A DNA stretch of 37,537 nt, taken from a virus. This document shows positions 1-37,537 of the stretch, one piece after another. The notes beneath the pieces are model-generated. The model was not told the DNA's origin and searched no databases. It saw only the letters and a program-made list of their open reading frames with translations. The DNA is taken from IMG/VR virus record IMGVR_UViG_3300047160_025247; one strand, given 5' to 3'. The position numbers and the translations under genes are program-made. Position 1 is the first letter of the stretch. Every line of letters starts with the position of its first letter.

Positions 1-138
1 GTTCTCACCCTGCATCCACCGCGCCGGCGAGCCGACGCGGCGCAGCTTCTCCTTCAACTCCTCACTGAAGGTCGATTGACCGACACGAAGGTGCGGAACA
101 CCCTTGCGGGTATCATGGCGGCGCGCGAGAAGTGTCAT
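1..138 (-). CDS. Partial CDS (N-terminus; runs off window start), unknown function
   Basis: ATG at 138 after AGGA; reads MTLLARRHDTRKGVPHLRVGQSTFSEELKEKLRR... with no stop to position 1. Confidence 0.55.
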   Translation of the reverse strand, partial: MTLLARRHDTRKGVPHLRVGQSTFSEELKEKLRRVGSPARWMQGEN

Positions 139-180
139 ATTGTCATCCTAAGCAAAGCGTGTGCCGCCGCGACAGGTGCC

Positions 181-780
181 TTACTTGATCTCGATCGTGT
201 CTTTTCGATTTGTCGCTTTGCGCCGAAGCTTGTTGATCGCGCCGATGATCTTGTTCTTGGTGAAGAAGTCGAGCCGCTCGACGAACATCTTGCCGTCGAG
301 GTGATCGAGTTCGTGGAAGATGACGCGCGCCAGAAGGCCACCGCAGCTCAGCTCTTGTTCATGCCCGATGACGTCGATGAAGCGCAGGCGGAGGAAGGCG
401 GGGCGAGCCAAAGACGCCGAGACGCCCGGCATGCTTAGGCATGACTCCTTGTACTGGAAGGTGCCCGACGACTCGACGATCTGCGGATTCACGATGACCT
501 GCGGAAACCACGGCGCCTCGGTGACGGTGTTGTTCGTGAGCTTGGTCAGGCAGCTTTCCAGCGCCGGGCTGCGGTGAATGACGAAGAAACGCTTCGGGAT
601 GCCGACCTGCGGCGCCGCGAGCGCATGCCCGCGCCACTCCGCGCACTTCACCATCATCTCGGAAAACGTGTCACCGAGTTCGTGGAGTTCATCCAGAGTG
701 ACCGGTTCACTTGGTACCAAGAGACGCTTATCCGGATAGAGAAGAAGTTGCATGGAGGAGATAGTAAAGGGAGGTTTCAC
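181..780 (-). CDS. def: Peptide deformylase
   Basis: Three PDF motifs: GHALAAPQVG (GxGxAAxQ-like), ESCLS (EGCLS-like), HELDHLDG (HExxH); true start may be ATG at 753 (MQLLLYPD). Confidence 0.92.
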   Translation of the reverse strand: MKPPFTISSMQLLLYPDKRLLVPSEPVTLDELHELGDTFSEMMVKCAEWRGHALAAPQVGIPKRFFVIHRSPALESCLTKLTNNTVTEAPWFPQVIVNPQIVESSGTFQYKESCLSMPGVSASLARPAFLRLRFIDVIGHEQELSCGGLLARVIFHELDHLDGKMFVERLDFFTKNKIIGAINKLRRKATNRKDTIEIK

Positions 781-785
781 GGAAG

Positions 786-1547
786 AAATCGCTTTTGTTG
801 ATTGGGGTGCTGGTGAAGTTCGGCTCGCTGCTAGTGAACGGGTTTCAATATTGGTGGCGGCTCGCTGCCAATGTTAGGGTTTCTCCAGATGGAAGGCTCG
901 CTGACTGTTGCTGGGTTTCTTCTGGTTCTAGGCTAGCTTCTCGTGAACGGGTTTCTAAGAACGTGAGGCTCGCTCTTCCTCGTCGTGATTCTTCGGAAGT
1001 AAGACACACTAAAAGGCTCGGGGGTTCTTGGAAATCATGCGCGCTTTGCCACACAGGGTTTCTGTGAACGTGAGACTCGCTCGGCTGAATGGGTTTCTAC
1101 AGCTTCAATGACGCGCTCAATAGGATCGGGTTTCTCGCGGGTATTGACTCGCTTAATGGAAACGGGGTTCTGTCATCTATGGGCTCGCTATCCTTGTGCG
1201 GGTTTCTGGTACGGAGAGGCCCGCTAAAACGGATCGGGTTTCTACGCCATTCAGGCTCGCTGTGCATTACCGGGGTGCTGACTACAAACGACGTGCTCAT
1301 GCTCATCGGGTTTCTGATTGCTGCGACTCGCTCCTGGCGAATGGGTTTCTATTGTAAAACGACGCGCTTCGGACCAAGGGGTTCCTATCGTACGATGACG
1401 CGCTCATGCTCATCGGGTTTCTGATCCCTGCGGCTCGCTCCTGGAGAACGGGTTTCTGTTGTCAAATGACTCGCTTCCACCTATTGGGTTTCTTCCAGAC
1501 TATGACTCGCTTCAGCTTAACGGTGTTCTCGCCCACTTAGGCTGCGG
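786..1547 (-). repeat. TIGR-like tandem interspaced guide RNA array, 21 units of ~36 nt (downstream of tas gene)
   Basis: Plus strand alternates GGCTCGCT/GACTCGCT - N10 - GGGTTTCT - N10. GGGTTTCT-type repeats start at 804, 840, 877, 913, 949, 985, 1021, 1056, 1091, 1128, 1164, 1200, 1236, 1272, 1308, 1343, 1379, 1415, 1450, 1486, 1522. Minus-strand unit AGCGAGCC-N10-AGAAACCC-N10. Confidence 0.9.
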
Positions 1548-2595
1548 ATTCTCCGCGGTGCTTCATGCCGAGCTTCGCTTCGTGGTACGGCAGCGACACC
1601 GGCAGACCTTCGAGCTTCCGCCACGCGATGTGAAGATTCATCAGGAAGATCTTCACCGCGTAGCGCACCGCCATGGCGTGGCGGCGTCCCTTCGACGTGA
1701 TCTTGTAGCCGGTCTCCGGATCCTCCTTCCCGTCGTTGTGCACGCCGTACTTCTCGTGGTTCTCCATCCGGTGCTTGTAGTTGCGGTAGATAGTGTCGTA
1801 CTCCGACCCCTTCATCTTGATGAAGGACGGCCCGAGCACGCCGATCAGCTTCGTCTTCAGCAGCGGTTGGAAGGTGATGCCCATGCGCGTCGCCGCCTTG
1901 CCCTCCTTGTTGGTGTAGGCGCGCTCGACAAGATGCTCGGTGCGACGCGAGCGACCGCGACCATCGGAGGCGACGTCGAGGCCGGCGAACTTCCACAGGC
2001 TCGACGGGTACTGCGCCTTGTGGATGTCGATCTCGGAGAGGATCACGCCCGACATCATCGGGCCGCAGCCGCGCACCTTCGACAGGAACTCGGTATAGAT
2101 CGGGTAGTCCTGGAGAATGTTCTCCAGGCGGGCGAAGTGCTGCTTCTCCTGGCGCTCCAGGTCGACGTACTGCGCGATCAGCGACAGCTCGGTGTAGTCG
2201 GAGATCACCGCGTCGCCCTTGAACGTCGCACGCGACGGGAAGGTCTTGCGTCCGTCGGTGACGACCTTGTAGCGCGTGTTCACGAGGTCGAGGATGAGCT
2301 TGCCGGCCTTCGCCGCCTTGCGCTCGGAGTCGGTCTTGCTGTCGTCGACATCCTCGGCGCCGTCGACCTCGGGGTGTTCGGACATTGTGATGACGTCGCT
2401 GATCTTCGGCAGCGTGGCGCGTAGATCGGCGAGGATCTTCTTGCTGTTCTCGTCGAGCGCCCCCTCGGAGTCGCCCGGCTTCTGGCCGAGCTTCACCTTG
2501 AAGTTGCCGACGAGACGGTTGCCGACCTGGATGCGGAGCTTCTGCAGGTCGTAGCCACCGCGGACGATGATGCGGAGGTTCATGGGGATGGGCAT
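1537..2595 (-). CDS. Nop-domain / IS110-related RNA-binding protein lacking a nuclease domain (TasA-like TIGR-associated protein)
   Basis: N-terminal coiled-coil helix LRIIVRGGYDLQKLRIQVGNRL; Nop/Transposase_20-like core FLSKVRGCGPMMSGVILSEIDIHKAQYPSSLWKFAGLDV; C-terminal RRHAMAVRYAVKIFL helix; no DEDD RuvC or HNH N-terminus; flanked by two 36-nt arrays; RBS AAGGA. Confidence 0.85.
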   Translation of the reverse strand: MPIPMNLRIIVRGGYDLQKLRIQVGNRLVGNFKVKLGQKPGDSEGALDENSKKILADLRATLPKISDVITMSEHPEVDGAEDVDDSKTDSERKAAKAGKLILDLVNTRYKVVTDGRKTFPSRATFKGDAVISDYTELSLIAQYVDLERQEKQHFARLENILQDYPIYTEFLSKVRGCGPMMSGVILSEIDIHKAQYPSSLWKFAGLDVASDGRGRSRRTEHLVERAYTNKEGKAATRMGITFQPLLKTKLIGVLGPSFIKMKGSEYDTIYRNYKHRMENHEKYGVHNDGKEDPETGYKITSKGRRHAMAVRYAVKIFLMNLHIAWRKLEGLPVSLPYHEAKLGMKHRGESAA

Positions 2596-2622
2596 GGTGG
2601 GTTCCTTGGTGATGGGTGAAGA

Positions 2623-3073
2623 AAGACGCTTGGCATCATGGGGTTACTAATGTTAAGAGGCTCGCTACGCGATGATAGGTTTCTTTTGCTGTTAGGCTCG
2701 CTAGCCGAGATGCGGTGTTCTGTGGAGTTTAGGCTCGCTGCACATGCATGGGGTTACTATCGCATAGAGGCTAGCAAGAGATTGACGGGGTTCTTCTGCG
2801 GGATGGCTCACTTAGCTGTCATGGGCTTCTGTCGGGTAGGCGGCTCGCTGGTGAAAGTTGGTGTTCTTTGGAAGAAAGACGCACTAGGGGGTGATGGTGT
2901 TCTTTACCTCGGCGGTTCGCTTAGTGGGGGGGGGGGGGATGGGTTACTCGTTGGTAATGGCTCGCTGCGCTACAAAGGGTTTCTTGCCTCCACGGCTCGC
3001 TGGAATGCATCGGTGTGCTAGACTACTTAGGCGCGCTCTTGTCGATTGGTGTTCTTAGCCTAATTGGCGTCAT
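2623..3073 (-). repeat. Second TIGR-like array, 12 units of ~36 nt (upstream of tas gene)
   Basis: Same alternation; loop-type repeats (GGGTTACT/GGTGTTCT/GGGTTTCT) start at 2641, 2677, 2714, 2751, 2787, 2823, 2860, 2896, 2941, 2977, 3012, 3048, separated by GGCTCGCT-type repeats; possible degenerate 13th at 3085. Confidence 0.88.
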
Positions 3074-3120
3074 CGTCACACGGTGTGTTACTTTTCTTCT
3101 CCTCGGTGAGGCAGCGATCT

Positions 3121-4356
3121 CTAGCTGGAATTCTCGTCTTGCTCTGTTGGAGCGAGATCGGTATACACTCCGAGGGCTCCATAAACACGCGTAGAACCTG
3201 AGGTCTCCGAGGTTGAGTCGGTAGAACTTCCTCCGGTGATTTTGGTTGTGTTTTCCTTGTCCATGTCGTTGTTCATGAAGAACAACCACATACCGCCCTG
3301 CACAACACCGATGATGGCGAAGAAAACCCAGTACGACCATGTCGGTGGCTCGACGGTGAGGTAGTCGAACTCGGACCAGTTCTTGATCTTGTAACGCGCA
3401 GCGATCTCCGCTTCGACCTTTGGAACGATCTCCGCGTTGATTGGTGTGCTGATAAAGATCGTCTCCAGGTTGCGCTTGCACAGTGCTTCATCGGTCCACC
3501 CAAAGCACTGCGCCCAGGTGGCCTTGGTCGGCGACGGGCCTCCGTAACAGATGACCAGATCGTTCTTCTTGCCACCGATCCACTTCGATCGCTGAAGCTC
3601 GGCGATCTGCGACGACTGCGTGCCGAAGCCGACCGCGATGACGTTGACCTTCTTGGTTGGTCCAAGTCGCGCGTTCATCTGATCCCACGCAAGCAGAGGG
3701 ATGGTGCCAGCGGTTCCAAGCAAACGATCAGACGCGAAGACGTTGTCGTTCTTAGGGTACTCGAACACCGGTGCCTCTGGAGGAACTTTCTCAAACGAGA
3801 ACACCGTCGGCGCCGATTTGACCTTGTTCTCCCAGTGGTGCCACCGCGTCACCGGCTTGACGAAGTTGTTCTTGTTGACACTCACGCGATCGTTGGGGTC
3901 TCCGCTGATCATGTGAGAGTTGTGGTCGCTGGTTGTGCGTCTGCCCGGCGTCTCCCGTTCGCCGCCGAAGCGCGCGACGATGTCCTTATAGGTCGCTTCG
4001 TCGATGCCGCCGTCACTGCCGAAGCTGTCGGTGTAGCCCCAGCTCTCCGAGTGAAAGCGCATCGACGGGGACCAATGGTCGAAGACTTCGACGGTGTAGG
4101 TGTAGCTCTCGGTGTGGCTGCGACCCTTCCCATCGGAGACCGTGCGCGTTCCATGCCGCGTCTCGGTGCGGTAGACCGCATATTCGTAGTACTCCGTCCA
4201 CGGCTTGTAGTCGTGCGCTTCAACCACTCGACCAGAGAGCGTCTCAACATCGTCGGTCATCCCCTTGATGACCATCCAGTGGTAGATGCCGGCGATAGCG
4301 AAGCCGACAACTGAGGCTGTGATCCATTCCCAGAACATGATGTGCTTCGAGCGCAC
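3121..4356 (-). CDS. Membrane protein (N- and C-terminal TM helices, large soluble middle), partner of LemA-like gene
   Basis: Hydrophobic WITASVVGFAIAGIYHW and WSYWVFFAIIGVVQGGMWLFF; GGKKNDLVIC motif; frame stays open upstream to 4422 without a start codon. Confidence 0.75.
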   Translation of the reverse strand: MRSKHIMFWEWITASVVGFAIAGIYHWMVIKGMTDDVETLSGRVVEAHDYKPWTEYYEYAVYRTETRHGTRTVSDGKGRSHTESYTYTVEVFDHWSPSMRFHSESWGYTDSFGSDGGIDEATYKDIVARFGGERETPGRRTTSDHNSHMISGDPNDRVSVNKNNFVKPVTRWHHWENKVKSAPTVFSFEKVPPEAPVFEYPKNDNVFASDRLLGTAGTIPLLAWDQMNARLGPTKKVNVIAVGFGTQSSQIAELQRSKWIGGKKNDLVICYGGPSPTKATWAQCFGWTDEALCKRNLETIFISTPINAEIVPKVEAEIAARYKIKNWSEFDYLTVEPPTWSYWVFFAIIGVVQGGMWLFFMNNDMDKENTTKITGGSSTDSTSETSGSTRVYGALGVYTDLAPTEQDENSS

Positions 4357-4422
4357 CCAGAAGACGGCGCCGGCGATGAAGCAGATCGTCGGAAGAAGAT
4401 AGAAAAACCAGATAGAGGTACC

Positions 4423-4902
4423 CTACCTTTCAGGGATCTTGTTAAGTCGAGCGAACCGGCCATGGATGCGTCGCGCGCCTACATTGTAGGCGGTGGCAGC
4501 TTCGATCTCGCTCGTGAAGCAGCCGAGGTTGTGAGTTTTCCTCTTATAAATCACTTGCGCTCTCCAGCGCCGGATGTCTTTCGCCCACCAGACGCCTTTG
4601 AACCGAGACGTTCGTTTCCCACGCGAACCTCTGACGCGATTGCACATGTTCTGGCCGTGCGTGCACAGCCGAAGATTTGATCGAGCATTGTTCAGCCCGT
4701 TTCCGTCTTTGTGGTCGATGCACTCATGCGGCTCCGCTGCGAGGATCTGCCTGTGAAGGTAGACCGTTCCGCCGCCCTGCTTGTTCCTGACGACGTATTT
4801 CTTCCCTCGTGGTTTGATGACGTGCCACACGTAGCAGCTGACCGAAGAGAAATCTCCGTCACTGACTCTGACTTTATAGCCAGCAACGGAGAAGCTCTTC
4901 AT
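4423..4902 (-). CDS. HNH homing endonuclease with C-terminal AP2 DNA-binding domain
   Basis: YLHRQIL...IDHKDGNGLNNARSNLR...N (HNH) followed by SRFKGV...WRAQV...LGCFTSEIEAATAYN (AP2). Confidence 0.92.
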   Translation of the reverse strand: MKSFSVAGYKVRVSDGDFSSVSCYVWHVIKPRGKKYVVRNKQGGGTVYLHRQILAAEPHECIDHKDGNGLNNARSNLRLCTHGQNMCNRVRGSRGKRTSRFKGVWWAKDIRRWRAQVIYKRKTHNLGCFTSEIEAATAYNVGARRIHGRFARLNKIPER

Positions 4903-4904
4903 TG

Positions 4905-5471
4905 CTACTTCTCGGCCTTCCTCGGGAAGACGTTGACGTCGTCGTCCTTGCCGGCGTCGAACGCCGCCTCGGTGCGCGACGACGTCACGATCTTAATCTC
5001 GATGCGCGGACGCGAGCCGACGAACCACGAGCTGGGCGCCTGCATCAGGCAGTTGTCGTGTTGCAGGTTGAGGTCGATCAGCTTCGCTTGCTCCTCGGTC
5101 CACCGATCGCGCGAGCCGGTGATGATGTTCTGCAGGTTGTTGAAGGTCGACGTGTCGACGTTCGGCACCGACTCATGGATCCACTTCGCGAGCGAGCCAC
5201 CGTCGCCGCTGCCGCTGCGCGCCTTGGCGTATCCTTCGAAGATCTCGCGCAGCGCGTTCTTCTGGCCTTCGGTGACCTGCGCCACCTGATTGATCTCCTT
5301 CCACATGTTGTCGAAGCGGCTGGTGTTGTCCTTCTGCTTCGCTTCGATGCGGTTGCGGAGGCCGACTTCGGTGTTGCTGTAGTTCATGTACATGACGCCG
5401 ATGATCAGGCCGAGGCCGATGATCACGACGATGGTGGCGAGGAGAGTGATGTTGATGGCGCCGCGGCGCAT
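4905..5471 (-). CDS. LemA-like membrane-anchored coiled-coil protein
   Basis: ATG 5471 after GAAAGGA; N-terminal TM (ITLLATIVVIIGLGLIIGVMYM) then helical YSNTEVGLRNRIEAKQKDN...FDNMWK. Confidence 0.65.
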   Translation of the reverse strand: MRRGAINITLLATIVVIIGLGLIIGVMYMNYSNTEVGLRNRIEAKQKDNTSRFDNMWKEINQVAQVTEGQKNALREIFEGYAKARSGSGDGGSLAKWIHESVPNVDTSTFNNLQNIITGSRDRWTEEQAKLIDLNLQHDNCLMQAPSSWFVGSRPRIEIKIVTSSRTEAAFDAGKDDDVNVFPRKAEK

Positions 5472-5482
5472 GAAATTTCCTT

Positions 5483-5716
5483 TCAGAGTTGGTGAGTGAG
5501 GAGAGGGCGAACGGTGATGAAGGCCTGCATCATCTCTAGCTTCCCGCGGAGATGCGGATTGTTCTTCGCCACCAGCTGCAGGATCGCCGGCCCGAAGTCC
5601 GACCCGAACACCGGCGTCCCCGCAGCAGGGTGGAGATCCCACGAGTTCGACGCGACGTGCAGGTAGCGCGTGTCGCCCTTCTCGTCAACGTGCGCGATGA
5701 CGTGATGCGAGTGCAT
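5483..5716 (-). CDS. Hypothetical protein (77 aa)
   Basis: ATG at 5716 coupled to upstream stop (TGATG overlap). Confidence 0.55.
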   Translation of the reverse strand: MHSHHVIAHVDEKGDTRYLHVASNSWDLHPAAGTPVFGSDFGPAILQLVAKNNPHLRGKLEMMQAFITVRPLLTHQL

Positions 5717-6270
5717 CAGGTCACCAATAGCCGGCGCGCGATGTGATCCCACTTGAAGCGCAGGCAGAACAGCGGCGAGATCGACACGCTGATCGACGCG
5801 ACGGGCAGGCCGGGCTGACCACCACCGATGAGCTGGAAGCCGTCGCGCGTGATCTCGATCCCGGTGTCCTTCAGGCCGGTGTTGCTGGTGATGATCACCC
5901 GCACCGGCGTCGGCTTCGTGCCGGCCTTGATCTCGGCAACGCACTCCTGGTCGCTGAACGCACCGGGGATGATCCCGTGCTCGACGAAGCGGGCGCACTG
6001 CGACACCGGGATGCCGACGAGCCCGGCGAAGCCCTCGACCTCGGCGCGCTGCTGCTCGGTCAGCAGCCACAGGTCCATCGCCTCGCGCGTGAGCTGGGCG
6101 AAGTCGGCGAGGTGATGCCGCGGCACCAGCTTGCGGGCCTCGCGGTCGTTGATGGTGCTGCCTTCGCCCTGGCGCCCACCGCTGCCGTGGCCGCGGTCCT
6201 TGCGTGCCCGCGCTTGGCGCCGGTCGCTCTGACGCGCCGCCGCGGTGTGCTCGCCTGCATAGCTCGACAT
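5716..6270 (-). CDS. Hypothetical protein (184 aa)
   Basis: ATG 6270 after GAGGA; fits minus-strand operon. Confidence 0.6.
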   Translation of the reverse strand: MSSYAGEHTAAARQSDRRQARARKDRGHGSGGRQGEGSTINDREARKLVPRHHLADFAQLTREAMDLWLLTEQQRAEVEGFAGLVGIPVSQCARFVEHGIIPGAFSDQECVAEIKAGTKPTPVRVIITSNTGLKDTGIEITRDGFQLIGGGQPGLPVASISVSISPLFCLRFKWDHIARRLLVT

Positions 6271-6421
6271 AGGATCTTCCTCGCCCGCTGGATGGTTAGG
6301 GTACCGTGCACCAGCTGCGGGGAGCTGCGGGCGCACGCTGTCGACGCCGATCCCCTCCTAGCTGGGCCAGGAGGGGTGGCTGACAGCGCTTCGGATGTGG
6401 ATAACTCGTCGGTGACCAGCC

Positions 6422-7201
6422 TTAATTGCTGACCGGGAAGGTGGTTGCGAGGAGCTGGTGCATGTTGATAAAGTCCCGCTGCGACTTGATCGGCGCGACC
6501 TCCTCCCGATCGTGGGTCAGATACTGCGTAAACGCGTTATAAAGCGTCCATACAGTGTCTCCCTGGAACTCCTGGTGCCGCGGCTTGATGAACTCGCTGC
6601 GGACCTTCAGGATGCCGACCTGCGGGATCAGGTGCTGCTCGGCGGCCTGCACGATCAGGTTGGTGGCCTTCGGCAGGTCGATCTGGTGACGCTTCCAGGC
6701 GTCGAAGACGGTCGCCTGCTCGTTGACCTGGACGATGAAGCGGTCGAGCGCCGCGCGCACCAGCACCGGGAGATCCAGGTGGATCCGTGGCGTGTGCTTG
6801 CGGAAGAAGGTGATGTCGCCGCTGAGCGACAGGTTGTCGCAGATCAGCACCTTGGCGCCGCTGGCGATGCCGGCGGGCATGCTCTTGTCGGTGCTGTTGC
6901 GGATGCCCATGGCAACGGTGAAGTCGCGGCCCGCGGCGGCGCGCATGACCAGGACGCCGAAGAACTGCTGGCGGTTGTTGCTCAGGCTCAGCTCGCGCTT
7001 CTCGATGACCAGGCCGCGCTCCTCACATGCCTGCAGGACGTAGTCGAGCATCTCGCTGTGCGCGACCGGCATCCAGGTCTTGGTGGCCTCGGGCGGCTTG
7101 ACGCCGCGCAGGAGCGCCTCGTCCACGCGGTAGGTCGCGTTGGTCTTGCGCATGGAGAGGAGGGTGCCGGTGGCGGGCTGAGTGGTGGTCTCGGCGATCA
7201 T
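6422..7201 (-). CDS. DUF932-family phage protein
   Basis: ATG 7201 after AAGGAG; motifs TWMPVAH, QFFGVL, GIRNSTDKS, GAKVLICDNL, TVWTLYNAFT. Confidence 0.75.
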   Translation of the reverse strand: MIAETTTQPATGTLLSMRKTNATYRVDEALLRGVKPPEATKTWMPVAHSEMLDYVLQACEERGLVIEKRELSLSNNRQQFFGVLVMRAAAGRDFTVAMGIRNSTDKSMPAGIASGAKVLICDNLSLSGDITFFRKHTPRIHLDLPVLVRAALDRFIVQVNEQATVFDAWKRHQIDLPKATNLIVQAAEQHLIPQVGILKVRSEFIKPRHQEFQGDTVWTLYNAFTQYLTHDREEVAPIKSQRDFINMHQLLATTFPVSN

Positions 7202-7313
7202 GGTAGGCTCCTTATGCCGGTACCCTAAACCACACGCCGAGAAGAGTAATAAGCTCCACCAAGGCCGGCGTAACAGTGTATCACACCGTTGCTGGTGCAC
7301 GGTACCGTAACCA

Positions 7314-7532
7314 TCACTCGCCATCCTCGTCGGCACCCATCGGGCGCTCCGGGTCGTAGCTCTCAGCAGCCCGGCGCAGTAGCTCAAACTCACCTTCCGC
7401 GAGGTCCGCATTCGCGTCGCGCAACCGTTGGGCGTTGATTCGGTCGGCCTCCTGCTGACGTTGCACATTCCCTACATCATCGCCTGATATGTAGAGCGGG
7501 ATATATGGTGTTGGGGTTCGAAGTTTCTTCAT
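7314..7532 (-). CDS. Hypothetical protein (72 aa)
   Basis: ATGA overlap with upstream gene. Confidence 0.5.
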   Translation of the reverse strand: MKKLRTPTPYIPLYISGDDVGNVQRQQEADRINAQRLRDANADLAEGEFELLRRAAESYDPERPMGADEDGE

Positions 7533-7729
7533 CGCACGGGCTCCGCGGGAATCGGCGGCTCCTCTTCGCCGAAGCCCGGCGCCGGCGGATCACCGCACCG
7601 CCACGAGCCACAACCGCCGCACCAGTACACCGCGTCGTAGCTGATCTTGTAGTGCGCGAGCAGCTGAGCGCGCGTTGGAAAGATCTCGCGCAGCGGCTGC
7701 TTGCAGGTGATGCAGGTATTGGCGTTCAT
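7529..7729 (-). CDS. Small putative zinc-binding protein
   Basis: CITC...WCGGC pairs; ATGA overlaps on both sides. Confidence 0.55.
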   Translation of the reverse strand: MNANTCITCKQPLREIFPTRAQLLAHYKISYDAVYWCGGCGSWRCGDPPAPGFGEEEPPIPAEPVR

Positions 7730-8370
7730 CGTGCGACCACGTTCTGCTGGATGTCGATGCGTGTGCCCGGCACGACCTTACCGGCGAGCACGTCGGCTTC
7801 GAGCCGCTTCTCGTCGATGATCCAGTACTCGGACGGGATCTGCATGCGATCAGTGATGACCACCACCTTGCGGCGAGAGATTGGGATGTTGATTTCTTCC
7901 GTCGGAACGAGCACGGTGAGCGGCGGCGTCGGGCGGCTCGTGTCCGTCTGCGCGGCCTTCTCGGCCTCTTCGAGAAGCTTCCGCTGCTCGGCGATCTTCC
8001 GGTCGCGTTCGATGGCGAAGTCCGCCTGCTGGCGCTTGCCTTCGTCGATGACGATGTCGAGCCTCGTCTGGAAGCGGTTGGCTTCGGCGTCGATTGCCTG
8101 ACCGGCGCGCAGGAACGGTTCCTTCACCCGCTTGCGGCACTGCTCAATGTCGCGCTTCAGCTCCGACGCATCGCGCACGATCGCGCGCATGGTGTCGATC
8201 GACGACTGATCGGTCACACCAGGGTGCTGTTCCATGCGCGCGTACAGCTCGTTCACGCGGGCATTGAGGATGCCAGGAACCGCGAGCGCAGTCTTCGGCA
8301 CCTCCGTTGCGACGATGACGTCGAGCGGGTGCGGCGGGTCGGTGTTCGGCGCGATGACGTCGTTAGCCAT
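7726..8370 (-). CDS. Coiled-coil protein, Siphovirus Gp157-like C-terminus
   Basis: Long helical region then VVITDRMQIPSEYWIIDEKRLEADVLAGKVVPG. Confidence 0.6.
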   Translation of the reverse strand: MANDVIAPNTDPPHPLDVIVATEVPKTALAVPGILNARVNELYARMEQHPGVTDQSSIDTMRAIVRDASELKRDIEQCRKRVKEPFLRAGQAIDAEANRFQTRLDIVIDEGKRQQADFAIERDRKIAEQRKLLEEAEKAAQTDTSRPTPPLTVLVPTEEINIPISRRKVVVITDRMQIPSEYWIIDEKRLEADVLAGKVVPGTRIDIQQNVVAR

Positions 8371-8686
8371 GGGCTCGCATCAGGTCAGGGAGGATGAAGA
8401 TGATCAGGAGCAGCACGAGGATGATCGCGAGCACGTAGAGCGTCGGCGCGAGACGGTTCCACGCGCTCACTGCGAGCGACTTCGGCGGTGTCTCTGAGAG
8501 GATGTCGAACCGCGAGGGAACGACACCGGGAACCAGCGGATGCACACCGACGATCGTGACATCCCAGAAGCCATCGTCGCAGAGAGCGACGATCATGGCC
8601 TTCTTTCCAATGAGCGGCTCCCAGAACGGACTCGCTCGATTCGAACCGCAGTCCTTCACGCGCAGCTCAGCGCCGACTTCGATCAT
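8363..8686 (-). CDS. Small membrane protein
   Basis: ATG 8686; C-terminal TM LYVLAIILVLLLIIFILP. Confidence 0.6.
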   Translation of the reverse strand: MIEVGAELRVKDCGSNRASPFWEPLIGKKAMIVALCDDGFWDVTIVGVHPLVPGVVPSRFDILSETPPKSLAVSAWNRLAPTLYVLAIILVLLLIIFILPDLMRAHG

Positions 8687-8688
8687 GA

Positions 8689-9324
8689 CTAGAACCGATC
8701 CCTTCCCAGGCGCGGCGGCACGGGTGCGCCGATGTGGTCTTTGCCGCTGTAGGCGCCCGCGTAGAGCTTGTTGACCACGCCTCCCAACGTGAGCTGGAAG
8801 CTCACCTGAGCGATCCGCATGCCGACGTAGAGCTTGGTCAGCTCGCGCGTAGCGATCTCCAGCGTGAAGCACCCTTCGAAGCCGAAGTCGCCGAAGCCGG
8901 CGGTCTCGTGCACGGTGACCCCGAGGCGGCCGAGCGTTGAGCGGCCGTCGATCATCGGGATCGCGTAGACGTAAGCGAAGTACCTCGGCTTAAAGGGCCC
9001 GTCGGTGACTGGGATGGCGACCGGCTCTCTCACCTCGAACCGCTCGCGCACGAAGCCAAGGTAGAGCGTGTTCGGCATCAGCATGAAGTAGGGGTCGTGC
9101 TCGTCGGCATCGGTCGGGAAGATCTCGCGATACTGCGCGGTTGACGGATCGTACGGATCGATGAACGAGTTGCTCTCACGCACGAGCAGCTTGTCGCCCA
9201 GCGTCACGTCGATGCTGTTCGAGCCGATCTTGAGATGCCCAGCAGTAGCGGGCCGACCGTCTCGGAACGCCTTCCACTTCCCGTTGATGAGTTGCTGCTC
9301 GATCGTGTGTCCGTCGACGAGCAT
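8689..9324 (-). CDS. dcd: dCTP deaminase
   Basis: SNSIDVTLG, DGRSTLGRLG, AGFGDFGFEGCFTLEI, GMRIAQV motifs of the trimeric dCTP deaminase family. Confidence 0.9.
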   Translation of the reverse strand: MLVDGHTIEQQLINGKWKAFRDGRPATAGHLKIGSNSIDVTLGDKLLVRESNSFIDPYDPSTAQYREIFPTDADEHDPYFMLMPNTLYLGFVRERFEVREPVAIPVTDGPFKPRYFAYVYAIPMIDGRSTLGRLGVTVHETAGFGDFGFEGCFTLEIATRELTKLYVGMRIAQVSFQLTLGGVVNKLYAGAYSGKDHIGAPVPPRLGRDRF

Positions 9325-9326
9325 GG

Positions 9327-9845
9327 CTACACCGACGCTTTGGCGGACGGGAGCGTGACGATGCCGGCGGGCAGCTGCTCGCGGATGACGCGATCGATGT
9401 CCGGCGGCCGGTGGCCCGGCGGCTTGATCAGCTTGCCGTCCTCGCGAATCGAGTGGCCGGGGCCGAACTTCGCGAGATTGTTCTCGTCAACGCACTCCAG
9501 CACCGGGACGTCCTTGATGCCACAGGCGATCAGCGTGCCGATGGTCACAACGCTGACGTCGGCGCAGCCGTCGACGATCTCGGTGAGGTTGGGCTCGCGG
9601 TCGACGACGAGCGTCGCCGTCGCCATGTTGACACGGTGGATGGCGACCTGCTTGCTCTGGGGCGTATAAAGCACCGAGAAGCCAAGCGCTTCGATGGTCT
9701 CCAGCGCCTCCTCCAGGATCAGCTTCGCGCGGAGCTTGCGCACATCGGCCGACGGCATCGTCGGCTGCGTCGGGCAGTCCTGCTTGGCGCGGAGCATGAA
9801 CTCCAGGACGCGGTTGTAGTGCGGGGAACGGGGGATGCTGCTCAT
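9327..9845 (-). CDS. MazG-like (all-alpha) NTP pyrophosphohydrolase, probable dUTPase
   Basis: LRAKLILEEALE...EIVDGCADVSVV...NNLAK...REDGKLIKP motif set. Confidence 0.8.
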   Translation of the reverse strand: MSSIPRSPHYNRVLEFMLRAKQDCPTQPTMPSADVRKLRAKLILEEALETIEALGFSVLYTPQSKQVAIHRVNMATATLVVDREPNLTEIVDGCADVSVVTIGTLIACGIKDVPVLECVDENNLAKFGPGHSIREDGKLIKPPGHRPPDIDRVIREQLPAGIVTLPSAKASV

Positions 9846-10222
9846 GATGCGAACGCTTTCTTGGTGATGGGTTGGAGAGACTTGCCGAGAACGAAGTCGT
9901 TGAAGAGACGGTCGAGCATATCCGCGTCGGCGGACTTGGTCCACACCGGCTCGGTGAGGTTGAGATCGTTGTTGAACATCGACGGCATGCCAAGCATGTT
10001 CTTGATCTTGGTAGTCGTCGAGTGCGCCTTGAAGTGCGCCTCGAAATCGTCCTTGGTGAATCCGCGAGCGGGATCGAGATCGCCGCGACGGATCGCACGA
10101 TCCGGCGTGTCGACGCGCAGGTTCGCGAGCGTGCCGCGATCGTCGTAGACGGCAACGCCGACATTGGTGTGCTCGGTGGTGTAGCGACGGTTTGTCGCCT
10201 GAAGCAGAACGTAGAAGGCCAT
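9842..10222 (-). CDS. Hypothetical protein (N-terminus resembles DUF3037)
   Basis: FYVLLQ...EHTNVGVAVY; ATGA overlap with downstream gene. Confidence 0.55.
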   Translation of the reverse strand: MAFYVLLQATNRRYTTEHTNVGVAVYDDRGTLANLRVDTPDRAIRRGDLDPARGFTKDDFEAHFKAHSTTTKIKNMLGMPSMFNNDLNLTEPVWTKSADADMLDRLFNDFVLGKSLQPITKKAFAS

Positions 10223-10231
10223 GGCTATTTC

Positions 10232-10531
10232 CTATGGAGTATGGAGAAAAGGGCGTTTCTCAAAAGTAACTATTTTGCACTTCGGACATTCTGTGCTTAT
10301 CATCTTCAAGTCGATAGCTCCACAGTTATCGCATTTCCAGATGAGGTTTACCGGAAGCCCTTTCCTGCATCGATCACAAGCGCACACATAGGTCTTCGGA
10401 TCGCACGGAATGAAATGCTGAGATGCAGCTTCACCCCACCGCTTCCACGCACGATCAGTGCACTCCTTCGGACACCGATCCAGTGGACGGTTGTGGTCTT
10501 GGCAGATATCAGAAATACGGCCGACAGGCAT
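10232..10531 (-). CDS. Cys-rich hypothetical protein
   Basis: Multiple CxxC pairs; TAATG overlap with polymerase stop. Confidence 0.55.
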   Translation of the reverse strand: MPVGRISDICQDHNRPLDRCPKECTDRAWKRWGEAASQHFIPCDPKTYVCACDRCRKGLPVNLIWKCDNCGAIDLKMISTECPKCKIVTFEKRPFLHTP

Positions 10532-13500
10532 TACTTTCCATACCTCCGCATGATCTCAGGCTTGCAGCTGAGCGGCATGCCGCGGCCCCACTCGGGCACC
10601 GTGCACATGATGTCGCGCATCGACGCGACGGCGTCGTCGGCATATTCTTCAGGAACTTCAGCGACAACCTCGTCGTGCACATGCATCACGATCTCGTCGC
10701 CGGTCTCTTCGATGCGCAGCATCGCGTCGGCGAGGAAGTCGCGGCAGATGGCCTGCGTGATGTTCTCGATGATCTTGCCGCCGTAGATCTCCTCGTGGCG
10801 GACCTGGCCCTTCACGGCCGAGTCGTACGCGATCACGTCCTGGCCTTCCCAGTTGACGCGGCGGCTCGGCGCGAGGCGCGCATTCATGTAGGTCAGCGGA
10901 CGGCCGCTCGGCAGGATGATCTCGACGCGATCCGGATAGCCAATGAACGCACACCGCGCCGCGTAGTACTCCTTGCCCGGATTGCGGATCGCACGGCGGA
11001 AGCAATCTTCCGACTTGCGCCACATGTCGCAGACCAGCGGGTGCTTTCTACGCCATGCGTCGACGATCGCCTTCGGGTCGATGCCGACAGCGCCGAGGTC
11101 GATATTGCCGCTGTAGGCGAAGCGGTTGACCGCGCCAACACCACCCCCATAGCCGCAAGCAAGTTCTCCAATCTTACCGATCTGGCGTTCCTGCTTATCC
11201 TTCTTCGTAATCTCACGCTTGTAAAGGAACGACGCGAGCCGGCAATAGATGTCAGGACCGCGGCCGGCGTCGTAGTCGAGATGCTCCTTGAGATTCTCCC
11301 AGTCCTCCGCTTCCCACAGCAGCGCGCGAGCTTCTACCTGCGAGAAGTCGCCGACGACGAACACGCAGCCGGGCCGCGGGACAAGGATGCCACGCACGAG
11401 CGACGAGAGCAGCTCGTACGGGCGGTGACCCTTGCACAGCTCCTCGAAGGCCTTGATGTCCTTCCGCTCGACCGCGGCGATGGCGGCTTCGAGATCAAAG
11501 TCCTCGCTCGGGCGCTTCATGTTCTGTACTTGAACCCGCGATCCACAGTTGGAGACAACACCGGTTGCCGTCAAAAAACGGTGCTGATTCCCAACATTCA
11601 GGAGATCGAAGACGCGCGCCGTGCGCGAACCTTGGCGGCGAACTCGGCCCTCCGCTCCGGCGTCCAATAGGCCCGTAGCGCAGCTTTCTGCCTGCGTCTC
11701 CTCAGTGCGTGGTTGATGTGCTTCCGAGCTTTGGCGAGCTGACGGTTTCTGGTTTCGATCTCGGTCTTGCTCAACCGTGCATTCGCTGCCTTCTTCCCGG
11801 CCGAGATGAGCAGGATATGCGACCTCCGCTCTGCTGGCGTCATGGACGCCCAAAAGCGTGCAGTGCTCACCTTCGATCGACAAGACATCTTCGTCCGCAT
11901 CTCGGGGTTTTTCTCCCACCACTGCTTCATGGTTCGAGAAGCACGCCGCAGTTGCGCCTTCGAGAAGGACCGGCCCCGCGGTTTCCACCCCGAGAGCCGA
12001 AGCTCGCGAGTTCGCTCGCTGGCCCGCTTCACGTTTTCCAAAGCTATACGCCGGGCCAATTCCGGGTTCTTTTTCCGCCACTTCTTCGCAAGCTCGGAGA
12101 GGTTCTTTAAGTGTGCTCTGGACCGAGGAGATTTGAGAACCCCCTCGCATAGCTTCCTGCGATACTCTTCCAACAATGTGGGATTCTTCCGAAGAAGCGT
12201 ATGCCACCGCCGCGCCCCGTCGGTTGCATCCCAGTCGCCACCGCGTGTCGCGTTGTACCCTTTCGGAATCAAGCACTGTCTCTTCTCGATCTCGACTATC
12301 TCGCGCTTTAGCGCCTTTGTCAGCGACGAGCACACCGCGACCACAGACACCCTGATCAACGAAAGCGGGAACTTTCGAAGCGCTTGACATACCGGACGAT
12401 GTTGGGTGTCCAGTTGACAACTGCGCCGAGCGTGGGATCGAACTCTGGTGTACAGAGACGTGGTCGTGAGCCCGATGTACTCCCGGCCATCCGGGAAAAT
12501 CAGCAGGTAGACGAGCGCCCCGCCACAGGTCGGCACCAGTTTTCTCAGCTTCCGAGAGCTTGCACGATAGCTGATCACCTGTGTAGACTACATGTTCTGC
12601 AGTTGCAGTCAAACCGCGGTAGGTAACTACCTCACGGTTTCCAATGTACTGTACGCCGTCGTGGGATACCCACTTGGCCCCGTCCCAAACCGCGTCGAGC
12701 AGTGAGACCGCCTCGATAGGCCGCCAAGACACATGGCTTCCTCGCCTCGTCAGCACGAGCATGCCTTCGGCCAAACACCACCGCCCCGTCCGAGCACCCC
12801 AGTAGCGCAGCAGCGCATAGATGCGTCCGTCACGGCAGACACCGCGCAGCGCCGTCTCCACCTTCGCGAGCGCGGCGCGCGTTACCACCAACCGGTTGGT
12901 GAGCACCGAGTAGATCTCGGTCGTCAGCTCGATGTCGCCTTCCTCATCAGCTTCGAGGATCTGCTCCAGCTGATCGGCGCGCATGTTGTCCATCTCAAGA
13001 CCCTGCGTCGCGAGATACTCGCGCAGGAAGTCGTTGCGCGTGAGATCAGTGCCCTTCACTGCACCATGCGTGGCCTCTTCGACGGCGCGCCGCGCCTCGT
13101 TCTTGAAGACGTCGTCGAACTCCTTCAGCGTCGTGGCGAACTCGACGTCGAGCTGCACGCCGCGGTGATTCACCTTCCGATGCAGGAGGTTGACGCGGTT
13201 CTCCCACTCTGGCTTGATGTCGATGCCGAAGCGCTCCGAGATGCCGAACTGGATGTCGGTGTCACGGAAGTTGTAGCCGACGTAGCGGCGCATGATGGTG
13301 GCGTCGACCGCTGGCAGCACGCCGCTGCGGTTCGGCTTGCACGTCGCCATCATCAGCTTGTAGCCTTCGATGTCCTTGCCGAGGCCGAGCAGGTACTGAC
13401 CAGCAGCGTCGGCGCCGCCAGGAAGGCCGCGCATCAGCGTCTGGTCCATCGTGTCGCGCCAGCCACCAGGCGGCTCCGGGAGCTTCAGGCAACGCTGCGT

Positions 13501-13824
13501 GATCGGCCGCTCGAAATCGACGTTGTGCGCGATGGCGATGATCGGCGCCGTGAACATCTGCCGCAGGAACTCGATGCCGCACTCGTACTGGATGTCCGAC
13601 GGCATCTGCGGCAGATCGTAGCGCTCCATCGTCCAGAAGATGCGGTGGCCGTTGACGATGATCGCCGCGCACAGCACACGCGTCGACGGGTGCTCCGCGT
13701 AGACGTAGCTGCCACACTTCTTCAGGTCGCACTTGCTGGCCGTCTCATAGTCAAGCCAGACCGGCGTGAAGCCGTTGATCGGCTTGAAGAGTTCCATCGC
13801 AGGGATCAGCGTCGGTGCGTTCAT
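10531..13824 (-). CDS. polA: Phage family A DNA polymerase (3'-5' exonuclease + polymerase) containing an intein
   Basis: Exo I LDYETAS, Exo II AHNVDFE, Exo III YNFRD; GARTGRW; motif A GDFSQVEAR; motif B RQIGKIGELACGYGG; ENITQAICRD; motif C MHVHDEVV. Likely start ATG 13824. Confidence 0.93.
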   Translation of the reverse strand: MNAPTLIPAMELFKPINGFTPVWLDYETASKCDLKKCGSYVYAEHPSTRVLCAAIIVNGHRIFWTMERYDLPQMPSDIQYECGIEFLRQMFTAPIIAIAHNVDFERPITQRCLKLPEPPGGWRDTMDQTLMRGLPGGADAAGQYLLGLGKDIEGYKLMMATCKPNRSGVLPAVDATIMRRYVGYNFRDTDIQFGISERFGIDIKPEWENRVNLLHRKVNHRGVQLDVEFATTLKEFDDVFKNEARRAVEEATHGAVKGTDLTRNDFLREYLATQGLEMDNMRADQLEQILEADEEGDIELTTEIYSVLTNRLVVTRAALAKVETALRGVCRDGRIYALLRYWGARTGRWCLAEGMLVLTRRGSHVSWRPIEAVSLLDAVWDGAKWVSHDGVQYIGNREVVTYRGLTATAEHVVYTGDQLSCKLSEAEKTGADLWRGARLPADFPGWPGVHRAHDHVSVHQSSIPRSAQLSTGHPTSSGMSSASKVPAFVDQGVCGRGVLVADKGAKARDSRDREETVLDSERVQRDTRWRLGCNRRGAAVAYASSEESHIVGRVSQEAMRGGSQISSVQSTLKEPLRACEEVAEKEPGIGPAYSFGKREAGQRANSRASALGVETAGPVLLEGATAACFSNHEAVVGEKPRDADEDVLSIEGEHCTLLGVHDASRAEVAYPAHLGREEGSECTVEQDRDRNQKPSARQSSEAHQPRTEETQAESCATGLLDAGAEGRVRRQGSRTARVFDLLNVGNQHRFLTATGVVSNCGSRVQVQNMKRPSEDFDLEAAIAAVERKDIKAFEELCKGHRPYELLSSLVRGILVPRPGCVFVVGDFSQVEARALLWEAEDWENLKEHLDYDAGRGPDIYCRLASFLYKREITKKDKQERQIGKIGELACGYGGGVGAVNRFAYSGNIDLGAVGIDPKAIVDAWRRKHPLVCDMWRKSEDCFRRAIRNPGKEYYAARCAFIGYPDRVEIILPSGRPLTYMNARLAPSRRVNWEGQDVIAYDSAVKGQVRHEEIYGGKIIENITQAICRDFLADAMLRIEETGDEIVMHVHDEVVAEVPEEYADDAVASMRDIMCTVPEWGRGMPLSCKPEIMRRYGK
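11548..12777 (-). mobile_element. Intein (410 aa) in DNA polymerase, inserted in TGRW/CGS
   Basis: Block A CLAEGMLV; block B LTATAEHVVY (TxxH); block F VFDLLNVGNQHRF; block G GVVSN followed by +1 Cys; removal restores GARTGRW-CGSRVQVQN. Confidence 0.92.
11598..12578 (-). CDS. GIY-YIG homing endonuclease nested out of frame inside the intein
   Basis: VYLLIFPDGREYIGLTT..L..R...H, later REIVEIEK and PKGYN; basic C-terminal W..NPE/W.PE repeats (NUMOD-like); frame is +1 relative to polymerase/intein; start codon uncertain. Confidence 0.88.
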   Translation of the reverse strand: MISYRASSRKLRKLVPTCGGALVYLLIFPDGREYIGLTTTSLYTRVRSHARRSCQLDTQHRPVCQALRKFPLSLIRVSVVAVCSSLTKALKREIVEIEKRQCLIPKGYNATRGGDWDATDGARRWHTLLRKNPTLLEEYRRKLCEGVLKSPRSRAHLKNLSELAKKWRKKNPELARRIALENVKRASERTRELRLSGWKPRGRSFSKAQLRRASRTMKQWWEKNPEMRTKMSCRSKVSTARFWASMTPAERRSHILLISAGKKAANARLSKTEIETRNRQLAKARKHINHALRRRRQKAALRAYWTPERRAEFAAKVRARRASSIS

Positions 13825-14078
13825 GACGCAGACGCCTCCTTGATGCCCGACGTGCCGACGAGCCGCAGCACGCGTGCGTTCTCCATCTTGTTCACCAGCT
13901 CCTTCATCAACGTGAGGTTCTTCACGCACCAGAGACGGTCGTCCTCCGGCGTGTCGGCGTCGAAGCCGTCGGTGGCGATCGACTGCAGCTCCTGCAGGCG
14001 CGCCTTCGCCGCCATCTTCAGCTGCTCCCACTCCTCGGCGCTGAGCCACGCGCTCTTGACCATGCCGTCGTTCGCCAT
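13821..14078 (-). CDS. Hypothetical protein (85 aa)
   Basis: Operon-fitting ORF, ATGA overlap with polymerase start. Confidence 0.6.
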   Translation of the reverse strand: MANDGMVKSAWLSAEEWEQLKMAAKARLQELQSIATDGFDADTPEDDRLWCVKNLTLMKELVNKMENARVLRLVGTSGIKEASAS

Positions 14079-14080
14079 GT

Positions 14081-14314
14081 TCAGTCTCCCACGATGCAGA
14101 GGTTAGATGCCCAGGCAGCGATCTCGGCGGTGGAGATCGGGCGCAGCGTGCGCTCCGCGGTCAGCACGCCATCGTCCGTCATCGCCCAGAAGAGGTCGCG
14201 CGCCTCGTCGTTCGCCGGCAGGAAGTAGCCCGGCTGATCGACGCACGGCGTCCAGCGAACCGGAACGACCCCGCCGCTGATGATCGGCCGCAGCAGGAGA
14301 GGGAACGGGCGCAT
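14081..14314 (-). CDS. Hypothetical protein (77 aa)
   Basis: Tightly packed minus-strand ORF. Confidence 0.5.
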   Translation of the reverse strand: MRPFPLLLRPIISGGVVPVRWTPCVDQPGYFLPANDEARDLFWAMTDDGVLTAERTLRPISTAEIAAWASNLCIVGD

Positions 14315-14315
14315 G

Positions 14316-14648
14316 TCAGTGGCCGATGTTGAAGATGTGCTGAGTTTCGATGGCGCGAGCGATCGTGTCCACCTGCTCCTTGGTGTACGTCATCTCCATC
14401 GCCGTCTTGTTGAACTCGGCGAGGAACGGCACCGCAGGCTTCATGTACTTCTCGATGCGTGGATCCCCGCTCTGGAACCACTCGAAGACCTCGACGGCTT
14501 CCTCCTTTGAGAGATGAAGCACCGCGGCAAAACGCTCCTTGAGCTTATCGCGGTGATGAATGGCGAGCGCAAAGCCGCACGTGAAGAGGTTGGCGGGAAT
14601 GAATTTCCCGTCTTCGGTCTGCGACCAGCGGATGGTGGCGCTGCTCAT
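14316..14648 (-). CDS. Hypothetical protein (110 aa)
   Basis: ATG 14648 right after upstream stop. Confidence 0.6.
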   Translation of the reverse strand: MSSATIRWSQTEDGKFIPANLFTCGFALAIHHRDKLKERFAAVLHLSKEEAVEVFEWFQSGDPRIEKYMKPAVPFLAEFNKTAMEMTYTKEQVDTIARAIETQHIFNIGH

Positions 14649-14649
14649 A

Positions 14650-15234
14650 TCAGGCCTTCTTCTGGCACTCGGCGAGCTTCGCTTCCAGCTCCAGGATCTT
14701 CGCCTCCTTGGCGTCGATGAGTGCGTAGAGCTTCGAGCGCAGAGCACTTTCGCGGACACCGCCACGCGGGATGCCCGGAGCCTTCCTCCGGTGCCCGAGC
14801 ACGATCTTCTCGTCGACCAGGCACACCGCCTGCTCAGTGCCGTCGCAGAAGTTCAGCCAGAAACGCGAAAAGCCGAGCTTGAAGATCTCGTCGGCCTGCT
14901 CCATCGAGCACGACATCGTCGCCGGCGCCTCTTCGACGCAGTAGATCTCCAGGCTGTTGTCGTAGTGGTCGCTCCCGGTGCGACCCACCATATCGGGCCA
15001 GATCTTGTCGAGCATCTCCTCGACGTGCATCTCGGCGAAGCAGCCCTGGTGCATCTTCTCGGCCGCGGTCAGCTCCGGCTTCGCCGGCACCTGCTTCAGC
15101 AACGCGTCGAGGCCCTTCTTGACCTCATCGAGCGCCGTGCGCTGCGCCGTGCTGAGCATCTCGGCACCCTCCTCGGTAAGCGACGAGAACGCCTTCTTGA
15201 AGCGCGCCTTCTGTTCCTCGGTGAAGAAAAGCAT
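14650..15234 (-). CDS. Hypothetical protein (194 aa)
   Basis: Tightly packed ORF, coiled-coil ends. Confidence 0.65.
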   Translation of the reverse strand: MLFFTEEQKARFKKAFSSLTEEGAEMLSTAQRTALDEVKKGLDALLKQVPAKPELTAAEKMHQGCFAEMHVEEMLDKIWPDMVGRTGSDHYDNSLEIYCVEEAPATMSCSMEQADEIFKLGFSRFWLNFCDGTEQAVCLVDEKIVLGHRRKAPGIPRGGVRESALRSKLYALIDAKEAKILELEAKLAECQKKA

Positions 15235-15236
15235 GG

Positions 15237-18101
15237 TCAGCCTCGGTTCGTCGGAATGCCGGGCAGCGTCGGGAGCATGACGCGCTGCGGCTGGGTTGAT
15301 GCCGAGGCGGCGCCCGCCGCCATCGTTTGGTACTGGGAAAAATCTCCGGTCGGCTTGATCACGGGTGCAGTCTCGACCGCCAGGTGCGCGTGACCGTTCC
15401 CGTTAGCATGGCCGTTGAGCTTCGGTTGCTCGACGTCAACCATCATCGGGCGTGGGATGCCGGTTGCCGGCGGCGGCCAGAGCTTGAAGAGCTGCTCGTT
15501 GATGAGCTTGTCCGAGTTGGCCGTCACACCGTCTTGGATGATGCGGATGAAGGTTTTCGACCCATGCTCTTTGATGTGGAAGGTCGAGCGCTCGCGCAGA
15601 TCGAACATGCGCTGCAGGTCCGCCTTGAACGGATCGAGAACGTGGTTGAGGTTCTCGGCGTTGAGCTTGACGTTGCCGAGTGTGGCGATGAGCGACGTGC
15701 ACGCCTTGCCGATCGCCTGCTCGCTGCTCCAGCCGATCTCGCGGCAACCGCGGCCGATGCGACGTTCGTCGACCGGGCTCATCGGCGTCGACATGACGAT
15801 GCTGGAGACGAGATCGTAGACGAGATCGAGGATGCCGACGCGCTCCTCACCCATCGCGTTGCGCTCGTCGACGACGCGCGGCACGTCGAGGCGCGCCATC
15901 TTGTCGCTGAAGCTCTCCGAGTCGCCATCAGGGAAGAAGTCGTCGACGATGTAGGAAAAGAACGACTCGGCGGCTTCGCGCATCTCTTCAGTCCTTGTCC
16001 ACCAACCTTCGACGCGGCGCTTGAGCTTCTCCCAGCTCACCGGCAGCTGGTCGAGATGGATCATGTGCACGCGGCGGCCGAACTGTGATTCGTTGACGAA
16101 GAACTCCGGCTTGCGCCAGTCGGTGAGCAGCACCGCCGAGTTCACCGGCATCGTCCGCATGCCGAAGTGCAGCTTGTGGTAGCTGTGGCCTGAGCGGTTG
16201 ATGCGAATGAAGAAGGTGTGCAGGCGTTTGTAGTCCTCGGGCTCCTTGGCGAAGTCGTCGAAGAGCACGAGGCGCGCCATGTCGAGCGACTCGCCGAAGA
16301 GCTGATCGAGCCGGTCTTCCTTCACCTCGGACAGGTTCTGGAACTCCTCGCCGAACATGGAGAGCACGATGCTCGCGGTGGTCGTCTTCGCGGCGCCGGT
16401 GGGGCCGGTCGCCCAGAGGATCGGCACCGGGCCCATGCCTGACTCGGCGCAACCCATCGCGATGATGAGCGCAGCCATATAGGTGAACGAGATGCCGGGG
16501 AAGTACTCGGTGATCCGCTGCTCAACGAGATCGCGCGAGAGCCGCTTCTCCAGCGGCAGGTACGAGACGCGCTGCTTGCGGCCTTCGACGACGTGCGGCT
16601 TGCAGAGCACCGCGTGATCCTTCGTCATCGGCGTGTTGTAGTGGCCGAAGATCGGCACGAAGCGCGCCGGCTGGATCGGCGTCCACCCATCGAGCGAGCC
16701 GTTGTTGGTGTACTTCGAGATGCGCGTCTGCGATGGGATCTGCTCACCGTCGGCATCGAGCACACGCGTGCTTGGGAGCACCGCCACGTCGGCCTGGTTG
16801 AGCGGGCGCGTGAGCGGCATCAACGTCGCCGCGTGCAACCACTCGCCGTAGCCGCGCACGAAGCCGAATTCGTTGAACACGCCGGCGATGCGCGGGTCGG
16901 CGATGCCGTTGGTATTGTGCTGATTCTTCAGCAGCGCGCTGTAGAGCACTGGGCGGTATTGCGACGGCAGCTCCGGAGCGTAGACGTCCATCAGGTAGTC
17001 GACGTGCTTGAAGTGCACGAGGTGCTTCACCGCCGTCATGATCGGCGCGACCTCGGAGTCGGCGAGCGACGGAGCCATGCCAAAACGCTTGCGGATCGAG
17101 CCCCACGACATGAAGCCGCCAAGGCCGCGACCTGAGCAGCTGTGGCAGTAGAGACCGTTCTCACCGACGATCACCGGTGGCGACTTCGACGGGTGGTCAG
17201 GGTCGATGATGCAGAAGCTGTGGTCGAGCCGCTGCCCGAGCACGAGGCCCTGGTCCTCCATGAGGTCGGCGATTTCTTCCTCGGTGGCGCCGGCGGCGGA
17301 GAAGCGCTGCAGGATGATGAAGCGATCGGTCGGACAGGTCTCGCGCACCGGGCCGCAGCTGCGGCCGTTGTGTGTCGCCATCGGGTGGCGCGTGCGGGCG
17401 ATCAGCTCGGCGGTGCCACCGCAGGTGACGACGAACGGTGTGGTCAGGCACTGCGCCGCGGCGCCGGCGGCCAACTCGATCGCGGTGTAGGGCGCGTGCG
17501 GGATCGGCGCGTACAGCGCCTTCAGGCCGCCACCGTGCGTCCGCCACCAGCACCACGGCGCCGGGCTGAGATCCTCGCCGAGGAACTCCAGCTCCTGCTG
17601 CGTCGGCTTCGGTTTGGTCACGTCGTGGAAGTCGAGGTCGAGGATCGCGAGCCGGTCGAGGTTCTCCTTTCCCCATTCCAGCACCGTGTTCGGCTGGAAC
17701 CCGCCGCGCTTCAGCAGCTGCACCACCTCCTCGGGCGTGCTCACACCGTATGCCGTTCCCTCGGACGCAGGCTGTGAGATGAGGCGGTGAATCAGACCAT
17801 ACGGAGCATTCGCGATGACTGGTGCAGCTGATGCTGCAGATTCTTCTTCAGCGGTGACCTGCTGAACCCACTGCATCGCTTGCTCAGACAGGAACGCGAC
17901 GCTCGTCTCGTCCAGGTTGCTGTCGCGCGCCACCGCCTTGCGCGCCGACGGCAGGCCTGGGGCCCATTCCTGGTTCGTGTAGGGCGGCATTCCGCCGCCT
18001 TCGATCCGCAGCGCCACGAAGCGCGGGAAACCCCTTACGGCGCGCGTCAGCGTCGCCTTCCTGCCCCCGACCAGGGGCACTTCGAGGGGTTGCACAGCCA
18101 T
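15237..18101 (-). CDS. Primase-helicase (prim-pol-like N-terminus, Zn finger, SF3-like P-loop helicase)
   Basis: ILDLDFHD and RTHGGGLK (AEP-like motifs I/II); CIIDPDH...CHSC Zn finger; Walker A GPTGAAKTT; Walker B LVLFDD; next to Pol A. Confidence 0.75.
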   Translation of the reverse strand: MAVQPLEVPLVGGRKATLTRAVRGFPRFVALRIEGGGMPPYTNQEWAPGLPSARKAVARDSNLDETSVAFLSEQAMQWVQQVTAEEESAASAAPVIANAPYGLIHRLISQPASEGTAYGVSTPEEVVQLLKRGGFQPNTVLEWGKENLDRLAILDLDFHDVTKPKPTQQELEFLGEDLSPAPWCWWRTHGGGLKALYAPIPHAPYTAIELAAGAAAQCLTTPFVVTCGGTAELIARTRHPMATHNGRSCGPVRETCPTDRFIILQRFSAAGATEEEIADLMEDQGLVLGQRLDHSFCIIDPDHPSKSPPVIVGENGLYCHSCSGRGLGGFMSWGSIRKRFGMAPSLADSEVAPIMTAVKHLVHFKHVDYLMDVYAPELPSQYRPVLYSALLKNQHNTNGIADPRIAGVFNEFGFVRGYGEWLHAATLMPLTRPLNQADVAVLPSTRVLDADGEQIPSQTRISKYTNNGSLDGWTPIQPARFVPIFGHYNTPMTKDHAVLCKPHVVEGRKQRVSYLPLEKRLSRDLVEQRITEYFPGISFTYMAALIIAMGCAESGMGPVPILWATGPTGAAKTTTASIVLSMFGEEFQNLSEVKEDRLDQLFGESLDMARLVLFDDFAKEPEDYKRLHTFFIRINRSGHSYHKLHFGMRTMPVNSAVLLTDWRKPEFFVNESQFGRRVHMIHLDQLPVSWEKLKRRVEGWWTRTEEMREAAESFFSYIVDDFFPDGDSESFSDKMARLDVPRVVDERNAMGEERVGILDLVYDLVSSIVMSTPMSPVDERRIGRGCREIGWSSEQAIGKACTSLIATLGNVKLNAENLNHVLDPFKADLQRMFDLRERSTFHIKEHGSKTFIRIIQDGVTANSDKLINEQLFKLWPPPATGIPRPMMVDVEQPKLNGHANGNGHAHLAVETAPVIKPTGDFSQYQTMAAGAASASTQPQRVMLPTLPGIPTNRG

Positions 18102-19009
18102 CGATCCAGCCTCGCAAACAGAGGGTCCGCTTACCCGCTGCTTCGGCTGTCGACGTACGGTCCTCTCGAAAGGAGGTTAGCGACGCCCCACCCCGAGGCT
18201 GGATCGGGTGAGAGGGCCGTACGTTGACAGTCGAAGAGCGCCCGGCTCGCTGTGCCAGGCGGAAGGGGAAGCTAGGCGGCGATGCAAGCGCCGTCAAGCG
18301 TAACCTTCCGCAAGCAAGTGCCGGGGGAGCGAACCCTACACAGGTCATATTCGGGTTGCAAGGATCCACTTACGAGCTTGTGGGAGTCGATTCAGACTCA
18401 CAGAAGTTTTCCACAGGTTACGTCGACTACTCATAGTAACGTACTTTTCCACACTACAGTACCGTACACCGTCCACCAGGATTACAGTACCGTGTACTGG
18501 TGCACATAACGGCTTACTACAACAGCGGCTTAACCCCCTTACTCTATACTCCACCAACTTTATAAGGAAAGTTTATAGAAAGTAGAGGGTAGTGTGTTAT
18601 TTGTTACAGTACTCAAAAACACTAGGGGTGTTTTTATATGGGCTCTTAGGAAATCGGTCGATTTCTGGTGGACCTCGTTTTTCGACCGCTGTTTTTCCTT
18701 GTAACCTGTTACCAGTACTCAATCTGACTAAGCGGATGTCCACGTTGGTGGACCTCTGGTGGACGAATGTGCACGGTACACTAACGGCATTTAACCCGGT
18801 GGCACCACAACTAATTGTGTGCACCAGTGCACGGTACTGTAATCTCGTTACTCTACGCAAAAATAAAGATCACCGTACGTTCGTCAACAGTGTCTGTCGA
18901 ACCTTCGCCGCTTGGTCCTTGACTACTAAGGTCCGCACCTTTTTCGACAGTTTCGACAAGGACTGTGCAACGGTTGACTTGGTGCACGGTACCGTAAGAA
19001 TCGGCGGCC
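18102..19009. promoter_or_regulatory. Divergent non-coding control region / candidate replication origin
   Basis: Switch from minus- to plus-strand genes; AT-rich core ~18530-18650; 26-bp inverted repeat 18481-18506 / 18818-18843; several GGTACTGTAA-type boxes. Confidence 0.6.
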
Positions 19010-19393
19010 ATGGACAAGACCCACAAGGCCTGGCGCAAGAGCCACCCGCAGCTGTCGGTCTGCTTGGACCAGCAGCACTACCAGAAGCTGTTCCGCCTCG
19101 CGGAAGAGCAGCGCTACCACAGCTGCGCGAAGTTCGTCCGCGCGTTGTTGGTCGACCTGCTCGACCGTATGCAGGAGGGCGTCTCGCCGACCGCGGCCTT
19201 TGCTGCTGCTCTCGCGCAGCGGATGGTTCCCGCCGAGATGATGGCGAAGGCACAGGCGCAGACGTCGGTGCAGCTCCCGGTGCTCCCTGGCATCCCGACG
19301 GGCACGCTCAAGCCGTACCACGCACCGGCGGCGCCGCACGAGGAGCCGGAGGACATCACCGCAGAGGCGCAGCACTTCGTGGCGGCGAAGTGA
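19010..19393 (+). CDS. Putative DNA-binding protein (ribbon-helix-helix-like N-terminus)
   Basis: QLSVCLDQQHYQKLFRLAEEQRYHSCAKFVRALL resembles the strand-helix-helix RHH pattern. Confidence 0.55.
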   Translation: MDKTHKAWRKSHPQLSVCLDQQHYQKLFRLAEEQRYHSCAKFVRALLVDLLDRMQEGVSPTAAFAAALAQRMVPAEMMAKAQAQTSVQLPVLPGIPTGTLKPYHAPAAPHEEPEDITAEAQHFVAAK

Positions 19394-19542
19394 GCCAGAA
19401 CAAGCTGGCGAAGGTCGCCCGGGAGCAGGCCAAGGGTTGGGCGCTGCACAACAAGCTCGCCGCCCGGACGCGCAAGAAGATGAAGCGCTTCGGGAGCAAG
19501 GCGGTGCGGGTGGCGCTTCGCCAGGAGGACGCCGGGGAGTAG
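19390..19542 (+). CDS. Small basic hypothetical protein (50 aa)
   Basis: GTG overlapping upstream stop; K/R-rich. Confidence 0.45.
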   Translation: MSQNKLAKVAREQAKGWALHNKLAARTRKKMKRFGSKAVRVALRQEDAGE

Positions 19543-19659
19543 TGTGACACACCGTTACGCCGCCCAGGTGAAAGCCTGCCAGGGCTGGTGGACGGTACTG
19601 TAACCTCCCGGCAGCTCACCACCCCTCCGACCCGGCCACCCATGCCGAAAGGACCAGCG
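19542..19659 (+). promoter_or_regulatory. Repeated upstream module (24-bp box + GGTACTGTAACC + C-rich leader + GAAAGGA RBS)
   Basis: GTGTGACACACCGTTACGCCGCCC identical at 23394; GGTACTGTAACC also at 22577 and 23427; GCCACCCAYGCSGAAAGGA also at ~20041 and ~22612. Confidence 0.65.
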
Positions 19660-20019
19660 ATGCCTCTCCCGCCGCTCGTCGTCGAAGCTCTGCAGGCCGC
19701 GCTCGACCGGATCGAGGGTGAGGATGGCGTCGAGTTCATCAGCCTGCGGCGCAAGCTGGAGGCGGCGCTCGCGTGCACGATCGCCGTCGGGCCACAGCCG
19801 GTGTCGACCGCCCCGCAGGATTGCACCGCGCTGCTCACCGACTGCGGCATCGCCCGCCCGTTGACCGAGGGTGAGAAGCGGTGGTACTCTGTCAGCGACG
19901 CCAACCGCTACCGGTGGGTGCACTGCTACCGGAGCGGCGTCCTCGTCGAGGACTCGGACTACGGTCCGGACCTGTGCGACCCCAAGCTCTGGACTCCGCT
20001 TCCGGACTGGATGCGGTAG
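19660..20019 (+). CDS. Hypothetical protein (119 aa)
   Basis: ATG after GAAAGGA RBS. Confidence 0.6.
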   Translation: MPLPPLVVEALQAALDRIEGEDGVEFISLRRKLEAALACTIAVGPQPVSTAPQDCTALLTDCGIARPLTEGEKRWYSVSDANRYRWVHCYRSGVLVEDSDYGPDLCDPKLWTPLPDWMR

Positions 20020-20065
20020 AATCTTCCTACACCCAACCCCGCCACCCATGCGGAAAGGATCAGCT

Positions 20066-21043
20066 GTGCGCATCCCCGACCACCACTTGAATTCCGCCCT
20101 CGCCCTCGTCGAACCGCTGCGCACCGCCTGGCTGCTGGAGCTGACGACCCGCTACACCACGGAGGCCGAGCAGAACGCGCCGCGCACGGTCGAGCTGGCG
20201 CGCACGCAGGAGCCGAAGGACTGGAAGGTGCTCGACTACGTGAAGATCATCCACCCGGAGAAGGATCGCTACCGCTACATCAGCGACCGCCATGCCTATG
20301 CGCATGGTCTCGCCAGGGATGGGAAGGTCGAGCCCGACTATGAGCGGGCGCGCCGCGATGCGGCGAGTACCGTCAACGGTGCGTGTGATTTCTTCGCGGC
20401 GCGCCTCTCGGAGAAGCTCACGCTCGCCTTCGGCCCGCTCGCGCCCAAGCTCCGCGCCGAGATGCAGCCGCGCGGCGGCGTGATCTACGGCAACGTCACC
20501 GCGGCGTTCGATAAGCACCTCGTGGTGTTCGACGCCACCGGCATGACCAACTACCGCTACGGCTGGAACAGCCGCAACCGCAACATGACGGTTTACGCTC
20601 AATATCCCATGCGGGTGATCTCGGCGCACATCGACGGGCATGGCGACTTCAACGGCATCGGCGCCGAAGAAGTCGGTAGCAGGATCCTCGGCTACGACGT
20701 CATCAAGAAGGTGCGCGAGGAGAACGAGCAGCGCAAGCGCGCGACGATCGAGGAGCGCATGTATGTCGATCGCCTGGAGGTCGAGAAGCGTGCGTACGCC
20801 GACATCGAGTGGGCGCTCAAGTGCATCGAAGACTGTGAGACCGCGACGCGTGAAGGGCGCCCCTACAGCAACACCGAGTACATCACCGACCGCCGCGCCG
20901 AGATCGCGAAGATCGTCGAGCGGCGCAAGCTCACCGTCGTTCCGACCACCAAGGAACAGGCCAAGGTGCTCGCCAAGGAGCGCCTCGCCGAGCTGAAGAA
21001 GATTCGTGCGGCGCGGAAGGCCGCTAGAGAGGCGAAGGCCTGA
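20066..21043 (+). CDS. Hypothetical protein (325 aa)
   Basis: GTG after GAAAGGA; strong GC3 codon bias. Confidence 0.7.
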   Translation: MRIPDHHLNSALALVEPLRTAWLLELTTRYTTEAEQNAPRTVELARTQEPKDWKVLDYVKIIHPEKDRYRYISDRHAYAHGLARDGKVEPDYERARRDAASTVNGACDFFAARLSEKLTLAFGPLAPKLRAEMQPRGGVIYGNVTAAFDKHLVVFDATGMTNYRYGWNSRNRNMTVYAQYPMRVISAHIDGHGDFNGIGAEEVGSRILGYDVIKKVREENEQRKRATIEERMYVDRLEVEKRAYADIEWALKCIEDCETATREGRPYSNTEYITDRRAEIAKIVERRKLTVVPTTKEQAKVLAKERLAELKKIRAARKAAREAKA

Positions 21044-21046
21044 GTC

Positions 21047-21352
21047 ATGCCCTTCACCTACCAGGCGCGCAAAGAGCACTTCAGTTCCGAGATGGTCACC
21101 CGGAAGATGACCGAGTTCCAGGTGTGGACGATGCGCTACCTCGCGCAGCGTCCGGGCCGCGAAGCGGACACCTGGCAGTTGATCCGCGCGTTCACGGCGC
21201 AGCATCCGGAGCGCACGATGCCACGCCTCGCGACGAGCCACCGTCGAGCGCTCAACAAGATCCCGAACGAGCTGCTTGGCGGCGATTGGCAGAAGGACAC
21301 CTACATCCTGACCGACGCTGGTCTCAAGATGGTCCAGGAGAACACGCCATGA
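21047..21352 (+). CDS. Hypothetical protein, possible winged helix
   Basis: C-terminal YILTDAG typical of winged-helix wings. Confidence 0.55.
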   Translation: MPFTYQARKEHFSSEMVTRKMTEFQVWTMRYLAQRPGREADTWQLIRAFTAQHPERTMPRLATSHRRALNKIPNELLGGDWQKDTYILTDAGLKMVQENTP

Positions 21353-21744
21353 TCCATGTCGCCAGCAAAGCCAACATCCCGGCGGTCGTCGCGCGCTTCC
21401 CGCACCTCGGGGAGAAGTCAGAGTTCACCGATTGGCACGACGTCGGCGAACGTATGCGCCCGATCTATCTGCAGGGCGCGGTCGAGCGTCAGCTCGCCGC
21501 CGTCGGTCACTCGAACCTCAGCGGCACGAAGGTCTACCGCAGCAACTGCGTCGACAACCACTTCGGCCATGCGTACTGCATGGGCACCGACTACCCGCTG
21601 GAGCGTTTCATGATGGTGCACCGCGCGATGGCGCTGCACAACCCAATGAGCCGCCGGCACCACATCACCAACGCGCTGCGCCTGCGTGCGTCGCTTATGT
21701 GGGGCGGCCTCGATCCGAAGATGAGGAAGCGCGACAAAGCGTGA
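21349..21744 (+). CDS. Hypothetical protein (131 aa)
   Basis: ATG after AGGAG, ATGA overlap. Confidence 0.6.
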   Translation: MIHVASKANIPAVVARFPHLGEKSEFTDWHDVGERMRPIYLQGAVERQLAAVGHSNLSGTKVYRSNCVDNHFGHAYCMGTDYPLERFMMVHRAMALHNPMSRRHHITNALRLRASLMWGGLDPKMRKRDKA

Positions 21745-21883
21745 CAAGTCACAACGAACCACAACACGCGAGGGTTTGACTCGTCTCGACCTACTGTATG
21801 CAGAGCAAATAATTGCTGCGGTCCACCCTGGCTTTCAGTTTCTTTCATGATAGACCGACAAGACACCCATCACGGAGATTTCC

Positions 21884-22531
21884 ATGTCGTGGAAATTCAG
21901 CGACCGCGTGACCCCTGCCATTCCTGCTACCCCTGCGAAGGTTCCACCTATTCCGCCGTTGAAGAAAGATGTTCCCAAGAGCACATTCTCGGTGGCCCAA
22001 ATCGCCGCTCTTGTCGGCCGATCGACGAAGGAAGTTTACTACAATCTCAAGCTGAAGACGATTCCACACACGAAGACGCGTGGGATGGGAAGAACTGGGC
22101 AGAACTACGTCATCACCGCGGAGACGGTTCAGAAGCTGGTCAAAGGCGAGATCAAGCTAGTTCCGCAACCGATGCCGGAGCACTGGAAGAGATCACGACA
22201 GAAGGATTGGCGGCATCTGTTTCCTGACGCTCCATCCGACGCACACGTCAAGTACGATGAACTGCGCGGGAAATATGAGGAGTTGCTCGGCAAGTATAAC
22301 GGACTCCTCGCCACAGTGGACCAGCATAAGGCTGTGCTCGATCGGCTGCTCGTCGAGCTAGGCGTCGATCAGAACAACTACATCATTACTGGTCGTCGGC
22401 GGCGATCGGTGTCAGAGGCTTCCGTGTGGAAGCCCGCTGTGGCTCCCCCGTCCGCGCCTACCGTTCCGGCAGCCCCTCCCCCGGCTCCCCCGGTAGGTGA
22501 GCCGCCTGTCAACGGGAACGGCCAGCACTAG
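21884..22531 (+). CDS. Helix-turn-helix (excisionase/MerR-like) protein with coiled coil and Pro-rich tail
   Basis: FSVAQIAALVGRSTKEVYYNLK...IP...YVIT pattern. Confidence 0.6.
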   Translation: MSWKFSDRVTPAIPATPAKVPPIPPLKKDVPKSTFSVAQIAALVGRSTKEVYYNLKLKTIPHTKTRGMGRTGQNYVITAETVQKLVKGEIKLVPQPMPEHWKRSRQKDWRHLFPDAPSDAHVKYDELRGKYEELLGKYNGLLATVDQHKAVLDRLLVELGVDQNNYIITGRRRRSVSEASVWKPAVAPPSAPTVPAAPPPAPPVGEPPVNGNGQH

Positions 22532-22635
22532 GTGTAGGAAACTTCCTCACGGGCTGCCCCTTGCATCCTGGTGGGCGGTACTGTAACCTTCCGTCATCAC
22601 CCTCCGCCCCGGCCACCCACGCCGAAAGGAACCCC

Positions 22636-23370
22636 ATGGCTGCCTACGTCGCCCACGTCTATACCGCCCGCGAGATCATCCCCCACCTGCAGACGGCGAT
22701 GCCCGAGCTGACCTTCCCGGTCACCTCGCTGCAGGCCAAGCGCGACGGCGAGTGGGTGAAGCCCAGCGACGGCAACGTGCTCAAGTGGGACAGCCTCGCC
22801 GACCTCGCGTTCTCGCTCAGCAGCCTGCTGACGGTCGGCTACGAGACCTTCACGCTGAACTACACCAAGGCCGACGGCAGCCACGCCTCGCGCGACCTGC
22901 AGGCCTGGGAGCTGACGCAGACCGCCGAGCCGGTGCGCGCTCTGGAGCGCGTCGCGAACGACCTCGCGCTGGTGCGCGCCAAGTACCCCGGCGAGCTGTG
23001 CCAGGCGCTCCTCGCCGAGGCGCAGGTGAAGATCGCGAGCGCGCTGCAGGCGTGGACGCACGAGGCCTTCGAGACCGGCCCGCAGCCGGCGCGCGTCGAG
23101 AAGGTGCGGCCCGTGCCGAAGCGCCGCGAGATCACCGCGGGTGAGTACTTCGACATCTGCGTCGCCAAGACGGCCACCTGCGAGTCGTTGAACTGCATCG
23201 AGTACGACGAGGTCTTCTACCCGCGCGAGGGCGGCGGCCTCTCCGAGGTCTGGGGGCCCATGGTCAAGCTCGGCGAGGGCGGCAAGGTGGGCCTGGAGAT
23301 CAGCTCCAACGGCGTCACCAGCACCACCATCTGGGTCGACCGGAAGGTCGTCCTGAAGCTCCGGAACTGA
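22636..23370 (+). CDS. Hypothetical protein (244 aa)
   Basis: ATG after GAAAGGA within the repeated leader module. Confidence 0.7.
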   Translation: MAAYVAHVYTAREIIPHLQTAMPELTFPVTSLQAKRDGEWVKPSDGNVLKWDSLADLAFSLSSLLTVGYETFTLNYTKADGSHASRDLQAWELTQTAEPVRALERVANDLALVRAKYPGELCQALLAEAQVKIASALQAWTHEAFETGPQPARVEKVRPVPKRREITAGEYFDICVAKTATCESLNCIEYDEVFYPREGGGLSEVWGPMVKLGEGGKVGLEISSNGVTSTTIWVDRKVVLKLRN

Positions 23371-23383
23371 CGTCTAGCCTAGG

Positions 23384-23422
23384 GGATAGGGCGGTGTGAC
23401 ACACCGTTACGCCGCCCTATCC
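23384..23422 (+). terminator. Stem-loop (terminator or processing hairpin) containing the 24-bp box
   Basis: GGATAGGGCGGTGTGAC-ACACC-GTTACGCCGCCCTATCC, 17-bp stem with two G-U pairs; no clear U-tract. Confidence 0.5.
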
Positions 23423-23514
23423 TTCTGGTACTGTAACCGACGGCTCCCCCGGCAAGCTTCCTCCCAGACGCCCATCCTGCCCACCGCGACCCCTCCACCC
23501 ACGAGGAAAGCACC

Positions 23515-24486
23515 ATGCCCGCCATCGCCTCCACCAAGCCCCTCCCCACGCCGACCGCCGAGCAGCTCGCGCAGCTCGCCGCGCTGGAGGCGAAGAAGGA
23601 CGCGGTGCGCGAGGCCCACCCCTACGCGCCGACGCCCGACCGCAAGCTGGAGAAGAAGGATCCCGCGGCCTACGCGGTGATGGACAAGGCCTACGACGCC
23701 GCCTACCAGGCACGCCACGACGCGATCGGGGCAGTCGAGAAGGAGATCCGCGCGTTCCAGGCGACGATGCCGTCGGTCGGACGGCTGACCCTCGTGAAGC
23801 GCTTCGACCGCTTCGCACCGCGCGTGCTGACGCAGGCGAACATCATCACCGAGATCCACGTCGAGCGCGACTGGGAGAACGAGAAGCGCCGCCCGCAGGC
23901 GCAGTACGTCGCGCTCGCGCCGTGGCCGACGGTCGAGGCCTACACGAAGCTCCGCAACACGCACTACACCATGACGGCGGAGGACGCCGCCGAGCAGGCG
24001 CGCTCGACCTTCGAGGAGCTGGGCGACGAGCTGCGCAGCTGGTACGACAACATGCCGGAAGGCCTGCAGGGTGGCGACAAGGGTTCGACGGTCGAGAGCG
24101 CCGCCGAAGGCTGCGAGGAAGCCGCGAGCGCCGACCTGACGGTCACCGACCTGATCTCGCGGCTGCCGGTGCTCCACCTGCCCGGCGAGACCTCTTCGCG
24201 CGGCGACCGCTGCGCCGATGCGTGCTCGCTGCTCGACGATCTCTCCGGTGCCTGCAGCGACGCGCTCGATCTCCTGGAGAAGGAGGGTGCGGTGATCCCG
24301 GAGTGGCTCGCCGAGAAGATCGACGAGCTGATACCGGAGACGATCAACGAGGAGGACGAGGCCGCGGTCGGCAACTACACCGACGAGCAGGTCAAGGAGG
24401 CGATCGAGAACCTGGACACGCTGCGCGACGAGTGCGAGGACATCAAGAGCAACGCCGAGGGGATCGAGTTCCCGGGGATGTACTGA
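23515..24486 (+). CDS. Hypothetical protein with very acidic C-terminal half
   Basis: 323 aa ORF after GAGGA; WYDNMPEGLQGGDKG motif; D/E-rich. Confidence 0.7.
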   Translation: MPAIASTKPLPTPTAEQLAQLAALEAKKDAVREAHPYAPTPDRKLEKKDPAAYAVMDKAYDAAYQARHDAIGAVEKEIRAFQATMPSVGRLTLVKRFDRFAPRVLTQANIITEIHVERDWENEKRRPQAQYVALAPWPTVEAYTKLRNTHYTMTAEDAAEQARSTFEELGDELRSWYDNMPEGLQGGDKGSTVESAAEGCEEAASADLTVTDLISRLPVLHLPGETSSRGDRCADACSLLDDLSGACSDALDLLEKEGAVIPEWLAEKIDELIPETINEEDEAAVGNYTDEQVKEAIENLDTLRDECEDIKSNAEGIEFPGMY

Positions 24487-24493
24487 GGTAACC

Positions 24494-24694
24494 ATGAAGG
24501 TCTCCGATCTCATCGCCCAGCTGCAGAAGTTTCCTCAGGACATGGAGGTCTACGTCCCGAAGACCGGTGGCGCCGGCTACACCTGCGCGAAAAAGGCGTC
24601 GATCGCTTCCTTTAAGCTCTACGAATACCGGGCGGTCAAGCTCGTCGACCCTGCGGCCGAGGCCGCGTTCGGCACCGCGGTCTTCCTGAGGTAA
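24494..24694 (+). CDS. Small phage protein (MKVSDLIAQLQKFPQD type)
   Basis: Common phage N-terminal pattern; GAGG RBS. Confidence 0.6.
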   Translation: MKVSDLIAQLQKFPQDMEVYVPKTGGAGYTCAKKASIASFKLYEYRAVKLVDPAAEAAFGTAVFLR

Positions 24695-24697
24695 CCC

Positions 24698-24871
24698 ATG
24701 GCACGCACCCTCCCTGAAGCTCAACAGCTCGAAGCCGTGACTCTGCTGGAGAAACTTGCAGAGTTCAAGACACTCGATCCCTACGGCGTGCACAGCGGTA
24801 GTTCGCACAACCTGTACCACATCCGCGAGCTGGCTCGCAGGGCCGATGAGCTGCTGAAGAAGCAGTCATGA
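24698..24871 (+). CDS. Hypothetical protein (57 aa, not in ORF track)
   Basis: GAGG RBS, ATG 24698 MARTLPEAQQLEAV..., ATGA overlap with next gene. Confidence 0.5.
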   Translation: MARTLPEAQQLEAVTLLEKLAEFKTLDPYGVHSGSSHNLYHIRELARRADELLKKQS

Positions 24872-25185
24872 CACCCCAGCAGCTCGCCGCCGATCTCGGT
24901 CTCGATCCCGCCGACCCCATCGTGCTCCGCACCTGCACGATGCTGTCGAACAACATCAACGAGGCTGCCGCGTGCCGCAAGCTCGCTGGCATGTCGCTGA
25001 GCGATGTGCGGCTCGCGGTCGGTGCTGGGACGGTGACGATGGAGGAGGCGACTGCCTACTTCAAGGTGTGGGTCATCGGCAAGTCGTCGTACCGCTGGGA
25101 CGACAAGCTCGGCGCCCAGGCGCTGTCAGCGAAGCTCGGGCCGAGCGGCGAAGACGTCTGGCACTGCTGCAGCGTGCTCGGATAG
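24868..25185 (+). CDS. Hypothetical protein (105 aa)
   Basis: Operon-fitting ORF. Confidence 0.55.
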   Translation: MTPQQLAADLGLDPADPIVLRTCTMLSNNINEAAACRKLAGMSLSDVRLAVGAGTVTMEEATAYFKVWVIGKSSYRWDDKLGAQALSAKLGPSGEDVWHCCSVLG

Positions 25186-25193
25186 GAGGAACC

Positions 25194-25760
25194 ATGATCC
25201 CCAAGAAAATGAGCGCCAAGCAGCGCGAGATCACCAAGTACATGAGCGACGAGGAGAAGAAGGAGCACTTCGCTCGCGTTCATGCCGAGGCTCGCGAAGC
25301 ACGGCGCCAGTCACGAACCCCGCGAGGGATCGAGTGGACCAACCACAAGAAGCTCAGCGGGAACATGAACTTCGAGCTGACGACCGATGGTAAGAAGTTC
25401 GTGCTCGCGATGACGACGAACAACCCCGCGGCACGCCTGCTGCTCGAAACACTTCAGAAGCTGTCGAAAACGACGCTTCCGGTCAGACGCTTCACGGTCG
25501 GTAACAGCGGGAAGCAGCTGATCGAGGTCGATGTGTCGTGCTTCTACGACACCGCGAAGCTGCTCGCGCTCGCCGGCTGTCAGCCGATCCCGGAGAAGTG
25601 CGCCAAGTGCGACGGTTACGGTGCGTTCAACCACAACGGCTCGCCGGATCGCTTCGCACACGTCACGATCTCCGGCGGTGGCAAGCTCTGCCCGATCTGC
25701 AGGGGCTCGGGTCGCGCGCTGTCGGATCCGACCGAAGAGACCGAACCGACGGACGACTGA
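25194..25760 (+). CDS. Hypothetical protein with DnaJ-type CxxCxGxG zinc-finger repeats
   Basis: CAKCDGYG and CPICRGSG; AGGAGG RBS. Confidence 0.65.
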   Translation: MIPKKMSAKQREITKYMSDEEKKEHFARVHAEAREARRQSRTPRGIEWTNHKKLSGNMNFELTTDGKKFVLAMTTNNPAARLLLETLQKLSKTTLPVRRFTVGNSGKQLIEVDVSCFYDTAKLLALAGCQPIPEKCAKCDGYGAFNHNGSPDRFAHVTISGGGKLCPICRGSGRALSDPTEETEPTDD

Positions 25761-25825
25761 TCGCGCACGCCACGATGCGCGCTCCACCCATCATCACCGC
25801 TACACTCTGCTCAGGAGACCGTGCC

Positions 25826-26347
25826 ATGGCTAAATCCACCGCCAACAAGCTGAAGAAGGTTCACTTCCTCGACGCGATGCGCCCGGCGCTCGCCATCGCG
25901 CTCGACGCGATCGGCAGCACCAAGGACCAACGCGAGCAGGTGAAGTCCGGCATCTACGACGTCGAAGCCACGCTGCGCATCCGCACCGTGCTCAAGGTCG
26001 GCGAGGACGCACCGGTCAAGCAGGTGAACAAGATCGAGCCGTGGACCATCATCGCGCTGCTGCTCGACAAGCTGCCGGGCACCAAGATCGACGAGGTCAT
26101 CGCCGAGGCTGATGCGCTGCTGCAGATCAAGGAGAAGGAGGAAGGCCTGCGCGAGCGCGCCACCGCGGCCGAGGAGCGCGCTCAGCATGTGCTCGACACC
26201 GTCAAGCCGGCGGCGGTCGACGGCATCGACGCGATCAAGGAGGGCACCAAGCAGATGCGCAAGGGCGCCGTGAAGGTCGAGGACGTCGAGATCAAGGTCA
26301 TCGACGAGCAGGTGAAGCTCCACGTCGCGGCGGTCGCGAAGAAGTAG
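25826..26347 (+). CDS. Hypothetical protein (173 aa)
   Basis: AGGAG RBS; strong codon bias. Confidence 0.7.
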   Translation: MAKSTANKLKKVHFLDAMRPALAIALDAIGSTKDQREQVKSGIYDVEATLRIRTVLKVGEDAPVKQVNKIEPWTIIALLLDKLPGTKIDEVIAEADALLQIKEKEEGLRERATAAEERAQHVLDTVKPAAVDGIDAIKEGTKQMRKGAVKVEDVEIKVIDEQVKLHVAAVAKK

Positions 26348-26349
26348 CC

Positions 26350-26634
26350 ATGCCCGCTCGTAACGCCTACCGGATGTGGATACCGCAAGCTCCTCCCCGT
26401 GATTTCACGGTGGAAGAGATTGCGCTGTTCTACGTCCGGCGCGGTGTTCCAACGAAGACCAAGCTCGTGTCCTTTGTGACGAATGTTCTCGCTGGAGGCC
26501 CGCGGTACTACATGTATCAGGCCGAGCACATCCGTCAGCAACCGAAAGCGATCAAGGCGATTTCTCGATTGATCAATGCGGGCGTAATCCTTCGCGGTTC
26601 GAAATGGCCGCACCACATCAGGCTCGGAGTTTAG
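26350..26634 (+). CDS. Hypothetical protein (94 aa)
   Basis: Tightly packed ORF. Confidence 0.5.
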   Translation: MPARNAYRMWIPQAPPRDFTVEEIALFYVRRGVPTKTKLVSFVTNVLAGGPRYYMYQAEHIRQQPKAIKAISRLINAGVILRGSKWPHHIRLGV

Positions 26635-26636
26635 CC

Positions 26637-26882
26637 ATGCCTCTCTTCACCATTAAGCTCATCGACGCTTCGCAGGACTTCCGCGCCAAGATCCACACAA
26701 TCAAAGCGGTGCGCGAGCTGCTCGGGCTCAGTCTGCCGGAAGCCAAGGCGTTCGTCGAGAGCGCTCCGGTCACCGTGAAGAAGAAGAACCTCACCCTCGC
26801 GGAGGCCGAGGCGATCGAGCTGCCGCTCATGAAGGCCGGAGCGTCGACGGCGAAGATCACCCAGAGCGGGCCGGAGAAGTAG
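26637..26882 (+). CDS. Ribosomal protein L7/L12 C-terminal domain-like protein
   Basis: KIHTIKAVRELLGLSLPEAKAFVESAP...LTLAEAEAI...L.KAGA matches the bL12 CTD pattern. Confidence 0.75.
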   Translation: MPLFTIKLIDASQDFRAKIHTIKAVRELLGLSLPEAKAFVESAPVTVKKKNLTLAEAEAIELPLMKAGASTAKITQSGPEK

Positions 26883-27055
26883 TCGTGCCTCGTCGCACCT
26901 ACACCGGCCGCGCTAGGGACTATTTCTTCTCGGTCAACTCCGTGGCGTGCACCTGTCGTCACTGCGGCAAGACGGTGAAGAAGAACGCCTTCGCGATGGC
27001 CGGTCATCTCAACAGCATTCTGTGCTCGCGCAGGCGAGCGGCGAAAGGGTAAGAC

Positions 27056-27463
27056 ATGGGCGCTTCCTCCCGCGGGCTCACGACCAACAGCGGTACGGTC
27101 GAGACCAACCACTTGATGTTGTCGATGATTCTCTTCGACTGCGTCGCGGTGATCTGTTCCACACTGAGCGCTAAGGACGAGATCAGCGACGAGTTCGGCG
27201 ACAACTCCTACACGTGGATGGTTCGCGCCGCTAAGGATGCCCGGGAGCTGATCCTCGCACGCCGGTGCCTAGTCAAGCTCATCGAGGCGGACCGAGTCGA
27301 TCACACGGCGTGCATCAAGGTCCGCGATCGGGTCGCCAAGCTCGTCGAGCCGTACGACATCGTTCTGGCCGAAGGGGGTCTGACGAGCCCGGTTCTGAAG
27401 CTGAAACTTCCTCAAGGGTGGTCGAACGAGCCTGATGGGAAGCTCTGGGCGGTGCCGAGGTAA
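27056..27463 (+). CDS. Hypothetical protein (135 aa)
   Basis: ORF track; start uncertain. Confidence 0.5.
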   Translation: MGASSRGLTTNSGTVETNHLMLSMILFDCVAVICSTLSAKDEISDEFGDNSYTWMVRAAKDARELILARRCLVKLIEADRVDHTACIKVRDRVAKLVEPYDIVLAEGGLTSPVLKLKLPQGWSNEPDGKLWAVPR

Positions 27464-27627
27464 CTTCCAATGCTTGCAGTCTGGTCTTTCTTCTACCGCG
27501 GCAAAGAGTACTGTGTCCTCTGTGTCAAGAAGGGACGGTGGCCGTTGATGGTCTTCAACGCTGCTACCGGAGCTTCGGTTACCGACAAAGCGACGCTTGC
27601 GATAGCGTTTTCTGATAAGGCGCATTC

Positions 27628-27966
27628 ATGAGTCAACTCACCCTCTCAGAAACAACCGGTCGCCGGCTCAGCGAGCTGATCGCTGTGGAAGTGATGCAGT
27701 GGAAGAAGGTCGAGCCGTCCCCTTACGTCGGTGAGAAGCTCCATTGGGTGTCGGGCCCGAACTCCAACTCCTTCGAGTCCTTCGGCACCTCTTGGAGGCC
27801 AGACAGCAACATCAAGCACGCGTGGCGGGTGGTGGCGCGCGTCGGGGAACGAGAACTCCTCGCCTGCTTCAAGAGCCACCTCCATGTCGATTTCTTCCGG
27901 TTGTCCGAACACGAAGCGTGCGTTGCGATCTGCGAAGCCGCTCTAGAGTGTGTGCGAGGGAAGTAG
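27628..27966 (+). CDS. Phage ABA-sandwich-like protein
   Basis: LIAVEVMQW...WRPDSNIKHAWRVV...AICEAAL pattern. Confidence 0.6.
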   Translation: MSQLTLSETTGRRLSELIAVEVMQWKKVEPSPYVGEKLHWVSGPNSNSFESFGTSWRPDSNIKHAWRVVARVGERELLACFKSHLHVDFFRLSEHEACVAICEAALECVRGK

Positions 27967-27968
27967 CT

Positions 27969-28361
27969 ATGGAAGGCTCTGAAATCCCGCAGGTCAATCA
28001 GACCGCGCCGAACCTGGATCGCCGTGTGCAGAAGCATCCCGTGCTCGGGATGCCGTACGAGCCGCAGGTTCAGAGGTATAGGAGCACACGTGAGGCGTTC
28101 GCACTAATGGCAGCGCTCGCGCTGATGCCGGAGCGGCAGTTCGACCCCCATGCCGAGGCGATCGTGCTCGACGAGCGTCCCACCGAGCGTGACCTGGAAG
28201 CTGATCGCATCGCGCGCCGGCGCCACGCCGAGGAGATGGATCGTCGCGAGGCGGCCGAGGCCAAGCGTCGCACCGAGGAGCGCGCCGTCGCCGACAAGAT
28301 CCAGGAAGAGCGACGTCGCCGGAAGGCTGAGAACTTCGCGAAGCGGCAGCCGAAGAAGTAG
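27969..28361 (+). CDS. Hypothetical protein, charged helical C-terminus
   Basis: ATG right after upstream stop. Confidence 0.55.
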   Translation: MEGSEIPQVNQTAPNLDRRVQKHPVLGMPYEPQVQRYRSTREAFALMAALALMPERQFDPHAEAIVLDERPTERDLEADRIARRRHAEEMDRREAAEAKRRTEERAVADKIQEERRRRKAENFAKRQPKK

Positions 28362-28363
28362 CT

Positions 28364-28651
28364 ATGCCGCGCTACATGGTCTTGGCGACAACCGAAGACT
28401 TCAAGAGCTACAACGGGAAGAAGGTCACGGTCGTCCGTGTCATGAACGTCGCTGACCCAAGAGAATATCCACGCAAGTTTGTGTGGATCGACGAGGACGG
28501 AACCGCGTCGTGCTGCTCGTGTCAGGGAAAGCTGACGCCGATGAGCGAAAGCTGCCCACATTCACGCGCGGCTAAGCGCGCCTTCCTCGCGAAGAAGATC
28601 GTTCCTCTCGACAGCCAGAGCAAAGAGACACGGCAGGCGAGCCGCCCATGA
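28364..28651 (+). CDS. SWIM-type zinc finger protein
   Basis: CSC-x9-CPH. Confidence 0.55.
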   Translation: MPRYMVLATTEDFKSYNGKKVTVVRVMNVADPREYPRKFVWIDEDGTASCCSCQGKLTPMSESCPHSRAAKRAFLAKKIVPLDSQSKETRQASRP

Positions 28652-28986
28652 GGACTCCGGCCGAGTGGGAGCGGATCCGCATGACCGGCACGGATCTCAC
28701 CACCGACGAGCAGAAGCTTCGTCAGCTACCGTACGCCGACTTCATCGCCGCAGTGCAGCGCGACGCACGCGTCGAGTGGACCGTGAGCTTCCACCCCGTT
28801 GACGATGGAACCGTCTTCGCCTGTGTCCTCTTCTGTCCAGAGTGCTGCGCGCAGCACATCGACCGCGGCGAGTGGGCAACCAAGCCGCACCGGACGCATC
28901 TCTGTGAGGTATGCGGGCACAAGTGGCGGCCGTCAGAGTACGCGACGGTCGGCGTGTACTCGGTATCGCCGCTTACCGTAATCTGA
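28648..28986 (+). CDS. Zinc-ribbon protein
   Basis: CPECCAQHIDRGEWATKPHRTHLCEVCG. Confidence 0.6.
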   Translation: MRTPAEWERIRMTGTDLTTDEQKLRQLPYADFIAAVQRDARVEWTVSFHPVDDGTVFACVLFCPECCAQHIDRGEWATKPHRTHLCEVCGHKWRPSEYATVGVYSVSPLTVI

Positions 28987-29035
28987 CTTGCATATGCAAA
29001 ACGCGGTGTAGAAGGTTCGGCAGCGAGGCTGAGCC

Positions 29036-29314
29036 ATGGGTAAGCAGAAATTTCCACCGGCCGTGGCTCACGAGCTGCGCGTCGACACGCAGAAGATCAA
29101 CGAGCGGGAAGCGCGTCGCATCGCTATGAAGCATCTCTTCATCGAGCGCGTCGCCGAGTACCTCACCACCAACGTCGCGCACAAGTCCATCCTGCTGCAG
29201 ATGGGGAAGGCCGAGGGCCGCGAATGGGCGATGATCGCCAACGCGATCCCTGGCGGCAACGGCTACGACGACAAGGCCAAGCGCATCGAGCAGCTCACGG
29301 AACTGTTGAAGTAG
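29036..29314 (+). CDS. Hypothetical protein (92 aa)
   Basis: GAGG RBS; codon bias. Confidence 0.55.
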   Translation: MGKQKFPPAVAHELRVDTQKINEREARRIAMKHLFIERVAEYLTTNVAHKSILLQMGKAEGREWAMIANAIPGGNGYDDKAKRIEQLTELLK

Positions 29315-29316
29315 CT

Positions 29317-29532
29317 ATGCCAGAGTATGCGTTGGATCAAAGTCGGATCGGTACATTCACGCCTACCGGCATTCTCGTCCGCGCCTATCAGGTCGTGGAC
29401 GGATGCAAAGTGTGGGGTAACCACGACATCGCCTATCTCGCCAAAACCAGCCTGATCGATTTTCTTCAGTCGCGTGGACAGAAGAACGAGTGGGCGGAAC
29501 AGATCGTCCTTCTGATCATGGGGCACTCCTAA
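29317..29532 (+). CDS. Hypothetical protein (71 aa)
   Basis: ATG right after upstream stop; TAATG coupling downstream. Confidence 0.5.
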   Translation: MPEYALDQSRIGTFTPTGILVRAYQVVDGCKVWGNHDIAYLAKTSLIDFLQSRGQKNEWAEQIVLLIMGHS

Positions 29533-29999
29533 TGTTCTCTGGCACCCTTCTCCTCTGTGACGGCTGCGACCGTATGTCGAGCGGCAAGTGGCTGATCTTC
29601 GGTCTCTACGATCGCATCGACATCCAGGGGGCCACTGGCGTCCATGACCTCGCGTTCTACGCGAAGATCTTCACGTTGTACGAAGGTAAGCTCGATCTCA
29701 CGCTTGCGATCTACAACCGTCAGGAGGGCAACGCGAACCCGCGACCACAGGTGCAGATCACCGCGCCGATGACGCTGAGCACAAATCCTGGAGTGCTGCA
29801 GGATGCGATCCCCGGCTATGAAGCTGGTCTGACCGTGCAGCAGGCGCACTTCCACGTCACCGACGAGCAGCGCATCAAGCAGGAGGACACGCTCATACCC
29901 TTCGACGCCGTGCTGAGCACCAACGGTAACGAGATCGCGCGCTGCCGCTTCTCGGTTGCCTTCCATCTGAAGCCGCAAGTCAAGACCTCGCTTATTTAG
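29532..29999 (+). CDS. Hypothetical beta-rich protein
   Basis: LLLCD...SGKWLIFGLYDRI N-terminus. Confidence 0.6.
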   Translation: MFSGTLLLCDGCDRMSSGKWLIFGLYDRIDIQGATGVHDLAFYAKIFTLYEGKLDLTLAIYNRQEGNANPRPQVQITAPMTLSTNPGVLQDAIPGYEAGLTVQQAHFHVTDEQRIKQEDTLIPFDAVLSTNGNEIARCRFSVAFHLKPQVKTSLI

Positions 30000-30007
30000 G
30001 AGACATC

Positions 30008-30562
30008 ATGGGTATCGATCGCATCTACTGCCGCGTTACTCCGAATTCTCCTGCCGCGGAGGCAGTCGAGAAGCTCGACAAGCAGCACCGGACGGCTGCC
30101 GAGGCGACGATCGCGCTCTTCAAAGAGTTGCGAATTCCGAAGGACTTCAACCCGTTCGAGTGCAACGGCGTCGTCCTCGGCTTCGCGAGCAATCCGCGAC
30201 AGGCGTCGATCGACTGGACGAAGGAGCATCTGGACAAGTACCGGCTCAATAGAGACCGTTACACGGTGCCGCGACGGGATACGTCGGAGGGGAAGCATAT
30301 TTCGGCGAAGTTCCGCGCTCTCCCGAAGTTCCCGAATGAATCCGAGACCAACAAGGCCTTCGGCCTGCCGGCGCACATCTTCGTTGGCATGTCGGTTACC
30401 TGGGTGTCGCTTGTTCGGCCAAAGGGATCCGATCCTATCGTCGGCATTCCATGGACCGCGTGGCGCGATAAGCGGGACAATATGCCGGTCGGTCTGGAGA
30501 AGCTGGAGACCGAGGTCGCGCTAACGATCATCGAAGGTGACAAGAAGAAAAAAGCCTCGTGA
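30008..30562 (+). CDS. Hypothetical protein (184 aa)
   Basis: AGGAG RBS. Confidence 0.65.
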   Translation: MGIDRIYCRVTPNSPAAEAVEKLDKQHRTAAEATIALFKELRIPKDFNPFECNGVVLGFASNPRQASIDWTKEHLDKYRLNRDRYTVPRRDTSEGKHISAKFRALPKFPNESETNKAFGLPAHIFVGMSVTWVSLVRPKGSDPIVGIPWTAWRDKRDNMPVGLEKLETEVALTIIEGDKKKKAS

Positions 30563-30834
30563 TGCGCTTTGCCGTCTTCTCGTGTGTGGCGCTCAGCGCG
30601 TGCACCTGCGACATTCACATCGACACTGGAACCCCGACGGCTTCGGTGGTTAAAGTGGCACCAGCATCGAAAGATGGCTTCGAGCACGCCGAGTCGAACA
30701 TCACTGACCAACAGACGCTTGATCGCCTTGTCGCTCATGGATGGCAGGTCGTTGATGGCCCGGTGACATTTCAGGCGCAGCGCCCCTACCACCTCAAACG
30801 ACCGCTTCTCGCGGAGAAGCAGGAGAAGCGCTAG
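30559..30834 (+). CDS. Putative lipoprotein
   Basis: MRFAVFSCVALSAC lipobox-like signal. Confidence 0.5.
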   Translation: MMRFAVFSCVALSACTCDIHIDTGTPTASVVKVAPASKDGFEHAESNITDQQTLDRLVAHGWQVVDGPVTFQAQRPYHLKRPLLAEKQEKR

Positions 30835-31068
30835 ATGCCCCGTCTCTTCTTCATCCTGGCGACGCTTTTCTCGTTTTTCGGTGGTTACGTCATCGCGAGT
30901 GTTCAACTCCCGTGGTCGCTCCGGTGGCTTGGCTTCATGCTACCTGTTGGGTGCTATGCAATGTCGCTCAGCGCGGAGTTGATAGTGTCGCAAGAAGCGT
31001 GGAAGCGCGGCTTCGACAAGCGCGGCGAGATCGAAGACAAGCACCGCAAGGAGCGCGAGCAGCCGTGA
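30835..31068 (+). CDS. Small two-TM membrane protein
   Basis: Two hydrophobic segments, charged tail. Confidence 0.55.
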   Translation: MPRLFFILATLFSFFGGYVIASVQLPWSLRWLGFMLPVGCYAMSLSAELIVSQEAWKRGFDKRGEIEDKHRKEREQP

Positions 31069-31526
31069 TCCTCGTCTTCGCCGGCCAAGAGAACAGCCCG
31101 ACGATGCCGGGCATGCACCACCTCATCGGCACCTGCGACACGCAGCAGGAGGCGATGCAGGGGTTCGAGATGTGGTGCTCGGCCGAGCGCGCCGGTTGGT
31201 ACGCCACGCTGTCGCGCGTACACCCGGTTCCACAGGCACAGGAGATCGCGAAGCGTGCCCGCTTCTGGTATCAGCTCGCCGAGCACCGGCCAGGGCAGGA
31301 TCCTGAGTACGTGATCGTCGCCGAATCCGGGCGATCGGGTACGACGTACGGTGCCGACGCTGAGCTGCACTACGCGCGCCAAGCGCTCCTCGCGTTCAAC
31401 CGCGGCGAGATGCAAGGCCAGGATGGGGATGAGGGTCAGGCGCGAGCCGAGTTCCAGGCCGCAGAAGAATTCACTAACAAGTGGCAGGTCGAATTCGCGA
31501 AGTCGAAGGAGCTGGGTCATGGATAA
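31065..31526 (+). CDS. Hypothetical protein (153 aa)
   Basis: GTG overlapping upstream stop, AAGGAG upstream. Confidence 0.55.
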   Translation: MILVFAGQENSPTMPGMHHLIGTCDTQQEAMQGFEMWCSAERAGWYATLSRVHPVPQAQEIAKRARFWYQLAEHRPGQDPEYVIVAESGRSGTTYGADAELHYARQALLAFNRGEMQGQDGDEGQARAEFQAAEEFTNKWQVEFAKSKELGHG

Positions 31527-31704
31527 AGACAAGTACGTCATCGTCCAGTCACCAACCCTCGGCGGCCTTCAGGCCCTTGTGAACGCTGCGATCGAGAAGA
31601 GCTACATCCCGGTTGGCGGACCAACCGCGGCGGAGATCCGCGATCTGAAGGTGTGGATCCAGGCAATGGTTCTGAGCACGGTGTTCCCCGGCGGCCACCA
31701 CTGA
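31519..31704 (+). CDS. DUF1737-like small protein
   Basis: YVIV...L...VNAAIEKSYIPVGG...WIQAMV. Confidence 0.6.
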   Translation: MDKDKYVIVQSPTLGGLQALVNAAIEKSYIPVGGPTAAEIRDLKVWIQAMVLSTVFPGGHH

Positions 31705-31705
31705 C

Positions 31706-32062
31706 ATGCATTACGACCTCCACAAGCCGTGCAACAACTGCCCGTTCCTCCGCAAGGGAGGGATCCGGCTGCATCCGTCCCGCGTGCGCGAGATCGCCGG
31801 GATGATGCTGAGCACTGCTGGCGGAGATTTCCCGTGCCACAAGACGACGGTCGAAGCCCGCGACGGGTTTGACCGTCGTGCTACGAAGGACAGCCGGCAC
31901 TGCGCAGGCGCGCTGATCTTCGCCGAGAAGAACGGCAACGCGACCCAGCTGATGCGGATCATGGAGCGGCTTGGGTTCTATGACGCACAGGCGCTGATGA
32001 AGGACAAGTCGATCACCGAGCTGGTGTTCGACGACATGAAAGAGATGCTGGACGCCAAATGA
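31706..32062 (+). CDS. Cys-rich phage protein
   Basis: PCNNCPF...FPCHKT...HCAGA. Confidence 0.65.
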   Translation: MHYDLHKPCNNCPFLRKGGIRLHPSRVREIAGMMLSTAGGDFPCHKTTVEARDGFDRRATKDSRHCAGALIFAEKNGNATQLMRIMERLGFYDAQALMKDKSITELVFDDMKEMLDAK

Positions 32063-32484
32063 GTGAAACCGTCTTTCTGTCCGACCTCCCGCCGGAGGTT
32101 ATCGCCTTCTTCACCAACGGGTGCGGCCCTCGCAAGCCGCGGCCCGGCGAGCAGCTGAAGTGGTGGAAGCGGATCCTCCGATCGATCCGTCCACCGCAGT
32201 GGCACAGCTCTGCTTCGTGCTGCCAGCACGACCTCACCTACCTCGTCGGCGGCACGTCGGACGATCGTCGTGACGGCGACTACCAACTGCGCCGCCGCAT
32301 GATCGAAGACGCCAAGACGCGTCCGTGGTGGCAGCAGCCGTGGTACCGCGGCCAGGCGTGGCTCTATTGGGCCTTCGTTCGCATCTTCGGACGCTTCCTC
32401 TTCCACTACTCGAAGGACGGGAAGAAGCGCACCGCGGCCGACATCATCAACCTCTACCACAAGATGGTGAACAGTGCCGCGTAA
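32059..32484 (+). CDS. Phospholipase A2-like / DUF1353-like protein
   Basis: NGCGP, CCQHDLTY, R..GD, Y.AFVRIFG. Confidence 0.6.
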   Translation: MSETVFLSDLPPEVIAFFTNGCGPRKPRPGEQLKWWKRILRSIRPPQWHSSASCCQHDLTYLVGGTSDDRRDGDYQLRRRMIEDAKTRPWWQQPWYRGQAWLYWAFVRIFGRFLFHYSKDGKKRTAADIINLYHKMVNSAA

Positions 32485-32761
32485 GGAGAACCGCTTCGTC
32501 AAGCTGCGCACCGCGGTCGGCTTCAGTGCGGCCGAGATGGCGGACCTGTTCGGCGTCAATCAGACGACGTGGTACCGCTGGGAGGCGAGCGGCGACGAGA
32601 CGAAGATCGACCCGCTACACCGAAAGATCCTGGAATACATGACGATGCGGTTGGGTGGTCGGCCGGTCATGAGCATCCAGGATGTTCGACAGCAGCTCGC
32701 GGTCGGCGGAACGCTTCGTGGGCTCGCAGCGTTGTTGCAGCCGCTGCTGGAGAGAGCATGA
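32474..32761 (+). CDS. XRE-family HTH regulator
   Basis: LRTAVGFSAAEMADLFGVNQTTWYRWE. Confidence 0.8.
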   Translation: MPRKENRFVKLRTAVGFSAAEMADLFGVNQTTWYRWEASGDETKIDPLHRKILEYMTMRLGGRPVMSIQDVRQQLAVGGTLRGLAALLQPLLERA

Positions 32762-33273
32762 AGTATTTTCTCGACACCGAGTTCCACGAGGAGCCCGGCA
32801 TCCTGGATCTTATCTCGCTCGGCATCGTTGCCGAGAACGGGTCCGAGTGGTATGGCGTGAGCGGGTGGTTCAACACCGACCGTTGCAACCCGTGGGTGAA
32901 GAAGAACGTGCTTCCGCACCTCCACGATCCGCGGAAGATGGTGCACGGCTTCGTTCCGAGCTTGGACACGTTTCCGCACCGCAAGAACATGGCGCACGCG
33001 CTGATGAAGTTCTTCGATGGCGACAAGAACCCCGAGTTCTGGGGTTACTATTCGGACTACGACTGGGTCGCGTTCTGCCAGATCTTCGGACGCATGGTGG
33101 ATCTGCCGGATCACTTCCCGAATTTCTGCCTCGACATCAAACAGATCATGCACCAGCACAACATCACGCGTTCCGGTCTTCCTGCAGCCTTCAAGCCGGC
33201 GCACAACGCGCTCGTCGACGCGCGGTGGACGAAGGCTGCCTACGAGCATCTCAAGCGGGAGTGCTGGGCGTGA
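32758..33273 (+). CDS. DEDDh 3'-5' exo(ribo)nuclease (Rv2179c-like)
   Basis: YFLDTEF, LISLGIV, YSDYDW, HNALVDA. Confidence 0.85.
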   Translation: MKYFLDTEFHEEPGILDLISLGIVAENGSEWYGVSGWFNTDRCNPWVKKNVLPHLHDPRKMVHGFVPSLDTFPHRKNMAHALMKFFDGDKNPEFWGYYSDYDWVAFCQIFGRMVDLPDHFPNFCLDIKQIMHQHNITRSGLPAAFKPAHNALVDARWTKAAYEHLKRECWA

Positions 33274-33836
33274 GCCAAGTCGTCTTCGATCTCGAAACGT
33301 ACCGCTCACGCAACGGTGCGAACATCAGCCGGTGCGGGTTGTTCCGCTACCTGCTGATCAGGCAGTGGGGCCCGCTCTCAGAGAGGAAGCCGCGCTACCT
33401 CGCCTTCCTCATGCTCAACCCGAGTACCGCGGACGCCGAGAAGGATGATCCGACGATCCGTCGCTGTATCGGCTTCGCGAAGTCGCTCGGCTACGATGGC
33501 ATCATCGTGGTCAACCTCTTCGCCTACCGTGCGACGATCCCGGAGGCGTTGAAGGAGGCCGTCGATCCGATCGGGCCCGACAACGATCTCTTCATCGCGG
33601 CCGTGGCTCAGTGCGGCGCCGAGATCATCTGCGCGTGGGGAACACCGCTCGCCGAGGAGCCGGAGCACAAAGCGCGCGTCAAGCATGTGTTCGCGCTGAT
33701 CGCGAAGTCGCAGCGCTCGCCAGAGCCACTCGTCTACTGCTTGGAGACATCGAAGGGCGGACACCCTCGTCATCCGCTCATGCTGAAGAAGGATCTGAAG
33801 CCCTTCCCGTTCAAGGTCGGAATGGAGGAGGCATGA
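33270..33836 (+). CDS. DUF1643-family protein
   Basis: FLMLNPSTADAEKDDPTIRRC, VNLFAYRAT, CAWG, GHPRHPL. Confidence 0.85.
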   Translation: MSQVVFDLETYRSRNGANISRCGLFRYLLIRQWGPLSERKPRYLAFLMLNPSTADAEKDDPTIRRCIGFAKSLGYDGIIVVNLFAYRATIPEALKEAVDPIGPDNDLFIAAVAQCGAEIICAWGTPLAEEPEHKARVKHVFALIAKSQRSPEPLVYCLETSKGGHPRHPLMLKKDLKPFPFKVGMEEA

Positions 33837-34102
33837 TGTACCAACCTCAGCTCGGCCCCTGCGATCAGAAGTGCATCGAGAAGATGTGCCTCGGCAAGGT
33901 CAGTCGGCTCGACGAGAAGAACGCCATTCACCAGGACACTGGCACATACCAGCGCTCGACGATCTACGCGTGCCAGTGCGGAGCCAACTGGTTCGTCGTC
34001 GAAGAGTTCAAAACCTGGGAAGACTGGCGTGGCGGAAGAAACTCGCACATCGTCATGCAGCGCACGATCCCCACACCGAAGAAGGGCACCCATGGCGGTT
34101 AA
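33833..34102 (+). CDS. Small Cys-containing hypothetical protein
   Basis: GGAGG RBS; ATGA overlap. Confidence 0.55.
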   Translation: MMYQPQLGPCDQKCIEKMCLGKVSRLDEKNAIHQDTGTYQRSTIYACQCGANWFVVEEFKTWEDWRGGRNSHIVMQRTIPTPKKGTHGG

Positions 34103-34646
34103 GCCTCGACCTCCAATATTTAAAGATGTTTCGACTCCCGGCTGGTGGCTTTTTCGTGATGAGAAAGGTCGCTACGAGGACGCCTGGACGCTGGTCTTCG
34201 CTGCCGGCACATGGTGGCGGACGTGCTCTTTTGTTGGGAACGTCGAGGCGATGGTGGTCGAGTCCGATAAGGCAGAGCTTGATCAGTGGTATGGACCGAG
34301 CGGTCGGGAAGCGTGGATGAGTTTGGCGTGGGCATGCGCTACCAAGTCGCAGCAAGATCTGTGGACAGCTGAGAACCCGACTGATCCGCTCGCTCCTCTG
34401 GTATCAATTGCCGTCAACAAGGAAAATGCGGTCGTAGAGGCCCTTTACCAGGCTATAGAAAACGCTGGAACCGGCGATCTGCTCACGATGCGTCTCTTCC
34501 GCGGGCAGAACTATCCGATCAAGCTACTCCGTAAGTCGAACCCCGAGTGGGGGTCTATCGCAACCAGGCGAGCTGCATATCGGAAGTTTTTAGACCAATG
34601 CGACCAAGCAAAGGCCGAACGTAAAAGAGGAAAGTCTGATGGCTAA
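34092..34646 (+). CDS. Trp-rich hypothetical protein, paralog A
   Basis: Near-colinear similarity to 35210-35743. Confidence 0.7.
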   Translation: MAVKPRPPIFKDVSTPGWWLFRDEKGRYEDAWTLVFAAGTWWRTCSFVGNVEAMVVESDKAELDQWYGPSGREAWMSLAWACATKSQQDLWTAENPTDPLAPLVSIAVNKENAVVEALYQAIENAGTGDLLTMRLFRGQNYPIKLLRKSNPEWGSIATRRAAYRKFLDQCDQAKAERKRGKSDG

Positions 34647-34872
34647 CACGACCCACTGGAACCATCCCGTCATGCGCGAGCGGCGGGTGTATGCGCTCGC
34701 CGCGGCGCTTTATTCCCGAGCTGATGTGCTTGTCGGTCGCGACAAGGACCGCCAAGCGGTCATCACCACTGACTGCTTCCAGGCGGCCGAGATCTTCATG
34801 CGGGAAGCAGACGAGCGGATGCAGAAGGCGATCAAGAAGGGCACGGACGAGCTGGAGAAGAAGCTCACCTGA
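34639..34872 (+). CDS. Hypothetical protein (77 aa)
   Basis: GAGG RBS; packed. Confidence 0.55.
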   Translation: MANTTHWNHPVMRERRVYALAAALYSRADVLVGRDKDRQAVITTDCFQAAEIFMREADERMQKAIKKGTDELEKKLT

Positions 34873-35210
34873 TGAAAGTTTGCGACCTCATTGAGCAGCT
34901 ACAGGCCTTGGATCCTGAGGCCACTATCGTGGTGAACTGCCGTGACGCGTCGCCGCGGATTGGACCTTCAGCTTCCGCTGAGGTCTATCGCCTACGTCAA
35001 GGGATCGACTGGAACAGCGGCAAAATATTCATCGACACGAAGCCTGAGCTGACGATGAACTTCGAGCGGCTATCGTTGAAGGCCCGCGCGTTCACCGACA
35101 TCATCGGGTGGGCCGCGGCGAAGCAGCCGCGCGATCAGGAAGCCTTCCCGAAGATCGTCCGCAACATCATCAACAGTTACTTGAAGAAGACGGGACAAAA
35201 GAGTCTCTAA
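34872..35210 (+). CDS. Hypothetical protein (MKVCDLIEQLQ type)
   Basis: TGATG coupling; same N-terminal pattern as 24494. Confidence 0.6.
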   Translation: MKVCDLIEQLQALDPEATIVVNCRDASPRIGPSASAEVYRLRQGIDWNSGKIFIDTKPELTMNFERLSLKARAFTDIIGWAAAKQPRDQEAFPKIVRNIINSYLKKTGQKSL

Positions 35211-35743
35211 TGCTTGCGAAGAAACGCGGCCCGAGGTTCAGAGACGTATCCACTCCTGGTTGGTGGTGGTTCGTTGATGAAAAAGGCAAAAATGACGACG
35301 CCTGGACGTTAGTGTTCGCCGCCGGCGTGTGGTGGCGGACGTGCGCGCTGATTCCGAACAGCGAGGCCTTGGTCGTAGAGACTGACAAGGAAGAACTCGA
35401 TCGCTGGTACGGTGAGAGCGCACGGCGGGTTCGCGCTTGGATCCTGTGGGGTATCGCCTCGCAGTCACAGCAGGCGTTGTGGACAGCGAAATGCTCGGAG
35501 GATCCGTTCGTCGAAGTCGACGCCGAAGCTGCTAGCGATGAAAAGCGCGTCGTAGACGCCCTTTACCAGGCTATAGAAAAAGCCGGCAGCGGTGATCGGT
35601 TGGACCTTCGCATGTTTCGAGCGCAGGCATATCCGATACGGTTGCTTCGTAAGTCGAACCGTGAATGGGGGCTCAATCGCTACAAGACGAGCCGAGCATC
35701 AGAAATTTCTAACCCGTTGCGCTCAGGCAAAGGCCGACCGTAA
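35210..35743 (+). CDS. Trp-rich hypothetical protein, paralog B (C-terminus frameshifted)
   Basis: Shares FRDVSTPGWW, DAWTLVFAAG.WWRTC, ALYQAIE, YPI.LLRKSN with paralog A; one extra base at 35667-35672. Confidence 0.65.
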   Translation: MLAKKRGPRFRDVSTPGWWWFVDEKGKNDDAWTLVFAAGVWWRTCALIPNSEALVVETDKEELDRWYGESARRVRAWILWGIASQSQQALWTAKCSEDPFVEVDAEAASDEKRVVDALYQAIEKAGSGDRLDLRMFRAQAYPIRLLRKSNREWGLNRYKTSRASEISNPLRSGKGRP

Positions 35744-35761
35744 GGCAGGGAAAGAACCACT

Positions 35762-36124
35762 CTAGTTCAGATCGATGAGAGCGTCGAACGCCTGATACCC
35801 ATGATCAATATATCGCCGCATGAACGTCGCCATCGCCTGCTCGCCGATCTCGGCGGCATCAGGTCGCAACAGCTGGCCGTCGCCGATCCACTGGCCGCCG
35901 AACTCCCACGGCCCTTTGTAACCGACGGGCACCAGCGTATTGCCGCGCTGCTCGTAGGTGCCGATCGTGGAGAAGTGCGGCCCGAGATAGCGCCAGCGGA
36001 TCTGGCCCGAGCCTGCTTCCAACTCGTAGCGGCCGTCGGGGAAGCGCAGCGTGCGCCAGACCGGGATGATGAAGCGCCACGCGAACCGCGTGATGGAGAT
36101 CGGATGTGGCAGCTCGATGATCAT
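35762..36124 (-). CDS. Hypothetical protein (120 aa), lone minus-strand gene in the right arm
   Basis: Good GC3 bias; TATACT 9 nt upstream of ATG. Confidence 0.6.
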   Translation of the reverse strand: MIIELPHPISITRFAWRFIIPVWRTLRFPDGRYELEAGSGQIRWRYLGPHFSTIGTYEQRGNTLVPVGYKGPWEFGGQWIGDGQLLRPDAAEIGEQAMATFMRRYIDHGYQAFDALIDLN

Positions 36125-36377
36125 GCGGTCCAGAGTATAAGGTATCAGTCGATTACCAGTGAGTCCTCAAAAATCGTACGGTTCGCTAACAGTCGGACGC
36201 ACAAAGTCATAACCTGTTGCTGTAACAAGCAGGCTACAGGCCTGACTTGTTACATAAGCCTAGATCTCGGCGGTTATCCGGACATTTGGGTGAATGCGCG
36301 GCGACCCACGACGTATACCACAGCCGTAGGAGACGTGTAGTGTACTGCCAGAAACCTTTGACGCCAGGAGCGACTCT

Positions 36378-36614
36378 GTGAGCGACCACGACCAGCTCTT
36401 CGACGGCATCCCGGAGAACCACCACCCCAAGTTCCGGGCCGCAGTGCTGCGCCTCATCTCGGTGCAGCGGAAGGTGTGCCTGGACCGCCTGAACGCCGAC
36501 CACGCCTGGGCTCGTGGCCGAAAGGGTGACTCGACGTCGATGCACGGCGACGCGCACTTTCAGCAGAAGGCGATCAACGACATCATAGCCGCGATCGAGA
36601 GGCTGAAGCTATGA
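36378..36614 (+). CDS. Hypothetical protein (78 aa)
   Basis: AGGAG RBS, GTG start. Confidence 0.6.
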   Translation: MSDHDQLFDGIPENHHPKFRAAVLRLISVQRKVCLDRLNADHAWARGRKGDSTSMHGDAHFQQKAINDIIAAIERLKL

Positions 36615-36838
36615 GCCGAACTCCGATGACCGGGCGCGAAGCGGTTCTACTCGGTGTTATGCTGATCTTCATGCTCGGCGCTCTTTTCGACGACGTGTGG
36701 CACCACACACACACAGCTGGCGTGCTGGGTGTCGATCCTAACTGTGTTCGCCATAACTTTTACCGTCGAGCAATATCACAAGTGGAAACGTCGTCGCGCC
36801 TGCCGACACCTTCGCCCAATCGAGAGGAAATAACGTGA
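36611..36838 (+). CDS. Small membrane protein
   Basis: N-terminal hydrophobic segment; ATGA overlap. Confidence 0.45.
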   Translation: MSRTPMTGREAVLLGVMLIFMLGALFDDVWHHTHTAGVLGVDPNCVRHNFYRRAISQVETSSRLPTPSPNREEIT

Positions 36839-37032
36839 CCCGCCCCGTCCACTATGCCACCGACACCCTCACTGCCTGCGGGCTCTCGCTGTCGTTTTCG
36901 ACGGTGCTGCGCGGGAAAAAGGTCTCGGTCGGGCCGTGCAACGGGAACCGCGTTCGCCACGGCGATCCGCGCTCGTCTCCGCTGGTGGTGCACGTCACCT
37001 GCAAGAACTGCCTTCGGGCAATGAGGAAGTAA
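36835..37032 (+). CDS. Small Cys/His protein
   Basis: VH...ACG...VTCKNC; GAGG RBS. Confidence 0.55.
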   Translation: MTRPVHYATDTLTACGLSLSFSTVLRGKKVSVGPCNGNRVRHGDPRSSPLVVHVTCKNCLRAMRK

Positions 37033-37034
37033 CC

Positions 37035-37391
37035 ATGGCACTTAACCCGAACTGCTACAAAGAGCTACGAGATCTTGCGCACAGGCAGATTAACAGCTCG
37101 GTTTACGGGGTGTATCCACATGTTAGTGATGCGGATAAACAGAGGGTGGCGTATGCGCTGCTTGCGGCCCTCGCCGAGTTGGAAGAAAAGAATAACCCTG
37201 AGAAAGGCGCTCACTTCCGCTGGACATTCCTTCGCCCCGGCCGCGGAGGAAAAGACGTCGTGTTCGGGACACACACAGACCAGGACCGTGAAGTGATCGC
37301 ACAGTGCCTTGCTATCTCTGACCGCATCGCGCCTGAGGTTCTCCGTGCGATCAATGGCGGCGTGAAGTTCAAGATCACTTTCGAGTTCTAG
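37035..37391 (+). CDS. Hypothetical protein (118 aa)
   Basis: GAGG RBS, ATG 37035. Confidence 0.55.
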   Translation: MALNPNCYKELRDLAHRQINSSVYGVYPHVSDADKQRVAYALLAALAELEEKNNPEKGAHFRWTFLRPGRGGKDVVFGTHTDQDREVIAQCLAISDRIAPEVLRAINGGVKFKITFEF

Positions 37392-37401
37392 AAAGATCCC
37401 C

Positions 37402-37537
37402 ATGAGCACCGACATTCAGAAGCCGACCGTCAACCCTTTCCAGCAGATCAAGGACGAGCGCTACGCACGGCTGCTCTCGAAGGCGAGCGACATCGTTCTC
37501 GCGCTAAACACCGAGACCGGCGAGTCGTGGAACATCA
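37402..37537 (+). CDS. Partial CDS (runs off window end)
   Basis: ATG 37402, MSTDIQKPTVNPFQQIKDERY... open to the end. Confidence 0.5.
   Translation, partial: MSTDIQKPTVNPFQQIKDERYARLLSKASDIVLALNTETGESWNI

Follow-up and report, generated by a model that had tools for sequence, protein, structure and literature searches.

What does a phage gene encode when its product has a transposase-like core and short-repeat arrays stand on both sides of it, and what would RNAs made from such arrays address? The question is raised by a locus near one end of a 37,537-nt stretch of viral DNA (IMG/VR record IMGVR_UViG_3300047160_025247), referred to as the window below. An original prediction, made from the letters alone, had proposed a nuclease-free TIGR-TasA system with 21 + 12 dual-repeat guide units on the minus strand. 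Full parsing of that strand showed 33 units, 12 upstream of tasA (3073 to 2666) and 21 downstream (1547 to 829), which flank the 352-aa gene and reproduce the predicted count exactly. Each unit is about 36 nt long and is built from two alternating repeats with ~9-nt spacers; in the upstream array it reads edge repeat AG-CGAG-CC-N, 9-nt spacer A, loop repeat AG-AAAC-CC-N, 9-nt spacer B. The exact pattern AGCGAGCC-N8-12-AGAAACCC was matched five times, always on the minus strand and within 877-3001, and never in 100 shuffles. A relaxed pattern scanned over the minus strand of the whole window gave 35 matches, 28 of them within the two arrays, where the steps were 35-37 nt or about twice that, apart from a single step of 45. 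Matches in Markov shuffles numbered 4-10 and were scattered. A search for solo units elsewhere in the window returned only chance-looking matches. Truncated edge repeats are found at both ends of both arrays, which is a trait of TIGR-Tas systems, the first edge repeat of the upstream array being 5'-truncated (for the 3' ends, see Table 1). Unit 1 of the downstream array overlaps the final codons and the stop codon of tasA. Between the edge repeat that ends the upstream array and the tasA ATG lie a pyrimidine-rich tract and then an AAGGA ribosome-binding-like site.

Table 1. Positions of the arrays, of tasA and its parts, and of neighbouring genes in the window.
Feature	Position	Strand	Basis
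Peptide deformylase, neighbour outside the system	181..780	minus	PF01327 E 1e-33; no match in 112 related loci
3'-truncated edge repeat ending the downstream array	790..793	minus	array parsing
Downstream TIGR array, 21 units	794..1547	minus	pattern scans, full parsing, contig matches
Three-unit duplication of 107 nt within the downstream array, copies 81-86% identical	1290..1511	minus	repeat search and parsing
tasA, 352 aa, coiled coil and Nop domain, no nuclease domain	1537..2595	minus	ORF, sequence, model, profile
C-terminal loop with Y337 and H346, candidate guide-processing dyad	1558..1587	minus	alignments
~45-residue insertion, about residues 61-105	2281..2415	minus	alignment, pLDDT
3'-truncated edge repeat ending the upstream array	2625..2630	minus	sequence
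Upstream TIGR array, 12 units	2631..3073	minus	pattern scans, full parsing, contig match
Spacer B of unit 2966, stretched to 19 nt by a 13-C run	2922..2940	minus	parsing and contig comparison
phrog_2087 protein, neighbour outside the system	3121..4356	minus	PHROG match; no match in 112 related loci
Stand-alone HNH-AP2 endonuclease gene, 1.8 kb upstream of tasA	4423-4902	minus	no match in related loci
954-aa ORF adjoining the DNA polymerase gene	15237-18101	minus	no Pfam, PHROG or NCBIfam match

Since contigs from public soil DNA runs match the arrays without substitutions, the arrays are not an assembly artefact. Eight such runs were compared and five gave matches (X1, X2, X3, X5 and X8), all as partial pieces of which no single one covers the entire locus, and the matching runs may come from a single campaign. 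The phage itself is present in soil runs X1-X5 and X8. Pieces of the downstream array are present in contigs of X1, X2, X3 and X5 with no differences, and the X8 contig matches 2857-3150 of the upstream array with 0 substitutions and two bases fewer in the poly-C near 2926. Unit 2966, whose spacer holds this tract, is likely an aberrant guide. At several worn units and array ends (window 2885, 2630, 1010 and 793) a common T/C-rich, TTCTTCC-like stretch directly follows the edge repeat. Rfam gave no match for the locus, and a sigma-70 promoter search found none. An intrinsic terminator behind the array is usual in TIGR-Tas systems, though not obligatory. Intrinsic terminator matches numbered two versus 3.4 expected; a weak 5-pair match lies at 2637-2625, and the downstream array is followed by none. 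No stable fold was seen among four guides examined (z -0.8 to 1.2).

The repeats themselves assign the strand of the RNA. In the cited part of PMC12045711, TIGR repeats are described as 9 nt long, with box D first, box C last and a box C/D pair, the edge repeat having a second covarying pair and the loop repeat being A-rich. Both repeats of the present locus follow AG-NNNN-CC-N. Positions 2-7 of the edge repeat pair in 31/31 units (20 G-C, 11 G-U) and positions 3-6 in 30/31; in the loop repeat, 2-7 pair in 30/31 and 3-6 in 1/31. Two pairs in the edge repeat and one in the loop repeat agree with that description, and the G-U wobbles in the edge pairing place the RNA on the minus strand. Among the known relatives, four loci (L070, L071, L074 and L079) have CCG rather than CCA as box C in both repeats.

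The layout first proposed for the unit, 8-nt repeats separated by N10, was right in its two repeats and its strand, and needs revision in the N10, which is better split into a single box-C base and a spacer of 9 nt. Under the N10-type reading, the 62 spacers of the 31 full-repeat units comprise 52 of 10 nt, five of 9 nt and five of 11 nt, the poly-C-stretched spacer being cut to 10 nt for this tally; 61 of the 62 are distinct, in keeping with the mostly unique spacers originally noted. The position after CC is occupied by an invariant A in most relatives, or by G in four pattern-found loci, and this fixes the spacer length at 9 nt. Here that position holds A at only 17/62 places, and a 9-nt spacer next to a variable third box-C base, as in FpTIGR, is the better reading. 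We considered this variable base as a novelty and rejected it as such, as the array of Ralstonia phage RSL1 and, by eye, FpTIGR also vary there.

The protein between the arrays is a Tas protein that lacks a nuclease domain. The tasA product scored 120.8 bits against NCBIfam NF052498 (TIGR_Tas_endo; cut-off 100), and its sole sequence matches among solved structures were TaTasR (9MTY, E 1.4e-10) and SpTasH (E 8.6e-8). The match to PF02371 (Transposase_20) was weak and fell below the cut-off (E 0.0047), and the ORF matched neither a RuvC nor an HNH family. An AlphaFold2 model built on a 23-sequence alignment (mean pLDDT 70.1, pTM 0.62) was compared with known structures. Ranks 1-10 in Foldseek were all Tas chains (E 2e-8 to 5e-7), and IS110 recombinases came next (E 1e-3 to 6e-3). 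VIA-align placed model residues 2-346 on residues 66-298 of the TasH chain (Z 18.8, rmsd 3.9, 220 aligned) and residues 3-335 on 111-303 of the TasR chain (Z 18.1, rmsd 2.9, 192 aligned); in its wide search the IS110 recombinase ISCro4 reached Z 13.3 and the next chain after it Z 8.1. Model residue 2 falls on TasH 66 and residue 3 on TasR 111, just past their nuclease domains. As the Tas match begins where the nuclease domains of TasR and TasH stop, we identify the protein as TasA. Its N-terminus is helical in the model, and the array lies directly upstream of its start codon.

The profile and structure search that the original prediction had suggested as a check therefore placed the product above the NCBIfam cut-off, with a Nop fold that matches Tas chains best, and the proposed Nop/Transposase_20-like core free of RuvC and HNH was borne out. 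Together with the sequence matches to TasR and TasH, the repeat pairing and the arrays beside relatives, this supports the TIGR-TasA identity, which we regard as close to certain. It had also been foreseen that automated annotation would likely call the gene an IS110 transposase. This holds for the PHROGs label and for the RefSeq record of a homologue, both of which read 'transposase', and does not hold for the current NCBIfam, which names TIGR-Tas.

Two parts of the protein deserve description. The insertion, located in the coiled-coil region, consists of an acidic low-confidence linker and a helix (pLDDT <50 at 61-100); it is common to the closest relatives and missing from most others. In the C-terminal loop, all 23 aligned sequences have Y337, which falls on the catalytic Y289 of SpTasH; H346 is nearly invariant and displaced outwards by two residues relative to SpTasH H296; H268 and E292, given as SpTasH processing residues in the cited part of PMC13421893, are not conserved at the aligned positions here. 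On these alignments, self-processing of guides by TasA is plausible.

Homologues of TasA are numerous, with 1,751 proteins found at E up to 0.001. A co-directional array, defined as four or more units all on the strand of the gene, accompanies the gene in 75 of 101 protein-found related loci, which are not independent, several being the same contig. The nearest proteins are 70-75% identical; in the collections scanned, no DNA of these was present, and the best DNA loci covering most of the protein are 53% identical. A scan for relatives by DNA polymerase found none. An identical TasA protein is on record from a 106,277-base contig. The neighbours of the present locus are phage genes on the same strand, encoding peptide deformylase, HNH-AP2, dCTP deaminase, a MazG-like protein and DNA polymerase A. 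Several arrays among the relatives were observed in passing. In the isolated phage RSL1 (L080; NC_010811.2), the 'transposase' preceding an unannotated, worn TIGR array of ~1.4 kb (3970-5390, after ORF034) is a TasA homologue of 34% identity, and this phage thus carries the system. A complete 86.8-kb phage (L079 / G002) has two blocks with ~40 TIGR-like units in all, and long open frames run across them; no Tas homologue was found in it by protein search or six-frame profile, and its array is possibly an orphan. Another record (L072 / G005), with 68 distinct guides in total, carries an array of 36-37 units more than 40 kb from its only tas gene.

The arrays preserve part of their own history. 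The three-unit duplication in the downstream array yields the guide pairs 1475/1368 and 1439/1332, and similar spacers are in excess, with 26 pairs having >=7 matches versus 11.6 ± 3.5 (maximum 28 in 300 shuffles). Because of this duplication and excess, the data show that part of the array arose by duplication followed by drift. Among relatives, 13 of 76 distinct arrays carry an identical spacer again with an unrelated partner. The sites rebuilt from units 2885 and 829 are mirror sites that agree at 12/18.

The relatives also revealed a relation between the two spacers of a guide. Of 360 de-replicated guides from loci L001-L112, 137 have a final base of spacer A that is complementary to the final base of spacer B, versus a permutation expectation within loci of 86.7 ± 6.6 (maximum 109 of 2,000). 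Other position pairs gave z of at most 3.1 versus 9.8 for these bases, and in the other register the A/B end bases were complementary in 254/1,137 (22%). In the present locus the count is 11/33 versus 8.2 expected (P 0.17, not significant). The covariation speaks for the edge/loop register, and it suggests a one-base overlap, or pairing, at the junction in some guides of the TasA clade; at the level of the family it fits one shared target for A and B. This departs from the statement in the cited part of PMC12045711 of no obvious A/B spacer covariation, and target searches should add a one-base overlap.

According to the cited part of PMC12045711, a target reads as spacer A joined to the reverse complement of spacer B, and a gap of 0-2 bp between the two is tolerated. 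Using A + rc(B), gaps of 0-2 and three spacer definitions, we searched the window, 37.5 kb of the ~106-kb contig, and found match counts equal to those of shuffled A/B pairs. The sole non-array match at two mismatches was that of unit 2739 at 20447 (16/18), for which chance gives 0.2-0.35 per shuffle. Geometries of 8+0/1/2+8 gave no match in the window and a single one-mismatch match, of unit 3037, in L098/L102. Six related TIGR phage records (G001-G005 and RSL1; three complete and one at 94%) were searched for self-targets with the 9+9 geometry only, RSL1 being represented by 23 units parsed from its worn array; there were none at 0-1 mismatch, and two-mismatch matches were at shuffle level. 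When 26 of the 33 window guides were compared with these six records, three near matches were found, again at chance level. Joining the spacer pairs and searching phage DNA, as originally suggested, thus uncovered no target above chance in the 37.5-kb window or in the six phages. The 950 guides of relatives gave one perfect and five one-mismatch matches in 1.1 Mb of DNA (expected, 0.13 and 5.2). The perfect 18-bp match, of the L062 unit at 1948 to a small ORF at 2466-2483 of L053, another tas-bearing contig, is suggestive at most as a real target, given the 0.13 expected per shuffle. A search of the literature, with subscription papers outside its coverage, turned up no report dealing with natural targets of TIGR systems.

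Rebuilt target sites of the duplicated units 1475 and 1368 share one reading frame (FDNPGE and FYNPGE), and of the three changes between them two are silent, at third codon positions. In a viral collection, 18-bp patterns match about equally often by chance. A scan of such a collection for the rebuilt site returned five contigs, with the matches in four unrelated proteins and in no case the 1368 allele, and we rejected the site as a shared target gene, as chance for now. A wider proposal would have the guides track an evolving target, with 1475/1368 addressing alleles of a rival-phage gene, some halves overlapping by one base, the base after CC serving as a tenth guide base and the insertion recruiting a partner. 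We hold this to be improbable; if true, it would supply a natural target and reveal how new TIGR spacers can arise, by duplication and then drift.

How would such a system act? Going by published family members, the arrays would be read together with the surrounding minus-strand genes, and TasA dimers may cut the transcript in the middle of the edge repeat, possibly with Y337/H346, to give a predicted 36-nt guide of the form AGCC-N-spacerA-AGAAACCC-N-spacerB-AGCG. Spacers A and B would pair with opposite strands, over ~17-18 bp and with no PAM. DNA binding without cutting would follow from published TasA work, and the bound complex may block transcription or replication. Its targets would be rival phages or other mobile elements of the same host, with host genes second, which is the least certain step. 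We lean towards a phage TIGR-TasA whose 33 two-spacer units would supply 36-nt guides, likely steering the dimer to bind and silence DNA outside the genome of the phage. In its favour, self-targets above chance were found neither in the window nor in six related phages. Against it stand the failure to find a target for any of the 33 guides in the 37.5 kb searched, the restriction of reported repression to stem-loop systems, the displaced H346 and unconserved processing residues, and the wear of the array, with a poly-C expansion, some units with 4-5 repeat mismatches and 10/62 spacers off-length. The same machine could instead serve mainly to silence host genes, for defence or metabolism, during infection. 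Self-targets are lacking in the window and in six related phages, and the cited part of 10.64898/2026.09.09.750476 reports that reprogrammed MbTasA and CsTasR repress a chromosomal gene and names this role as possible; we consider host silencing as the main use a lesser, rather unlikely, possibility. A programmable life-cycle repressor, with guides directed at genes of the phage itself, might be argued from the match of unit 2739 and from a search that spans about one third of the contig. However, that match is at chance level, the 8+0/1/2+8 geometries gave nothing in the window, and in 6/6 related phages the self-matches under the 9+9 geometry did not exceed shuffles, a result that argues against self-regulation as the main use of the family. 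We judge this role very improbable here.

Rather than forming a plain roadblock, TasA might be an addressing module that recruits a partner such as an integrase, a ParB-like protein, a nuclease or a host factor, perhaps through its acidic insertion. The insertion is kept in the close clade, the HNH-AP2 gene stands upstream, and the cited part of PMC12045711 raises integrase help and occasional ParB partners. Yet of nine window proteins compared with 112 related loci, only DNA polymerase recurs (seven loci, 27-30% identity), no ParB or integrase family was found among the 26-30 window ORFs scanned, and the insertion resembles, by eye, a duplicate of the adjacent helix; recruitment therefore seems doubtful to us. 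That the gene is an IS110-family transposase beside unrelated repeats would agree with the weak PF02371 match, the PHROG 'transposase' label and a fold common with IS110. However, the ORF opens with a coiled-coil helix, where the model also starts, it matches no DEDD family and a DEDD/RuvC-fold recombinase domain is absent; Tas chains clearly outrank IS110, and the arrays show TIGR pairing and recur beside relatives. This reading is already largely refuted, and we give it almost no credence.

The locus is a clear but ordinary example among known systems, and no partner gene, target or architecture sets it apart. With it, one more clean and large (33-guide) dual-repeat TasA locus joins the thousands on record, the cited part of 10.64898/2026.09.09.750476 counting 4,126 dual-repeat arrays. 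Natural targets and spacer origin are stated there and in the cited part of PMC12045711 as open questions, and the locus would matter more if either could be read from it. In the cited passages, stem-loop MbTasA binds DNA and represses genes (10.64898/2026.09.09.750476), FpTasA binds 36-nt guides (PMC12045711) and FpTasA-VPR activates a targeted reporter (10.64898/2026.08.11.744272). Since the cited part of 10.64898/2026.09.09.750476 reports repression for stem-loop systems and not for dual-repeat TasA, the present locus is a fair candidate for testing gene repression, and also guide self-processing, by a dual-repeat TasA.

Among the closest known systems is FpTIGR/FpTasA of Flavonifractor plautii (Faure et al. 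2025; cited part of PMC12045711), a dual-repeat system that likewise has a solo Nop protein. By eye, the two proteins have common motifs from an N-terminal YD.QKLRI..GNR to a C-terminal PY..AKLG, and FpTIGR has the same AG...CC frame, a loop repeat resembling AGAAACCC, spacers of 9 nt and, after CC, a base that varies. In contrast to FpTasA (297 aa, compared by eye only), TasA here has 352 aa and the acidic insertion, its edge core is CGAG/CGCG rather than TGTR, and two arrays flank the gene. SpTIGR/SpTasH of Salicola phage CGphi29 (PDB 9W02-9W04, 21KL) has, by eye, the identical edge repeat AGCGAGCC, and is alike in its Nop fold and in the tyrosine of the C-terminal loop; the present system differs in having no HNH domain, in its loop repeat, in a histidine moved by two residues and in a third box-C base that is not a fixed A. 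In TaTIGR/TaTasR the arrays likewise lie both upstream and downstream, and both repeats here differ from those of TaTIGR, by eye, only at the first base, box D being AG rather than UG; the protein resembles TaTasR in sequence and fold but has no RuvC domain. MbTasA and PlTasA are also nuclease-free and, in the cited parts of 10.64898/2026.09.09.750476 and 10.64898/2026.08.11.744272, shown to bind DNA, with repression for MbTasA; they have stem-loop arrays and no Y/H loop, whereas the present locus is dual-repeat. The IS110 bridge recombinases (IS621, ISCro4) have the Nop-like RNA-binding fold in common with TasA, which in contrast has no recombinase domain and is served by an array of 36-nt units, not one bridge RNA.
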